Part shown: one piece after another, positions 1 to 64,000 of the stretch
Position numbering within the stretch: the stretch's first letter is position 1
Layout: every line of letters begins with the position of its first letter
NCBI GenBank assembly: GCA_963697335.1
Contig: CAVONQ010000014.1
Span: 64,001 to 128,000 of the forward strand
DNA length: 64,000 bases
From: an uncultured cyanobacterium
GTDB lineage: Bacteria > Cyanobacteriota > Cyanobacteriia > PCC-6307 > Cyanobiaceae
Reading direction: 5' to 3'
Notes under the pieces: generated by a model
What the model saw: the letters and a program-made list of their open reading frames with translations, nothing else
What the model was told of the DNA's origin: nothing
The model's database searches: none
Program-made: the position numbers and the translations under genes

Positions 1-314
1 CCCTCCCCCAGCGGATCCCCCCACACCGCCAGCAGATCGGCCCGGTAGCCCACCGGCACCACGAGGCGGTCCTCCAGGCGCACCTGGCCGTAGTGGCGGC
101 GCTGCTCCGCGGCGGTGAGGCCATCGAGGGGCAGGGGCAGCGGCGTGGGCAGCGGCTCAAAGGGCAGCTCGCCGCTGCGGCCACCGCCGACACCTCCAGC
201 GAGGCCGCTGCCCCGGATCGGGCTTGGCGAGGCGCGCCCAGGCCTGGCCCGAGCGGCCTGGGCCGATCCGGCCGTCGCCAGGCCGAGCAGCATCAGCAGG
301 GAACGACGCTTCAT
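1..314 (-). CDS. phoX: PhoX-family (DUF839) alkaline phosphatase, 5' part (runs off the window edge)
   Basis: Not in the ORF track. ATG at 314 reads MKRRSLLMLLGLATAGSAQA (Tat-like signal) ... LPFEPLPTPLPL ... LEDRLVVPVGYRADLLAVWGDPLG, open to position 1. This matches the PhoX N-terminal D-x-L-x-x-P-x-G-Y...WGD pattern. Confidence 0.7.
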   Translation of the reverse strand, partial: MKRRSLLMLLGLATAGSAQAARARPGRASPSPIRGSGLAGGVGGGRSGELPFEPLPTPLPLPLDGLTAAEQRRHYGQVRLEDRLVVPVGYRADLLAVWGDPLGE

Positions 315-404
315 GGCCAGCAGTCTCGGCGCAGGCGGTGGTGATCCAGGCGACAGCCCGCCCGCAGCGCCGCCTCTTCACGGCTCCCCCAGAAGGATGC
401 CAGG

Positions 405-614
405 ATGAACACACTTCGTAACATCGCCATGACCATGGGCGAACTGTTTCTCGAGTCGATGGCCTCCGGGGTGATCACCCCCGAAGAGCTGAGCTGGCTG
501 GCCAGGCGCCAGACGGAGTTTTCCCGGGTGGAGGAGGCCGCAGCCCTCCGCCTCGGCAGGCTTCTGGATCAGGGGGTGATCCAGCTCGGTTGCCGACTGC
601 CACGGCTGGCCTGA
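405..614 (+). CDS. Small hypothetical protein of a type seen in picocyanobacteria
   Basis: 69-aa ORF with protein-like composition (ELFLESMASGVIT...RLGRLLDQG), divergent from phoX. Confidence 0.7.
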   Translation: MNTLRNIAMTMGELFLESMASGVITPEELSWLARRQTEFSRVEEAAALRLGRLLDQGVIQLGCRLPRLA

Positions 615-675
615 GGGTTCGCCGCCATGCTGGATCCCCAGGGGGGCTGTTCACCCAGAAGCAGGAGCTCAGCTC

Positions 676-1425
676 ATGTCCGCGTCATTGGCTTTCGTGC
701 TGGCTCCTGAGTCGGGCCTTCCCCCCGATGGCACCACCGACTGGGACCAGCTGCGGCTGGCCCAGCGCCGCGGCATCCGCGAAGCGGCCGCTTTTCGGCT
801 CTATGCGCTGCCGGAGGCGGGGTCTCCAGCCCTTGCCCAGCCAGGCCAGGGTCTGGAGGCGCTTCCCTTCAACGGCACCATCCCCGAGGGCCTGCCCCAG
901 GCCGCGGCGGCCCAGCTCTATTGCGATGCGGTGATCCCGCGCTTCGACCCGCCGCAGTTGTGGCTGGCGGTCTACGCGCTGGAGGACGACCGGACCAAGG
1001 CCCTCGCCCTGGACCGTTTCCCGTTGCACCAGGCCGAAAACGAAGCCTGCTGGTTTTATCCCACCGACGACGGCACCTACCTCTGCTGGGAACGGGCTGA
1101 GGCCATCACCCTGGCGCCCGGCTTCATCGCTGACCCTTCCTGCTGCCCCTCGCCCGCGGACTACCGCCGCAGCTCCCTGCACCTGTTGTGGTCGCTGATG
1201 GCCGACGACCCCGATCTCACCTGCGTGGGGATCACCTACGCGGGGGTGCGGCTCGAATGGCCGCTGCTGAGCGATGAGCCTGCGGCTGCCGCCTCCTGGA
1301 CCGCCTTCGACGTGGACAGTGCCGCCAGCCCCCATTACCGGGAGATCGCCACCGTGCGGACCCATGACCCTCAGCGCAGCGATTCACAGGCCTCGCCGTC
1401 GCCATGGCCATCCAGGCAGCTTTAG
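676..1425 (+). CDS. Hypothetical protein
   Basis: 249-aa ORF, GGAG upstream, normal high-GC3 codon usage, no recognised motif. Confidence 0.65.
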   Translation: MSASLAFVLAPESGLPPDGTTDWDQLRLAQRRGIREAAAFRLYALPEAGSPALAQPGQGLEALPFNGTIPEGLPQAAAAQLYCDAVIPRFDPPQLWLAVYALEDDRTKALALDRFPLHQAENEACWFYPTDDGTYLCWERAEAITLAPGFIADPSCCPSPADYRRSSLHLLWSLMADDPDLTCVGITYAGVRLEWPLLSDEPAAAASWTAFDVDSAASPHYREIATVRTHDPQRSDSQASPSPWPSRQL

Positions 1426-1774
1426 CGGCTGCCTGAGCTTCCGCCCTTTCCACCACGGCGGAACTCCCACGGGCGGGTGATGCCACCCACCACCTGCCAC
1501 ACGCCGCTGCGCCGCCGGCTGGCCCGCTTTTCGGCGGAGAGGTAGGCGCTGGCATTGCACTGGCCCAGGTAGCGGCGATAGACGAAGGCCTGGCCGGATT
1601 CCACCAGCGCCAGGCCGACGTTCACCGGATCCGAGGCGTTGCTGACCACCTCGGCCACCGTGCGCCCGAAGCGGTCGGTGGTCTTGATGTTCAGATTCAC
1701 CGAACTGCTGCTCCGCAGATGGCGGCGGAGGGGAGCGACGCGACCAGGCAGAGGGCGATCAGCAGGCGACCCAT
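1422..1774 (-). pseudogene. Thermonuclease (SNase-like) gene with internal deletion and frameshift
   Basis: The C-terminal half TDRFGRTVAEV...VNVGLALVESGQAFVY...AEKRASRRRSGVW...PWEFRR is SNase-like. ATG at 1774 gives a signal peptide MGRLLIALCLVASLPSAA in a different frame that stops soon after. The DGDT/IDAPE segment is missing. Confidence 0.7.
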
Positions 1775-1815
1775 GGGGCCATTGTCCAGGCCCCGGGTGT
1801 TGTGAAGCCGCGCGC

Positions 1816-2469
1816 TCAGGCGCCCTGACCGGCGCTGACCACGACCGCCTGGGGCTGGGCAGCAAGACGGCCGCCGCGGGGGCCATCGACCGACTCGCTC
1901 ACCAGCTCGGCGGTGATGGCGCCGTCAAAGGAGAGGCGTCCAGGGCCGAGCAGCAGCAGGGCCAGGCTGCCACCCAGATAGAGCACCACCAGTTCCAGCA
2001 CATAGATGTTGAGCCCGGCGGTGAGGATGTGGTGGTAAGCGGCCACGGCCATGGTGCCGGTGATCGCCAGGGCTCCCAGCGGCGTCAGCAGGCCCAGGAT
2101 CAGCAGCCAGCTGCCCACCACCTCCGAGAAGCCGGCCACGTAGGCGAGCAGCAGGGGGAAGGGCAGGTGCAGCGGCGCCACATAGGTGTCGGCGAAGGCC
2201 TGGGGATTGGCGAGCTTGTCCTGGCCGTGGTGGATCATCATCAGGCCGATCGCCAGCCGCAGGGCCAGCAGGCCGATGTTGGCGGCAGTGCCCTTCTGCA
2301 GCACGTAGCGCCGCAGGCCGCCCTGCACAGCCGGGCGCTGCAACAGGCGGGTGAGCGGGCCGACGCCCTCGGCGGGGGCGAGGTCTGGACGGTTGAGGCG
2401 CAGCAGCCAGAGGGCCATCAGGGAGCCGGTGAGGCCGGCGAAACCCTCGAGGAGTTGGGCGGTGGTCAT
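1816..2469 (-). CDS. DoxX family membrane protein
   Basis: GLLALRLAIGLMMIHHGQDKL...E...LLILGLLT...GPGRLSFD DoxX pattern. Confidence 0.85.
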   Translation of the reverse strand: MTTAQLLEGFAGLTGSLMALWLLRLNRPDLAPAEGVGPLTRLLQRPAVQGGLRRYVLQKGTAANIGLLALRLAIGLMMIHHGQDKLANPQAFADTYVAPLHLPFPLLLAYVAGFSEVVGSWLLILGLLTPLGALAITGTMAVAAYHHILTAGLNIYVLELVVLYLGGSLALLLLGPGRLSFDGAITAELVSESVDGPRGGRLAAQPQAVVVSAGQGA

Positions 2470-2636
2470 CGCTCAGGGGAGAAGTCCCCAGACTCTGGCA
2501 AGCCGGGTAACGAAACGTGAAGCGCTGGCTGAGAAGGGAAGGGGGCGGGAAACCGGCTCCTTTCGGGCCAGCACGGCGCCCCAAAGCGCCCCAACCACTG
2601 TTACTATTTCTTCACGTTTCGCAACCAAGCGCAACC

Positions 2637-2780
2637 ATGTCTGATTCCGCTTCCCGCTTCGGCTTCGTGGCCTTCGCCGAAACCTGGAATGGCCGCCTGG
2701 CCATGCTCGGTTTCGTGATCGGCCTTGCCACCGAAGTTCTCACCGGCCAGGGCATCCTGGGTCAGATCGGCCTCGGCTGA
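2637..2780 (+). CDS. hli: High-light-inducible protein (HLIP/SCP, CAB/ELIP family)
   Basis: FAETWNGRLAMLGF motif. Start placed at ATG 2637 (MSDSASRFGF). Confidence 0.95.
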   Translation: MSDSASRFGFVAFAETWNGRLAMLGFVIGLATEVLTGQGILGQIGLG

Positions 2781-2806
2781 GCTGCGCCCCAAGCCCCCAA
2801 CGCAAC

Positions 2807-2840
2807 AGCGGCGCTATCCCTAGGGACGGCGCCGCTTTTT
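2807..2840 (+). terminator. Rho-independent terminator after hli
   Basis: Stem AGCGGCGCTATCCC / GGGACGGCGCCGCT followed by TTTT. Confidence 0.8.
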
Positions 2841-2920
2841 GCTGGGCTGTCGTAACCCCTGATCAGCCCTAGCGATGCTGGCAGGCCCCGCGGACGCAGG
2901 TCCGCCGAGGCCCGGGACAT

Positions 2921-3124
2921 TCAGGAGGCCTGCTGGTAAAGCGCCTCGAGGCGTTCACGGTTGAGGTCCACATAGAGGAGCCGCTCGCCGGGCTCCGGGG
3001 CTTCCGGGTGGCGGCTGCGGATCCGCGGCCGGGCCGAGCCGCCACCGAAGCCCTGGCTCATCAGGGCGAAGGTGCTGCACAGCAGCACGGCTGCAGCCAC
3101 GGCGTAGAGAAGGGCAAAGACCAT
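2921..3124 (-). CDS. Small membrane protein, DUF2973-like
   Basis: N-terminal TM helix followed by RHPE...LLYVDL. Confidence 0.6.
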   Translation of the reverse strand: MVFALLYAVAAAVLLCSTFALMSQGFGGGSARPRIRSRHPEAPEPGERLLYVDLNRERLEALYQQAS

Positions 3125-3154
3125 GGCTTTCAGCTCGGAACGGCCACCAGCCTA

Positions 3155-3189
3155 GTGTGAAGAAGTGTTAATCGTGACAGATTGTTAAG
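3155..3189 (-). promoter_or_regulatory. HLR1-like (RpaB-type) repeated element upstream of the DUF2973-like gene
   Basis: The minus strand reads CTTAACAATCTGTCACGATTAACACTTCTTCACA, an AT-rich set of TT(A/C)ACA-like repeats in GC-rich DNA. The assignment is inference. Confidence 0.4.
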
Positions 3190-3231
3190 CCAGTGTCCGT
3201 GCTGCTGCGGCAGCGGCCTGGCCCAGGCACT

Positions 3232-5331
3232 TCAGTCCAGCTTCACCCCGTCCAGGCGCCGACGCGCCACCAGCAGCATGAGGCTGCGGCTCTCCAGGGG
3301 AATCCCCGGCGGGCTCCAGATCCCGGGACGGGCCGGCAGGTCCTGACCGGCGGGCAGGGCGGTGTCGATCACCCGCAGCCAGCCGGAAGTGGACACGGGC
3401 AGGTCGAAGTGCACGGCCTTGCTGTAGGCGTTCATGGCACACCACAGCAGCGGCCCCTGGGTGTGGTCGTTGACGCTCCAGGCCACGGTGTGCGACCAGC
3501 TGGCCCAGTTCGGCCGGGTGATCTCCACGCCGTGCCACTGGCGCCAGCGCTGCTGGGGATCGTCCTGGCGGCGCTGGGGGTGCTCCGCCAGGGGCAGCAC
3601 CGGGTTGAGCAGATCGACCAGATGCCGCCTCAGGCTCAGCAGCCGGCGCACGAAGCGGCGCAGGGCCAGATCGCCGCTGTCGGGCTGCCAGTGCATCCAG
3701 CCGAGGGGGTTGTTCTGGCACCAGGCGTTGTTGTTGCCCCCCTGGCTGCGGCGCACCTCATCACCCATCAGCAGCATGGGCACCCCCGGAGCGAGCAGCA
3801 GGGTGCTCAGCAGGTTGCGCAGCTGCCGCTCCCGCAGGGTCGTCACGGCATGGTCGCTGCTGGGGCCCTCCACGCCGTGGTTCCAGCTGCTGTTGTGGTT
3901 GTCGCCGTCCCGGTTGTCCTCGCCGTTGGCCAGGTTGTGCTTGCCGTTGAAGCTCACCAGATCGGCCAGGGTGAAGCCGTCGTGGGCCGTGAGGAAGGTG
4001 ATGGCCTGGCCCGGGTGAGCGGGCATCAGGTTGTAGAGGTCGGGGCTGCCGCTCAGCCGCTGGCCCACCGCCCAGGAGCAGTTCTCATCGCCCTTCCAGA
4101 AGCGGCGCAGGTCGTCGCGGAAGCGGCCGTTCCAGGTGGCCACCCGCCGGGCCGGGAAGTCGGCCAGCTTGTAGAGGCCGCCGCAGTCCCACGGTTCGCT
4201 GATCAGCTTCAGGTCGGCGAGGTCGGGGTCGGCCTCCATGGCCTCAAACAGCGGTGGCTGGGCCAGGGGCGCCAGGTTCTCACCCCGGCTCAGGGCGATG
4301 CCCAGGTCGAAGCGGAAGCCATCCACCCCCAGCTCCGTGGCCCAGCAGCGCAGGGATTCCAGGATCAGGTGCTGCACCAGCGGCCGGTTGGCCGCGATCG
4401 TGTTGCCGCAGCCGCTCACATCCTGGTACTCGCCCAGGACGCTCTGCTGGTAGTAGAGGCGGTCGGCGAAGCCGCGCCAGCTCAGGGTGGGGCCGTGCTG
4501 GTTGCCCTCACTGGTGTGGTTGTAGACCACATCCAGCAGCACCTCGATGCCCGCCAGGTGGCAGGCCTTCACCAGCTGCCGCACCTGGTCGCGGGCTCCC
4601 AGGGGATCGTTCCCCACCAGGTAGTCGGGATGGGGGGCCATCCAGCTCAGGGGGCTGTAGCCCCAGTGGTTCTCGCGGCCCGGCGGCGCGTCGCTCGGAT
4701 CGAAGGCCATCACCGGCAACAGCTCGATCGCGGTGATGCCCAGCTCCCGCAGCCGGGGCAGGGTGTCGATCAGACCCAGCAGGGTGCCCTGGCGCTCCGG
4801 CACCACCGGGCAGCCGGCCCCCTGGGTGAAGCCCCCCACGTGCAGTTCATAGATGACGCTGCGCTGCCAGCTGTGGCGCGGCCTGGGGGCGGCTTCGAAA
4901 TCGAAGCGGTCGCGCTCGGTGACCACTCCCCTCAGGCAGCAGGAACTGTTGGGGGCGGCGCCGACGGCCGCGGCACGGCGGTAGCCCTCCCAGCCGGTGA
5001 TGGCCCGGGCGCAGGGATCCAGCAGCACCTTGGACGGGGCGAAGCTGTGGCCTCCCGGTTGCAGGGGGCCGAACACCCGGTAGCCGTAGCAGCAGCCCAG
5101 CCCCAGGCCCTCCACCTCCACATGCCAGTGATCGCCGGAGCGGTGGCGGTCATCGAGAACCACCACCCGGCTGGGTTCGCTGGCGTCCGGGCGGCTGAAC
5201 AGCACCAGCTCCACCCGGGTGGCTCTGGGGGCCACCACAGAAAAATTCACCCCCCTGGAGGTGATGGAGGAGCCCAGGGGGCCTGGGCGCCCGAGATGGA
5301 CGGCTCCGAAACGTCTCCGACGGGTCGCCAC
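3232..5331 (-). CDS. glgX: Glycogen debranching enzyme / isoamylase (GH13)
   Basis: IYELHVGGFT, NHWGYSP, DVVYNH, VDGFRFDLG, ISEPWD, FLTAHDGFTL, SWNHGVEG motifs. Start uncertain (GTG 5331; ORF is open to 5421). Confidence 0.93.
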   Translation of the reverse strand: MATRRRRFGAVHLGRPGPLGSSITSRGVNFSVVAPRATRVELVLFSRPDASEPSRVVVLDDRHRSGDHWHVEVEGLGLGCCYGYRVFGPLQPGGHSFAPSKVLLDPCARAITGWEGYRRAAAVGAAPNSSCCLRGVVTERDRFDFEAAPRPRHSWQRSVIYELHVGGFTQGAGCPVVPERQGTLLGLIDTLPRLRELGITAIELLPVMAFDPSDAPPGRENHWGYSPLSWMAPHPDYLVGNDPLGARDQVRQLVKACHLAGIEVLLDVVYNHTSEGNQHGPTLSWRGFADRLYYQQSVLGEYQDVSGCGNTIAANRPLVQHLILESLRCWATELGVDGFRFDLGIALSRGENLAPLAQPPLFEAMEADPDLADLKLISEPWDCGGLYKLADFPARRVATWNGRFRDDLRRFWKGDENCSWAVGQRLSGSPDLYNLMPAHPGQAITFLTAHDGFTLADLVSFNGKHNLANGEDNRDGDNHNSSWNHGVEGPSSDHAVTTLRERQLRNLLSTLLLAPGVPMLLMGDEVRRSQGGNNNAWCQNNPLGWMHWQPDSGDLALRRFVRRLLSLRRHLVDLLNPVLPLAEHPQRRQDDPQQRWRQWHGVEITRPNWASWSHTVAWSVNDHTQGPLLWCAMNAYSKAVHFDLPVSTSGWLRVIDTALPAGQDLPARPGIWSPPGIPLESRSLMLLVARRRLDGVKLD

Positions 5332-5381
5332 GGACGCCGCTGGGGCCGAGGTGGATAGGGCAGACAACGGCTCGGGCCAGC

Positions 5382-6086
5382 TTGCCCAACAAACTAGACA
5401 GACCTTCCGGTTCCAGGCCACTGTCAGCCCTTGCCCTTCCGCCTGAGCCCGGCCGCCCTCCCCAGCTGGTGCGGCCCGGCCTGTGGCTGTTCGCCCCCAG
5501 CCGCGACAGCCAGGGCGGCAGCAGCTGGCTGCTGGAGTCCGGCGCCAGCGGCCTGGCCGTTGATCTGCTGATCGACTGCCCCGGCTACAGCCAGGCCAAC
5601 CTCGACTGGCTGGCCGCCCGTGGGCCAGGCCTGCTGCTGCTCACCAGTCGCGAGGGCCACGGCCGCTGCCGCCGCCTGCAGCAGGCCATCGGCTGGGAGG
5701 TGCTGGTGCAGGAGCAGGAGGCCTACCTGCTGCCAGGGGTGGCGCCCCTGCGCTGCTTCGGAGCGGAGAGTGAGCTGTCACCGGAGGTGCGCCTGCTCTG
5801 GACTCCTGGGCCCACGCCTGGATCCTGCGTGGTGCATTCCCGCGGCCCGGACCTGGATGTGCTGTTCTGCGGACGGCTGCTGGCGCCGGTGGGGCCTGGC
5901 GCCCTGGCGCCGCTGCGCACGGCGCGCTGCTTCCACTGGGCGCGCCAGCTGGCCAGCCTGGAGACCCTGCGGGGCTGGCTGCCGGCGGGCTCCCCCCAGT
6001 GGATCGCCTGCGGCGGCGGGCTGGGGGCCCTGCGCGGCGCCAAGCTCGTGCCCGAGGGGGCCGCGGCGTTGCGATCCGCACCCTGA
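5382..6086 (+). CDS. MBL-fold metallo-hydrolase-like protein
   Basis: LLIDCP, LLLTSREGHG, LWTPGPTPGS and LFCGRLL are degenerate MBL motifs. Start uncertain. Confidence 0.75.
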   Translation: MPNKLDRPSGSRPLSALALPPEPGRPPQLVRPGLWLFAPSRDSQGGSSWLLESGASGLAVDLLIDCPGYSQANLDWLAARGPGLLLLTSREGHGRCRRLQQAIGWEVLVQEQEAYLLPGVAPLRCFGAESELSPEVRLLWTPGPTPGSCVVHSRGPDLDVLFCGRLLAPVGPGALAPLRTARCFHWARQLASLETLRGWLPAGSPQWIACGGGLGALRGAKLVPEGAAALRSAP

Positions 6087-6293
6087 TTTGGGCGATTCAG
6101 CACCAAACGGGCACCAGATCCGTTGCAGCAAGGCGCTTTTCTGTTGCAGTCCAAGGGCAGCACCCATACCATTGGCGCGCTGAACCCCGCTACGACGGGC
6201 CGGCCAGCCCCCAGAGGCCTCCAAACCTCCAAGCCCTGGCGCCGCTGCCCCACCATCGCTCTGAACGCTGCCCCAGAGGCCATCCCCGCTCTT

Positions 6294-6569
6294 ATGAACA
6301 AAGCAGATCTCGTCAACCTCGTGGCCGCCCGCACCGAGCTCACCAAGACCGACGTCTCCCAGGCCATCGACGCCGCCATCGAGACCATCATCGATTCGGT
6401 GGTGGAGGGCAACAAGGTGTCGATCCTCGGCTTCGGATCCTTCGAACCCCGGGAACGCTCCGCTCGCCAGGGCCTCAACCCCAAGACCGGAGAGAAAATC
6501 AAGATCCCAGCCAAGCGCGTACCCGCCTTCACCGCCGGCAAGATGTTCAAGGACCGCGTCCAGGGTTGA
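6294..6569 (+). CDS. hup: DNA-binding protein HU
   Basis: MNKADLV...GFGSFEPRERSARQGLNPKTGEKIKIPAKRVPAFTAGK. Confidence 0.97.
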   Translation: MNKADLVNLVAARTELTKTDVSQAIDAAIETIIDSVVEGNKVSILGFGSFEPRERSARQGLNPKTGEKIKIPAKRVPAFTAGKMFKDRVQG

Positions 6570-6608
6570 GGCAGCAGGCGGGGTCCGCAGCTCCGCCCGC
6601 TGATCCCG

Positions 6609-7577
6609 TTGCCGCTCCCCCGCCATGTCGAGGCCCTGATCGAAGCCGGGGTGCACCGGCGCGATCAGGGCTACCGCGGCCGTTTTGCCCCTTCCCCCAC
6701 GGGGGCCCTGCACCGTGGCAATCTGCGCACCGCCCTGCTGAGCTGGCTGGAAGCCCGCCTCGCCGGCGGCGAATGGCTGCTGCGCATCGACGACCTCGAC
6801 ACGCCCCGCAACCGGGCCGGTGCCGAGGAGGCGATCCTGGCGGATCTCACCTGGCTGGGCCTGGCCTGGGATGGCCCCCTATGGCGCCAGAGCGAGCGCC
6901 GCGGCCTCTACGCCAGCGTGCTCTCGGCCCTGCGGCGGGACGGCCGCCTCTACCCCTGCCGCTGCAGCCGCAGGCTGCTGGCCGATGTGTCGGCCCCCCA
7001 CGGGGGCTGGGCGGTGTACCCGGGGTTCTGCCGGCAGGGGCAGGGGGGCTGGGGGGAAGAGGATGGCCGCTGGCCCAGCTGGCGGCTGCGGCTCCCGGCC
7101 GGCCCCATCGCCTGGGATGAGGCTGCGGCCCTGGTGCCGGTGTCAGCGTCGGGCCGGCTGGACGGCGCCAGCCAGGTGGGCGATGTGGTGCTGCGCCGGG
7201 CCGACGGCTTCATCACCTATCACCTGGCCACGGCCGTGGACGAGCTCAGCCTCGGCATCACGACAGTGGTGCGCGGTGAAGACCTCTGGCGCTCCACCGC
7301 GGCCCAGGTGGCCGTGATGCGGGAACTGGGCGCCCCGCCCCCCACCTACGCCCATGTCCCCCTCTGGCGCGAACAGGGCACGGGCCAGCGGCTCAGCAAG
7401 CGCAGCGGCGCCGAGGGGCTGGAGGGGCTGCGGGCCCGGGGGTTTGATGCCGCCGGGGTGGTGGGGCTGCTGGCAGCCAGCGCCGGTCTGGTGTCGCCGG
7501 GGTCACGGCTGAGCGCCACCGAACTGCTGCAGCACCTGGAACGCCGGGGCGTGCCTAGGCGCAAACCACCGGCCTGA
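6609..7577 (+). CDS. gluQ: tRNA glutamyl-Q(34) synthetase GluQRS
   Basis: GRFAPSPTGALHRGN, RIDDLD, CRCSR, VVRGEDL, RLSKR. No anticodon-binding domain. Confidence 0.9.
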   Translation: MPLPRHVEALIEAGVHRRDQGYRGRFAPSPTGALHRGNLRTALLSWLEARLAGGEWLLRIDDLDTPRNRAGAEEAILADLTWLGLAWDGPLWRQSERRGLYASVLSALRRDGRLYPCRCSRRLLADVSAPHGGWAVYPGFCRQGQGGWGEEDGRWPSWRLRLPAGPIAWDEAAALVPVSASGRLDGASQVGDVVLRRADGFITYHLATAVDELSLGITTVVRGEDLWRSTAAQVAVMRELGAPPPTYAHVPLWREQGTGQRLSKRSGAEGLEGLRARGFDAAGVVGLLAASAGLVSPGSRLSATELLQHLERRGVPRRKPPA

Positions 7578-7701
7578 ACCCACTTCTTAAGGAAGCTTTC
7601 GGAAGCATGGTGTGCGAATCCACGCACACTGGTGAGGTTCCTACGGCTGGCGCGAGGCCGCATTGATGACAACCCCAGCCCGGCAGCTCTCGGGCGCCGG
7701 C

Positions 7702-7926
7702 ATGGCCGACGTCGGTTTTTCCGGAATCCTGTCCGGAACCTTGTGCTGCCAGTGCGGCGGCAGTGGCGTGCTGCGGCTGGATGGCCAGCGCTATCGCACC
7801 TGCATGGACTGTGTGGGGGAGGGCCGGCAACGGCCCAGGGCCGTGCCGGCCGCCGAGGTGCTGCGGGTTCCGCTGCCCCGGTTGCAGGAGGCGATCAGCG
7901 GGTCGGCTTCTTCTGCTGCTGCCTGA
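7702..7926 (+). CDS. Small putative zinc-finger protein (CxxCxGxG...CxxCxGxG)
   Basis: CCQCGGSG and TCMDCVGEG, resembling DnaJ-type Zn-finger repeats. Confidence 0.6.
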   Translation: MADVGFSGILSGTLCCQCGGSGVLRLDGQRYRTCMDCVGEGRQRPRAVPAAEVLRVPLPRLQEAISGSASSAAA

Positions 7927-8037
7927 TGAAGAAGGCGGCGGTGGCCACGACCACGGCCAGAGGAACTGCGGTGAGCAGCAGGAGGATCACGGCCGTCCAG
8001 TCGGTGTACATCGCCGCCAAGTCACTGTGTTCCATCA
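7895..8037 (-). CDS. Small single-TM protein
   Basis: MYTDWTAVILLLLTAVPLAVVVATAAFFIRQQQKK. Start uncertain. Confidence 0.45.
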
Positions 8038-8080
8038 TCCCAGCCAGGATTCCCCTGAGTGCCGCCCCCGTGCCTTTGTG

Positions 8081-8353
8081 ATGCGACTCCTCCCCTGCGC
8101 CCTGCTCGGCGCCTTGCCTGTTGCTGCCGCCCTGGGCCTGGGGGGCGCTCTCCCCTCTGCGGCCGATGTGGTGTTCGACGACTGCCAGCCCGCGGCTGGC
8201 GGTGGCGTCACCTGCGACACCCGCCCCACCGGTGACACCCTGGTGGATGACGAGGCTGCCCGTTTCGGCCTGTACAACCAAGCCAGCCCCGGCTGGAACG
8301 AGTTCGAACCGTTCGAGGCCGACGACGACATGTTCGGCGGCAACGAGACCTGA
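8081..8353 (+). CDS. Small secreted hypothetical protein
   Basis: Signal peptide MRLLPCALLGALPVAAALGL...PSAA, then an acidic mature part with two Cys. Confidence 0.65.
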   Translation: MRLLPCALLGALPVAAALGLGGALPSAADVVFDDCQPAAGGGVTCDTRPTGDTLVDDEAARFGLYNQASPGWNEFEPFEADDDMFGGNET

Positions 8354-8425
8354 GCCCTGATCCGCCCTCCGCGCTGACAGCGCCCTGATCCCTTGCTAGG
8401 TCTGGACTGGCGATCGGTCCAGGCC

Positions 8426-8968
8426 ATGGCAGCGACGCTTCTCCCGCCCCCCCCTCCCGCCGGGACACCGCCGCCCCAGGACGAGCGCATCAGCCACATC
8501 GTGCGCCGGCATGGCGCCAGGCCCGGGGAGCTGATCGAGGTGCTGCACCGGGTGCAGGAGCTGCAGGGCTGGCTGCCGCCCCAGGCCCTGGCCCAGGTGG
8601 CCCGGGAGCTGCAGCTGCCCCAGGCCCGCGTCTACGGGGTGGCCAGCTTCTACCACCTGTTCCGGCTGAGGGCCCCCACCGCCCACCGCTGTTCCGTGTG
8701 CCTGGGCACCGCCTGCTTCGTGAAAGGCGGGGCCGAGCTGGCGGCGCAGCTGGAGCGGCGGCTGGCGCTGCGGCTCGATGATCCCGCCGGCAACGGCGCC
8801 TGGAGCCTGGAGACCGTCAGCTGTCTGGGGGCCTGCAGCCAGGCGCCGGTGCTGGTGGTGGACGGCCAGCTGGAGGCGCAGCTGCCGTTGGATCAACCCG
8901 AGCGGCTTGAGGAACGGCTTTCTGCCCGGATCCCGGCTGTGGCTGAACCCACCGGGGGAAAGGGCTGA
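8426..8968 (+). CDS. hoxE: Bidirectional NiFe hydrogenase diaphorase subunit HoxE
   Basis: YGVASFYHLF and CLGTACFVKG...SCLGACSQAP [2Fe-2S] motif. First gene of the hox operon. Confidence 0.93.
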   Translation: MAATLLPPPPPAGTPPPQDERISHIVRRHGARPGELIEVLHRVQELQGWLPPQALAQVARELQLPQARVYGVASFYHLFRLRAPTAHRCSVCLGTACFVKGGAELAAQLERRLALRLDDPAGNGAWSLETVSCLGACSQAPVLVVDGQLEAQLPLDQPERLEERLSARIPAVAEPTGGKG

Positions 8969-10581
8969 TGGCGGCCGCGACCCAGCTGCGTTGCTGCGGG
9001 GCCAGCGGCTGCCGCGCCGCGGGCAGCGAGGCCCTGCGGCAGGCCCTTGAGCAGGCGGCCCCGCCTGGGGTCGACGTCAAGAGCGTGGGCTGCCTGCGCC
9101 TGTGCGGCCGCGGCCCCCTGGTGGCCGTCGATCGGCCGGGGCAGTGCTCTGGCGCTGATGCTGGCGCTGGCTCTCCCGGCGACTCCCTGCTGTTCGGGGA
9201 GCTCCAGCCCGGCGAAGCTGGCGCGCTGGTGGAGGTGGCCCTGGGCCAGGGCCAGGGCCAAGGCGTTCTGGCGGATCGGCAGCTCGATCTGAGCCAGCCC
9301 TTCTTTGCCCTGCAGTGCCCGGTGGTGCTGGAGAACTGCGGGCTGATCGATCCCACCAGCCTGGACGACGCCCTGGCCCATGGGGCCTACGGCCAGCTGC
9401 GGCGGGTGCTGCAGGAGTGCAGCCCCGAGCAGGTGCGCGAGCAGGTGAAGCACAGCGGCCTGCGGGGGAGGGGCGGCGCCGGCTATCCCACGGGCCTGAA
9501 GTGGGACACGGTGGCCCTGCAGCCGCCCGCCCCCCGCATCGTGGTGTGCAACGCCGATGAGGGTGACCCCGGCGCCTTCATGGATCGCAGCGTGCTGGAG
9601 GGCGACCCGCACCGGCTGATCGAGGGCCTGGCGATCGCCGCCTACGCCGTGGGCGCCGAGCAGGCCTATGTGTATGTGCGGGCCGAGTATCCGCTGGCGA
9701 TCGAACGGCTGCGGCTGGCCTTGGAGCAGGCCCGCAGCCGCGGGCTGCTGGGGGCCCCGATCGACGGCAGTGGCTTCCAGCTGCAGCTGGAGCTGCGGGT
9801 GGGGGCCGGCGCCTATGTGTGCGGCGAGGAAACGGCGCTGCTGGCCTCTATCCAGGGGGAGCGCGGCACGCCTCGGCCACGGCCGCCCTTCCCCGCCGAG
9901 GTGGGCCTCTGGGGCGCCCCCACCCTGATCAACAACGTGGAGACCCTGGCCGCGATCCCGGCGATCCTGCGCCAGGGCGGCGCCTGGTATGCGGCCATCG
10001 GCACCGAGGGCAGCAAGGGCACCAAGGTGTTCGCGCTCTCGGGGGCGGTGGCGAACCCGGGCCTGGTGGAGGTGCCGATGGGCACCAGCCTGCGCACGTT
10101 GGCCCAGACCATCGGCGGCGGTGTGCCCGGCGGAGAGGGTGCCCACGCCGGCGTCAAGGCGGTGCAGACCGGCGGTCCCTCGGGCGGCTGCATTCCGGCC
10201 CGCCTGCTCGACACCCCGGTGGACTACGAGCGCCTGCGGGAGCTGGGTTCGATGATGGGCTCCGGCGGGCTGGTGGTGATGGGCGAGAGCACCTCGATGC
10301 CGGCGCTGGCCCGCTACTTCATGGGCTTCAACGTCAACGAGAGCTGCGGCAAATGCCTGCCCTGCCGGGCCGGCACCGTGCAGCTGGCCCAGCTGCTGGA
10401 TCGCTTCGTGGGGCGGCGGGCGACGCTGGCCGACCTCGAGCACCTGGAGGAGCTGTGTCGCATGGTGGGCGCCACCAGCCTCTGCGGCCTGGGCCAGGCG
10501 GCGCCCAACCCGGTGCTGAGCACCCTGCGCTACTACCGGCAGGAGTACCTGGAAGCCTGTCAGCCGGAGCTGAGCCCATGA
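8968..10581 (+). CDS. hoxF: Diaphorase subunit HoxF (NuoF-like)
   Basis: SGLRGRGGAGYPTG, CNADEGDPGAFMDR, GAGAYVCGEET, ESCGKCLPCR, SLCGLG. Confidence 0.96.
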   Translation: MAAATQLRCCGASGCRAAGSEALRQALEQAAPPGVDVKSVGCLRLCGRGPLVAVDRPGQCSGADAGAGSPGDSLLFGELQPGEAGALVEVALGQGQGQGVLADRQLDLSQPFFALQCPVVLENCGLIDPTSLDDALAHGAYGQLRRVLQECSPEQVREQVKHSGLRGRGGAGYPTGLKWDTVALQPPAPRIVVCNADEGDPGAFMDRSVLEGDPHRLIEGLAIAAYAVGAEQAYVYVRAEYPLAIERLRLALEQARSRGLLGAPIDGSGFQLQLELRVGAGAYVCGEETALLASIQGERGTPRPRPPFPAEVGLWGAPTLINNVETLAAIPAILRQGGAWYAAIGTEGSKGTKVFALSGAVANPGLVEVPMGTSLRTLAQTIGGGVPGGEGAHAGVKAVQTGGPSGGCIPARLLDTPVDYERLRELGSMMGSGGLVVMGESTSMPALARYFMGFNVNESCGKCLPCRAGTVQLAQLLDRFVGRRATLADLEHLEELCRMVGATSLCGLGQAAPNPVLSTLRYYRQEYLEACQPELSP

Positions 10582-11309
10582 GCGTGCTCACCCTCACGGT
10601 GGATGGGCTGGAGGTGGCGGTGCCCGATGGCGCCTCGCTGCTGGATGCGGTGCGGGCCGCCGGCGCCGAGCTGCCCACGCTCTGCCACCTGGAGGGGCTC
10701 ACCCCGGTGGGGGCCTGCCGGCTCTGCCTGGTGGAGTTGGAGGAGACCGGCAGGCTGCTGCCCGCCTGCGCCACCGCCGCCGCCGAGGGCATGACGGTGC
10801 ACACCGACACGGCCCAGGTGCGCGACTACCGGCGCATGGCGGTGGAGCTGTTTTTCGCTGAGGGCAACCACGTGTGCGCCTTCTGTGTGGCCAGCGGCAG
10901 CTGCGAGCTCCAGGCCCTGGCGGTGGCGGTGGGCATGGACCACTCCCGCTTTCCCTACCAGTACCCCCAGCGCCGGGTGGATGCCTCCCACCCCCGCTTC
11001 GTGATCGACCACCACCGCTGCATCCTCTGCACCCGCTGCGTGCGCGTGTGCGATGAGGTGGAGGGGGCCCATGTGTGGGACGTGGCCCGCCGCGGTGCCC
11101 AGTGCTCGATCATCGCCGGTCTCGATCAGCCCTGGGGCGAGGTGGAGGCCTGCACCTCCTGCGGCAAGTGTGTGGACGTGTGCCCCACCGGCGCCATCTT
11201 CCACAAGGACGACACCACTACCGAGAAGCAGGTGCACCCGCCCCGGCCCCAGCTGCTGCGCCGCGCCCGGGAACAGAAGCAACAGAAGCAGCCGAACCCG
11301 TGGCCGTGA
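10578..11309 (+). CDS. hoxU: Diaphorase subunit HoxU
   Basis: ATG 10578 [56 protein letters not shown]. Confidence 0.95.
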
Positions 11310-11316
11310 GCCCGCC

Positions 11317-11892
11317 ATGACCATCCCGTCCCCGAAACTGCGCTTCGCCACGGTGTGGCTGGCCGGCTGCAGCGGCTGCCACATGTCGTTCCTCGATCTC
11401 GACGAATGGCTGTTCGAACTGGCGGCCCACGTGGATGTGGTGTATTCACCGGTGGCCAGCGACGCCAAGACCTATCCCGACAACGTGGATGTGTGCCTGG
11501 TGGAGGGGGCGGTGGCCAATGCCGACAACCTTGAGCTGGCCCTGCAGCTGCGTCAGCGCACCAGGCTGGTGATCTCCTTCGGCGACTGCGCCGTGACCGG
11601 CAATGTGCCGGCCCTGCGCAACCTCTGGAGCGACGTGGACGGCGGCAGCCGCCAGAGCGTGCTGGATCGCGGCTACCTGGAGCTGGCCGACACGGGCGGC
11701 CAGCACCCCCATGCCCCCGGCATCGTGCCGGAGCTGCTGGAGCGGGTGCTGCCCCTGCATGAGGTGATCCCGGTGGACCTCTATCTGCCGGGCTGCCCGC
11801 CGTCGGCGCAGCGCATCCGCGCCGCCATCGAACCGCTGCTGCGGGGCGAGATGCCGCTGATGGAAGGCAAGGCGATGCTGCAGTTCGGCTGA
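11317..11892 (+). CDS. hoxY: Hydrogenase small subunit HoxY
   Basis: [29 protein letters not shown]. Confidence 0.95.
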
Positions 11893-11899
11893 GGCCCCC

Positions 11900-13360
11900 A
11901 TGACCCGCACGATCACGATCGATCCCGTGACCCGCATCGAAGGGCACGCCAAGATCACCCTCCACCTCGATGGGGCCGGGCGCCTGGCCGATGCCCGCTT
12001 CCACGTGGTGGAGTATCGCGGCTTCGAAACCTTCTGCGAGGGCAGGCCATTCACCGATATGGCCGGGATCACGGCCCGCATCTGCGGCATCTGCCCGGTG
12101 AGCCACCTGCTGGCGGCGGCGAAAACCGGCGACAAGCTGCTGGCAGTGCAGCCGCCGCCGGCGGCGCGCCAGTTGCGGCGGCTGCTCAACCTGGCCCAGA
12201 TCTGCCAGAGCCATGCGCTCTCGTTCTTTCACCTGAGCAGCCCTGATTTCCTGCTGGGCTGGGAGAGCGATCCGGCGCGGCGCAATGTGTTCGGCCTGAT
12301 GGCCGCCGATCCCGATCTGGCCCGCGCCGGCATCCGGTTGCGACAGTTCGGCCAGCAGGTGCTGGAGCTGCTGGGGGGCCGCAAGATCCATTCGGCCTGG
12401 GCCGTTCCCGGCGGCGTGCGCACGCCCCTGAGCGCTGAGGCAAGGCAGTGGATCCTGGAGCGCCTGCCGGAGGCGAAGGCCACGGTGGCCATGGCCCTGG
12501 AGCTCTACAAATCCCTGCTGGATGGTCCGCTGCAGCGGGAGCAGAGCAGCTTCGGCGATTTCCCCTCGCTGTTCATGGGGCTGGTGGGGCCTGGCGGGCG
12601 CTGGGAGTGCATCGACGGCCTGATCCGCTTCACCGGCAGTGACGGCCGGATCGTGGCCGATGGCCTCAGCGAAGACGACTACGCCAGCTACCTGGGCGAG
12701 GCGGTGGAGAGCTGGAGCTACCTGAAATTTCCCTATTACAAGCCGCTGGGCTATCCCGAGGGGATCTACCGGGTGGGGCCACTGGCGCGGCTGAATGTGT
12801 GCGACTCGATCGGCACCCCCTGGGCCGACGCCGAACTGGCCGAGTTTCGCCAGCGCAGCGGCACTGAGGAGAGCGGCAGCCGCATCGTGACCTCCTCGTT
12901 TGCCTATCACCACGCCCGGCTGGTGGAGATCGTGGCCTGCCTGGAGGGGATCGAGCAGCTGGTGGCCGACGACAGCCTGATGGGCGGCCGCATCCGTGCT
13001 CGCGCCGACCTCAACGCCAACGAGGCGGTGGGCGTGAGCGAGGCACCGCGCGGCACCCTGTTTCACCACTACCGGGTGGATGACAACGGCCTGATCACCC
13101 GGGTGAACCTGATCATCGCCACGGGCCAGAACAACCTGGCCATGAACCGCACCGTGGCCCAGATTGCCCGGGAGTACTTCCCCGAACGGGTCGCCGACGG
13201 CGCCGAGATCCCCGAGCCGCTGCTCAACCGGGTGGAGGCGGGCATCCGCTGCTTCGATCCCTGCCTCTCCTGCAGCACCCATGCGGCGGGGCAGATGCCA
13301 CTGCACATTGAGTTGCGGGATGCGGGAGGTGAGTTAGTCGCGGAGCGGTTGAGGGATTGA
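11900..13360 (+). CDS. hoxH: Hydrogenase large subunit HoxH
   Basis: [27 protein letters not shown] plus a C-terminal cleavable extension. Confidence 0.97.
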
Positions 13361-13466
13361 GGGGTGGGCACCAGGGGTCAAGCCCCACGGCTGAGGAACC
13401 TCCCTCAAAGAGTCCACGCTCTTGCCTGGGATGGCAGCGGTACTTGGCTGTGTAGTCGCGTGAACG

Positions 13467-13630
13467 GTCTTATGCGGACCCGCATAAGACGCAAGGGCCT
13501 CGAAGTGGCCACCCAGAAGCCGCTGCGATCAAAGGGCTCTTGTAGTGTGGCCCTGAGATGGGGGCGCTCTTATGCGGCTGCAGGTAGATGGGGTCAGATT
13601 TTATACGGGTCCGCCCAATCAGCGTTAGCC
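13467..13630 (+). mobile_element. attI-like integron recombination region
   Basis: Ends in the core GTTAGCC (13624-13630) whose complement closes cassette 1. It has no attC hairpin. It contains a palindrome at 13467-13490 and TTATRCGG repeats. Confidence 0.6.
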
Positions 13631-13676
13631 AAATGAACAGCTCCCTGCTCTTAGTGCATTTCTAGAGGATGGACTT

Positions 13677-14372
13677 ATGTTTCCAGCTTATTCACTGAAT
13701 GAAGTCTTGCGCGAGATTGCCACAGCCTTTAGATCTCGCTACCAAAAAGAAGACGGTCAAAGAGTTCGCATGGTCGGGCTGCTATTTGCCCCACCTGGCG
13801 CGGCAATTAGTAAAGCCGAGATACTGCCTCGCCTTGATGACTTTCATCATCGTTCAGGGAACAACATCGATTTCTTCTGTGCAGGTTATGGCGCTTATTG
13901 GCCAGAGAGCTGGGTTTCCGATGCACAGCCAGTAACAACTACTACTGACCCCAGACTTGGCCTAAAGACAGATTGGCTTTACAGTTCAAAATACTTTCAC
14001 GACTTTCGCAAGGAGATAGAATCTACGGCGAAAAGCTGGAAATATAGTGGCGAGGTTGATCTTGTCTTGTTAAACGCCTATCCAGATACCGATGATCTGG
14101 CCAGACTCGATTTCACAGGTGCTGTTGTACTACGTATTGACCAGCTAAGAAACGATAAATTGATCGAGTCTGCACCTAAATTGCTCGAAAAGATCTTTCG
14201 TTATGCCGAAGTGCAAAGAGGGGATGATCCGACATGGGGTTTTAGTGATGAGATGGGATTTAAGGAGGGCCGTTCCTGGTTTGTAGAACTAGTTCTGTCT
14301 CGGCTCCCTCTGAAAACAGGAGAATTATGGAAGAGAGGGAGTCACTATGCCGTTTTAAATCTTACCCAGTAA
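13677..14372 (+). CDS. Hypothetical protein (cassette 1)
   Basis: 231-aa low-GC ORF with GAGGA upstream. No family recognised. Confidence 0.8.
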   Translation: MFPAYSLNEVLREIATAFRSRYQKEDGQRVRMVGLLFAPPGAAISKAEILPRLDDFHHRSGNNIDFFCAGYGAYWPESWVSDAQPVTTTTDPRLGLKTDWLYSSKYFHDFRKEIESTAKSWKYSGEVDLVLLNAYPDTDDLARLDFTGAVVLRIDQLRNDKLIESAPKLLEKIFRYAEVQRGDDPTWGFSDEMGFKEGRSWFVELVLSRLPLKTGELWKRGSHYAVLNLTQ

Positions 14373-14437
14373 AATGCTCGCATGGGAGAACTCGTCTATT
14401 CTATTGCTCACCACTATTGCAGCCAATTCCGCATTCT

Positions 14438-14527
14438 GGCTAACATCACCATTCACCAAAGCCACCGCCGAGAGGATTCTGGTTATCTCAGAAACTCCCT
14501 CCGGACTGGTGATGATGGGCGTTAGCC
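14438..14527 (+). mobile_element. attC site 1
   Basis: GGCTAAC-ATCAC-CATTCACCA ... TGGTGATG-ATGGGC-GTTAGCC, with one extra base in the left L box. Confidence 0.8.
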
Positions 14528-14559
14528 TATGCGCAATTAAGACATGTTAATTCAAACGG

Positions 14560-15339
14560 ATGGCCAAGAGAAAACCACATTCGCTTGAATCACTTTCTGA
14601 TCGGGGCAGGCGACTGCTGCACGATTCGCATGATCCCACCGGAACACACAGTGAGTTTGAGAGCTGGGACCACGATGTTGCCAAATGGCTGGACACGGAA
14701 TTTCCTGACAGAGGGTTCTCCGCTCAATGGTCATCCATCTCCACGTCGCCGCTCGTTTTGGGAGGTTACTACAACGATGACCCAGGGTCATGGGCTGCCT
14801 TTCGAACTGCTGTGCAACGCCGCCTAAAATTTCTCAGCGAGGTAATACAAACGAAGTCGCATCGACCACCGACACGCACTAGTGCTACAGACACTAGACG
14901 GGTATTCTTGGTACACGGTCATGATGAGGCGGCTCGTGAAAAGGTCGCTCGATTTCTCGAAAAACTGGGGTTTACACCCATCATTCTCCACGAGCAACCA
15001 AACATGGGGCGGACGATTATCGAGAAATTCGCCGACTATTCCGATGTTGCTTATGCCGTCGTATTGCTAACGGCTGATGATATTGGCGGCACGAAAGACA
15101 CAAACGCAAATCAACTTGCAGCAAGAGCAAGGCCCAATGTGCTTTTTGAACTTGGCTACTTCATTGGCAAACTGGGTCGTGATCGCGTCTGCGCCCTCCA
15201 TGAAACAGGTGTCGAGATCTTGTCAGATTACAGTGGCGTGCTTTACGTGACATTGGATGTGACGAATGCTTGGCGCCTACATCTGGCAAGAGAAATGAAA
15301 GCCGCGGGGCTTCCCGTAGACATGAACAAAGCGATTTGA
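14560..15339 (+). CDS. TIR-like domain protein (CAP12/Pycsar-effector-type TIR, PF10137-like) with unknown N-terminal domain (cassette 2)
   Basis: RVFLVHGHD...PIILHEQPNMGRTIIEKF...AVVLLTADD...ARPNVLFELGYFIGKLGRDRV...SDYSGVLY. Confidence 0.88.
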   Translation: MAKRKPHSLESLSDRGRRLLHDSHDPTGTHSEFESWDHDVAKWLDTEFPDRGFSAQWSSISTSPLVLGGYYNDDPGSWAAFRTAVQRRLKFLSEVIQTKSHRPPTRTSATDTRRVFLVHGHDEAAREKVARFLEKLGFTPIILHEQPNMGRTIIEKFADYSDVAYAVVLLTADDIGGTKDTNANQLAARARPNVLFELGYFIGKLGRDRVCALHETGVEILSDYSGVLYVTLDVTNAWRLHLAREMKAAGLPVDMNKAI

Positions 15340-15422
15340 TTACCGGCTAACAATGAAGTCATGTTCAACTGCATGCCAGTGAGGAAATGAGGGAATTTAT
15401 GAACCTAAGTCGTTCCTGGCTA

Positions 15423-15515
15423 GGCTAACAAGCCCCTCGAGTGGACAGGCCGCCACTAAACTCTCTGCTAAGCCACCCCAAGTTCCTTGCCTGCCACTCA
15501 GGGGCAGCGTTCGAA
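15423..15515 (+). mobile_element. attC site 2
   Basis: GGCTAAC-AAG-CCCCTCGAGTGGACAGGC ... GCCTGCCACTCAGGGG-CAGC-GTTCGAA. The arms pair except for two unpaired bases (C, A). Confidence 0.88.
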
Positions 15516-15801
15516 GGGTCAAGCCATTTCCTGAAGGATGTTGGAAGAAGATCTTTGGTGGCCTGAGAAGCGGTCTGCCATGGTAGAGAGTATAGCCCGT
15601 CTTGAAAAGCAGTTCGCAAAGTTGTTAGGAGGACTTTGTTATCTCAGGAGAATGTCAAGATTCTAATCTAGGTATGAGCTCCTTCGCGACGGAAATCCAG
15701 CAGATGCTTGGTCTGCAGGCAAGAGCTCTGCTCCACTCGCTGAAGACATCGTTAAATTTCCTCTCTGTTCACTGCATGGCGCTGCGATGGGGGCATAACA
15801 G

Positions 15802-17841
15802 ATGAAACGCCTCGTTTACATGACAAGCCCCCGCAAGAGCAGATCCGCTGCAGCATCAGCATCAAGGCAGCGCGTTTCGGCAGCGCCCACGATGGAATCC
15901 GGCGGCGTGGAGCGGCGCCTCACCGCACGACCCGACAGCGTTGACTTCCGGGATCTGATGTACGTGCCAACGTTGGTGGAAGTTCCACCAGAAAAACCGA
16001 TCGCCGACTATCGAGCGCTCGGCATTCCGGTGCTTGATCAGGGCAGTGAAGGCGCCTGCACGGGCTTCGGGCTTGCAACTCTGGCCAACTACCTGCTGGC
16101 CACCCGAAAAAGCCAGCCTGATTCGGAATCGGTAAGTCCGCATATGGCCTATAGCCTCGCCCGCCGTTACGACGAATGGGCCGGAGAGGACTATGACGGC
16201 TCCAGTTGCCGCGGTGCCATGAAAGGGTGGCACAAGCACGGAATCTGCACCAAAAAGCTCTGGACGAAATCGAGTCCGGCTAACAAGGGCCTCACACAGA
16301 GCGTGAGTGCTGATGCAGCCAAACGACCGCTTGGTTCCTACTTCCGGGTCAACCACACCGATTTCGTCGCCATGCACGCGGCGATCACGGAGGTGGGTGT
16401 GCTCTACGCAAGCGCCCGAGTTCATGAGGGATGGCAAAAAGTGGACAGCGATGGCCGCATCCATCCAAGCGACATCCCGCTCGGTGGTCACGCCTTCGCG
16501 ATCGTTGCCTATGACGCCGATGGCTTCTGGATCCAGAATTCCTGGGGGCCGACATGGGGGAATGAAGGGTTCTGCCATCTCGGCTATGCCGACTGGCTAG
16601 CGAATGGCAGTGATGCCTGGGTGGCCCGCCTGGGAGCGCCGGTGTCCATGCGATCCCCCGAGGGCACGGCTACGGGCCCGGTGGGCGCTGTTCGATCGAA
16701 CGCTTTCCAATACAACCAGATTCGCCCCCATGTGATCAGTTTGCGGAATGATGGTCAGCTCGATCCGCACGGCAACATCGCGACCACAACCGACCTGCTG
16801 GGGGAGATCATCAATCAGGATTTCATTCGCATCAGCGAGGGATGGAAGCGGCGACGGTTGGTGCTGTATGCCCACGGTGGGCTGGTTCCCGAAAATGCGG
16901 CGCTCCAGCGGACATCCGAATTCCTTGAGGAGATGCTACCCAAGGAATGCTATCCGCTGGCATTCATCTGGAAGAGCGATTATTGGAGCACCCTGCGCAA
17001 CATTCTCGAGGAAGCCACTCGCCATCGCCGCAATGAGGGTTGGATCGATGCGACCAAAGACTTCATGCTCGATCGCCTTGATGACGCGCTGGAACCCGTA
17101 GCACGTCATCTCACCGGTAAAGCGCAGTGGGACGAGATGAAAGAGAACGCTCAGCGCGCCACCACCTCGGCCCGCGGTGGCGCACGCCTGCTCGCCGCCG
17201 AGTTGGCGAAGCTGATGGCGAAGGAGCCCTCCATAGACCTCCATCTGGTGGCCCACAGTGCCGGCAGCATCCTCCATGCCCATCTGCTGCGTCACCTCAC
17301 GGAAGACCTTGGAATTACCGTGGCGTCCTGCACACTCTGGGCACCAGCCTGCACCACTGAGCTCTTCGAAGCCACGTATCTCCCTGCCCTCAAGAGTGGA
17401 CTTCTGCAATCTCTCCATCTCTACACTCTCAGCGACGTGGCCGAACAGAATGATCACTGCGCCCGCATCTACAACAAGTCCTTGCTCTATCTGGTGTCGC
17501 ATGCCTTTGAGGAACATGTGCGGATACCCCTGGTCGGTCCCCATGGAGAACCACTGCTTGGCATGGAGAGGTGGATCAAAGCAAACCCTGATCTGGCCAG
17601 ACTCTTCAGCGGGAGTTACCCCGGCGTGAGCTGGACCCGCTCACCGAACGACGCTCCGTCCGATTCACCATTGGCGGCGCGTGCCACCAGCCATGGAGAC
17701 TTCGACAGCCGCCGCTTCCATGTCGTGACATCCACTATCGCCCGCATCCGGGATGATGCCGTCACCTCGATGGAGGTAAGCCGGCTCCAGCGCACAGCGG
17801 CATCTCGTTCGGCACGCCGTGGAATCCTGAATGATCTCTGA
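15802..17841 (+). CDS. C1 (papain-family) cysteine peptidase fused to an alpha/beta-hydrolase domain (cassette 3)
   Basis: DQGSEGACTGF (Q/C), GGHAFAIVAY (H), IQNSWG (N). The C-terminal part has LVLYAHGGL and the HLVAHSAGS nucleophile elbow. Start may be Met7. Confidence 0.85.
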   Translation: MKRLVYMTSPRKSRSAAASASRQRVSAAPTMESGGVERRLTARPDSVDFRDLMYVPTLVEVPPEKPIADYRALGIPVLDQGSEGACTGFGLATLANYLLATRKSQPDSESVSPHMAYSLARRYDEWAGEDYDGSSCRGAMKGWHKHGICTKKLWTKSSPANKGLTQSVSADAAKRPLGSYFRVNHTDFVAMHAAITEVGVLYASARVHEGWQKVDSDGRIHPSDIPLGGHAFAIVAYDADGFWIQNSWGPTWGNEGFCHLGYADWLANGSDAWVARLGAPVSMRSPEGTATGPVGAVRSNAFQYNQIRPHVISLRNDGQLDPHGNIATTTDLLGEIINQDFIRISEGWKRRRLVLYAHGGLVPENAALQRTSEFLEEMLPKECYPLAFIWKSDYWSTLRNILEEATRHRRNEGWIDATKDFMLDRLDDALEPVARHLTGKAQWDEMKENAQRATTSARGGARLLAAELAKLMAKEPSIDLHLVAHSAGSILHAHLLRHLTEDLGITVASCTLWAPACTTELFEATYLPALKSGLLQSLHLYTLSDVAEQNDHCARIYNKSLLYLVSHAFEEHVRIPLVGPHGEPLLGMERWIKANPDLARLFSGSYPGVSWTRSPNDAPSDSPLAARATSHGDFDSRRFHVVTSTIARIRDDAVTSMEVSRLQRTAASRSARRGILNDL

Positions 17842-18342
17842 AAGAAGCTCTCTGACCCTGAACTTCTCTGTTGGGTGATCTTCGGGCGAAGAGTAAGATC
17901 AGGTTTGAACGACTTGTCGGCGGCAGCCCTGATGATGTCAGGGCCGTTGGATCTGGCGCCCCTGAGTTAAGCATCAATGATGGTGCCAGCTCCAGGGTTA
18001 ATTGCCAGCAGAAGGGCCCGACATTCATAATCCTGTTGACCGGTGGCGAATAGCCTTCACAGAGCATCGTTATTGAAGAAGCAGATGGAGGTGCGGCCTT
18101 AACGCAGATGCACTGGGAGAAATCGCACGTGCACAAGGAATGACACTGACCGAGCTCCAGACTGGCCATGCGCGCAAAAGCCTCGAAATGACGTTTTAAG
18201 GTGCTGGCAGCCAAGGCATTGAGGAGGCCCCAAAGGTCATCCGTTCTCTGGCGTGAAGTTGGGCTGAAGTGTGCTCAAGGATTTTCCCCTGAGTTGCAGC
18301 ATCACGGCAAGAGTACAAGATGGTGGCAACATTACCGCGCCC

Positions 18343-18433
18343 TTCGAACACACTCTTAGATTGGACAGGCCACCCTCAGATCCCTACTACGCCCCCAAGG
18401 CTCCCTGCCTCCCACTCAAGGGGAGCGTTCGAA
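18343..18433 (+). mobile_element. attC site 3 (degenerate member of the attC2/4 family)
   Basis: TTCGAAC-ACACTCTTAGATTGGACAGGC ... GCCTCCCACTCAAGGGGAGC-GTTCGAA. Confidence 0.8.
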
Positions 18434-18470
18434 GGATGTGTCGTGCTTGAGGGGAGCCAGCAAGGCAGCG

Positions 18471-18499
18471 TTGCGCGGTCGTAGCCAGGAGGCTACAGT
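18471..18499 (+). promoter_or_regulatory. TA promoter with palindromic operator
   Basis: TTGCGC-N17-TACAGT. The palindrome GTAGCC-AGGA-GGCTAC (18481-18496) overlaps the spacer and -10. Confidence 0.65.
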
Positions 18500-18505
18500 T
18501 GGTGG

Positions 18506-18810
18506 ACGGTTGAAGTCCGCCAGGCAGAGCGGTTCGTCCGATGGCTTTCAGGTCTACGTGATCTGAGGGGCCGAGCGAAGGTTCTGGCCAGGATCGAGCG
18601 CCTCATCGGTGGTAATCCTGGTGACGTCAAGCCCGTTGGGGCAGGCGTGTCGGAGTTGCGGATCAACTACGGCCCTGGATATAGGGTCTACTACCTGCAG
18701 AAGGGAACTGAGTTGATCATTCTTTTGCTGGCGGAGACAAGAACTCACAAGCCAAGGACATTGATGAGGCCCTTCTGTTGGCAGACAACCTGACGGAGGA
18801 GACCTTATGA
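18506..18810 (+). pseudogene. RelE/HigB-like (HI1419-type) addiction toxin with lost start codon and frameshift
   Basis: (ACG)VEVRQAERFVRWLSGLRDLRGRAKVLARIERLIGGNPGDVKPVGAGVSELRINYGPGYRVYY...LIILL. The conserved AGGDKNSQAKDIDEA tail continues in another frame after ~18725 and ends overlapping the antitoxin ATG. Confidence 0.8.
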
Positions 18811-19115
18811 AAACCACGACCACTCCCTACGACGTTGCCGAGCATCTCCGCACACCTGAGGAGATGGCGGCCTACCTCGATGCCTGCATCGAGGAGGCGG
18901 ATGGAGATGCTGCCTTCATTGCCAAGGCCCTGGGCGACATTGCTCGGGCCCAAGGGATGACCCAGGTGGCCAGAGATTCCGGACTGTCCAGGGAGAGCCT
19001 CTACAAGGCCTTGTCTGGAGAGCGCAGCCCGAGCTTCGACACCATCCTGAAGGTGGTCACGGCCTTGGGTCTGAAGTTGAGCGCGAGTGTGAGAAGCGAT
19101 GCGGAAGTGACTTGA
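18807..19115 (+). CDS. Addiction-module antidote protein (HI1420-type HTH antitoxin)
   Basis: YDVAEHLRTPEEMAAYL...ALGDIARAQGMTQVARDSGLSRESLYKALSGERSPSFDTILKV. Confidence 0.92.
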   Translation: MKTTTTPYDVAEHLRTPEEMAAYLDACIEEADGDAAFIAKALGDIARAQGMTQVARDSGLSRESLYKALSGERSPSFDTILKVVTALGLKLSASVRSDAEVT

Positions 19116-19168
19116 ACATTGCAGATGCGGCGTTGGTCCGCATACGCTGGCTATGGAGATGCGACACC

Positions 19169-19258
19169 TTCGAACAAGCCCCTCGAGTGGACAGGCCGCC
19201 GTCGAGTCTGCTTCGCGAGCTATAGCTTCTTGCCTGCCACTCAGGGGCAGCGTTAGCC
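19169..19258 (+). mobile_element. attC site 4
   Basis: TTCGAAC-AAGCCCCTCGAGTGGACAGGCCGCC ... GCCTGCCACTCAGGGGCAGC-GTTAGCC. Arms are identical to attC2. Confidence 0.88.
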
Positions 19259-19307
19259 GCATCAGATGCCGAGGCTGGGTAGACTGGAGATTGTCTCTTT
19301 GGTGGCG

Positions 19308-19541
19308 GTGCCAACAATCCTGAGGAGTGGGCCATACCGGGTCTATTTCCACAGCCACGAGCCTAATGAACCTCCTCATGTTCATGTTGATCGTGATCGA
19401 GCAAGCTGCAAGATGTGGTTAAATCCTGTCGCGCTGGCCTCAAGCCTGGGATTCAAGGCGGCAGAGCTTCGAGACATTGAGCGGCTTGTGAGTGCCAACA
19501 GGGCTATGCTGGTAAAAGCATGGGAGGAGTTTCATGGTTAA
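19308..19541 (+). CDS. DUF4160 family protein (cassette 5)
   Basis: GTG start; PTILRSGPYRVYFHSHEPNEPPHVHV...KAWEEFHG. Confidence 0.85.
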   Translation: MPTILRSGPYRVYFHSHEPNEPPHVHVDRDRASCKMWLNPVALASSLGFKAAELRDIERLVSANRAMLVKAWEEFHG

Positions 19542-19794
19542 TCCTGGGGCGCGTGTCATGAACGTGAGTTCTACAGATGACGTTCTTGTTGTCGAGCTTG
19601 AGGACGGCAGAACTATTTCCGTTCCACTCGCTTGGTATCCAAGGCTGCTGCATGCGTCTCAGAAGGATCGTGATGACTGGCAAGTCGCCGGTGGTGGCTT
19701 TGGCATTCACTGGCCGACTATTGATGAGGATCTCAGCGTCGAAGGTCTGCTCCGTGGAGCACCAGCTCCCCGAGTCCGTGTGATGAGCAGCTAA
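19534..19794 (+). CDS. DUF2442 family protein (cassette 5)
   Basis: LEDGRTISVPLAWYPRL...GIHWPTIDEDLSVEGLL. Its stop codon TAA lies inside the attC inverse core. Confidence 0.88.
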   Translation: MVNPGARVMNVSSTDDVLVVELEDGRTISVPLAWYPRLLHASQKDRDDWQVAGGGFGIHWPTIDEDLSVEGLLRGAPAPRVRVMSS

Positions 19795-19891
19795 CACAGT
19801 CATGCACCTGACCCGCCACCGCAGATTCAATTCGCCCTTTGAGTTGCGTTCACCCCAGCTCTTTGCTGGCAGGTGACGGCAAGCGTTAGCC
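19789..19891 (+). mobile_element. attC site 5
   Basis: AGCTAAC-ACAGT-CATGCACCTG ... CAGGTGACG-GCAAGC-GTTAGCC. Confidence 0.75.
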
Positions 19892-19933
19892 CCCCCAAGC
19901 AGCTCGCAACCCATCAACTAGCCCTGTGTTGCC

Positions 19934-20329
19934 GTGTCCAAGACCATCCAAGCCGGCCTCACTTACTTCGCCATGGTGTTGGGTGCGGGGTTTCTACTTG
20001 GCATGATCAGGATTCCGTTCCTGGTGCCACGCATCGGCGAGCGTTGGGCGGAACTGGCGGAGATGCCCATCATGGCGATGGTCATCTACCTGGCGGCGGG
20101 AGCGATCCTTCGCCGATTCCCTGAGATTGGCTCTCCGAGCCGGTCCTTGATCGCAGGCCTGCTGGCCCTGGCGCTGATGGTGGCGGCGGAATTGGCGCTG
20201 GTCAGCGTGGTGCAAGGCATGCCACTCATGGAATTCATCGCCAGCCGAGACGTGGTGTCGGGCTCGGTCTATCTCGTTCTGCTGCTGGTGTTTGCCGTGA
20301 TGCCACGGCTTCGGCTCTCAGCACGATGA
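19934..20329 (+). CDS. Hypothetical membrane protein (about 4 TM), possibly a terminal cassette with lost attC
   Basis: Hydrophobic 131-aa ORF directly after the attC5 core. Confidence 0.75.
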   Translation: MSKTIQAGLTYFAMVLGAGFLLGMIRIPFLVPRIGERWAELAEMPIMAMVIYLAAGAILRRFPEIGSPSRSLIAGLLALALMVAAELALVSVVQGMPLMEFIASRDVVSGSVYLVLLLVFAVMPRLRLSAR

Positions 20330-20351
20330 AACCAGCTCCCTTCTGCCGGCT

Positions 20352-20804
20352 TTGAGCCTTTCTTCAGCGCCGCCCCAGTGCCTGGTGATCGGCATCGGCA
20401 ACCCCCTGCGCGGCGATGACGGCGTCGGGGCCCTGCTGGCCGAGCAGGTGGGCGGCCGTTGCATGCACCAGCTCACGCCGGAGCTGACCGCCGATCTGGC
20501 GCCGTTGCAGCGGGTGCTGTTCATCGATGCCTGGCTGGCACCAAAGCAGCCCGGCCCCGCGCCCCAGCCCCGGCTCGACCCACTGCCGGTCGCTTCGCGG
20601 CCCGCTGGCAGCGGCGCCAGCCATCACCTCGAGCCCGCCCAGTTGCTGGCGATCACCGCGGCCCTCTACGGCCGTGCCCCCAACGCCTCCTGGCTGCGCA
20701 TCCCCGCCCACAGCTTCAGCCACGGCAACGCTTTCTCCCCCCAGCTCCAGGCCTCACTGCCAGCGGCTCGCCGCCTGCTGCGTCGCTGGCTGGGGGAGTG
20801 CTGA
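20352..20804 (+). CDS. hoxW: Hydrogenase maturation protease
   Basis: LVIGIGNPLRGDDGVG, HQLTPEL, LFIDA, SHH motifs. Lies downstream of hoxH. Confidence 0.88.
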   Translation: MSLSSAPPQCLVIGIGNPLRGDDGVGALLAEQVGGRCMHQLTPELTADLAPLQRVLFIDAWLAPKQPGPAPQPRLDPLPVASRPAGSGASHHLEPAQLLAITAALYGRAPNASWLRIPAHSFSHGNAFSPQLQASLPAARRLLRRWLGEC

Positions 20805-20920
20805 GATCCAATCGGCTGGCCAGGCGGTAGTCGTTCGGCCGCGCGCTGCTCCGCCCAGCTGGCCGCGCTCGATCCTTCGTTTTCCATCCCCCAATCCGAT
20901 GAACACTCCTCAGGCACCCC

Positions 20921-21175
20921 ATGCTCGCGGTCAGCACCGCCATCTCCGGCCTTCTGGCCCTCGGGCTGGTGGCCGCCACGGGCGGCGAAGCCCTGGCCGG
21001 CAAGGCCGGCATGGAAAAATGCGCCGGCATCGCCAAGGCCGGCATGAACGACTGCGGCACCAGCAAGCACTCCTGCGCCGGCGAGGCCAAGGTGTCCGGC
21101 GACCCGGAAGAGTGGGTCTACGTTCCCACAGGCACCTGCAAGAAGATCGTGGGGGGAAAGCTGAAGAAGTCCTGA
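20921..21175 (+). CDS. DUF2282 / BufA1-type bufferin precursor (secreted, 4 Cys)
   Basis: Signal peptide then [25 protein letters not shown]...[17 protein letters not shown]. Confidence 0.88.
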
Positions 21176-21190
21176 GCCTGCGTTGATCCA

Positions 21191-21232
21191 GGGGGCTCTG
21201 GTGTGGTGTGTCCTCCACCCTCCAGAGCCCCC
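21191..21232 (+). terminator. Stem-loop between the RiPP precursor and the MNIO gene
   Basis: GGGGGCTCTGG ... CCAGAGCCCCC, 11-bp arms with no strong U tract. Confidence 0.55.
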
Positions 21233-21257
21233 GCCCTTCTGTTGCTCTGCGCCTGCC

Positions 21258-22082
21258 GTGGCTGATTCCAACATCCAGGGCGTAGGCGTGGGCCTGCGCC
21301 CTCCCCACTACGCCGACATCCTCAGCCGCTGGCCGGCACTTCCCTGGTTCGAAGCCCTCTCGGACAATTACCTCGGCGGGGGCCTGCCCCTGCATCACCT
21401 CAGCCTCATCCGCGAGCGCTATCCGATCACCCTGCACGGGGTGGGCCTCTCGCTCGGTTCGGTGGATCCGCTCAATCAGGCCTATCTCCAGCGCCTGAAA
21501 GCGCTGGTGGATCGGGTTGAGCCCAGTGTCGTGTCGGATCATCTGGCCTGGGTGTCCCAGGGGGGCCGCTATTTCCATGACCTCGCCCCACTCCCCTACA
21601 CCGAGGAGGCCCTGGTGCACGTGGCGGAACGCATCCAGCGCGTGCAGGACTTTCTGGGGCGACAGATCCTGATCGAGAACCTCTCCCCCTACGTGAGCTT
21701 TGCCGGAGCCGACTACCTCGAATGGGAGTTTCTCAGTGAGCTGGCCCGCCGGGCCGACTGTTTTCTGCTGTTGGATGTGAATAATGTGTTTGTCAATGCC
21801 TTCAATCACGGCTTCGATCCACTCCCCTATCTCGATGCCCTGCCCGCCGAGCGGGTGAAGGAAATCCATCTCGCCGGCTATGAAGAAGAGGGCAGCTTCC
21901 TGTTCGACACCCATGGCCGCGCCGTGCAGGATGGGGTCTGGGCGTTGTACCGGCAGGCCCTGCAGCGCTTTGCGCAGGTGCCGGCCCTGATCGAGTGGGA
22001 CACCGACATCCCCTCCCTCGATGTGCTGATGGCGGAGGCTGCCAAGGCGGAGGCGCTGCGCTCGGATCGAGCCCGGCCATGA
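21258..22082 (+). CDS. DUF692 multinuclear non-heme iron oxidative enzyme (MNIO, BufB-type)
   Basis: GVGLRPPHY, FEALSDNY, LHGVGLSLGS, VSDHLAW, ILIEN, LLLDVNNVFVN, EIHLAG, DTH, IEWD. Confidence 0.93.
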   Translation: MADSNIQGVGVGLRPPHYADILSRWPALPWFEALSDNYLGGGLPLHHLSLIRERYPITLHGVGLSLGSVDPLNQAYLQRLKALVDRVEPSVVSDHLAWVSQGGRYFHDLAPLPYTEEALVHVAERIQRVQDFLGRQILIENLSPYVSFAGADYLEWEFLSELARRADCFLLLDVNNVFVNAFNHGFDPLPYLDALPAERVKEIHLAGYEEEGSFLFDTHGRAVQDGVWALYRQALQRFAQVPALIEWDTDIPSLDVLMAEAAKAEALRSDRARP

Positions 22083-22894
22083 AGCTGGCAGCGCTCCAGC
22101 AGCTCTTCGCCGCAGCGGCCCTGGGCACGGCCACTGAAGCCGAGCAGGCCCGGCTGGCCGCCCACCTGCAGGGCAGCCGGGTGCTGCCGGCCCGGCAGGG
22201 CATCGAGGCCTACCGCACCAGCGTCAACGGCAAACTGCGGCGCAGTCTTGAGCAGATCTATCCCGTGTGCCAGCGGCTGGTGGGCGAGGCGTTCTTCCAG
22301 GCCATGGCGTCTGCCTTCCTGGAGCAGAGCGTCTCCAACTCACCAGACCTGGGCGACTACGGCGCCGGGTTGCCCGCGTTCCTGGAGGAGTTCCAACCGG
22401 CCAGGAGCCTTCCCTACCTCGGGGATGTGGCGCAGCTGGAATGGCTCTGGCACCGGGCCTTCAATGCCCCGGATCAACCCAGCCTCAATCTGGAAGCCCT
22501 GGCTGCTGTGCCTCCCGAGCACTGGGATCGGCTCGTGTTCCGCTTGCCGGCCGGGGCCGCCCTGATCGCCTCCGACTACCCCATTCACCGCATCTGGGAG
22601 GTCAACACCCTCGCGGAGGCGGAGCACGACGAGATCGATCTCGATCAGGGAGGAGTGAGGATCTTGGTGTGGCGCAACGGCCACACCACCCGCCTCGATC
22701 TGCCCAGCGAGCCGGAGTGGCCGCTGCTCCAGGCCTTCGCGCGGGGATTGCCCTTCGGCGAAGTCTGCCGCCAGGGCGTGGAGATCCCCGGCGCCTCGAT
22801 CGCCGCCCTCCTGCCCCTCTGGGTGCAGCGCGGCTGGCTGCGGGAGTTCGAGCTGCAGGCTGCCGCTAGTGGATCAGAACAGGGCGATCCATAA
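22079..22894 (+). CDS. DUF2063 MNIO partner protein (BufC-type)
   Basis: ATGA overlap with the MNIO gene; AYR...LEQIYPVCQRLVGEAFF...YG...YLGDVAQLEW. Confidence 0.88.
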   Translation: MKLAALQQLFAAAALGTATEAEQARLAAHLQGSRVLPARQGIEAYRTSVNGKLRRSLEQIYPVCQRLVGEAFFQAMASAFLEQSVSNSPDLGDYGAGLPAFLEEFQPARSLPYLGDVAQLEWLWHRAFNAPDQPSLNLEALAAVPPEHWDRLVFRLPAGAALIASDYPIHRIWEVNTLAEAEHDEIDLDQGGVRILVWRNGHTTRLDLPSEPEWPLLQAFARGLPFGEVCRQGVEIPGASIAALLPLWVQRGWLREFELQAAASGSEQGDP

Positions 22895-23092
22895 ACTGCT
22901 GCGCCAGAAGGGTGTTGATGATGGCGCGCTGAGGGAAAGCGGATTTCAACAGGTGCTCGAGACACGATGAAGCGTCGCAACGCGCAGCAGCGATGCAGAA
23001 CATCAGAATGCCCAACAGCGTTAGTCTTCAACCAATCAGCCGCATGCGCTCTACAATGGTTGGCTTGTCATGAAAGAAGCCTGCTTCCAACA

Positions 23093-24796
23093 ATGTTGTC
23101 TCCATCCAAGCCATCTACCAAGCCCTGCGCAACAACCTTTGAGGAATTTGCGCGATTGGCAGACTATTCATTACTGGATGGCTTGAATGCTGATCCGGAT
23201 GCCACCGAAGATGGTGATGATCACCGGGTCAGGCAGGTCTTTTCAGGCCATTTCGTACCTGTCACGCCCACACCACTTGCCAACCCTGCCTATGTCGCCC
23301 ATAGCAGCACCTTGTTTGCTGAGCTTGGCCTGAGCGACGAGCTGGCCCTGAACAAGGACTTTCGCCAGGTCTTTTCCGGTGATCTGTCTGCCGCCCCCGA
23401 GCCCATGCATCGGGCTGGCTGGGCGACGGGTTATGCCCTGTCGATTTATGGCACCGAGTACATCCAGCAATGTCCGTTTGGCACGGGGAATGGTTATGGC
23501 GATGGTCGGGCCATCTCTGTCTTTGAAGGGGTGTTCAAGGGCCAGCGCTGGGAGATGCAGTTAAAAGGTGGCGGTCCCACACCCTATTGCCGTGGAGGTG
23601 ACGGGCGTGCCGTGTTGCGTTCCAGTGTGCGTGAGTTTCTGGCCCAGGAGCACATGCACGCTTTGGGTGTTCCCACATCGCGCTCGTTGACCCTCTATGT
23701 GTCAACATCCGAGACCGTCCTGCGGCCTTGGTATTCGCCGGAGTCCCGCTCCAGCGACCCCGATATCGTGGTGAGCAATCCTGTGGCTATTTCCACTCGC
23801 GTTGCACCATCTTTTCTGCGGGTTGGTCAACTGGAGCTGTTTGCTCGTCGTGCCCGGAGTAAGGCGCATCCGGGCGCCCTGGAAGAACTGCGCATGATCG
23901 TGTCCCATCTCATCGAGCGGGAGTATCGACAGGACATTGACCGAGGTCTTGCCTTTGTCGATCAGCTCGTTGAGCTGGCCAGGTGTTTTCGCGGCCGCCT
24001 CACCGCCCTGATCGCCAACTGGCTGAGGGTGGGGTACTGCCAGGGCAACTTCAACAGTGACAACTGCGCCGCTGGTGGCTTCACGCTCGACTATGGCCCA
24101 TTCGGATTCTGCGAGCTCTTTGACCCTGCCTTCCAGCCCTGGATCGGCGGCGGTGATCACTTCGCCTTCTTCAATCAACCCATGGCAGCCGAGGCGAATT
24201 TCCATATGTTCTGGACAGCTCTGCGACCACTGCTCGCAGACGATGCAGAAGCCTTGGACAGTTTCGACCACGTGCGTGGTGACTTTGCAGCAGCGATGGA
24301 AACGGAACTCCAAGCCATGTGGGCCGCCAAGCTTGGCTTGACCGAATCCAATCCGCCCCTTGTGACGGCATTGCTGCAGTTGATGGCGGAGACAAAGGTG
24401 GATTACACCATCTTCTTCCGCGAATTGTCTCATCTGCCAGACCAGGTCTCGGCCCTGAAAAGCAGCTTCTACGTCAACCCATCACAACAACTCGATCAGC
24501 AATGGCAGTCTTGGCTGCAACGCTGGCGCGACCTCGTCGGCAACGACCGTGATCCGGTTGAGGTGTCAGCACAGATGAAACAGGTGAACCCCAAATACAC
24601 CTGGCGAGAGTGGCTGATTGTTCCCGCTTACGAACAAGCCATGAAGGGCGACTACGCCTTGGTGAGGGAGTTGCAGGACGTTCTTTCCCATCCGTACGAT
24701 GAGCAATCGCAGGAGGTGGAAGCTCGCTACTACCGCTTGAAGCCTGAACAGTTTTTCCATGCAGGTGGCGTTTCGCACTACAGCTGTTCGTCGTGA
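23093..24796 (+). CDS. selO: Protein adenylyltransferase SelO (YdiU family)
   Basis: [49 protein letters not shown]-terminal SCSS. Confidence 0.92.
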
Positions 24797-24842
24797 TGCT
24801 GCATGACGGCGACGGTTCATCAACGCCCCCGCCTGAACGCCC

Positions 24843-25199
24843 ATGCATGAGCTCAGCATCATGGAAGCCGTGCGCGATCAGGCCCTGGCGCAGGCCGAGC
24901 GCCACGGCGGCGGCCTGATCACCGCCATCACCCTGCGCATCGGCAGCCTGGCCGGGGTGGAGCCCGACGCCCTGACGCTGGCCTTCGAGGTGGTGATGGC
25001 CGGCACCCCTGCCGCCGCGGCGCGGCTGCTGATCGAGCCGGTGGCGGCGGAATGTTTCTGCGCCGGTTGCCAGGCGCCGTTTCCTGCCCAGGATGGGGTG
25101 TGTGAATGCCCCCGCTGCGGCGCCATCAGCCGCCAACTGCTGCGGGGCCGCGAGCTGCAACTGGCCTCCCTCGAGCTGGCCGATCCGGAGCCCTGCTGA
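24843..25199 (+). CDS. hypA: Hydrogenase nickel metallochaperone HypA
   Basis: MHELSI, CAGC...CPRC, GREL. Confidence 0.95.
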   Translation: MHELSIMEAVRDQALAQAERHGGGLITAITLRIGSLAGVEPDALTLAFEVVMAGTPAAAARLLIEPVAAECFCAGCQAPFPAQDGVCECPRCGAISRQLLRGRELQLASLELADPEPC

Positions 25200-25200
25200 G

Positions 25201-25926
25201 ATGTGCACCACCTGCCACTGCGGCCAGAGCGAACCGGCCGTGATCAGCGCCCCCGCCCCCAGCCCCCGGCGACTGGAGCTGGGAGCGGCCCTGCTCGCCC
25301 GCAACGACACCCGGGCGGCGGCCCTGCGGCAGCGGTTTGCAGCAGCAGGCCTGCCGGTGCTCAACCTGCTCTCCTCCCCCGGCTCCGGCAAAACCGCCCT
25401 GCTGGAGCGGTTGGGGCGCGAGTGGAGCGGCAGCGGCCGCCTGGGCGCGATCGTGGGCGACCTGGCCACCGACAACGACGCCCGCCGCCTGCGCGCCGCC
25501 GGCATCGAGGCAGTGCAGATCACCACCGGCCAGGCCTGCCACCTGGAGGCCGCGATGCTGGAGCCCGCGCTCGATCGCTTTGATCTGGCCGCCCTGGAGC
25601 TGCTGGTGATCGAGAACGTGGGCAACCTGGTGTGTCCGGCCGCCTACGACCTGGGCGAGAGCCTGCGGCTGGTGCTGCTGTCCGTCACCGAAGGGGAGGA
25701 CAAGCCGCTCAAATACCCCGCCATGTTCCACAGCGCCGATCTGGTGGTGATCAACAAGATCGACCTGGCCGCCGCTGTTGACTTCGACCGCGACCACGCC
25801 CGCCGCCACATCGCCCGGGTGGCGCCGGCCGCCCCCATCGTGGAGGTGTCGGCCCGCACCGGGGAGGGCATGGCCCAGCTGCGCGACGCCATCGCCGCCG
25901 GGCTGGCCGCACCGGCCCCGGCCTGA
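25201..25926 (+). CDS. hypB: Hydrogenase nickel-insertion GTPase HypB
   Basis: MCTTCHC, SSPGSGKT, ACHLEA, ENVGNLVCPA, EGEDKPLKYP, NKID. Confidence 0.95.
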   Translation: MCTTCHCGQSEPAVISAPAPSPRRLELGAALLARNDTRAAALRQRFAAAGLPVLNLLSSPGSGKTALLERLGREWSGSGRLGAIVGDLATDNDARRLRAAGIEAVQITTGQACHLEAAMLEPALDRFDLAALELLVIENVGNLVCPAAYDLGESLRLVLLSVTEGEDKPLKYPAMFHSADLVVINKIDLAAAVDFDRDHARRHIARVAPAAPIVEVSARTGEGMAQLRDAIAAGLAAPAPA

Positions 25927-25938
25927 GGCCACAGGTCC

Positions 25939-28404
25939 ATGTCCGATCCGGCCCGGTTGCTGCTGCACTGCCGCGGCACGGTGCAGGGGGTGGGCTTCCG
26001 GCCATTCGTGCACCGCCTGGCTAGCGCCCTCGCACTCACCGGCGAGGTGGAGAACGTGGACGGGGCGGTGCGGGTGGACCTGCACGGGGAACGCCCGGCC
26101 CTGGAGCGCTTTCTGGGCCGCCTCAGCCGCGAGCTGCCCGTTCCGGCACGCCTGGAGCCAGTGGAGCCCACCTGGTTGCCGCCCCTCTCCCAGCCACCGG
26201 CGGGCCTGCGCATCGCCGCGGCCGCCCCCCGGCCCCTGGGCACCGGCCTGATCGCCCCCTCCCTGGTGGCCGATCGGGCCCCCTGCCGTGCCTGCCTGGC
26301 CGAGCTGGCCGACCCCGCCAACCGCCGCCACCGCTACCCCTTCATCAGCTGCAGCGCCTGCGGGCCGCGCTACTCGATCGCCACCGCCACGCCCTTCGCC
26401 CGCGCCCACACCACTCTGGCGGCCTTCCCCCTCTGCCCCGCCTGCCGGCGGGAGTTCAGCGATCCGGCTGATCGCCGCTTCCACGCCGAGACGATCGGCT
26501 GCCCGGCCTGCGGGCCGCAGCTGAGCCTGACCCTGGCGGCGGCGGCAGATCCGGCCTGGGCCCGATTCGTTCAGGCGGCTGTAGCGCAAAGCGAACCGAT
26601 CCAGGCCGCGGCGGCGCTGCTGCTGGCCGGCGGCATCCTGGCGTTGCAGGGGGTGGGCGGCTTTCAGCTGCTGGTGGATGCTTCCCAGCCCGAGGCCATC
26701 GCCCGGCTGCGCCGGCTCAAGCGGCGCCCCCACAAGCCCCTGGCCCTGCTGGTGAGCGATCCAGCCGCCCTGGAGGGCTGCGTGCAGATCTCGCCCCTGG
26801 AGAGTGATCTGCTGCACGCCCCGGCCGCCCCGATCGTGCTGCTGAGGCGGGCCGATCCCCTGGCCCCGGAGGCCTGGCCGGGGGTGGCACCAGGCAGCGC
26901 CCAGCTGGGGGTGATGCTGAGCGCCTCGCCCCTGCACCTGCTGCTGGCCGAGGCCGTGGGCCGCCCCCTGGTGGCCACCAGCGGCAATCTCAGCGGTGAT
27001 CTGCTCTGCACCGAGCCTCTGGAGGCCCGCCAACGGTTGGCCGGCATCGCCGATGCGCTGCTGCACCACAACCGCCCCATCGCCCGCCCCCTCGACGACT
27101 CCCTGGTGCAGGTGGTGGAGGGCCGGCCACGGCTGCTGCGCCGGGCCCGGGGCCATGCCCCTGCCCCCCTGGCCCTGCCCCTGGGCCCGCCCGCCGACTG
27201 CTGCGCCCTGGCCCTGGGCGGCGACCTCAAAAACGCCGCCGCCCAGGCGAGCGAAGGGCGCATCTGGCTGGCGCCCCACCTGGGAGATCTGGCGGGGGCG
27301 CGCCAGCACAGCTTGCTGGAGGCCTGGTTGCAGGAGCAACTGGCGGGGCCGCAGCCGCCCCAGGCGATCGCCTGCGATGCCCATCCGGGCTATGCCAGCC
27401 AGCGGCTGGCATCCGCCGTCCAGGGCCGCGAGCAGCTGGTGCAGGTGCAGCACCACCGGGCCCACGGCCTCGCTGTGGCGGCGGAGCACGGCCTGCCGCT
27501 GCCCTTGCTGGTGTGGGCCTGGGATGGCCTGGGCTACGCCCCCGGCAACGGCAGGGGCAACAGCAGCAGCCAGCTCTGGGGCGGCGAACTGCTGCGGCTC
27601 CACAGTGCCGGATCCGAGCGGCTGGCCGCCCTGCGGCCCTTTCCCCTGCCCGGCGGCGAGCGGGCCATGCGGGAGCCCCGCCGGGTGGGGCTGGGCCTGC
27701 TGGCGACCCTGGAAGAAGGGCGCTGGCTCGACCACCCGGCCACGCAGCCCTGTCGCGAGGCCTTTGCCGAGGGGGAGCTGCCCCTGCTGCTGGAGGCCCT
27801 GCGGGCCGGCTGCCAGGCGCCCCAGACCTCGTCGGTGGGGCGGCTCTTCGATGGGGTGGCGTCGCTGCTGGGGGTGTGTCAACGGCAGAGCCATGAGGGC
27901 CAGGCCGGCCAGCTGCTGGAGGGTCTCGCCCGCCGCGCCCAGGCCCAGAGGGAGGCCAAGGGCCAGCGGGGGCCCCAGTCCAGGCGGGCCGGTGGCTCAC
28001 CGCTGTTGCCGCTGCTCCCGGCGCCGGACCTGCCCCTGGGCTGGCTGGACTGGCAGCCCTTGCTGCTCCACCTGCTGGAGCGGTGCAGCCAGGGGGTGGA
28101 CGCGGCCAGGTTGTCCCTGGCTGTGCACCAGGCCCTGGCCGATGCGATGGCGGCGGCTGCCGCTGCGGCCGTGCCTCCCGGGGCGCCGCTGGCCCTGGCG
28201 GGGGGCTGCTTCCAGAACGCCCTGCTGCTGGAGCTCTGCGCCGCGGCCGCCCGCTCCGCCGGGCTGCGGCCCTTCTGGAGTGAGCAGGTGCCCTGCAATG
28301 ACGGTGGCCTCGCCCTGGGCCAGCTGTGGGCAGTTCTGGGTGGCCCTCCTAGAACAGAAGCAGCCCTCGCGGCGCGGCCATGTGCCTGGCCACAGCTGGA
28401 TTGA
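25939..28404 (+). CDS. hypF: Carbamoyltransferase HypF
   Basis: GTVQGVGFRP acylphosphatase domain, CxxC zinc fingers, QHHRAH, WDGLG, NDGGLALGQ. Confidence 0.95.
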   Translation: MSDPARLLLHCRGTVQGVGFRPFVHRLASALALTGEVENVDGAVRVDLHGERPALERFLGRLSRELPVPARLEPVEPTWLPPLSQPPAGLRIAAAAPRPLGTGLIAPSLVADRAPCRACLAELADPANRRHRYPFISCSACGPRYSIATATPFARAHTTLAAFPLCPACRREFSDPADRRFHAETIGCPACGPQLSLTLAAAADPAWARFVQAAVAQSEPIQAAAALLLAGGILALQGVGGFQLLVDASQPEAIARLRRLKRRPHKPLALLVSDPAALEGCVQISPLESDLLHAPAAPIVLLRRADPLAPEAWPGVAPGSAQLGVMLSASPLHLLLAEAVGRPLVATSGNLSGDLLCTEPLEARQRLAGIADALLHHNRPIARPLDDSLVQVVEGRPRLLRRARGHAPAPLALPLGPPADCCALALGGDLKNAAAQASEGRIWLAPHLGDLAGARQHSLLEAWLQEQLAGPQPPQAIACDAHPGYASQRLASAVQGREQLVQVQHHRAHGLAVAAEHGLPLPLLVWAWDGLGYAPGNGRGNSSSQLWGGELLRLHSAGSERLAALRPFPLPGGERAMREPRRVGLGLLATLEEGRWLDHPATQPCREAFAEGELPLLLEALRAGCQAPQTSSVGRLFDGVASLLGVCQRQSHEGQAGQLLEGLARRAQAQREAKGQRGPQSRRAGGSPLLPLLPAPDLPLGWLDWQPLLLHLLERCSQGVDAARLSLAVHQALADAMAAAAAAAVPPGAPLALAGGCFQNALLLELCAAAARSAGLRPFWSEQVPCNDGGLALGQLWAVLGGPPRTEAALAARPCAWPQLD

Positions 28405-28598
28405 TCCTGGCGATCGCGGACCCTGCCGATCCCCTCTGGCGCCGGGCCGATGTGGATTTCGGCGGCGTGCGCCAGCAGGTGAGCCTGGCCTGTCTGCCCC
28501 AGGCGCTGGTGGGCGATCGGGTGCTGGTGCACGTGGGGGTGGCCCTGGCGCTGGTGGACGACGACACCGAATCCCTCCTGGCGGAGCTGGAGCCATGA
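28380..28598 (+). CDS. hypC: HypC chaperone
   Basis: MCLA...VDFGGV...GDRVLVHVGVA. Confidence 0.95.
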   Translation: MCLATAGLILAIADPADPLWRRADVDFGGVRQQVSLACLPQALVGDRVLVHVGVALALVDDDTESLLAELEP

Positions 28599-31500
28599 CC
28601 ATTGCCGCAACGCCTGATCCGGGTCCGTGCATCACGGTGGACGGCAACGAGGCCGTCGCCCGGGTGGCCTACCGCCTCAACGAGGTGATCGCCCTCTACC
28701 CGATCACGCCGGCTTCGCCGATGGGGGAATGGGCTGATGCCTGGGCCGCCGAGGGGCGCCCCAATCTCTGGGGAGCGGTGCCGGAGGTGGTGGAGCTGCA
28801 GAGCGAGGCGGGGGCGGCCGGCACGGTGCACGGAGCCCTCCAGGCCGGGGCGCTCACCACCACCTTCACGGCCTCCCAGGGGCTGCTGTTGATGGTGCCC
28901 AACCTCTACAAGCTGGCCGGCGAGCTCACGCCTGCGGTGCTGCATGTGGCGGCCCGCTCCCTGGCGGCCCAGGGGCTCTCGATCTTCGGGGACCACAGCG
29001 ACGTGATGGCCACCCGGGGCAGCGGCTGCGGCATCCTCTGCTCCGCCTCGGTGCAGGAGGCCGCCGATGGCGCCGTGATCGCCGCCCGGGCCAGCCTGCT
29101 CAGCCGCGTGCCCTTCCTGCATGTCTTCGACGGCTTCCGCACCTCCCACGAAATCCAGAAGGTGCACGGCCTCGACGACGCGCTGCTGCGCCAGATGATC
29201 CCGGAGCAGGCGATCCGGGAGCACCGCGCCAGGGCCCTCAATCCGGCCCATCCGGTGCTGCGCGGCACCGCCCAGAACCCGGACGTCTACTTCCAGGCGC
29301 GGGAAGCGGTGAACCGGTTCTATGACGCTGCGCCGGGCCACCTGCTGGAGGCGATGGAGCGGTTCGCCGCCCTCACCGGCCGCCGCTACCGCCCCTACGA
29401 CTACGCCGGCCCCGCCGATGCCGAGCGGGTGCTGGTGCTGATGGGCTCGGGGGCCGAAACCGCCCTGGAGGCAAGCGAGGCCCTGCAGGCCCGCGGCGAG
29501 CGGGTGGGGGTGCTGAAGCTGCGCCTGTTCCGGCCCTTCGCGGCCCGCTGGCTGGTGGAGGCCCTGCCCGCCAGCACCCGGGCGATCGCCGTGCTGGATC
29601 GCTGCAAGGAGCCCGGGGCGCCGGGGGAGCCGCTCTACCTCGACGTGCTCGCCGCCGTCAGCGAGGAGTGGCGCCAGGTGCATGGCCTCAAGCAGCCGCC
29701 CCTGTTGCTGGGGGGGCGCTATGGCCTCTCCTCCAAGGAGTTCACCCCGGCGATGGTGAAGGCCGTGTTCGATCACCTCCAGGCGGCGCTCGCCTGCCCA
29801 GGGGATGGTCCAAGGCCCCTCAATCACTTCACGGTGGGCATCCACGACGACGTGACCCGGCGCTCGCTGGCCCTCGACGGGGCCTTCGTCACCGAGCGTC
29901 CCCGGGCCGAGAGCGGCCAGGTGCGGGCCGTGTTCTACGGCCTCGGCTCCGATGGCACGGTGGGTGCCAACAAGGCCGCCATCAAGATCATCGGCGAGGG
30001 CACCGATCTGCATGCCCAGGGCTACTTCGTCTACGACTCCAAGAAGGCGGGCTCGGTCACGGTGTCGCACCTGCGCTTCGGGCCGCAGCCGATCCGCTCC
30101 ACCTACCTGATCCAGCGGCCCACCTTCGTGGCCTGCCACCAGTGGGACTTCCTGCGCCGCTTCGATCTGCTGGCCGGCATCGAGCCCGGCGCGGTGCTGC
30201 TGCTGAACAGCCCGTTCGAGCGGGCCGAAACCTGGATCCGGCTGCCCGCAGCCCTGCGGCAGCAGATCAGGGACGCCGACCTGCAGGTGCATCAGATCAA
30301 CGCCGAGCGGGTGGCCCGCGAGGCCGGCATGGGCCCCCACATCAACACCGTGATGCAGGCCTGTTTCTTTGCCCTCAGCGGCGTGCTGCCCCGGGAGGAG
30401 GCGATGGCCCGCATCCGCGCCTCGATCCACCACAACTACGGCCGCAAGGGCGAGGCGGTGGTGGCGATGAATCTGGCGGCCCTCGACGCCAGCCTCGATC
30501 ACCTGGAGCCCGTCGACTGGCGCCTGCTCGACGCCCAGGCTGCCGCAGACAGCAGCGACGGCCAGGCTGCCACACCCCATCCGGCCACCCTGCCTGGGCC
30601 GGGCGAGCGCCTGGCCAGCGCGCCGGCCTTTGTGCGGGAGGTGATCGGGCCGATGCTGGAGCGCCGCGGGGACGGGCTGCCGGTGAGCGCCCTGCCCTGT
30701 GATGGCACCTGGCCTGTGGGCACGGCCCAGTGGGAGAAGCGCAACATCGCCACGGCCGTGCCGGTGTGGGAGAGCGACCTCTGCGTGCAGTGCGGCAAGT
30801 GCGTGCTGGTGTGTCCCCACGGGGTGATCCGCGCCAAGGTGGCGGAGCCTGAGGCCTTCTCGGCGGCGCCTGAGGGGTTTCGCACCGCCCCCTGCCGGGA
30901 CCGGACGTTCGCCGGCCAGACCTTCACCCTGCAGGTGGCCGTTGAAGACTGCACCGGCTGCTCCCTGTGCGTGGAGGTCTGCCCGGTTCGCGATCGCCTT
31001 CAGCCGAAGCGCAAGGCGATCAACATGGCCCCCCAGCGTCCGCAGCTGCCGGCCGCCCGCGGCCACTGGGACTTCTTCCTGCAGCTGCCCAATCCGCCCC
31101 GGGAGCAGCTGGATCCGCACCGCGTCGCGCACCAGCAGTGGCTGGAGCCCCTGTTCGCCTTCTCGGGCGCCTGCGCCGGCTGTGGCGAAACCCCCTACCT
31201 CAAGCTGGCCAGCCAGCTGTTCGGCGATCGCATGCTGGTGGCCAATGCCACCGGTTGCAGCTCCATCTACGGCGGCAACCTGCCCACCACCCCCTGGAGC
31301 GCCAATGCCGAGGGGCGGGGCCCCGCCTGGAGCAACTCCCTCTTTGAAGACAACGCCGAGTTCGGCTACGGCATGCGGGTGGCCCTGGATCAGCAGCGCA
31401 GCACGGCCCTCGACCTGCTGGCTCAACTGGCGCCGCTGCTGCCGCCCAAACTGGTGGAGGCGACCAGTGAGGTCGGTGAGGGCGGTGAGGCCGCGATCCT

Positions 31501-32317
31501 GGAGCAGCGCCAGCGGGTGGCGGAGTTGAAGCGCTGCCTGCAGCAGTTGCTCGGCCTCGATGGCGGCCAGGAGTCGGCTGGGCTGAGCGGCTCCGATCGC
31601 CCGCTGGCCGAACGCCTGCTGGATCTGGCCGATGCCCTCACCAAGACCAGCGTTTGGCTGGTGGGCGGTGATGGCTGGGCCTACGACATCGGTTTCGGCG
31701 GGCTCGACCACGTGCTGGCCAGCGGTCGCGATCTGAATGTGCTGGTGCTCGACACCGAGGTGTACTCCAACACCGGTGGTCAGGCCTCCAAGGCCACACC
31801 GCTCGGGGCCGTGGCCAAGTTCGCGGCCTCGGGCAAGGCCGCCGCCAAGAAGGATCTGGGCCTGATGGCGATGACCTACGGCCACGTCTATGTGGCCAGC
31901 GTGGCGATGGGCGCCCGCGACGAGCACACGATCCGGGCCTTCCTGGAGGCCGAGAGCTATCCGGGCCCGTCCCTGATCCTGGCCTACTCCCACTGCATCG
32001 CCCACGGCATCCCCATGGCCCATGGCATGGACCACCAGAAGCTGGCCGTGGACTCGGGCCGCTGGCTCCTCTACCGCCACGACCCCCGCCGCGCCGAGCG
32101 GGGAGAGAACCCGCTGCAGCTCGACAGTCCAGCGCCGCAGCGCTCCCTGCGGGAGGCGATGGCCGCCGAACAGCGCTTCGAGGTGCTCCGCTACAGCCGG
32201 CCCGAGCGGGCCCGCGAGCTCCTGAATCAGGCCGAGGCCGAGCGGGCCCGCCGCTGGGCCAGCTACTGCGCCCTGGCCCAACCCTGGAGTGGCCAGAGCA
32301 GCCCCAGCCGGCCATGA
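28595..32317 (+). CDS. nifJ: Pyruvate:ferredoxin (flavodoxin) oxidoreductase
   Basis: ATG 28595; DGNEAVA, YPITP, QSEAGAAG, GLGSDGTVGANK, two CxxCxxCxxxC motifs, GACAGCGE, GGDGWAYDIG. Confidence 0.96.
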   Translation: MTIAATPDPGPCITVDGNEAVARVAYRLNEVIALYPITPASPMGEWADAWAAEGRPNLWGAVPEVVELQSEAGAAGTVHGALQAGALTTTFTASQGLLLMVPNLYKLAGELTPAVLHVAARSLAAQGLSIFGDHSDVMATRGSGCGILCSASVQEAADGAVIAARASLLSRVPFLHVFDGFRTSHEIQKVHGLDDALLRQMIPEQAIREHRARALNPAHPVLRGTAQNPDVYFQAREAVNRFYDAAPGHLLEAMERFAALTGRRYRPYDYAGPADAERVLVLMGSGAETALEASEALQARGERVGVLKLRLFRPFAARWLVEALPASTRAIAVLDRCKEPGAPGEPLYLDVLAAVSEEWRQVHGLKQPPLLLGGRYGLSSKEFTPAMVKAVFDHLQAALACPGDGPRPLNHFTVGIHDDVTRRSLALDGAFVTERPRAESGQVRAVFYGLGSDGTVGANKAAIKIIGEGTDLHAQGYFVYDSKKAGSVTVSHLRFGPQPIRSTYLIQRPTFVACHQWDFLRRFDLLAGIEPGAVLLLNSPFERAETWIRLPAALRQQIRDADLQVHQINAERVAREAGMGPHINTVMQACFFALSGVLPREEAMARIRASIHHNYGRKGEAVVAMNLAALDASLDHLEPVDWRLLDAQAAADSSDGQAATPHPATLPGPGERLASAPAFVREVIGPMLERRGDGLPVSALPCDGTWPVGTAQWEKRNIATAVPVWESDLCVQCGKCVLVCPHGVIRAKVAEPEAFSAAPEGFRTAPCRDRTFAGQTFTLQVAVEDCTGCSLCVEVCPVRDRLQPKRKAINMAPQRPQLPAARGHWDFFLQLPNPPREQLDPHRVAHQQWLEPLFAFSGACAGCGETPYLKLASQLFGDRMLVANATGCSSIYGGNLPTTPWSANAEGRGPAWSNSLFEDNAEFGYGMRVALDQQRSTALDLLAQLAPLLPPKLVEATSEVGEGGEAAILEQRQRVAELKRCLQQLLGLDGGQESAGLSGSDRPLAERLLDLADALTKTSVWLVGGDGWAYDIGFGGLDHVLASGRDLNVLVLDTEVYSNTGGQASKATPLGAVAKFAASGKAAAKKDLGLMAMTYGHVYVASVAMGARDEHTIRAFLEAESYPGPSLILAYSHCIAHGIPMAHGMDHQKLAVDSGRWLLYRHDPRRAERGENPLQLDSPAPQRSLREAMAAEQRFEVLRYSRPERARELLNQAEAERARRWASYCALAQPWSGQSSPSRP

Positions 32318-33348
32318 CCGGGCCCGACCTCGCCACCACCTACCTCGGCCTGCCCCTGCGCACGCCCCTGGTGGTGGGTGCTGCCGGTCCGCTCAGCGAG
32401 AGCATCGAGGCGCTGCAGGAGCTGGAGCGCTGCGGTGCGGCGGCCATCGTGCTGCACTCGCTGTTCGAGGAGCAGATCGAGCAGGAGCAGCTGGCCCTGC
32501 ACCGCTATGGCCAGCAGGGTGCCGAGAGCTACGGCGAGGCCCTCAGCTACCTGCCGGAGGCGGCGCTGGAGCACGGCGGAGCCGACGCCTACCTGCGCCT
32601 GATCGAGCAGGCCCGCCGCCGCCTGGCCATCCCGGTGATCGCCAGCCTCAATGGCCGCAGCCCTGGCCGCTGGGTGGAGACCGCTCGCCGCATCGAGGCG
32701 GCCGGCGCCGCGGCCCTGGAGCTGAACATCTACGCCGTTCCCACCGATCCGGATCTCTCCAGCGCCGCGATCGAAGCCCAGGTGGAGGAGATCGTGCGGG
32801 AGGTGCGCGCCGAGGTGACCCTGCCGGTGGCCGTGAAGCTGGGGCCGTTCTTCAGCAACTTCGGGGCGATGGCCCGGCGTGTGGAGGGCTCGGGTGCCCA
32901 GGGCCTGGTGCTGTTCAACCGCTTCTACCAGCCCGACATCGACATCGAATCGATGACCGTGCGTCCCAACCTGCTGCTCAGCACCCCCCACGACCTGCGC
33001 CTGCCGCTGCGCTGGATCGCCCTGCTGCACGGCCGCGTGGGCCTGGACCTGATCGGCAGCGGTGGCGTCCACCGGGGCACCGATGTGGTGCGCCTGCTGA
33101 TGGCCGGTGCCGCCGCCACCCAGGTGGTGGCTGCCCTGCTGCGCCATGGCCCCGTCCGCCTGCAGGGGCTGGAGGATGAACTCGCCACCTGGATGCGCGA
33201 CCACGAGGTGGCGAGCGTGGCCGGCCTGATCGGCTGTATGAGCCAGGCCCAGTGCCCCAATCCCGAGGAGTACGAGCGGGCCCAGTACATGCAGGCCATC
33301 CACAGCTACAGACCGGGCGGCACGGCCACGGCCAGGGGCCCCTGGTGA
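32314..33348 (+). CDS. Dihydroorotate dehydrogenase-like flavoprotein (PFOR-associated)
   Basis: LATTYLGLPLRTPLV, SLFEEQI, ALELNIY, VLFNRFYQPDID, ERAQYM. ATGA overlap with nifJ. Confidence 0.9.
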   Translation: MTGPDLATTYLGLPLRTPLVVGAAGPLSESIEALQELERCGAAAIVLHSLFEEQIEQEQLALHRYGQQGAESYGEALSYLPEAALEHGGADAYLRLIEQARRRLAIPVIASLNGRSPGRWVETARRIEAAGAAALELNIYAVPTDPDLSSAAIEAQVEEIVREVRAEVTLPVAVKLGPFFSNFGAMARRVEGSGAQGLVLFNRFYQPDIDIESMTVRPNLLLSTPHDLRLPLRWIALLHGRVGLDLIGSGGVHRGTDVVRLLMAGAAATQVVAALLRHGPVRLQGLEDELATWMRDHEVASVAGLIGCMSQAQCPNPEEYERAQYMQAIHSYRPGGTATARGPW

Positions 33349-34439
33349 GCAGGACCGGGGAGGTCACCGCGCTGGCCGCCAGGCTGCGGGCCACGGCCAC
33401 CCGTCCCTGGACGTTGATGGAGGTGTGCGGCGGCCAGACCCACGCGATCGTGCGCTGGGGCCTCGATCAGCTGTTGCCCGATGGGCTGCGGCTGATCCAC
33501 GGGCCGGGCTGTCCGGTGTGCGTCACCCCCGCCGCCAGCATCAACCAGGCCCTGGCCCTGGCCCGTCGCCCGGAGGTGATCCTCTGCGCCTACGGCGACA
33601 TGCTGCGGGTGCCGGGGAGTGAGCCGGGCGACGACCTGCTCCGGGTGCGGGCCGCGGGGGGGGACGTGCGCCTGCTCACCTCGCCCCTGCAGGCGATCGA
33701 GCTGGCCCAGGCCCACCCCGCCCACCAGGTGGTGTTCCTGGCCGTGGGCTTCGAGACCACCGCTCCGGCCACGGCGTTGTTGGCTCAGCAGGCGGCCCAG
33801 CTGGGTCTGGCCAACCTGTCGTTGCTGATGGCGCACGTGCGGGTGGTGCCGGCCATGGCGGCGATCCTGGCGGCGCCCGGCAACCAGGTGCAGGGCTTCC
33901 TGGCGGCCGGCCATGTGAGCACGGTGATGGGCCTGGAGGAACTGCGGCCCCTGGTGGAGCGGCATCAGGTGCCCGTGGTGGTGAGCGGCTTCGAGCCCGA
34001 GCAGCTGCTGCGCGGCGTGCTGCGCTGCGTGGAACTGCTGGAGGCCGGCAGGCCCGCCGTGCTGAACGCCTACCCACAGGTGGTGCGGGAGGGGGGCAAC
34101 CCCGGGGCCAGGGCCCTGCTGGAGGAGGTGTTCCAGGTGGTGGACCAGCCCTGGCGGGGGCTGGGGGTGATCGCGGCCGGGGGCCTGGCCCTGCGGCCCG
34201 AACTGGCCTGGCTCGATGCCCTCAGACGGTTCGATCTGGCGGAAACGGGCCGGGCCGAGGGGCCGGGAGCCCAGGAGTGCATTGCCGCCCAGGTGCTGCA
34301 GGGGCGGGCGCTGCCCAGCGACTGCGCCGCGTTCGGCAGCCGCTGCCGGCCCGAACACCCGCTGGGGGCGCCGATGGTGTCGAGCGAGGGGGCCTGCGCG
34401 GCCTACCACCGCTACCGGGCGGTTCCATGCAGGAGCTGA
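33345..34439 (+). CDS. hypD: HypD
   Basis: MEVCGGQTH, HGPGCPVCVTP, GFETT, GAPMVSSEGACAAY. Confidence 0.96.
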   Translation: MSRTGEVTALAARLRATATRPWTLMEVCGGQTHAIVRWGLDQLLPDGLRLIHGPGCPVCVTPAASINQALALARRPEVILCAYGDMLRVPGSEPGDDLLRVRAAGGDVRLLTSPLQAIELAQAHPAHQVVFLAVGFETTAPATALLAQQAAQLGLANLSLLMAHVRVVPAMAAILAAPGNQVQGFLAAGHVSTVMGLEELRPLVERHQVPVVVSGFEPEQLLRGVLRCVELLEAGRPAVLNAYPQVVREGGNPGARALLEEVFQVVDQPWRGLGVIAAGGLALRPELAWLDALRRFDLAETGRAEGPGAQECIAAQVLQGRALPSDCAAFGSRCRPEHPLGAPMVSSEGACAAYHRYRAVPCRS

Positions 34440-35449
34440 TCCAGCTGGCCCATGGCGGCGGCGGCACCCTGATGCAGCAGCTGATCGAGCGGGACCTGCG
34501 GCCCCTCTACGCCGACCCCGCCCAGGTGCTCCACGATGCCGCCAGCCTGGCGCTGCCCCATGGCCGGCTTGCCTTCAGCACCGACGGCTATGTGGTGCAG
34601 CCCCTGGAGTTTCCCGGAGGTGACATCGGTCGGCTGGCCGTGATCGGCACTGCCAATGACCTGGCCATGGCCGGAGCGCGCCCCCTGCACCTGAGTGTGG
34701 GCCTGATCCTGGAGGAGGGCCTGCCGCTGGCCCTGCTGCGCCGGGTGGTGGCCTCCATGGCCGCGGCCGCCAGGCTGTGCGGGGTGACCATCGTGACCGG
34801 TGACACCAAGGTGGTGGAGCGCGGCAAGGGCGATGGCCTGTTCATCACCACCAGCGGCATCGGCCTGCAGAGCCTGGGGGGAGCGCAGCCGGAAGCGCCC
34901 GATGGCCTGGCGATCCAGCCCACCGCAATCCGGCCGGGCGACCAGCTGCTGGTGAGCGGCGATCTGGGCCGCCATGGCGTGGCGATCCTCGCCGCCCGCC
35001 ACGGACTGCAGCTGGATCCGCCGGTTCTTTCTGACTGCGCTCCCCTCTGGCCCCCGGTGGAGCGGTTGCTGGCCGCCGGCCTGCGGCTCCACTGCCTGCG
35101 GGACCTCACCCGCGGCGGCCTGGCCAGCGCCCTGCAGGAGCTGGCCGAGGCGGCGGGGGTGGAGATGGCGATCGAGGAACCTCAGCTGCCGGTGATCGAG
35201 CCCGTGGCCCGCACCTGCGCCCTGCTGGGTTTCGAACCGCTGCATCTGGCCAACGAGGGCCGTTTCGTGGCGGTGGTGCCCCCGGAACACAGCGCCCAGG
35301 CCCTCGCCTTGTTGGAGCCCGATGGGGGGGCCTGGATCGGTGAGGTGCGGCCCGCCTCGGGCCGGCCGCGGGTGGTGCTGACCACGGCCCTGGGCACCGA
35401 ACGGCTGCTCCTGCCCCTCAGCGGGGACCTGCTGCCGAGGATCTGCTGA
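34427..35449 (+). CDS. hypE: HypE
   Basis: LAHGGGG, GTANDLAM, TGDTKVVE, RDLTRGG, C-terminal LPRIC. Confidence 0.96.
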   Translation: MQELIQLAHGGGGTLMQQLIERDLRPLYADPAQVLHDAASLALPHGRLAFSTDGYVVQPLEFPGGDIGRLAVIGTANDLAMAGARPLHLSVGLILEEGLPLALLRRVVASMAAAARLCGVTIVTGDTKVVERGKGDGLFITTSGIGLQSLGGAQPEAPDGLAIQPTAIRPGDQLLVSGDLGRHGVAILAARHGLQLDPPVLSDCAPLWPPVERLLAAGLRLHCLRDLTRGGLASALQELAEAAGVEMAIEEPQLPVIEPVARTCALLGFEPLHLANEGRFVAVVPPEHSAQALALLEPDGGAWIGEVRPASGRPRVVLTTALGTERLLLPLSGDLLPRIC

Positions 35450-35945
35450 GCGGCGCCCGTTGCCACAGGGCCAGTCCACCGCCCCGGCCCCGGGCCACCA
35501 GCCAGGCCCCATCGCCCTGGCGCCCCGTGGCGATCAGGGCGAAGAACGGCAGCGCCCGCGGCTCGGGGCGCTGCAGCGCCTTTTGCAGCAGCACTCGCTC
35601 CCCCCAGAGCAGTTGCAGGCGCTCGAACCAGAACACCAGCAGCGGCCGCCGCCCCCGCAGGGTGCCGGCGCCGTCAAAGCGGAGCTGCAGCCGGCCCAGC
35701 TGCACGCTGTTGGTCACGGCCACTGCGCCGTCGCTGCTGGGATGGAGCTCCAGGGTGGCGGCCAGGGGGCGCAGCAGGGCCGCGGCCGCCAGCGGCCTGG
35801 CCTGCTGCCGGCTCCAGAGCTGGCTCAGCAGCCAGGCCCCCTCCAGGTCAGTGGCGGTGAGGCCGGAGCCCTGGCTGCGGCTGCACCGCTCCAGCTCCAG
35901 GATCGCGGGGCCGTCGGGAGTGCTCACAGCCAGCGGGGGCACCAT
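35418..35945 (-). CDS. Hypothetical protein (possibly lipocalin/fibrillin-like)
   Basis: 175-aa ORF convergent with hypE; LEGAW...PFFALIA...ARGRGGGLALW. Confidence 0.6.
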   Translation of the reverse strand: MVPPLAVSTPDGPAILELERCSRSQGSGLTATDLEGAWLLSQLWSRQQARPLAAAALLRPLAATLELHPSSDGAVAVTNSVQLGRLQLRFDGAGTLRGRRPLLVFWFERLQLLWGERVLLQKALQRPEPRALPFFALIATGRQGDGAWLVARGRGGGLALWQRAPLSRSSAAGPR

Positions 35946-36048
35946 GCTTCACACCGCGCAATCAATCCATGGGTATCCCTGCTCAATCTGCTTGCTTCCT
36001 GGACGCGCTGTTCATACGGTTCATGCACGTTCCCTCACACAAGACGCC

Positions 36049-36231
36049 ATGACAGCCTCCCACATCCACACCTCCTTCGCCCCTCGCAGTGGTGAACATC
36101 CCACCACCGCAGGATTCCCTGCTGCCGATCATGACCCGGTAGAAGCCTACTTCGAGTGCATCACCAGTTGCTCGGTTGACGACGGCGAGTGCGTGACCAC
36201 CTGCACCGAGATCCTGCGCGAACACAACTGA
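36049..36231 (+). CDS. Small Cys-rich protein (CxxxC-x5-CxxxC)
   Basis: DPVEAYFECITSCSVDDGECVTTCTEILRE. Confidence 0.7.
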   Translation: MTASHIHTSFAPRSGEHPTTAGFPAADHDPVEAYFECITSCSVDDGECVTTCTEILREHN

Positions 36232-36338
36232 AATACATGCCTCAACCGATCAGTCGGGGAGCGGTTGATTAACTCAACCGATCAAGGCAATCGACTGATC
36301 AAGCAGATAAGGTTACAAACAGAATTCGGGATTGACGC

Positions 36339-37193
36339 TTGGCTCTCACGCAGCACTCGGAGCCCTTTTCCCACTGGGCGTTCACCGATGCCTCCGGCGC
36401 GGAGCGGCTGCAGGTGGTGCCGGAGCGCGGCGGGCTGGTCACGGGCTGGCGCAGCCTGGGCCACGACTGGCTCTATTTCGACGCCGAGCGCTTCACCGAT
36501 CCCTCCTGTTCGGTGCGAGGCGGCATCCCGGTGCTGTTTCCGATCTGTGGCGGGCTGCCCGGGGATGCGGTCCGGCTGCCCCAGGGGTTGGTGCAGCTGA
36601 GCCAGCACGGCTTTGCCCGCGACCGCCCCTGGCAGCTGGCCGAGCGCGCCGATGGCCAGGGGGTGAGCCTCAGCCTGGAGCACGACGCCACCACCCTGGA
36701 GGTCTTCCCCTTCCGCTTCCGGCTCCAGCTCGACTACCGCCTCGCCCCCGGGTTGCTGGAGATCACGGCCCGGGTGGAGAACCTGGGTAACGAGCCGATG
36801 CCGTTCAGCCTCGGGCTGCATCCCTACTGGGCTGTCTCCAGCCTGGCGGATGTTCGCCTTGAGGGCCTGCCCCAGCAGGGTTTTGACCATCTCACCATGG
36901 CTGAGGCGCCCACTGCCGCGGCCCTGGCCGGGCTGGAGCAGGGAGTGGATCTGCTGGTACGGCCCAACGGGCCGGTGAGTCTGGTGGACGGGGTTACTGG
37001 CTACAGGGTGAGCCTGGAGCCCCAGGCACCCTGGGATCTGGCCGTGATCTGGAGCGATCCGCCCCGGCCGATGCTCTGCCTGGAGCCCTGGACAGGCCCA
37101 CGCCTGTCCCTGATCAGCGGCGATCGGCTGTTGCACGTGCCCCCCGCCGATGGCCTGAGCCTGGAGTGCCGCTACGTGGTGGCGTTGTCCTGA
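36339..37193 (+). CDS. Galactose mutarotase / aldose 1-epimerase-like protein
   Basis: RGGIPVLFPICG, QHGFARD, GLHPYW, CLEPW. Confidence 0.9.
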   Translation: MALTQHSEPFSHWAFTDASGAERLQVVPERGGLVTGWRSLGHDWLYFDAERFTDPSCSVRGGIPVLFPICGGLPGDAVRLPQGLVQLSQHGFARDRPWQLAERADGQGVSLSLEHDATTLEVFPFRFRLQLDYRLAPGLLEITARVENLGNEPMPFSLGLHPYWAVSSLADVRLEGLPQQGFDHLTMAEAPTAAALAGLEQGVDLLVRPNGPVSLVDGVTGYRVSLEPQAPWDLAVIWSDPPRPMLCLEPWTGPRLSLISGDRLLHVPPADGLSLECRYVVALS

Positions 37194-38965
37194 GGGCTCC
37201 ACGGCGGCGGCAGGGTGCTGGGGTTGCCGTTGCGCATGGCGTGGTAACCAGGCGAGAGAATTTCGATCTTGGCGTCGGCGAACTGGTCCTGAATGGCGCC
37301 CAGCAGGGCGGAGAGGGTTTCGCGGTATTTCTTGGAATCGCGGATGCTGGCCGTGAGTTCGTAGCTGATGTTGAAGTCGTTGAGGCTGGTCTGCAGCACG
37401 AAGGGTTCGTCTTCACGGCTGATGCCCTCCACGCTTTTGGCGGCAGAGATCATCAGCTCGTGCACCTGGCGCCAGGGCACGTCATAGCCGATGGTCACCG
37501 TGGTGCAGATCGCCACCGGCTTGCGGATCTCACGCCTGGAGAAGCTGTAGTTCACCACCGATGAGGTGATCACGGCAGCATTGGGGATGCTCACCAGTTC
37601 ATTGCGGGGGGTGCGGATGCGGGTCACCAGCAGGGCCCGCTCCTGCACCAGCCCGATCACGCCGTTGATCTCCACCCGATCACCCTCCAGGAAGGCCCGG
37701 GTGTAGATCAGCATCAGGCCGCTGATCACGTTCGTGGCCACGGCGCTGGAGCCGAGGGCAGCCAGCACACCGAACAGCAGGCCTGCCCCCTGAAAGGCCC
37801 GGCTGTCGGAGCCCGGGATGTAAGGGAAGGCGAACAACAGGCCCGCCAGCACGATGAAGGTGTTGGCGATCCGGCAAGTGGGAATCGCCCACTCGCGGTA
37901 GAACCAGGAGATCTTCAGCCGGCCGCGCCGCAGGGCCCCGAACAGGAAGTTGCTGAGGCGAACCATCAGCGCAGTGCATAACCCGATGAACCCGATCCAG
38001 AGGAGGTTGGGCACCAGGCTGAGCACAGCGTCCACCACCTGCATGAACCAGGTCAGCAGCTGGCCCCGCAGGCCCGCGGCCATGGCCTGGGTGGGTGGGA
38101 AGAAGCCGAGCAGCAGGGGAATCAGCAGCCAGCTGATCAGCAGCAGCAGCCCCCAATGCACCGTGTTGAGCAGCAGCCGCGAGAGCCCGATCGTCTGGGC
38201 GGGGCTCACCAGGGTCTGGTCCCCCAGCTTCAACCTGGGCGCCAGCTCCACGCTGCGCCGACTCAGCCACAGCAGCAGGCGCCTGTGCAACCGCTGCTGC
38301 CAGCGCACCCACACCACATACACCGCCAGCACCAGCACCGCCAGCAAGGTGCCGACAATCCAGGACTGCCGGCTGTTGCGCGCGCGGTAGTCACGCACGG
38401 CGGCGCGGAGCTGGTCGCGGTAGCGCTCGGCCAAGGCCTGCCGGCTGACACCCGCCTCCTTGGCGGCTCGGTCATCCACGGCCAGGCCAGGCAGGAACTT
38501 GCGGTCGAGGGTGAGCAGTCCCACCGTGGCGTAGGGATCCTGATCCTGGACAACGATCTGATCGGCCCGGAAACTCGGATTGCGCACCAGGCGCTCGAGG
38601 TGCCCGGTGATGCGTCGGGCCACGTCCTTGGGGTTCTGAGCGCCGGCGGCACTCTTGATCTCGATCACCTTGCGGCCATCCAGCATCACCCAGGCGCCTG
38701 GATCCTCGGCAGGAGCCTTGGCGGGGGCCTTGCCGTCAGGCTTGGTGGTGTTCTGCTGCGCCTTGGCGGTGGATGGTTGACTGGCCAGGGTCTGCTGGGC
38801 GGCCAGCGTTGGCGACGGCACCAGAGGATGTTGCCACTCAGTCGGCTGAGCCAGAGACACCAGGTTGATCGGCCCGGCCGCCAGGGCCACGGCCACGATC
38901 AAGGGGCTCAGCCAGCGCCAGGTTGGCCCCGGCTGTTTCAAGCTGAACCAGCGGCGCATGGCCAA
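37172..38965 (-). CDS. Mechanosensitive ion channel (MscS family)
   Basis: NVISGLMLIYTRAFLEGDRVEI...IPNA...IGYDVPW...IEILSP. Confidence 0.9.
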   Translation of the reverse strand: MAMRRWFSLKQPGPTWRWLSPLIVAVALAAGPINLVSLAQPTEWQHPLVPSPTLAAQQTLASQPSTAKAQQNTTKPDGKAPAKAPAEDPGAWVMLDGRKVIEIKSAAGAQNPKDVARRITGHLERLVRNPSFRADQIVVQDQDPYATVGLLTLDRKFLPGLAVDDRAAKEAGVSRQALAERYRDQLRAAVRDYRARNSRQSWIVGTLLAVLVLAVYVVWVRWQQRLHRRLLLWLSRRSVELAPRLKLGDQTLVSPAQTIGLSRLLLNTVHWGLLLLISWLLIPLLLGFFPPTQAMAAGLRGQLLTWFMQVVDAVLSLVPNLLWIGFIGLCTALMVRLSNFLFGALRRGRLKISWFYREWAIPTCRIANTFIVLAGLLFAFPYIPGSDSRAFQGAGLLFGVLAALGSSAVATNVISGLMLIYTRAFLEGDRVEINGVIGLVQERALLVTRIRTPRNELVSIPNAAVITSSVVNYSFSRREIRKPVAICTTVTIGYDVPWRQVHELMISAAKSVEGISREDEPFVLQTSLNDFNISYELTASIRDSKKYRETLSALLGAIQDQFADAKIEILSPGYHAMRNGNPSTLPPPWSPQDNATT

Positions 38966-39025
38966 GGTGCTCGGTGGCTCAGGGCCCAGGTCGATGCCCC
39001 ATTATCTGGGCGGATCGACGCCGCT

Positions 39026-41299
39026 TCAAGGCGCCCCGAGCCGCCAGCGGTGGAACCGCTCCAACCAGCCCAGCAGCCGCTGGGGCGCCCGGGCCTTCTT
39101 CCAGGCCCCGGCGGCGTACTTGTTCACCTCAGTGAAGGTGGGGTAGGCGTGAACCGTGCCGAAGATCCGGCTCAGCCCCAGCCCCCAGCGCATCGCCAGC
39201 ACAAACTCCGCCAGCAGCTCGCCGGCATGCTCCGCCACGATCGTGGCCCCCAGGATCGTGTCCTTGCCGGGGGCTGTGAGCACCTTCACGAAGCCCCGCT
39301 CGGCGCTCTCCACGATGGCCCGGTCGAGTTCGTGCAGGGGCACCCGGGTCACCTCCACAGGGATCTGCAGGGCCGAGGCCTCCTCTTCCGTGAGTCCCAC
39401 CGTGGCCACTTCCGGATCGGTGAAGGTGGTGCGGGGGATCACCCGGTAGTCGGTCTTGAAGCGCCTCACGCTGCCGAACAGGGCATTCACCGCGGCATAC
39501 CAGGCCTGATGGGAGGCGGTGTGGGTGAACTGGAAGGGGCCTGCCACATCGCCGGCGGCATAGATGTTGGGGTAGAGGGTCTGGAGGTAGTCGTTGGTGG
39601 TGATCGTGTCACCGGTGGGGATGGCCAGCTCTTCGAGGCCGTAGCCCTCCAGCCGGGCCTTGCGGCCCAGGGCGCAGAGCACGGCATCACAGGCGATCAT
39701 GCTGCTGGCGCCCTCGTGCTCCACCAGCACCTGGGCAGCGGCGTCGGCGTTCTCCGTCGTCGCTGACCCGGTGGGCGCGGTCTCGCCGAGCGAAGCAGCG
39801 GCAAAGCCCAGAACCCTGGTCTGCAGCAGCAGCTGCACGCCGTCTGCTTCCAGGGCGCTGCGCACCGCCTCGGCGACATCGGCATCTTCCTTACGCAGCA
39901 GCCGTTCGCCGCGGTGGATCAGGGTCACGGGCAGGCCCAGCTGGGCCAGGGCCTGGGAGAGCTCGCAGCCGATCGGTCCGCCGCCCAGCACCACCAGACG
40001 CGGCCGCTCCAGGGGACACTCGCGCAGCCAGGTCCAGAGGGTTTCGCTGCTGAGCAGCGGCACCTGGGAGGCCCCCGGCAGGTCGGGCAGCACCGGCGCG
40101 GCGCCGGTGGCCAACACGATCGAGCGGCCGCTGAGCCGCTGCTCCTGGCCGTCCCGGCTGCGGATCGCCACGGTCCAGGGATCCACCAGGCGGGCATGGC
40201 CCTTCAACACTTCCACCCCCAGGGCCTCGTAGCGCTCCACGCTGTCGTGGGGAGCCACGGCGGCCACCTTGGCCGCTACCCGCTCCAGCACCTCCCGCAC
40301 CGAGAGGCTGGGTTCCGCCGGCCTGAGGCCATAGCGATCAGCCCGGCGCATGCGGGCCGCCAGCCGGGCTGAGGCGATCAGGGCCTTGCTGGGCACGCAG
40401 CCGGTGTTGAGACAGTCGCCACCCATCGCCTCCGCCTCAATCAGGGTGACGCGGGCTTTCACCGTGGCGGCGATGTAGGCCGTCACCAGCCCGGCGGCGC
40501 CGGCCCCGATCACGATCAGGTTGCGATCGAAGCGGCGCGGCCGGTTCCAGGGGCGGTAGAGCCGCCAGATGGCCAGGCGGGCCGTGGCGGCGCGGGCCAG
40601 CCAGGGGAACAGGGCCAGCAGGGCGAAGGAGAGCAGCAGGGACGGCGAGAGGATGCCGCCGAGGCCGCGCAGCTGGGCCAGCTGGGTGCCGGCGTTCACG
40701 TACACCAGGGTGCCCGGCAGCATGCCCAGCTGGCTGGTGAGGTAGTAGGCCCCGGCCCGCATGGGGGTGAGCGCCATCAGCAGGTTCACCAGGAAAAAGG
40801 GGAACACCGGCGCCAGCCGCAGGGTGAGCAGGTAGAGCACCCCGTCGCGCCGCACCCCCGCTTCGATCGGCGCGAGTTGGCGCCCGAAGCGCCGCTGCAC
40901 CAGATCGCGCAGCAGGGTGCGGGCCAGCAGGAAGGCCAGCAGGGCGCCGGCACTGGAGGCGAACGACACCAGCAGCGTGCCGAGGCCCAGGCCGAACAGG
41001 GCGCCACCGGCCAGGGTGAGCACCGCCGCCCCCGGCAGGGAGAGGGCCGTGACCACCACATACACGGCCATGTAGGTGAGGGCGCTCTGCAGGGGCGCCT
41101 CCTGACGCCAGGCCTGCAGGGAACCCTGGGCCTGCTGCAGGGCCTCCAGCGTCAGAAAGCGCTGCAGGCCAAACCCGAAGAACAGGGCCACCACCAGGGC
41201 GATGGCGGCCAGCAGGGAGAGCTTGCGCCAGCGGCCGCCGGACTGCTCCGGCTCAGGGGTGTCGTCGCCGGCGGTGGAACCTTCAGAAGAGGGGGTCAT
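39026..41299 (-). CDS. TVP38/TMEM64 (DedA-like) domain fused to a pyridine nucleotide-disulfide oxidoreductase
   Basis: LSLPGA...LRLAPVFPF (TVP38); IGAGAAG, GGDCLNTGCVPSK, GGGPIG, HAYPT. Confidence 0.9.
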   Translation of the reverse strand: MTPSSEGSTAGDDTPEPEQSGGRWRKLSLLAAIALVVALFFGFGLQRFLTLEALQQAQGSLQAWRQEAPLQSALTYMAVYVVVTALSLPGAAVLTLAGGALFGLGLGTLLVSFASSAGALLAFLLARTLLRDLVQRRFGRQLAPIEAGVRRDGVLYLLTLRLAPVFPFFLVNLLMALTPMRAGAYYLTSQLGMLPGTLVYVNAGTQLAQLRGLGGILSPSLLLSFALLALFPWLARAATARLAIWRLYRPWNRPRRFDRNLIVIGAGAAGLVTAYIAATVKARVTLIEAEAMGGDCLNTGCVPSKALIASARLAARMRRADRYGLRPAEPSLSVREVLERVAAKVAAVAPHDSVERYEALGVEVLKGHARLVDPWTVAIRSRDGQEQRLSGRSIVLATGAAPVLPDLPGASQVPLLSSETLWTWLRECPLERPRLVVLGGGPIGCELSQALAQLGLPVTLIHRGERLLRKEDADVAEAVRSALEADGVQLLLQTRVLGFAAASLGETAPTGSATTENADAAAQVLVEHEGASSMIACDAVLCALGRKARLEGYGLEELAIPTGDTITTNDYLQTLYPNIYAAGDVAGPFQFTHTASHQAWYAAVNALFGSVRRFKTDYRVIPRTTFTDPEVATVGLTEEEASALQIPVEVTRVPLHELDRAIVESAERGFVKVLTAPGKDTILGATIVAEHAGELLAEFVLAMRWGLGLSRIFGTVHAYPTFTEVNKYAAGAWKKARAPQRLLGWLERFHRWRLGAP

Positions 41300-41375
41300 G
41301 GGAGCGGACGGTCTTCCTCCCTACCTTCGGGGCACAGGAGCGGATTCGGGGGCTGTTGGCTCCCCTGAGCTCTGC

Positions 41376-41669
41376 TCAGAGGCGCACCCGGGTCACCTCC
41401 GCCTGAATGGGTCGGCGCTGGGTGCTGATGTCGATCGGGCTGCGGGTGAAGATCTCCACCCGGATGCCCAGCCGCGCCACCACCACCACGGCCCGGGCCA
41501 GCAGGGCGGCGATCCCCAGCGCTGCCCCCGGCCAGAGCAGGGCCCGCAGGGGCAGGCAGGAGCTCACCGGCGCGAAACCGGCCCCCGCCAGCAGATGGTT
41601 GAGCAGCAGGCCCAGGACGACACCGCCAACCAGTAAGGCGAGCGATCGGGGTTGGAGGAGAGCAGGCAT
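41376..41669 (-). CDS. Hypothetical membrane protein
   Basis: 97-aa hydrophobic ORF, co-oriented with its neighbours. Confidence 0.5.
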   Translation of the reverse strand: MPALLQPRSLALLVGGVVLGLLLNHLLAGAGFAPVSSCLPLRALLWPGAALGIAALLARAVVVVARLGIRVEIFTRSPIDISTQRRPIQAEVTRVRL

Positions 41670-41772
41670 CAGACCAAGAGCCCCAGGCGGCTGCGAAGAA
41701 CAGACCCCCTCAACCTATGGGTGCGGCAGTGCCTCGAGACTGGGGGCCAGCAAGAGGAGCTGCGGGCAATCC

Positions 41773-42804
41773 CTAGGTGAGCAGGGAGCCCTCCACAAAG
41801 GGCTCTCCCACCACCAGAGAGCGAAGGTTCGCGCCGGTGATGCGAGCGATGTCGTTGAGGGCTTCATGGGTGAGAAACGCCTGGTGGGCCGTGATCAGCA
41901 CATTGGGGAAGGTGAGCATCCGCGCCAGCAGATCATCCTGCAGGACTGTTCCGGAAAGGTCTTCAAAAAACACCCCTTCTTCCTCCTCATAGACATCCAG
42001 AGCCACCCCACCCAGACGTCCAGTTTTCAAGGCCTCGATCAGGGCCACGGTGTCGATCAGACCACCCCGACTCACATTCACAAGGATCACGCCGGGCTTC
42101 ATGCAGGCGATGGTTTCTTGGCGGATGATGTGATGGGTTTCAGGCGTGAGGGGAACATGCAGCGAGATCACATCGCTGAGACTGGACAGGGTGATCGGAT
42201 CCACATAGGTGACACCTTCCCGGGAGGCCCAGGCCGCATCGGGATAGGGGTCGTAAGCCACGACAACCATGCCGAAGCCGCGCAGGATTCTGGCCAGGAT
42301 GCGGCCGATCTTGCCCGTTCCCACAATGCCGGCCGTCCTGCCATTGAGATCAAAACCCACCAGGCCCTGCAGGGAGAAATTGTGTTCCCGCACCCGGTTG
42401 AACGAACGGTGCACCTGGCGGTTGAGGGTCAGCAGCAAGGCCACGGCATGTTCCGCCACGGCGTTAGGGGAGTACAGGGGCACGCGAGTCACGGCCATGC
42501 CGAGATCGCGGGCCGCCTCGAGATCCACGTTGTTGAAGCCGGTACAGCGCAGGGCCACCAGCTCGATGCCCCGGCTCGCCAAGGATTCAAGACAGTCCCT
42601 GTCAATCACGTCGTTGACGAACACACAGACCGCTCGCGTCCCATCGGCGGTGCCCGCCGTATCCACACTCAGGCGACAATTCAGAAAGCGCAGGTCCACA
42701 TCGGGGCCCACAGCAGCCGGTAGATGCAGCAGGTCGTAGGGCTTTGTGTCATAGACGGCCACAGAGTAAGGCGTCCTCTGCATGAAGGTTGCGGGCAGGG
42801 GCAT
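41773..42804 (-). CDS. ldhA: D-lactate dehydrogenase (D-2-hydroxyacid dehydrogenase)
   Basis: CVFVND, ALRCTGFNNVD, YSPNAVAEH, GTGKIG, VNVSRG, LDVYEEE, TAHQAFLT. Confidence 0.9.
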   Translation of the reverse strand: MPLPATFMQRTPYSVAVYDTKPYDLLHLPAAVGPDVDLRFLNCRLSVDTAGTADGTRAVCVFVNDVIDRDCLESLASRGIELVALRCTGFNNVDLEAARDLGMAVTRVPLYSPNAVAEHAVALLLTLNRQVHRSFNRVREHNFSLQGLVGFDLNGRTAGIVGTGKIGRILARILRGFGMVVVAYDPYPDAAWASREGVTYVDPITLSSLSDVISLHVPLTPETHHIIRQETIACMKPGVILVNVSRGGLIDTVALIEALKTGRLGGVALDVYEEEEGVFFEDLSGTVLQDDLLARMLTFPNVLITAHQAFLTHEALNDIARITGANLRSLVVGEPFVEGSLLT

Positions 42805-43145
42805 GGTTCTGACGGCAGCACCCTAGCCAGGCCCCGTCCGTTCACCGGCTCTGGCCACGTCCCGTCAGGGAAGCCGGAAGTGTTCCGTCCAGAAGGGCGT
42901 CACAGGAGCTCCGTGACCACGTGATGGCCGTGAGTGCCCGATTCCCTGGAACGGCAGATTGCGTTGGTGGCAGGATTGCATTGAGGGCATGATTGCGCCG
43001 GGGACAGGATCCCCCGGATCACGGAAAGGCCCCTGCCTAACATCGACCAGAGCACAGATTTCTCATCTACAGACTCCTCCTCAACAGAGGATCCACCTGG
43101 CCATGGAGGACTGCTCGGATCGCCCGCTTGCCAGAGTCGCGCGCC

Positions 43146-43367
43146 TCACCCTGGCGCCTCAGGGGCCCCATAGCCCACCCGTTCCCGGGCAAAGGCGATC
43201 AGCTCCGCCAGCTCCACCGCAGGGTGGTCAGCCAGGGCCTCCTCCCCATCCTGGGGGCAGATGCTGGAGCCGTCGTGCACGGCAATCTGCTTGCGCCGGC
43301 CCCAGAACCAGAGGTTGCCGCCGCCATTCAACCGCATCTCATCGCCGCTGATGCAGCCCGCCAGCAC
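43146..43367 (-). pseudogene. Eroded fragment of an AMP-binding (acyl-CoA synthetase-like) gene
   Basis: SGDEMRLNGGGNLWFWGRRKQIAVHDGSSICPQDGEEALADHPAV resembles the adenylate-forming TGD...GRxK...GxNIxPxEVE motif. The rest is missing. Confidence 0.6.
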
Positions 43368-43554
43368 CTGCTCTCCCGGCTGCAGCGCCCGGGCCTGCGC
43401 CAGCGACGCCAGCAGGGGGCCTCAACTGGCAGCTCGGGGCCGTGGCAGGACATGGACTAGGCCCGGCAGGGGAATTGCATGGCTGGCACTCGGTCGGCCC
43501 TCAGGGAGTTTCTAGGCTGGCCTTCAACTGAGCCTCTCCAGAGAGTTCCTGCCG

Positions 43555-43728
43555 ATGCCTCTGCTGCCGCGCTGGCGCTACATGACCGATGAGGCCAAGG
43601 CCCTCACCAGGAGAACGGCGGTGTCGGCCCTGGTGGTGCTGGCGGTGCTGCTGGTGTTCAGGGCCCTGCTGCCCTGGGTGCTCGTGGCCGTGGCCGCCTG
43701 GTGGCTCTGGAAGGCGCTCAGCCGATAG
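43555..43728 (+). CDS. Small membrane protein
   Basis: Below the ORF-track cutoff: MPLLPRWRYMTDEAKALTRRTAVSALVVLAVLLVFRALLPWVLVAVAAWWLWKALSR. Confidence 0.65.
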   Translation: MPLLPRWRYMTDEAKALTRRTAVSALVVLAVLLVFRALLPWVLVAVAAWWLWKALSR

Positions 43729-44147
43729 GGCCGCGCTCAACGGGCGGCAGTCGCCTGGCAGCTGGAATCAATGTGGCAGGTTCATGGCCTGATCTGATGC
43801 AATCGAGGGAGTTGTCCCTCTTCTCCAAGTGGCCTCACTTGAGCGCCGAGAAACTGAACGCTGGCCGGAAGGACTTTGTCAATCGAGTTGAGACGCTCGG
43901 GTTCACTTCTGAGCGGTGTTGTACAGATCTTGGCAATACGGCCGCAGAAGTAGTGAAGGGAAAACGCAGCAATCGCTCCTACGCGGTGGTCGCCATTGGC
44001 ACTGGGCCTTGCCAAACCTTGCCCTGCGACTTGGTCTTGTTGATTCCCACGCCTCTGCACTCCTGAGCCGTCACCTCCCTTCAGACTGCTCCCCAAGACC
44101 CGCTCAACCCTCCCGTTGGCCTGGTGATTCAGCGCGACACCACAGCC

Positions 44148-45665
44148 ATGACCAGCCCATCCCTGCCGCCGATCGCGGGCCGAGAAGCCGAGATCCTCGC
44201 CCTGGTGCAGCAGCGCCGCCCCGCTGTTCGATCCCCCCAGGGGCGAAGCCTGGAGCAGGTCCGCTCCGGTTTTGCCTGTGCCCTGCACATGCATCAGCCC
44301 ACGATTCCGGCCGGGGCCGATGGCGCTCTCGTCTCCCATCTCCAGTACATGCTGGAGCATCCCGGAGAGGGAGACAACCACAACGCAGAACCGTTTGCCC
44401 AGTGCTACAGGCGCCTGGCTGAGATCATCCCCCAGCTGATTCAAGAAGGCTGCGATCCCCGGATCATGCTGGATTACTCCGGCAACCTGCTCTGGGGCTT
44501 TGAGCAGATGGGCCGCCACGACATCCTCGAGGCACTGGAACGCCTCAGCTGTGATCCCAGCTTGCAGCCCCACGTGGAATGGCTCGGCACCTTCTGGAGC
44601 CATGCCGTTGCCCCGTCCACGCCCATTCCCGACCTCAAGCTGCAGATTCTGGCCTGGCAGCAGCATTTTGAGGCCCTGTTTGGCCCTGAGGCCCTGCAGC
44701 GGGTGAAGGGGTTCTCGCTGCCGGAGATGCACCTGCCCAACCATCCCGACAGCCTCTATGAACTGGTGAAGGCCCTGCGGGAGTGCGGCTACACGTGGCT
44801 GCTGGTTCAGGAGCACAGCGTGGAAAACATGGACGGCTCCAGCCTCAGCCATGGCCAGAAGTACGGCCCCAATCAGCTGGTGGCATGCAACTCCTCTGGC
44901 GCTGCGATGTCCGTCACGGTTCTGATCAAGACCCAGGGCTCCGATACCAAGCTGGTGGGGCAGATGCAGCCCTGTGATGAAGCCCTTGGGCTGGAGCCCC
45001 TCCGCCTGGCGGGAACCACGATTCCCGCCCTGGTGTCCCAGATAGCCGATGGGGAAAATGGTGGCGTGATGATGAATGAGTTCCCCTCCGCCTTCATCCA
45101 GGCCCATCACAGGATTGCCGCCCAGGGCAAGGAATCGGACCCAGGCCCGGCCACCGTGGCGATCAACGGCAGTGAATACCTGGAGCTTCTGGCAGCGGCC
45201 GGGGTCAGCTCAGCGGACTACCCCAGAATCCAGGCGGTCCAGCACCACAAGCTGTGGCGGGCCGTGGAGAAGCGCACCGCGGGGGGACCCCCAACCCCCG
45301 AGGCCACGCAAGCCGCCATCGCTGAACTCCAGGCCAGCGATCCCCAGTTCTCGATGGCGGGGGCCTCCTGGACCAACGACCTCAGCTGGGTGGAGGGCTA
45401 CGCCAACGTGCTGGAGCCGATGCAGCGCCTCAGCGCCCGCTTCCACCAGGTGTTTGATCCCCTGGTGGAGAACGATCCCTCAATCACCACCACAGCGCCC
45501 TACCAGAACGCCCTGCTGCATCTGCTGCTGCTGGAAACCAGCTGCTTCCGCTACTGGGGCCAGGGAACCTGGACGGACTACGCCCGCGAGATCCACCGGC
45601 GCGGCGAAGCGGCGATCGATGCCGCCGCCGCCCCTGGCGTCGTCCAACAACAGGCAGCGGATTAG
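44148..45665 (+). CDS. Glycoside hydrolase family 57-like protein
   Basis: FACALHMHQP, GFSLPEMHLP, IADGENGG, ETSCFRYWG. Confidence 0.85.
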   Translation: MTSPSLPPIAGREAEILALVQQRRPAVRSPQGRSLEQVRSGFACALHMHQPTIPAGADGALVSHLQYMLEHPGEGDNHNAEPFAQCYRRLAEIIPQLIQEGCDPRIMLDYSGNLLWGFEQMGRHDILEALERLSCDPSLQPHVEWLGTFWSHAVAPSTPIPDLKLQILAWQQHFEALFGPEALQRVKGFSLPEMHLPNHPDSLYELVKALRECGYTWLLVQEHSVENMDGSSLSHGQKYGPNQLVACNSSGAAMSVTVLIKTQGSDTKLVGQMQPCDEALGLEPLRLAGTTIPALVSQIADGENGGVMMNEFPSAFIQAHHRIAAQGKESDPGPATVAINGSEYLELLAAAGVSSADYPRIQAVQHHKLWRAVEKRTAGGPPTPEATQAAIAELQASDPQFSMAGASWTNDLSWVEGYANVLEPMQRLSARFHQVFDPLVENDPSITTTAPYQNALLHLLLLETSCFRYWGQGTWTDYAREIHRRGEAAIDAAAAPGVVQQQAAD

Positions 45666-45847
45666 GAGGAAGGGGCTAGGGGCGGCCGGGGGCTGCCGCC
45701 GCCGCCCGGTGCCGGCGCAGCCCCTTTGCTGCTCTCCTGCTTGTCCTTGCAGGTGGAGCACAGCAGCCGCCCTTTCTGCTCCCGATAGAGCCGCACCGAC
45801 CGCTCGATCTGAACGCCGCAGCCCGCACAGGAGAACAGGGGACTCAT
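45662..45847 (-). CDS. Small putative zinc-finger protein
   Basis: CAGC...LCSTC. Confidence 0.55.
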   Translation of the reverse strand: MSPLFSCAGCGVQIERSVRLYREQKGRLLCSTCKDKQESSKGAAPAPGGGGSPRPPLAPSS

Positions 45848-46182
45848 CGGCGGCTCCAGGGTGGTCCTGGCTACCGGAGCCGGGGTCCACCTGCAGTGTC
45901 GTGCATCACCGAAGGGGTGGAGAGCGGGCGAGGCTGCCCTGAAACAAGTCTCCCAACCACCATCTGAACAACTTCACTGGGAGCAACGTTGCACGATGGA
46001 GATCTCCCGGAGGCCTTTAAAGGCCAAGGTAAAGAGTTGTTCCCGATGTTCCCTGTCTTGCCCCCGCAGTTCTCCTGTGGGCATCAGTCTATCGCCGTGG
46101 CCAAGGCGCCTTACGTCGGTTGACGGAATCCTGCTGCCAGGCCTAGATGCAGGACGTCGTGCAACCTTGGCGGGATAACTTC

Positions 46183-47409
46183 ATGACTACGTCGCAACAC
46201 TTTATTCTCCTCAGAGATCTCAATCAGGGCCGTCGTTTCACCGGGCTCTCAAGCCCTTCCCTTCCCTACCCCGGCGTGCGCAGTTTTGGCCTCGAACCGG
46301 CCGCCGACCTGCCTCCGGAGCCGGCGATCAGCCTGGAGACCCTCAGCCCTGCGGACCTGCGCGACGCAGCCCGTGACCCCGACGTGCTCGGTGTGGCCCG
46401 TTCCATGCCCACCCGCCTGATCGCCCCCACGGCATCGGACGCCCCCGGCACTGCGGGCGCGCCCACGGCGGTGGCCACGGGCCCCACCTGGGGCGTGCGG
46501 GCCGTGGGGGCTGACCGCAGCAGCTTCGATGGCTCAGGGGTGACCGTGGCCATCCTCGATACGGGCATCGACCGAAACCACCCCGCCTTTGCGGGAATGA
46601 CGCTCACCGAACTGGATTTCAGTGGCGACGGCGATGGCGATGTCAACGGCCACGGCACCCACTGCGCCGGCACCGTGTTCGGCCGCGATGTGGACGGCCA
46701 GCGCATCGGTGTGGCCCGGGGCGTGAACACGGCACTGATCGGCAAGGTGCTGGGGGATCAGGGCGGCGGCGGTTCCGAGATGCTGTTCAACGGCATGGAG
46801 TGGGCCATCCGCAACAACGCCCAGGTGCTGTCGATGTCGCTCGGCTTTGATTTCCCCGGCCTGGCGGCCAACCTGATCAGCCAGGGCTGGCCCGAGGCCC
46901 TGGCCACCAGCGCAGCCCTCGAGGGCTATCGCATGAATCTGCGCATGTTCGATCGCCTGCTGGCCATGCTGGAGGCCCGCGCCGCCTTCAACGGCGGCAC
47001 CGTGGTGGTGGCGGCCAGCGGCAACGAGTCCAGGCGGCCGGAGTTCGAGCTCTCGGCGTCCGTGCCGGCCGCGGCCCTGGGGGTGCTGTCGGTGGGGGCC
47101 CTCGGGGAGGGGCCGGCCGGCTTCACCGTGGCGTCGTTCTCCAACACCAACCCGGTGCTGGCCGCTCCTGGCGTGAATGTGGTGTCCGCCGCCACGGGCG
47201 GTGGGCTCAGGGCCCTCAACGGCACGAGCATGGCGGCGCCCCACGTGGCCGGCGTGGCGGCCCTGTGGTGGCAAGCGATCCGGGAGCGCGGCGTGCCGGT
47301 GAACGCCGGCGCGGTGCAGGCCCGCCTGCGGGCCATGGCCAGCCTCGATGGACTCGCTCCGGATCAGGATGTGCTCGACCGCGGCGACGGCATGGTGCAG
47401 GCCCCGTAG
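46183..47409 (+). CDS. S8 subtilisin-family serine peptidase
   Basis: ILDTGID, NGHGTH, AASGN, NGTSMAAPHVAG catalytic triad motifs. No evident signal peptide. Confidence 0.92.
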   Translation: MTTSQHFILLRDLNQGRRFTGLSSPSLPYPGVRSFGLEPAADLPPEPAISLETLSPADLRDAARDPDVLGVARSMPTRLIAPTASDAPGTAGAPTAVATGPTWGVRAVGADRSSFDGSGVTVAILDTGIDRNHPAFAGMTLTELDFSGDGDGDVNGHGTHCAGTVFGRDVDGQRIGVARGVNTALIGKVLGDQGGGGSEMLFNGMEWAIRNNAQVLSMSLGFDFPGLAANLISQGWPEALATSAALEGYRMNLRMFDRLLAMLEARAAFNGGTVVVAASGNESRRPEFELSASVPAAALGVLSVGALGEGPAGFTVASFSNTNPVLAAPGVNVVSAATGGGLRALNGTSMAAPHVAGVAALWWQAIRERGVPVNAGAVQARLRAMASLDGLAPDQDVLDRGDGMVQAP

Positions 47410-47412
47410 GGA

Positions 47413-48078
47413 TCACCAGGGCAGCAGGCTGCCGTTGGCGTGCCAGAAGCTGCCCGAGTTCTCCAGGGTGAGCGCGTCGATGCGCTGCAGCAGGCCATGC
47501 ACTGCCTCCTCGGCGCTGATCCCCTGGCTGGTGAAGCCCGTCATGCGGGTGCTCACCAGGCCCGGGTGCAGGATCGCCACGGCGATGCCACGGGGCCGCA
47601 GGTCGTGGGCCAGCGACTTGCCGGCCATGCCCAGGGCCACCTTCGACATCCGGTAGCCGTAGGAGCCGCCGGAACTGTTGTCGGCGATCGAGCCCATGCG
47701 GCTGCTCATCAGCGCCAGCTTCGAACCCCGGTGCAGCTGGCTGAGCAGGGCATGGGTGAGCCGCAGCGGCGCCACGGCATTGAGCTCGAACTGGCGCCGC
47801 AGGCTGGCGGGATCGAAGCGCTCCAGGCTGGTCCTCTCCAGCACGCCGGCGTTGAGGATCACCACATCGAGGGGCAGGCCCTCAAGCCGCCGCACCAGAT
47901 CCTCCACCGCGTCTTCCGCCGTGAGCTCCACCCCCGCCTCAATGCGCACGCCCAGCTGCTCCAGCTCCGGCGAGGCCGTGCGGCACACCGCGATCACGCT
48001 GTCGCCGCGGGCCTGCAGCTGGCGGCAATAGGCCATGCCGATGCCGCGGTTGGCGCCGGTGATCAGACAGGTGGCCAT
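47413..48078 (-). CDS. SDR family oxidoreductase
   Basis: ITGANRGIG, NAG, YRMSK, HPGLV. Confidence 0.92.
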   Translation of the reverse strand: MATCLITGANRGIGMAYCRQLQARGDSVIAVCRTASPELEQLGVRIEAGVELTAEDAVEDLVRRLEGLPLDVVILNAGVLERTSLERFDPASLRRQFELNAVAPLRLTHALLSQLHRGSKLALMSSRMGSIADNSSGGSYGYRMSKVALGMAGKSLAHDLRPRGIAVAILHPGLVSTRMTGFTSQGISAEEAVHGLLQRIDALTLENSGSFWHANGSLLPW

Positions 48079-48218
48079 GGCGGAACCCCGGCGACGGGTG
48101 AAGGCGGACTGCCGCACCCTCTCACCTCCCCGCGCTTCCGCAAAGCCCTCCCCGCTCCCCTTGGGCAGCTGCCGGAGCTTCAATGGTGGCCCACGCCTGT
48201 CGGAGCCCCCTCGCAGCG

Positions 48219-49058
48219 ATGGCCGAACACCTGGTGGGCCACGTGGAGGCGCTGTGGCGCTACCCGCTCAAATCGATGCAGGGCGAGCGGCCGCCGCGGG
48301 TGGACGTGACCGCCGGCGGCATCTGCGGTGACCGGGCCTATGCCCTCTGGGACCACGCCACCCAGCGGGTGGCCAGTGCCAAGAACCCCCTGATCTGGCA
48401 GGCCCTGCTGGGCTATCGCGCCCGCTACGGCTCACCACCGCAGCCGGGTGAGCCCCTGCCGGCCCTGGCGATTGCCCCGGAACAGCCAAGCGGTGGCACC
48501 TCAGCGGCCCCTCCTCTGCTGAGCAGCGATCCCGTCATCGATGCCGCCCTGTCCCAGCTGCTGGGCCGGGAGGTGAGCCTGCTGCACCAGGCCCCGGCGG
48601 GGGCCAGCCTCGACCAGTACTGGCCCGATGTGCCGGAGCGGGATTTTCAGAACGTGGTGAACGAGCTGCCGCTGCCGGAGGGCACGTTCTTTGATGCCTG
48701 CCCCATCCATGCCCTCACCACCGCCACCCTGGAGCGGCTGCGGCAACTGGAACCCCAGCTCGATTTCGCCGTGGAGCGCTTTCGCCCCAACCTGCTGATC
48801 CGCCCCTGCGGACCGGGCGAGGGGTTCGTGGAGCAGGAGTGGATCGGCAGCGATCTGCGCCTGGGCCGCGAGGCCCTGCTGCGGGTGGATGGCGGCTGCC
48901 CCCGCTGCGTGGTCACCACCCTGGCCCAGGGCGATCTGCCCCAGGAGATCGAGATCCTGCGGGCCACGGCTCGCCACAACAAGGTGGTGGCCGGCATCCG
49001 CCTTTCGGTGCTGGAGCCGGGGGCCGTGGCGGTGGGGGATCCGGTGCTGCTCAGCTGA
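48219..49058 (+). CDS. MOSC domain protein
   Basis: LWRYPLKSMQGE, GDRAYAL, RFRPNL, CPRCVVT. Confidence 0.9.
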   Translation: MAEHLVGHVEALWRYPLKSMQGERPPRVDVTAGGICGDRAYALWDHATQRVASAKNPLIWQALLGYRARYGSPPQPGEPLPALAIAPEQPSGGTSAAPPLLSSDPVIDAALSQLLGREVSLLHQAPAGASLDQYWPDVPERDFQNVVNELPLPEGTFFDACPIHALTTATLERLRQLEPQLDFAVERFRPNLLIRPCGPGEGFVEQEWIGSDLRLGREALLRVDGGCPRCVVTTLAQGDLPQEIEILRATARHNKVVAGIRLSVLEPGAVAVGDPVLLS

Positions 49059-49085
49059 GCCCTACGTGGGGCATCAACGGCAACC

Positions 49086-49596
49086 TCAGCGAAAGCCCAC
49101 CGGCGCCGGCGCCGCCTTGGCCTGGGGGGGCACGGCCACCACATTGAAGGCGAGCGAGAGGCGATCCCCCTCACCCCGGAAGGGGGCGACGGAGTGCGGT
49201 TGCCAGGCGGGAAACACGTAGAAATCGCCGGGCACCGGCACCACGTAGTGGGCCATGCCGGTGCGGAAGCTCTGGATGTGCCAGTCCTCCGGGCCGTAGA
49301 AGCAGAGCTGGCCATCGAAGCGCTCTGCCGTGATCTGGGGGGGCACCTCCAGAAACACGACGCCTGAGAAGGTGCCGCCGTGGGTGTGGGTGGGGTTGTA
49401 GTCCCCCGCCCGCTGCACGTTCAGCCACACATCCACCAGCAGCACTTGGGCACAGAGCTCCACCACCGGGGGATACTGGGGCCCCAGCTCCCGCTGCAGG
49501 GGCCAGCTGCTGCAGGCCTGAGAGCAAGGGGCCGGGCAGCTCACCCTTCAGCAGGTGGCGGGGGAAGAGGCTCAACCCCTCCATGCGGGGGTCCAT
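49086..49596 (-). pseudogene. Putative 2OG-Fe(II) oxygenase (TIGR02466-like), frameshifted and probably internally deleted
   Basis: The N-terminus MDPRMEGLSLFPRHLLKGEL is in one frame. WLNVQRAGDYNPTHTH...FPAWQPHSV...DRLSLAFN is in another. The junction is near 49500. Confidence 0.65.
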
Positions 49597-49641
49597 GGCG
49601 CTGCAGAGCTTCCGGCAGAACTCTTGCAGAGTCCCTGTCTT

Positions 49642-50802
49642 TCAAGCCAACACCTCATCTGGGCACTCTGCCTCATGCCGCAGATCCAGAGAGAACAAGG
49701 CAGGCAGGGGGTCGTGCTGGAACTTCCGCCTCAGGGCGGCAGGAATTAGCCGTGCGAAAGGGATCCGGGGCAGGGGCAGTTCCTGCATCGGTTCGGAAGA
49801 ACCGTAGAGGTGGAGGTACTCGTCATAGTTGTCCCAGTCCTCCCGGGTGAAGCCGATACCGCGGAAGTTGGCGAAATAGGTTTCCACTGGCAGTCCATTG
49901 GCCCAGATCAGCCCGTGGGCTTCTAGCTCCACGTTGTAGTAGGTGTAGTACTCGTCCGCCTGGGCAGGATCCAGTTGTCTGATTGAGTAGTTGTTCAGCA
50001 GGGCACCGGCCTCCACGAGGTGACCATCGAGATCGATGGCATGGCTGGGGCTCATGAAGGTGTCGCGGCAGGGACCTAACTCACCGAGGGCTCCAGCGCT
50101 CAAGCGCACGGGCAGCTTGCCCATGGCCACAAGGGCGTTGCGATGGCGTCGGGTGCGGCAGACAAACTTCACAGGCTGGGGCCCTTCGGCGGTACTGATG
50201 AGATCACCGGGCTGCAGGGTTTCAATCTTCTGCTCTCCTTTTGGCGTAGCAATCAGGGTGCCAGGCAGGAAACAGACCACCCACAACACATCGGTAAAAT
50301 AGTTGTTCGCATTGAATGATTGCTGCGGGAAGGCACCAACCGCCTCTGCAAAAAGGCCATTACCGATACCCCCACCACTAAGCCCCAAGGGCTGGCCACT
50401 CGCAGGGGCAGACAAGAAACCACCCGGAGCGCTGTAGTCAGAATCGAAAAAAGAGCCCGTAAATGCATATGCATCATCAACACCATCATCGTCATAGCCA
50501 TAAGAAACGATATAAAGCTCGCCACCCGTGATCTGAATGGGGATGGGCAACGAGCCAACTTGCCAGCCGACATCGCCCACGCCGGAGCTGATCGTCAGCG
50601 ACACCAAAGGAGCACCACTGATGTTCCAAAGCGTCAACGTGCGCTCGTCCACATCCCCTGAATCTTCCAGGATGCGGTAATAGCGCAGACCTGTAATCAG
50701 CCCATCTTCGCTGGATCTGAATTTTGTAGCTAGCTCGTAGTCATTGGGGTCACTGCCTACACCCTGTGGCGTGAGACCAGTAAACAGGCTGAACGAAGTC
50801 AT
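49642..50802 (-). CDS. DUF4082-type domain fused to a Hint (bacterial intein-like, type B) domain
   Basis: YELATKFRSSEDGLITGLRYY...GWQ...YIVSY...NYFTDV, then CFLPGTLIATP...L..GD...SPSHAI...YYNVELEAH..IWANGLPVETY. Confidence 0.85.
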   Translation of the reverse strand: MTSFSLFTGLTPQGVGSDPNDYELATKFRSSEDGLITGLRYYRILEDSGDVDERTLTLWNISGAPLVSLTISSGVGDVGWQVGSLPIPIQITGGELYIVSYGYDDDGVDDAYAFTGSFFDSDYSAPGGFLSAPASGQPLGLSGGGIGNGLFAEAVGAFPQQSFNANNYFTDVLWVVCFLPGTLIATPKGEQKIETLQPGDLISTAEGPQPVKFVCRTRRHRNALVAMGKLPVRLSAGALGELGPCRDTFMSPSHAIDLDGHLVEAGALLNNYSIRQLDPAQADEYYTYYNVELEAHGLIWANGLPVETYFANFRGIGFTREDWDNYDEYLHLYGSSEPMQELPLPRIPFARLIPAALRRKFQHDPLPALFSLDLRHEAECPDEVLA

Positions 50803-52156
50803 GGCTGCGGTGCAGGCTGAAGACGATGATGAGGCTGTTGCTTGAATATCACTTTCGACGCTGACGAAGAACTGGACAGTCCGCTTCGACCAAGGGGTCA
50901 TCCATGGTGGGACAAAGACTTAGGCGCAGCAGAAGATTTACAGTAGAAGCGTTTACCTCGGAAGTACTTTCCGCACGATAGGCGAACCTTCAATGTAATC
51001 CTATGGTCAACCCAGCAAGAACGGAATGCGAATGAGCTCAAAGTTGCGTGATAGGAATAGCTTTGCACCTCTCTGACAATGGGGCAACAGAAGTTTGGAG
51101 GTGGTCGCGATGCGCCGCGAAAGCGGACTGACTGGGCCCAGAGCTCATCAAACGGCTGTCACCCAAGTCGTGACTGGGTCTGCAGGGGGCGTGCGGTCGG
51201 CTGATGCGTTTCTGCTTGGGCACGAAAATGCCCTTGCCAAGCCCCCCTCCCAGCCTGATCAACGTTCGTCGGATAGGCCCAATTGGCAGCGCCACCTGAA
51301 ACGTGATGGTCAGAGTACGTTGGGTAGAATGGGTTCACAAGTGCTGGCCGTAGCGAACGGGGCCACTGGGAATCGTTAGCCGTTGCCAGGAGCGACAGGC
51401 ATGACCAACTGCGTTGCGACTTTCTCCCGCTGTAGGCCTGCAGCTGCAGAGCAGGATCCCTGGCCTTCTGATCTGCTATCAACAGCGACAGGCCTGCAGG
51501 TGGAACAGCACCATCGCCGCGATAGATCCCATGGCAGCGAGAGGCACACCTCTGAGGGAGTCATCTGAGTAGCGCGCATGGAAATCCGCATGTCGCGAGT
51601 CGGCACGAAACGATGGGCAGGATGAACACCAGCGCCGCCCACGGTCGCAGGGGCAACCATCGATTCAGCTTTAAGCCAAAGAGAAGCGTTGGCAGGCCGG
51701 TTGGAGAATAGGAGGAAGAGCGTAAAGGGACCTTGATCCCAGCAAAGAACATACAGACCAACTCTTTTTAGGCAAAAGACAGCGACACTGAGGACATAAT
51801 AAAACCTGCCGATGATTCTTTTTGGACGGGCTGAGGCAAGCGAGCACTGGGGAATCGGGAACCCAGCCATCTGAAATGGAAACCAGCTGACGCATTTAGA
51901 TCAGAGATATACGGATTCCTGAACAACACAAGATTCAGGTATTTGTGGCTTTGCTGATCCAGCCAGGGCTCGTCTTGACAAGCGCAGCACCGACAGATAA
52001 CTTGCATTCTTGAGGGCCTAGGACTCCCCGAGCTCGCGTCACGTTGACGCCTCAAGGGATGTTTCCTGTCGCCTCAAATATGCTTCAATAGACCGCTCAC
52101 TATTCACTCGAATCTTTTGCCTCACGCCCAATCAGTTCCAAATTGCCAGCAACAAC

Positions 52157-54838
52157 GTGCACCTCTCAGACCTCACGCCCACCGAGAGCATCAACGGCTG
52201 GGGGCCTTACGAAGTCGACCGCAGCAACGGCGAGCGTGGTGCCAATGATGGCCGAACTCTCACCCTGAATGGCGTCACCTACGCCAAGGGCCTCGGTGTT
52301 CATTCCTTCTCATCGCTCACCTACGCCCTCGACAACCGTTTCAGTCGCTTCCAATCCTTCATCGGAGTCGATGATGAAGTAGGCAACTTTGGGTCAGTGA
52401 ACTTTAGAGTTCTTGTCGATGGACAGGAGATCTTCAGATCAAACACCCTTACAGGATCATCACCTACCCAGGCCATTGATCTTGACGTTTCGGGGAAACG
52501 GACTCTCCAATTGATCGTTGACAATGCCGACGGCAGGAGCGATTTCGACCACGCCAACTGGGCTGACGCCAAGCTGGTCAGTGCCCCGACCTCCCCTGCC
52601 ACCCTTCCCTCCATCAGTCTGGCCCTGGCCCCCACAGCCGTCCAGGAGGATGGGAGCCAAAACCTTGCTTACACCTTCACCCGCACAGGCGACACCAGCT
52701 CAGCTCTGAAGGTCAACTACACCGTCCGTGGGAGCGCCACCAACGGCACGGACTACTCCGGCATCAGCACCGCTGGGGCCACCAAAGCCGTCACCTTTGC
52801 CGCTGGCGCCACCAGCGCCGTTGTCACCGTTAATCCCACAGCTGATACCACGGTGGAGGCCAACGAAACCGTTGTCCTCTCGCTCGCGGCCGGCACCGGC
52901 TACACCATCGGCACCCAGGGCGCCGTCACCGGGACCATCAGGAACGATGACGTAGCCGCCCCGACACCAACACCATCACCGGCACCAGCACCGACCACAA
53001 CGTCGAGTCAGGTCAGCCTGCTTGACAGAGCTGGCGTAGGAGTCAACGGACGGGTCTATAACGATAATCAACCTGTCGAGCTTGGCATGGCCTTCAGTGT
53101 TGCCAGCAATGGCAAGATTGGAGAGCTGAAGTATTGGCGTGCCGCCGAGGACGCCAACGACACAGATGTGCGCGACATTCGCCTTTGGCGCAGCTCCGAT
53201 GGAGCCCTACTCTCATCCGCTAAGATCACATCTACCCCAGGTCAATCTGGGTGGCAGCGGGCACGCCTCAGCACTCCTGTTGATGTCGTGACAGGCCAGG
53301 AATACATCGTGTCCTATAGGACAAACGACAATTACTACGCGACAACTAACTTTTTCAGCCCTGCCAACGAAGCTGCCTTTGACGGCAGAGACGATAATAC
53401 CTTTAGCGACCCATCCGGAGTCATCCGTACTCCCCAGACTGGCGGAAGTTCAAGGAACAGCCTGTACAGCTATGGGAGTGCTGTGACACGTCCCAACCAA
53501 AGTTTCTCAGGATCAAATTACTGGGTTGATGCTGGCTTCTCCCCGCTCAGCACCTCTGAGCCTCCCAAGGAGAACAACAGTGCCGGTTCGCCGGCCTCCA
53601 TCAGCCTGGCCCTGGCACCCGCTGCGGTTCAAGAAGATGGCAGCGCAAATCTCACCTACACCTTCACGCGCAGTGGCAACACCAGCTCAGCACTGAGCGT
53701 CAACTACACCGTAGGCGGTACCGCCATCAACGGGAGCGACTACACCGGCATCAGCACCAGCGGGAGCACCAAGACTGTCAGCTTCGCCGCCGGCTCGTCC
53801 AACGCGGTTGTCAACGTCAATCCCACAGCAGACACCACAGTTGAAGCCGACGAAACCGTGGCCCTCTCCCTGGCAACAGGCAATGGCTACGGCATCGGCA
53901 CAACTGGTGCTGTCATAGGCACCATCAGCAATGACGACGTTGCGACGCCAACCCCGCCCTCCTTCCCGAGCGATGTGAGCATCCCCAGCAATGGCTGGTC
54001 GGTGAACGAAAACAATGTGGGCCTGGCGCAGTTCGGGATTGAGGGCGAATCTCTACCTGTCTACACCGGGCCCTATGAAATTCCAGCTGGCAGCGTGATC
54101 ACAGGCATGCGCTTCACCAGCCCTGTAAGCCTTTACCAGGGCAACATCACGATCGAAAAAAGCATCTTCCAGCCCACAAGTGCTGGTCGCGGCCTACCAA
54201 TCGTGACAACGACGAACTACAACGGCAATTACGAGTCTGCCAAGGGCAAGGTGGTGATCCGTGACAGTGAGTTCGACGGCAGCAAGCTCAACACCGAAAC
54301 CGCTGGCTGGGCCACCGCGTTCATCGGCGTTGCAGACCTCCAGCGCAACTATGTGCACGGCTTCGGAAGTGGCTTTGCATTAATGAACACCGGCAGGCAA
54401 TTTGACTCACTCATCGAGGGCAACTACATCACAAGATTGATTGCGTTTGGCAATCCAGCCACCACTGGCAACCACAATAATGCCTTCACCATCCGCGACT
54501 TTAGTGATGCCCAGCGCTCCGATCGCCGAGCCATCGTTCGGGGCAACCGCTTCGTTGCTGACTCCAACAACACCACCAGTGCGTTCTTCATCCAGGCCAA
54601 CACCGGACGAATTGACAACGTCAGCGTCGAGAACAATCTTCTTGAGGGCAGGGGTTACAACATTGGCCTGGAATCCAACAATGGGGGCTACAGCAATGTG
54701 AATGTCAGCAACAACCGTTTCAACCCCACTGGTTTTGGCGCCGCCTACGTCAATGGCGGCCCTGGGTGGAACAGCTGGAGCAACAACTTCCGTTACAACT
54801 CTGCCAACCCGAACGGAGCAGGAGCTGCCATCCTCTAG
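52157..54838 (+). CDS. Large carbohydrate-binding/surface protein: NPCBM + Calx-beta + DUF4082 + Calx-beta + parallel beta-helix
   Basis: LSDL..NGWGP.E.DRSNGE...YAKGLGVH...DHANWADAKL (NPCBM); two TFTR.G.TS..L.VNYTV.G.A.NG.DY...E..ETV repeats; VELGMAF...GWQ...YIVSY...NYWVD; Asn/Gly-rich beta-helix tail. Confidence 0.85.
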   Translation: MHLSDLTPTESINGWGPYEVDRSNGERGANDGRTLTLNGVTYAKGLGVHSFSSLTYALDNRFSRFQSFIGVDDEVGNFGSVNFRVLVDGQEIFRSNTLTGSSPTQAIDLDVSGKRTLQLIVDNADGRSDFDHANWADAKLVSAPTSPATLPSISLALAPTAVQEDGSQNLAYTFTRTGDTSSALKVNYTVRGSATNGTDYSGISTAGATKAVTFAAGATSAVVTVNPTADTTVEANETVVLSLAAGTGYTIGTQGAVTGTIRNDDVAAPTPTPSPAPAPTTTSSQVSLLDRAGVGVNGRVYNDNQPVELGMAFSVASNGKIGELKYWRAAEDANDTDVRDIRLWRSSDGALLSSAKITSTPGQSGWQRARLSTPVDVVTGQEYIVSYRTNDNYYATTNFFSPANEAAFDGRDDNTFSDPSGVIRTPQTGGSSRNSLYSYGSAVTRPNQSFSGSNYWVDAGFSPLSTSEPPKENNSAGSPASISLALAPAAVQEDGSANLTYTFTRSGNTSSALSVNYTVGGTAINGSDYTGISTSGSTKTVSFAAGSSNAVVNVNPTADTTVEADETVALSLATGNGYGIGTTGAVIGTISNDDVATPTPPSFPSDVSIPSNGWSVNENNVGLAQFGIEGESLPVYTGPYEIPAGSVITGMRFTSPVSLYQGNITIEKSIFQPTSAGRGLPIVTTTNYNGNYESAKGKVVIRDSEFDGSKLNTETAGWATAFIGVADLQRNYVHGFGSGFALMNTGRQFDSLIEGNYITRLIAFGNPATTGNHNNAFTIRDFSDAQRSDRRAIVRGNRFVADSNNTTSAFFIQANTGRIDNVSVENNLLEGRGYNIGLESNNGGYSNVNVSNNRFNPTGFGAAYVNGGPGWNSWSNNFRYNSANPNGAGAAIL
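52611..53940 (+). repeat. Internal duplication of a ~343-bp Calx-beta-like unit (52611-52953 and 53598-53940)
   Basis: Both copies run from SISLALAP to NDDV, with similar DNA sequence. Confidence 0.8.
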
Positions 54839-54866
54839 CTGAGGACCGAGGCCTGCCAGGCCTCGT

Positions 54867-56009
54867 TCATAACGGCTGCTTTGGGGAGATACCGGCGAGG
54901 CGAAGCATCTGAGCAGCACGGTTTGACCAGCCGTGCTCTCTGGCCAGCCGCTGGCGCTCTTCGGCGTCGGCCGGCGAAGGCGGTGTCGCGATGCACGCCA
55001 CCACGTGGGCTGCAAACGCCTCCGGCCCTCCGGCCAGACGGATGTGCTCGGTCGCCAACCAGCGCGAGGCATCCAGGTCCGTGGACACCACCGGCAATCC
55101 CGCAGCGAGATAGTCCAGGGTTTTGAGAGGAAAGCTGGCCTGGTTGAAGGGCGTGGTGCGATACGGAGTCAATCCCACGCGCACCGCACGCAATTCTTCC
55201 GCCACCCGTTCGGGGGGCATCCGCCCCAGCCACTCCACCCCCGGGCAAGCCAGCAGCTGATCCAACCGACTCCCGTAGTCAGGGTCGCGATCGGCACGAG
55301 GGCCCAGGACCCGCAGGTGCACGCCGGCCGCCACCACTGCCTCAAGACAGGCCAGATCAAGCCGCTCGTTCAGCTGGCCGATCAGGATCGCCACCGCGTC
55401 AGATCCATGGGGTGGCGCACCGGGGGACGGCGCTCCGTTAGGCAGCATCTCAGCAGGCACACCCTCCGCCCCCAAGGAGCGGAGCTGCTGGAGAAGCACC
55501 GGAGCCACCGCAGCCACGGCGTCCGCCTCGCGGGCGTTGGCCGCCATCACGCAGCGCACCCAGCGCCGCGAGAGTCCCATCAGGCTGGCGCCGGCCAGCC
55601 AGTCGTCTGTGGCGAACAGGATGCGCTGACCGCCAAGGCGGCGGGGAAACCGTGTCACCGGGTTGGCTACCACCACCGCCGCCGATTCAATCCCCGCGGG
55701 GAGAGCGCGCCGCAGCGTCCACCACTGCAGCAGCCTGGTGATCAGACGACCCGGCGGCTTGGTGAACAGGGGTGGGGCCGGCACTCGCACACGGAGAACC
55801 TGCGGCAGCACCTGCTCGATGGCAGGAGGCTTCCCCCGCAGCCAGCCGGCCCACTGGCCGCGGTGCGGGGAGTCGACGTAGATGACGGGGTGGGCGAGGG
55901 CGATCGCCTCCACCATGCGGCGTTCGTTACCGGGCAAGTCGTCCCAGCCGACGCCGGAAAGCCACACGATGGGGCCGCCTCTGGTGGGGGCTATGGTGAG
56001 GTCAGTCAT
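54867..56009 (-). CDS. Glycosyltransferase (GT-B, family 1/4-like)
   Basis: PNG, IGQLNERLD, FPLKTLDYLAAGLPVVST. Confidence 0.88.
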   Translation of the reverse strand: MTDLTIAPTRGGPIVWLSGVGWDDLPGNERRMVEAIALAHPVIYVDSPHRGQWAGWLRGKPPAIEQVLPQVLRVRVPAPPLFTKPPGRLITRLLQWWTLRRALPAGIESAAVVVANPVTRFPRRLGGQRILFATDDWLAGASLMGLSRRWVRCVMAANAREADAVAAVAPVLLQQLRSLGAEGVPAEMLPNGAPSPGAPPHGSDAVAILIGQLNERLDLACLEAVVAAGVHLRVLGPRADRDPDYGSRLDQLLACPGVEWLGRMPPERVAEELRAVRVGLTPYRTTPFNQASFPLKTLDYLAAGLPVVSTDLDASRWLATEHIRLAGGPEAFAAHVVACIATPPSPADAEERQRLAREHGWSNRAAQMLRLAGISPKQPL

Positions 56010-57265
56010 GGGGAGGTCCTCCTGGTGCGGTCGGCGTTCTGGCGGGTCACGGGCCTGGCGTTGAAATCATCGGTGCGCTGCCGGCCCGCCAGCTTCCGCC
56101 ACCACTCGCCCGCCCCATAGGCGGCAAAACGCACGCCTGCCGCCAGATTCGCCGCCAAAGCGCCCTGCCGGGCTGGCCGCTCGAGGGCCTGCTCGTAGAG
56201 GCCAACCTGGATCCTGGCCGCTCGGGAGAGGGAGAAGCGCTCCACCGCCGTGGAGCGGCCGAAGTCGCCCAGCTCCTGCCTTAACGCCGTGTCGGCAAGC
56301 AGGGGCTGAAGCTCCAGCAGCAGGGTGGCGACACCGTCGCAGGCCGGGCCCCCGATGCCGTAGAGGCCGGTCCACAGGAAGTCGGCCAGGCTGTCGGGGG
56401 TGAGGGTGCGCCAGAACCCCAGCTCACCCTGAACGATCAAGGGCTTGCGAAACGCCATGGCCCGCAGGGCCGAGCCTCCCATCCCCAGGGCGATGTCAGC
56501 GGCCGCATAGGCCGGGCGCGGATCCTCCATCGCTCCCGTGAGGATCACCGTTCCGGCCCCACACCTGCCGTTCACCTGGGCAGCAAGGACCTCCACCTCA
56601 GGCCGCGCCGGGCCGTCCCCAACCAGAACCAGCCTGAGCCGCTGGTCGGAGCTGGTCTCGCCGATGGCGCGGATCGCTGAGAGGGTGCCCTCCAGCTTCA
56701 GCTCCCTGGACAGGCGGGCCACCGCCACCACGGCAATGGCGTCGTCAGGGATTCCCCAGCGGCGGCGAAACGCTGAGGCCTGGGCCTCGCAGGGGGCGTT
56801 GTGGTCGGTGTCAACCGGGGGCTCGAGCACCGACACCCGGCGGCGGCCGGCCTGGCGCTCGGCCTCGGCAATTTCCTCGGTACCCACCACCAGGTCGCGA
56901 TGGTGAGGAATGAACGGGGCGACGGCCATCGACATCACCGTGGTGATCACCCGGGTGGCCGGCCTGAGCGCAGCGGCCAGCTCCGCCTCCAGGGCAGGGG
57001 GCCATTCGTAGCCGTGCACGATGTCGATGCGTCGCTGCCGGGCGAGGCCCGCGATCGCCGCCACGATGGACAATGTGGGCCGCCGCCGGGGACGGGGGGA
57101 CTCGACGAAGCCCAGCCCCAAGTCCCGGATCCGGCTGAGCAGCTGGCCGGAGCGACCAAACACCACCACCTCATGGCCACGGTCCCGCACGGCAGCAGCC
57201 AGCTCGATGGCATTCAACTGGCTGCCTCCCAGCTCAAGGCTGTGGGGAATCACCATGATCCTCAT
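56006..57265 (-). CDS. Glycosyltransferase family 4
   Basis: LELGGSQ, GHEVVV, VARL, LVGDGP, YAAADI. Confidence 0.88.
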   Translation of the reverse strand: MRIMVIPHSLELGGSQLNAIELAAAVRDRGHEVVVFGRSGQLLSRIRDLGLGFVESPRPRRRPTLSIVAAIAGLARQRRIDIVHGYEWPPALEAELAAALRPATRVITTVMSMAVAPFIPHHRDLVVGTEEIAEAERQAGRRRVSVLEPPVDTDHNAPCEAQASAFRRRWGIPDDAIAVVAVARLSRELKLEGTLSAIRAIGETSSDQRLRLVLVGDGPARPEVEVLAAQVNGRCGAGTVILTGAMEDPRPAYAAADIALGMGGSALRAMAFRKPLIVQGELGFWRTLTPDSLADFLWTGLYGIGGPACDGVATLLLELQPLLADTALRQELGDFGRSTAVERFSLSRAARIQVGLYEQALERPARQGALAANLAAGVRFAAYGAGEWWRKLAGRQRTDDFNARPVTRQNADRTRRTSP

Positions 57266-58596
57266 GGGTTGCTCCCCATGCCAACGCTCAACAGGGGGCG
57301 GACGAACAGTCTGCTCGGCCGCTGATGCGCCAGCCTGGTGAATTCAGGGCCCCCAAGAGAAGCAATCGCAGCGATAGTGACATAGAGAAACACAAATGAC
57401 TGATCATAATAAGCAATGGCAAGAGAGCTTGTCACATGGGAAAATAACGAGACACCAAGAGCCCAGTATAGAAAGGCATAGTCGGGCCTTTTTCTCTCCA
57501 TCAAATGCACTGACTGTCCAACCAAAGAAAAGCACTTGGCCAGCAGGATCACAAAGAGGATCAATAGCGGCAACCCACCAAGAACCCCTAGCAACAGGTA
57601 GTGATTAGTGATGTCGGTATGATTGGGGCTCCAGCCCACTCCGCTGGCAATCCAATGCCTGGTGAAGTCGGTTCCAGCCAACCACCACTCACCAAGATGT
57701 TCCATGGACGCCTCAATCAATCGGGCCCTGTGCCAGCCGGTGCTACCGCCGGTGAGATCAATCCGCGCCATCAGGTAATACGGGGGTGTCGTCATGATCA
57801 CCATCAGCAGCCCATAGGCAGCCAGGGCAGCCCAGCGGATTGTGGACATGGCAGCACGAATGTTCCAACACAGCAGCCCGACCACGGCCACCATGGCGCT
57901 CATCAGAGGTCCACTCGAAGCACTGGCAATCACCATGGTGACCGCGGCAAAGGCCCCTACCAAAGCCGCTCCCCGGCGCAAGTTCCACAGGCCAACGCAC
58001 AGCGGCAGCATGGCGCCCCCGACCGTGCCCGCCAGGATGGCGTGGGCAAAAGGGCCCTGGGCACGAACCCGTCCCCCGCGAATGTCGGGAACGGCGGGCA
58101 CGCCGCCGAGGTAGGAGAACAGGTTGCTGGCTGTGAGCTTCTCGTAGACCATCATCAGGGCCACCGGCAGCAGCAACCAGGCCACGACGCGGCAGAGGAA
58201 AATCAGATCGGCCGGGCTGCGGCAGAACGCGCGCAAGAGGATATAGGTGCCCAATGCGTTGAAGACCAGGCCGCCGTTGAAGGTGAGCGTGGCAACCGGG
58301 TCGGGGCGAAAGATGCTGGCGGCTAGCGCCAGGCACGACCACACCAGCATCAGACGATCCAGGGGGCTGGCTGGCAGGCCGCGATACTCACCGAGGACGA
58401 TGAGACGCACGAAGCCGGCAAGAATGACCAGCCGGATCGAAAAGAAGTTGAAGGGCCCCAGCATCACCCCCTGGGCCAAGGTGGTGTAGCAAGCCATCAC
58501 CAGAATGGGCACTGGAGCCCAGCGACGCGGAACCACCAGAATGGTTGGCAAAGCAACCACAAGCAGAACGATTCCTGGGAGTGTGAGGGGAAGCAT
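57262..58596 (-). CDS. O-antigen ligase/Wzy polymerase-like membrane protein
   Basis: Multiple TM helices; RAQGPFAHAILAG, TGWHR, DITNHY. Confidence 0.8.
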   Translation of the reverse strand: MLPLTLPGIVLLVVALPTILVVPRRWAPVPILVMACYTTLAQGVMLGPFNFFSIRLVILAGFVRLIVLGEYRGLPASPLDRLMLVWSCLALAASIFRPDPVATLTFNGGLVFNALGTYILLRAFCRSPADLIFLCRVVAWLLLPVALMMVYEKLTASNLFSYLGGVPAVPDIRGGRVRAQGPFAHAILAGTVGGAMLPLCVGLWNLRRGAALVGAFAAVTMVIASASSGPLMSAMVAVVGLLCWNIRAAMSTIRWAALAAYGLLMVIMTTPPYYLMARIDLTGGSTGWHRARLIEASMEHLGEWWLAGTDFTRHWIASGVGWSPNHTDITNHYLLLGVLGGLPLLILFVILLAKCFSLVGQSVHLMERKRPDYAFLYWALGVSLFSHVTSSLAIAYYDQSFVFLYVTIAAIASLGGPEFTRLAHQRPSRLFVRPLLSVGMGSNP

Positions 58597-58626
58597 GGTC
58601 GGACTACATGGATCGCATGGAGATGA

Positions 58627-60489
58627 TCAACTCACTCTGGGGGACTGACCCGCCCCGGGGCCAAAAAACTCCTGGTACCAAACCTCCAGGCAGAGCAGGG
58701 TCCAGAGCCGGATCTCCTCGTTAGCCCGCCCCTGGCGGTGACGCTCGAGCAGTTGGCGCACCAGGGTGCGATCAAACACCTGACAGGCAAACGAATCCTT
58801 GGACGTGAGCGCATCCCACGCAAAGGCCTCAAGCCCGCCACGGAACCAGGCATCGAGGGGCACCTTGAAGCCCACCTTGCGGCGATTGACGATGTGCTCG
58901 GGGAGGTAGCGCAGCGCCACCTGCTTGACCAGCCACTTGGTGGTGCCGTTGCGCAGTTTCAAGCTTGAGGGCAGCGAAAAAGCGAGTTCCACCATGGCGC
59001 GATCGAGGAATGGGGGCCGCAGCTCCGATGAAGCCGCCATCGACATGCGATCCCCCCGTTCCAGCAGGTTGTCGGGCAACCAGCTCTGCAGATCAACCAG
59101 TAGCATCCGGCGCAGGGCGTCCCCGCGCGGCGGCCGCATCCAGCCCGGGGCTGGGTTGCTCGGGGCGGCCATGAGCAACGCCTGACGCTCGGAGGCGGTG
59201 AAGGGTGAGAACCAACCGCGAAAGCGACTGCTGGCGTCGCGCTCGGCCAGGGCCCGCAGGGCCACACGCAGGCGGCCCGCCGCAGGCGGCAGGCAGCGTT
59301 CAATGGCACCCAACAGGGCCGCACGGAGGGGGGTGGGAACAACCCCGGCCCATGCAGAGAGCTGGGCGTAGCGGTGTTTGGGGTAGCCACCGAACAGCTC
59401 ATCGCTGCCTTCGCCGGAGAGCACCACGGAGACGCTCCGCCGGGCCACTTGAGCAAGGCGAAACACGGCGATGTCGGCAGGTTCAGACATCGGTGCATCG
59501 CGGTGCCAGGTCAGCTGATGCCAGAGACTATGAAAGTCGCTGGGGGTCACTGTGACCTCGCGATGCTCCGTGCCAAGGAGTTCGCTCACCTGCCGTGCAT
59601 AATCCAGTTCATCAACGCGTGGATCCCCAAATCCAGCTGCGAATGTGCAGACTCCTTTCCCCTGGCGCAGCTCACTGATCATCGCCACGATCAGGCTGGA
59701 ATCCACGCCCCCACTCAAGTAGGCACCCACCGGAACATCGGCCACCAGGGAGCGGTCCACCGCCCCACGCAGCGTCTCAGCCAGCTGTTGCACCGCCTCG
59801 TCAGCAGTGGCTGGGATGGCGCTCGGCGCTGGAACCTGCCAATAACGACAGGGGGGCTCGATGCCCTGCTCACCCACCCGCAGCAGGTGGCCCGGCGGCA
59901 GTTTCCTGATGCCATGGAACAGCGTGTAGGGCGCGGGCACGGCCCGCTGGCTCAGGTAGGCGTCGAGGCTGAGGGTGTCCACACTGACGGCCGGAATGGC
60001 GGGCAGAAGGGCCTTGATCTCCGAGGCGAAAGCAAACAGCCTGGCGTCGACGTAGTAGTAGAGCGGCAGGATCCCCATGCGATCGCGAGCCAGCCACAGA
60101 CTGCCGTCGCACATATCGTGCAGCCCGAAGGCAAACTGTCCTTCCAGCTCAGAAAGGCCGGCAGCGCCGCGAGCCCCGTAGCAGGCCAGGATCGTCTCTG
60201 TATCGCCGTCGGTCCGGTAGGGGTAGGCGACTCGCCTGCGCAAGTCGAGGAAGTTGAGGATCTCGCCGTTAAAGGTGAGATGGCAGGCGCCATCCACCGA
60301 GGCCATGGGCTGACTTGAGCCATCCAGGTCAATGATCGCCAGCCGGCGATGGCCAAAGCCGACCGCCCCGCTGCTCCAGTACCCCTCGGCATCCGGGCCA
60401 CGGTGGGGGAGGCGAGCAGCCATGGCGCGCAGCAGAGAAGCCTCTACAGGACGCCCATCAAACCTGCGCATCCCGACTATCCCGCACAT
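58627..60489 (-). CDS. asnB: Asparagine synthase (glutamine-hydrolysing)-like amidotransferase
   Basis: MCGI, HRGPD, HRRLAIID, FNGEI, LSGGVDSS, SGEGSDELFGGY, RPPFLD, KVGF. Confidence 0.93.
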   Translation of the reverse strand: MCGIVGMRRFDGRPVEASLLRAMAARLPHRGPDAEGYWSSGAVGFGHRRLAIIDLDGSSQPMASVDGACHLTFNGEILNFLDLRRRVAYPYRTDGDTETILACYGARGAAGLSELEGQFAFGLHDMCDGSLWLARDRMGILPLYYYVDARLFAFASEIKALLPAIPAVSVDTLSLDAYLSQRAVPAPYTLFHGIRKLPPGHLLRVGEQGIEPPCRYWQVPAPSAIPATADEAVQQLAETLRGAVDRSLVADVPVGAYLSGGVDSSLIVAMISELRQGKGVCTFAAGFGDPRVDELDYARQVSELLGTEHREVTVTPSDFHSLWHQLTWHRDAPMSEPADIAVFRLAQVARRSVSVVLSGEGSDELFGGYPKHRYAQLSAWAGVVPTPLRAALLGAIERCLPPAAGRLRVALRALAERDASSRFRGWFSPFTASERQALLMAAPSNPAPGWMRPPRGDALRRMLLVDLQSWLPDNLLERGDRMSMAASSELRPPFLDRAMVELAFSLPSSLKLRNGTTKWLVKQVALRYLPEHIVNRRKVGFKVPLDAWFRGGLEAFAWDALTSKDSFACQVFDRTLVRQLLERHRQGRANEEIRLWTLLCLEVWYQEFFGPGAGQSPRVS

Positions 60490-61013
60490 GGCCCATGCCT
60501 CCCTGCCGGGGGTGCCGCCGACAGGGGCGCAGACCCCGGCCCCTGGATCAGATCACGAAGAGCTGTGATCAGCGACTCACTCGCATAAGCCCCAATCTCA
60601 CCGCGGGCACGGAGTTGATCCAAACCATCGAGCCTAGCCCTCAGTTCATGCTCATCCATGGCAACATTGATCTTCCCTAAAGCCATAAGATGTCGAGCCG
60701 TGGCGAGCTGGTGCTCATTCCGTTGCTCACCGAATGAGGCACGTCGGGGCATCACCAGGATCGGCTTCTGCCACTGAAGTGCCGAGAGAATCGTTCCCAT
60801 GCCCGCATGGGCAATGACGACATCCGCTGCTGTAAACCGCTGCCGAAATTCAGGCGGCTGCAAGAAGTTTGTCCATTCGATGGCAGCAGGCTGCCAATCC
60901 GTGGCACCAATCTGGGCAAAGACATCCTGCCGCGCCTTGGTCCGCGCCCAATCATCCACAACCCGCACAAGCCGATTGAAGGGCAGATCGGTTCCAACCG
61001 TCACCAAAATCAA
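60477..61013 (-). CDS. PssE/Cps14G-like glycosyltransferase subunit (Alg13-like)
   Basis: ILVTVGT..PFNRL, IAHAGMGTI, MPRR...E.RNEHQ. Confidence 0.9.
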   Translation of the reverse strand: MILVTVGTDLPFNRLVRVVDDWARTKARQDVFAQIGATDWQPAAIEWTNFLQPPEFRQRFTAADVVIAHAGMGTILSALQWQKPILVMPRRASFGEQRNEHQLATARHLMALGKINVAMDEHELRARLDGLDQLRARGEIGAYASESLITALRDLIQGPGSAPLSAAPPAGRHGPCAG

Positions 61014-61501
61014 AGCACGCTACCTCGGTAATACGGGCCATTCTCTGAGGCCAGATGCGCCCACTGGGTCAGCCAGAGTTCAGCATGAGGGCCCGCTTTA
61101 CGACCAGCCAGAGAGAGTTCGTCGGCATTGGCAATGCTATCCACCCAGATCGTGCGAGCTCCAAAGAACCTGCCGATCCGAATCGCAAAATAGCCAGGTG
61201 CGGCACCGGTGGTGATCACAATGTCGGGCCGCTCCACCCAGATCAAGCGCAGGATGGCCCAGACGAGGCGCAGAAGGCCGAGCTTGTTCCAGCGGTTGGC
61301 ATCAGGGATAAGGCGGAATTCGTCCCCAGGGCTGAGGGTTTGGCGATAACCCGTGTTCGCCGTGGCGAAGACAACCTGGCAATCGGCGAAGGCAGGTCTC
61401 AACCGCAGAAGCTGCACCCAGTGGCCCCCACCGGAGGAGAGGGCAAGAACCCTGATCATCTGGCGGGCAGGCCGGGGGCGAGAAGGGATTCGCTTGAGCA
61501 C
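61010..61501 (-). CDS. PssD/Cps14F-like glycosyltransferase subunit (Alg14-like)
   Basis: SSGGGHWVQL, RPDIVITTGAAPG, DSIAN, LTQW. Start may be ATG 61459. Confidence 0.9.
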   Translation of the reverse strand: MLKRIPSRPRPARQMIRVLALSSGGGHWVQLLRLRPAFADCQVVFATANTGYRQTLSPGDEFRLIPDANRWNKLGLLRLVWAILRLIWVERPDIVITTGAAPGYFAIRIGRFFGARTIWVDSIANADELSLAGRKAGPHAELWLTQWAHLASENGPYYRGSVL

Positions 61502-61502
61502 G

Positions 61503-63122
61503 TCAATCTACCTCCCTGGCAGGGTCGAGAATAGAACGGAGCTTCGGCCATCTGCTTGCCGTTCCCGTCAAACGTAGCAAGGCGCGTAGGCAATACCACG
61601 TGCTGGCCACAGTGAGGCCAATGCCGAAGACAAGAGCTGCCCCCTGAGGTAGAACAAGCTGCAACACAAAGCTGACCCAGCAGGTCAGCAGAAAAGAGAG
61701 ACTTGCCCTGATGTTGTGAGCTGTAAACCTGAAGCCAGTGAGGCTTCGCGCGAGCGGGTAGACGACCAAAGCATGCAGCACGTAGGACAAGATGAAGGCA
61801 ACGCCAGCTCCGCCAAGCCCAAAGGTGCGCAGGCACCACCAAGTGGCGCCAACATTGAAGCTGGCCCAGATGAGCTCAGTAGCCAAGAAAGCGAGGCGTT
61901 TATTTTTAGCCACAATGATATAGCCCATCGGCCAGGTGATCACACGCATGGCCATGCCCAGACAGATCCAGCGCAAGAGCAAAACAGCTGCTTCGAACTT
62001 CGCGCTGTAGAACAGAAATACAACTACAGGTGCAAACGTGATTGTCGCGATGATGCCGGGGGCAGCTAGCAACAGACTGGCCTGGGTCTGCTCATTCACC
62101 GTGATATTGCAGACGTGATGGTCATTGATGACCCCTACGAGCCGCGGGTAAAAGTCCATCCCTAGGGCCTGAAGCACAAAGCCCACATAGAGCCCGCCCA
62201 ACGTCCAGGAGGCCTGATACATCCCTGCAGCATCAAGCCCCAGCGTTCGCAGCACTAATGTGCGTACCGCATAGGCCGCGCCGGCCATCAGCAGGCCGCT
62301 GCCCAGGAACGCCAGCCCCAGCTTGAAAAGTAGGGTGGACTCATGGACAATCTCTGCCGGCCTGGGAGAGACGGGAATGATCCGCACTTGTTGGCCATAC
62401 CACCAGGAAAGAGTGGCCGCAGCGATCGCAGCAGCCACCAAGGAGGGCACGATGCCCCGCTCGGCCATGCTGTAGACGATTGCCACGGTGGCCAGCCCCC
62501 CCAACAGCGCGCCATAGATGGCGACCTGCGCCATGGCTTTCATCCGGCGCATGCCCTGGAGCAGGGCCCCCTGCCCCCCTTCAACCACCCACAGGAAGAG
62601 GGCAAACGAGAGCAGCGCAATCGACGAGGCCTGCTCCTCGTTGCCGAAGGTCAGCCTCGACACGGCGCCGGAATTCATCCAGAGAGCGATGGCGCCGAGA
62701 GCGGCGCACAGCAGAGTCGTCCGCCGCAGCACTGTGGCGGTGAGAGCCAGGCGTTGCTGATCGCCTGAACTGGCGGCTTCAGCAATTTGTCGGACGCCAC
62801 TGCCGGTGAGGCCGAGCTGGGCGATGTTGCGGGACAGCTCCAGGATCATCGTGAACGCGCCCATCAGGCCGATGCCTGCCGGACCGAGCAGCACGGCAAG
62901 GGCCTTATTCCGCAAGGCACCAACAACGACATTGATTAGGGACGCCCCCCCGATCAACGCCGACGACTTCAGAATGGTGCCGAAGGTGCCGCTGGTTTTG
63001 GCGACCTCCGCGTTCGCCACTGCATCGCGGGCATCCGCACCAGTCCGTGACTGGACTGGAGGGGCCGCGGTGCCATCTGGCCCTGTCAACCGGAGCTCCT
63101 GATTCGGGGAGATGGTGCTCAA
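61503..63122 (-). CDS. Wzx O-antigen/polysaccharide flippase
   Basis: ILKSSALIGG...RNKALAVLLGPAGIG, DFYPRL, about 12 TM helices. Start uncertain (ORF open to 63197). Confidence 0.88.
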   Translation of the reverse strand: MSTISPNQELRLTGPDGTAAPPVQSRTGADARDAVANAEVAKTSGTFGTILKSSALIGGASLINVVVGALRNKALAVLLGPAGIGLMGAFTMILELSRNIAQLGLTGSGVRQIAEAASSGDQQRLALTATVLRRTTLLCAALGAIALWMNSGAVSRLTFGNEEQASSIALLSFALFLWVVEGGQGALLQGMRRMKAMAQVAIYGALLGGLATVAIVYSMAERGIVPSLVAAAIAAATLSWWYGQQVRIIPVSPRPAEIVHESTLLFKLGLAFLGSGLLMAGAAYAVRTLVLRTLGLDAAGMYQASWTLGGLYVGFVLQALGMDFYPRLVGVINDHHVCNITVNEQTQASLLLAAPGIIATITFAPVVVFLFYSAKFEAAVLLLRWICLGMAMRVITWPMGYIIVAKNKRLAFLATELIWASFNVGATWWCLRTFGLGGAGVAFILSYVLHALVVYPLARSLTGFRFTAHNIRASLSFLLTCWVSFVLQLVLPQGAALVFGIGLTVASTWYCLRALLRLTGTASRWPKLRSILDPAREVD

Positions 63123-63124
63123 GA

Positions 63125-64000
63125 TCAGAAGGCCGTATGGGAAAAGATGCTGATCGGCGTTCTCAGAAGAATTTCCAGATCCAGCATCAAGGACCACTCT
63201 CTTTGGTAACGCAGATCATCTTCAACCCGCGTCTGCATGGCCTTCAGGTCTGCCGTTTCGCCACGCCAGCCATCAACCTGAGCCAGACCTGTAATTCCAG
63301 GCTTACAGAGATGGCGCTCCATGTAGCCAGAAATCCGCTTACGGTAAAACTCATTGTGTTCGACGGCATGGGGCCGAGGACCCACCAGGCTCATCGAGCC
63401 ACTGAGCACATTGAAGAGCTGAGGAAGCTCATCCAGAGACCAACGGCGCAGGAAACGTCCCAACGGAGTCACCCGTGGATCGTTGCGCATGGCCTGTCTC
63501 AGGTGGGGCTGATCACCTCGCTCCATCACCGTCATGGTGCGAAATTTAAGGATTTTGAAGGGCCGACCATCAATCCCATACCGATCCTGCAAAAAGAGTA
63601 CAGGGCCAGGGCTGGTGAGCTTGATCAGGGCTGCGATGGTCAGCAGCAAGGGGGATAGCAGTGCCAGCAGACTGAACGAGATCAGAATGTCACTCAAGCG
63701 CTTGATCTGAAGGTCCATGAACACGGACTCCTTCCCCCAAAGACCAATGCAGAAGGCTGAACCGAGCTGCTCCACCTGAAAGCACATTGAGGGATGGGCC
63801 CATTCTGGGATATAATGGACGGGGCTACAGGTGTCTCCAAAGCACTTCAACAGTTCTTCTATCGGTACCGCATCGCCGGAAACATGACTGAAGAAGATCT
63901 TATCAATCCTGTTGGTGTTTAACCACTGCTGCATCTCGTTCAGACCGCCCGCACAGGGGGGCATTCCATCGGGGAGGTCAGGGGCCTGCCCTGAGGGATG
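63125..64000 (-). CDS. Priming sugar transferase (WcaJ/PssA-like undecaprenyl-phosphate glycosylphosphotransferase), 3' part
   Basis: KRLSDI...SPGPVLFLQ.RYG..G.PF...KFRTM...DPRVT..GRFLRRWSLDELPQLFNVL.G.MSLVGPRP...KPGITG.AQV. The frame is open to the window edge. Confidence 0.93.
   Translation of the reverse strand, partial: HPSGQAPDLPDGMPPCAGGLNEMQQWLNTNRIDKIFFSHVSGDAVPIEELLKCFGDTCSPVHYIPEWAHPSMCFQVEQLGSAFCIGLWGKESVFMDLQIKRLSDILISFSLLALLSPLLLTIAALIKLTSPGPVLFLQDRYGIDGRPFKILKFRTMTVMERGDQPHLRQAMRNDPRVTPLGRFLRRWSLDELPQLFNVLSGSMSLVGPRPHAVEHNEFYRKRISGYMERHLCKPGITGLAQVDGWRGETADLKAMQTRVEDDLRYQREWSLMLDLEILLRTPISIFSHTAF

Follow-up and report, generated by a model that had tools for sequence, protein, structure and literature searches.

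The locus between hoxH and hoxW in this uncultured cyanobacterium of the Cyanobiaceae is a real CALIN and, more precisely, an orphan-attI platform. In the window (the whole 64,000-nt stretch that was analysed, on contig C14), positions 13459-19891 hold an attI site directly after hoxH and then five gene cassettes, co-oriented with the hox operon and each closed by a canonical attC site. We are confident, short of certainty, that this array of integron cassettes is genuine and has an orphan attI at its head, and we lean slightly towards the view that the platform is still served by an integrase in trans. The platform itself is old: most species of the genus have this attI behind hoxH.

Organization of the array

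The window features described here all lie on the + strand. The last gene before the array is hoxH (11900-13360), which encodes the NiFe hydrogenase large subunit (PF00374 at 1.4e-29) and has hoxF-, hoxU- and hoxY-type domains upstream; beyond the array lies hoxW (20352-20804), the hydrogenase maturation protease gene (TIGR00072, 60.5 bits against a cut-off of 47.45). With limits drawn at the G|TT crossover, cassette 1 spans 13625-14521 (897 bp) and carries attC1 (14438-14527), cassette 2 spans 14522-15509 (988 bp) and carries attC2 (15423-15515), cassette 3 spans 15510-18427 (2918 bp) with attC3 (18343-18433), cassette 4 spans 18428-19252 (825 bp) with attC4 (19169-19258) and cassette 5 spans 19253-19885 (633 bp) with attC5 (19789-19891). 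A first, sequence-only reading of this DNA had proposed five attC-type hairpins with exactly these limits, each unit starting with the complement of its own end, and both observations stand: in cassettes 1 to 5, perfect runs of 8, 9, 10, 9 and 6 bases at the start are the reverse complement of the 5′ end of the cassette's own attC. In attC2 and attC4, only 3 bases of the in-array 3′ core agree with the site's own 5′ core, the result expected when the next cassette supplies the bases that follow G|TT. The cassettes have a GC content of 0.47-0.59 and the flanks one of 0.68, and the lowest value (0.47) is that of cassette 1, at the first array position, which is the entry point of new cassettes. 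Terminator-like sites were sought on the + strand from 13300 to 20500 and none was found.

Identity of the attC sites

The core sites of an attC are inverted, 5′ RYYYAAC (R″) and 3′ GTTRRRY (R′). On the bottom strand, the extrahelical bases of the ″ arm are usually a G (position 16) and a T that is conserved (23/24), with a 6-bp stem between them, according to PMC5027507. AAC and GTT cores are present in all five window sites; among 34 sites of the clade, GTT is found in 34 and AAC in 32-33. Bottom-strand DNA folds of attC2 and attC4 give a long stem with two single-base bulges, which bears out the two extrahelical bases that had been read from their arms. In all five sites the bulges occupy columns 16 and 23 of the alignment and are separated by 6 pairs; the inner one is a bottom-strand T in 5/5 (29/34 overall), and the outer one is the canonical bottom-strand G in only 2/5 (10/34 overall). 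Two bulges 6 bp apart, the inner one a T, agree with this rule for the extrahelical bases (PMC5027507). Window sites are 90-103 bp and the 34 clade sites 75-103 bp long, within the 57-141 bp used as the length range of an attC, whose L″/L′ stem is imperfect and conserved in structure rather than sequence. Across the 34 sites, in an alignment fitted to the model, 94% of the L-stem is paired and 12 of its 16 pairs show compensatory changes; a plain MAFFT alignment of the seven sites of this genome gives 91% pairing and compensatory changes in 8 of the 16. The bottom strand folds at least as well as the top in every window site (−17.4 to −23.0 versus −12.5 to −22.8 kcal/mol), with z-scores that are modest taken alone (−1.4 to −3.4). 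In cores, stem, extrahelical bases and length alike, the five sites have the features by which an attC is recognised.

As stand-ins for the attC covariance model of IntegronFinder we used two covariance models, R1 and R2, and a sequence profile. R1 and R2, seeded or trained partly on the window's own sites, score the five at E 1e-12 to 1e-24 (attC1 has 58 bits with R2) and nothing else in the window at E≤1. The independent profile, derived solely from attC sites that lie downstream of intI in other genomes (17 sites), recovers exactly the same five in the 64 kb (E 1e-9 to 1e-15; 2.8e-10 for attC1) and again nothing else at E≤1. An Rfam scan of the array region gave no attC match. At the intI loci of relatives the same attC type lies downstream of intI and co-oriented with it in 7 of 8 loci (17/17 hits).

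An orphan attI behind hoxH

By alignment, bases 13459-13626 are a homologue of the attI of this clade, a feature that the sequence-only reading had not noticed. They align with 17 intI-linked attI regions and 10 hoxH-linked ones. Three blocks can be delimited: B1 (13460-13479), a palindrome about 100 bp from the end of hoxH; B2 (13569-13580); and B3 (13604-13626), whose last bases hold the G|TT crossover between G13624 and T13625. Their order and spacing equal those in the 17 intI-linked regions, and the attI model R3 scores the window site at 104 bits. Homology with one relative (G019) runs to 13629 and then stops; past G|TT the sequence diverges in all 11 hox copies and also in the intI-linked copies. 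The window site thus combines homology to a site adjoining intI with divergence after the GTT crossover, by which an attI is told. The 11 hox copies are 72% identical to one another within blocks and 45% within spacers; for the hox set compared with the intI-linked set the figures are 58% and 32%. This contrast is partly circular because the blocks were defined after viewing the alignment.

Same-genus relatives have a hoxH 86-97% identical to that of the window, and hoxW homologues occur in 18 of 24 same-genus genomes. That the array is an insertion between these two genes is borne out by G017, where hoxH abuts hoxW (18 bp apart in tblastn coordinates), and by a hoxH-hoxW gap of 2.1-16.9 kb in 10 of 11 relatives. 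The attI after hoxH is common to 10 of 11 same-genus genomes, closed ones included, and the first cassettes differ, in 11 of 11 species. At the relatives' hox loci, 17/17 R2 matches are co-oriented with hoxW, 15 of them inside the delimited gap; at E≤1, R2 found no attC in two of the hox gaps, the 4.9 kb of G022 and the 16.9 kb of G023, and that of G002 yielded just a weak one. Cassettes also travel singly: cassette 2 alone, as a unit, is 96% identical in the hox array of G012, and cassette 4 alone recurs in intI-linked arrays of two other species, G012 (83%) and G155 (91%). A gene pair 60% identical to that of cassette 5 lies in the hox gap of G007. In two lake-water metagenome runs, contigs of about 1985 nt cover 13624-15510 exactly, and one of these contigs has 97 unlike letters to its left. 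To the right of the array, homology with G012 restarts exactly at 19891, the end of attC5, and the 131-aa ORF that follows (19934-20329; no Pfam, NCBIfam or PADLOC match), found in the window and in 3 of 11 compared relatives (G012, G007 and G016), is conserved flank with no recognisable cassette. The interval therefore varies at the level of cassettes, as the sequence-only reading had expected; it had named sites without an attC model score and an invariant block in relatives as the findings that would speak against it, and our own attC models score the sites and the relatives vary.

Integrase genes

PF00589 has six matches in the genome and none on contig C14, where TIGR02249 finds none either, so that the early statement that no tyrosine recombinase is present in the 64 kb holds. 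The proposed search elsewhere in the genome revealed an intact intI on contig C16 (4662-5597), stop-free, covering positions 2-314 of the 315 of TIGR02249 and scoring 466 bits against a cut-off of 265; the 14 control genomes all gave sub-threshold matches and none above the cut-off. This intI keeps its own complete attI. An IS91-family unit is present at that attI. The core 10-mer of the C16 attI is identical to that of the hox attI, and direct comparison of the two B3 blocks shows differences at 4 of 23 bases. Because attI recognition is usually integrase-specific, these differences leave the C16 IntI only a candidate for the cognate enzyme.

A complete integron has intI adjacent to attI and array; here the intI is on another contig. 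A CALIN is made up of two or more attC sites spaced by no more than 4 kb, with no integron integrase nearby; here there are five, with a largest spacing of 2.9 kb, and no integrase on contig C14. The three options offered by the sequence-only reading (a CALIN, a deleted intI, an intI acting in trans) all fit, with no intI in cis, an intact one on C16 and an attI at the head of the array.

Cassette cargo

Cassette 1 holds an ORF for a 231-aa protein of no known family (13677-14372). Cassette 2 encodes a 259-aa TIR protein (14560-15339; PF10137 at 1.8e-37) that matches the PADLOC candidate system PDC-S35 (PDLC05005) at 4.5e-75 over residues 8-258, and this full-length profile match makes it a candidate defence gene. 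The 679-aa ORF of cassette 3 (15802-17841) has an N-terminal C1 (papain-like) peptidase domain (PF00112 at 3.9e-6), and its atlas neighbours are C1 peptidase families; behind it, at about 17870-18250, lies a decayed toxin-antitoxin (TA) remnant, 52% identical to an intact toxin and with an in-frame stop. In cassette 4, a toxin pseudogene (about 18490-18800), which alignment with intact copies shows to have lost its start codon and to carry a 1-bp deletion, precedes an intact HI1420-type antidote gene (18807-19115; TIGR02684 at 3.7e-36). Cassette 5 pairs a DUF4160 gene (19266-19541; PF13711 at 7e-18) with a DUF2442 gene (19534-19794; PF10387 at 1.4e-22). The initial impression of defence and TA cargo is thus right for the candidate defence gene and three TA-like modules, but two of these modules are decayed and two genes have no assigned role. 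Decay of two of the three TA modules suggests a long residence of those cassettes.

Alternative explanations

Could the array and its attI be relics of a long-deleted intI, with no recombination now and with species differences due to old activity and differential loss? We regard this as unlikely. It would account for the lack of an intI in cis and for the toxin pseudogene and decayed TA remnant, and arrays at conserved positions with inactivated intI are described as frozen in the portion of the Xanthomonas report used here (PMC12444791). Nor did four metagenome runs give a reliable excision or empty-site joint, the joints listed having sides shorter than 30 letters. However, across 11 species the attI blocks are more alike than the spacers, the first cassette is a different one in each, the cassette of lowest GC sits at the entry point, an intact intI with an identical core 10-mer is present in the same genome and the same cassettes occur in intI-linked arrays elsewhere.

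The other explanations fare worse. Insertion of cassettes by an IntI at a secondary GTT downstream of hoxH, with no true attI, is among the routes to a CALIN listed in the sections of Cury et al. consulted (PMC4889954), and those sections also describe the parting of an array from its integrase by rearrangement. The former is highly improbable here, as the roughly 170 bp leading up to the crossover can be matched, block after block, to intI-linked attI regions, the R3 score is high and 10 of 11 relatives have an orthologous site; that the array is headed by a homologue of the clade's attI points to loss of a once-adjacent intI rather than to off-target insertion. A recent split in this genome, by which the array and the C16 intI would be parts of one integron, could be linked to the IS91-family unit at the C16 attI, but is extremely improbable given that the C16 intI has its own complete attI and that ten other species share the hoxH-attI junction, closed genomes included. 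The chance that this is some other genomic island, its repeats being terminators or REP-like elements, is next to nil: low GC and a cargo of defence or TA genes are shared by islands of many kinds, but the cassette starts are complementary to their own ends, the stem covaries and has canonical bulges, the same sites are intI-linked in relatives and single cassettes are shared with other arrays.

A model for the hox platform

For the orphan-attI platform, the most likely origin is an ancestral integron of the co-oriented type (intI, attI, cassettes) between hoxH and hoxW, whose intI would later have been deleted. The C16 IntI, whose own attI has the same 10-base core, may now act in trans: it would cut cassettes out by recombining folded bottom strands (attC x attC) and insert the circular cassettes at G13624|T13625 of the hox attI. 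Cassettes would probably be transcribed by read-through from hoxEFUYH, which must also reach hoxW, a proposal suggested by the lack of evident terminators and by the shared direction of transcription.

The usual picture of an integron is one integrase, one attI and one array, and CALINs are seen as leftovers of unclear status. Here, a CALIN keeps a conserved attI and one orthologous place genus-wide, with a different first cassette per species; it shares cassettes with integrase-linked arrays, and attI-like sites outnumber integrase genes. R3 finds 1-17 attI sites per genome in 27 of 31 genomes of the genus; closed genomes have 7, 7, 10 and 7 matches, some of which repeat one site on the opposite strand or in split form, whereas intI matches, fragments included, number 1-3 in each. 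Co-oriented attC sites follow in 10 of 10 R3 sites examined (21/21 matches), GC falls from 0.58-0.73 upstream to 0.45-0.62 downstream in all ten, and an intI remnant upstream is kept at only one. We tentatively propose, while holding it somewhat less probable than its opposite, that the genus runs a distributed integron, in which one or two intact intI serve about 4-10 dispersed attI platforms without their own integrase; the hox platform would have been inherited since early in the genus and still be turning over cassettes, and its site in the hox operon would tie cassette and hoxW expression to hydrogenase induction. If orphan attI sites are active, intI counts do not give the integron capacity of a genome, attI function far from intI becomes directly testable in a natural system, and integron traffic would explain some of the flexible gene content, candidate phage-defence genes among it, of picocyanobacteria from fresh and brackish water. 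The locus also raises the question of whether maturation of the bidirectional hydrogenase is affected when 7 kb of foreign DNA separates hoxH from its protease gene.

Comparison with known systems

Large chromosomal integrons, those of Vibrio for example, have cassettes that carry TA pairs. In the present array cassettes 4 and 5 have such pairs and cassette 3 a remnant, but with two of three modules decayed a stabilising role is doubtful here. The array is like the CALINs of Cury et al. 2016 (PMC4889954), as characterised in the sections cited, in having an IntI encoded elsewhere in the genome and a cargo of mostly unknown genes, and differs in being headed by a recognisable attI homologue on a platform orthologous across a genus; the CALIN definition given there neither needs nor seeks an attI, because attI sequences are unknown for most integrons. 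The intI of a Synechococcus sp. has been grouped with those of Treponema, where the co-oriented layout was described (PMC3607928). As in Treponema-type integrons, intI is transcribed toward attI and cassettes, and at the relatives' intI loci 17/17 attC matches are co-oriented; the window platform differs in having no intI, with hoxH in its place. A further parallel is the ilvD-linked integron and CALINs of Xanthomonas (PMC12444791), which, in the parts of that report referred to, occupy one conserved chromosomal locus across the genus, with CALINs at recurrent positions, and have often lost or inactivated intI. There, an intact or broken intI stays beside the main array and activity is progressively lost, whereas here the locus bears no trace of intI, first cassettes differ in every species compared and attI-like sites outnumber intI genes.

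Results

The five attC sites of the array between hoxH and hoxW lie at 14438-14527, 15423-15515, 18343-18433, 19169-19258 and 19789-19891, as the sequence-only reading had it, and close cassettes 1 to 5. With the crossover set between the G and the TT of each 3′ core, the cassettes extend over 13625-14521, 14522-15509, 15510-18427, 18428-19252 and 19253-19885, and their GC content is 0.47-0.59 against 0.68 in the flanks. The first bases of each cassette are reverse-complementary to the 5′ core of the attC that closes it, in perfect runs of 8, 9, 10, 9 and 6 bases, which bears out what had been proposed, and the in-array 3′ core of attC2 and attC4 matches its own 5′ core over 3 bases only. Together, these two features point to circular cassettes that were inserted one after another.

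The extrahelical bases previously described for attC2 and attC4 are two single-base bulges, separated by six pairs, in the top-strand 5′ arm. Among 34 sites from this genome and its relatives, the inner bulge is a top-strand A, thus a bottom-strand T, in 29 (and in all five window sites), and 10 sites have a bottom-strand G as the outer bulge. The L stem of seven sites of this genome, in a plain alignment, is 91% paired with compensatory change in 8 of 16 pairs; in the 34 sites, whose alignment was fitted to the model, these values are 94% and 12 of 16. The bottom strand folds at least as well as the top strand in all five window sites. An Rfam scan of 13000-20500 gave no attC match and only two chance-level matches (snoRNA sR44 and a lncRNA). 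Using a covariance model seeded partly with window sites (R1), the same attC type was found downstream of, and co-oriented with, a bona fide intI in 7 of 8 intI loci of relatives (17 matches). A sequence profile made from those 17 intI-linked sites alone recovered the five window sites with E values of 1e-9 to 1e-15, and no further match in the 64-kb window at E≤1. The window sites are canonical attC sites.

What heads the array was missed by the sequence-only reading. In most intI loci inspected (28 locus rows, some duplicating one site), a conserved region of ~170 bp lies downstream of intI. Its block 1 stands ~20 bases after the stop codon, block 2 ~45 bases before the core, and block 3 ends in G|TT, past which the sequences diverge. 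Three blocks in the same order are found after hoxH at 13459-13626 (13460-13479, 13569-13580 and 13604-13626), with the crossover at G13624|T13625, and the ten bases preceding this crossover are identical to those of the intI-linked attI on contig C16 of the same genome. A short stretch between hoxH and block 1 (13430-13455) may, read by eye, be a remnant of the final intI codons.

The window is C14:64001-128000 of a genome (2.58 Mb in 18 contigs, 98.8% complete, GC 66-70%) whose 12 phycobilisome-protein matches mark it as cyanobacterial; its small size and GC are in keeping with a picocyanobacterium of Cyanobium/Synechococcus type. Upstream of the array are NuoF-like, ferredoxin-like and NuoB-like genes, of hoxF, hoxU and hoxY types, and hoxH, the NiFe large subunit (11900-13360); downstream is the hydrogenase maturation protease gene hoxW (20352-20804; TIGR00072, 60.5 bits against a cut-off of 47.45). 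An MbnB/TglH/ChrH-type RiPP-modification enzyme (PF05114, 2.5e-106), a DUF2063 protein and SelO are encoded in this order at 21183-24796, and GC goes down to 0.54-0.60 from ~22800.

Fourteen hoxW loci of the same genus were compared, 11 of which also have hoxH. In one of them (G017) tblastn coordinates put 18 bp between hoxH and hoxW, and in its sequence the ATG opening the hoxW frame overlaps the hoxH stop codon. The gap in the remaining ten measures 2.1-16.9 kb and is opened in every case by an attI-type region, 165-265 bases past the hoxH stop. The variable cassette content that had been suggested as a check was found, since the bases past G|TT differ in all 11 species, window included. Identity among the 11 hox attI copies is 72% in the blocks and 45% in the spacers, and between hox and intI-linked attI 58% and 32%, a contrast that is partly circular because the blocks were picked by eye. 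A second model seeded partly with window sites (R2) gave 17 attC matches in the hox loci of relatives, all co-oriented with hoxW and 15 of them within a delimited hoxH-hoxW gap; at E≤1 it gave none in the gaps of G022 and G023 and one weak match (E 0.42) in that of G002. In the G008 gap, the 5′ end of hoxW is partially duplicated (L057, G008:C6:2757-2930) ~4 kb upstream of the full hoxW.

At DNA level, the closest relative, G012, matches the window in hoxH, in the attI (70%), in the whole of cassette 2 (96%) and in all the sequence from 19891 on (89%); homology resumes at the exact end of attC5, and the other parts of the array are unshared. Homology with G019 spans the attI and ends at 13629. 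Cassette 4 is present as a unit in intI-linked arrays of G012 (83%) and G155 (91%). In public metagenomes, whose runs contain at most 0.16 of sampled window words, contigs of ~1985 nt from two lake-water runs span 13624-15510 exactly, with 36 differences; in one of these, the 97 letters left of 13624 are unlike the window. Many other contigs match the attC sites and diverge at the attC borders. Compared at the sequence level, this sharing pattern and these contigs show that cassettes are modular and have moved between arrays, whatever the timing. Metagenome joints such as 13364 to 15424 or 15517 to 19168, with sides of 24-34 letters only, were discounted as repeat-induced and count neither for nor against excision.

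The cargo had been said to look like defence and toxin-antitoxin (TA) genes, which is correct in part. The 231-aa product of cassette 1 belongs to no known family, a protein-atlas search having assigned none. Cassette 2 encodes a TIR protein with a full-length match to the candidate PADLOC system PDC-S35 (4.5e-75; PF10137). Cassette 3 codes for a 679-aa protein whose N-terminal domain is papain-like, and after it comes a decayed toxin-antitoxin remnant. Cassette 4 has an HI1420-type antidote, whose partner toxin has no start codon and a 1-bp deletion relative to intact copies, and cassette 5 a DUF4160/DUF2442 pair.

The reported absence of a tyrosine recombinase extends to the whole contig C14. 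Elsewhere in the genome, an intact intI is encoded at C16:4662-5597 (466 bits, cut-off 265), within a complete integron on the minus strand of C16:1-5700 that comprises, in this order, intI, attI, a 2.46-kb unit, a mini-cassette without ORF, a cassette carrying mazEF and an attC resembling attC5. A second intI at C15:5-680 is broken by a stop codon and frame changes; the contig edge cuts the gene, so its attI and array were not assembled with it. Integron integrases above the cut-off were found in 75 of 301 genomes sampled from the family and, at E≤1e-40, in 15 of 16 sampled from the genus. The 2.46-kb unit, which encodes a tyrosine recombinase and an IS91-family transposase, is placed exactly at the attI G|TT and looks like a cassette, since TTGAAC opens it and a short hairpin that includes GTTCAAC closes it. 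Its left end also abuts an attI of G002 (L067), and a 99% copy lies at a non-attI G|TT site (C2:1-2456). The short attC of the C16 mini-cassette, missed by R1 and misaligned by MAFFT, was excluded from the models.

An attI profile detected two further intI-less attI in this genome (C7:221253-221376 and C2:310305-310476), each followed by co-oriented attC sites. Across the genus, attI-like matches occurred in 27 of 31 genomes, with 1-17 in each. In the closed genomes G012, G002, G019 and G013, 7, 7, 10 and 7 attI matches stand against 1, 2, 2 and 3 intI matches; the attI counts include a few duplicates (opposite-strand or split), and the intI counts some fragments. Ten intI-less attI were inspected, of which G012 and G002 contributed four each and this genome two. 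All were followed by co-oriented attC sites (21 of 21 matches) and showed a fall in GC, from 0.58-0.73 upstream to 0.45-0.62 downstream; one, L078 (G002:C1:2955070-2955600), is preceded by a decayed, internally deleted intI remnant in three fragments within ~510 bp.

In the region C7:221253-221510, the attI is followed by an ORF-less mini-cassette of ~140 bp, 97% identical to C16:1874-2014. The same mini-cassette, perhaps the carrier of a promoter or small RNA, also takes the first position behind attI in the hox array of G012 and, in G019 and G008, in arrays linked to intI. In the region C2:310305-313703, the attI has a different core type (…GACTAG|TT), intI-linked in G019 and G002, and what follows it up to the contig end includes low-GC ORFs and two or more attC sites. 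A lone attC of the attC2/attC4 type lies at C9:7964-8055, just after a gene ending at 7957; its 5′ core has no AAC and reads like an attI accessory motif (…CCGCATAAG). The attI beside the only intI match of G012 (L066, G012:C1:994145-995559) is split by a ~1.2-kb insertion, and the intI-less attI of G012 are intact. By eye, we take this insertion to be an IS3-type transposase.

Discussion

Our results make it very probable that the window array is a true array of integron cassettes with an orphan attI at its head. How did it come to stand without an integrase? Cassettes might have been inserted off target, or an adjacent intI might have been lost. The presence of the hox attI argues against off-target insertion and in favour of intI loss. 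L078 stands midway between a complete integron and an orphan attI, and its remnant, directly upstream of attI and a cassette array, fits the deletion route. As for the present state of the array, we see somewhat better than an even chance that the IntI of the genome, whose gene on C16 is intact, still acts on it in trans; alternatively, the array would be a fossil platform, and the decayed TA genes of cassettes 3 and 4 should be borne in mind here.

With the cassettes of this array co-oriented and no + strand terminator-like sites among them, the cassettes would be expressed by read-through from the hox promoter. The pattern scan gave promoter and terminator sites no more numerous than in shuffles, and only the absence of + strand terminator-like sites was used from it, weakly.

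Our literature search turned up no paper that describes, for cyanobacteria, integron arrays at hox loci, orphan attI or genomes with several attI, nor any on a conserved attI retained by an array without intI, on its genus-wide hox-operon orthology or on attI sites outnumbering intI genes; this applies outside the supplementary tables of PMC4889954 and PMC8352920, which might list such arrays as plain CALINs (attC arrays with no nearby integron integrase). Integrons in cyanobacteria are known in general (PMC8352920 and PMC4889954), the latter paper also establishing CALINs and their possible origins, and conserved-position CALINs are reported for Xanthomonas (PMC12444791). One Synechococcus intI groups with those of Treponema, where intI points toward attI and cassettes (PMC3607928), and this layout is also that of intI loci in the relatives studied here. 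Finally, the attC rule stated by Nivina et al. (PMC5027507), a G at position 16 and a conserved T at 23/24 with a 6-bp stem between them, is matched exactly by the bulge layout of the sites of this clade.
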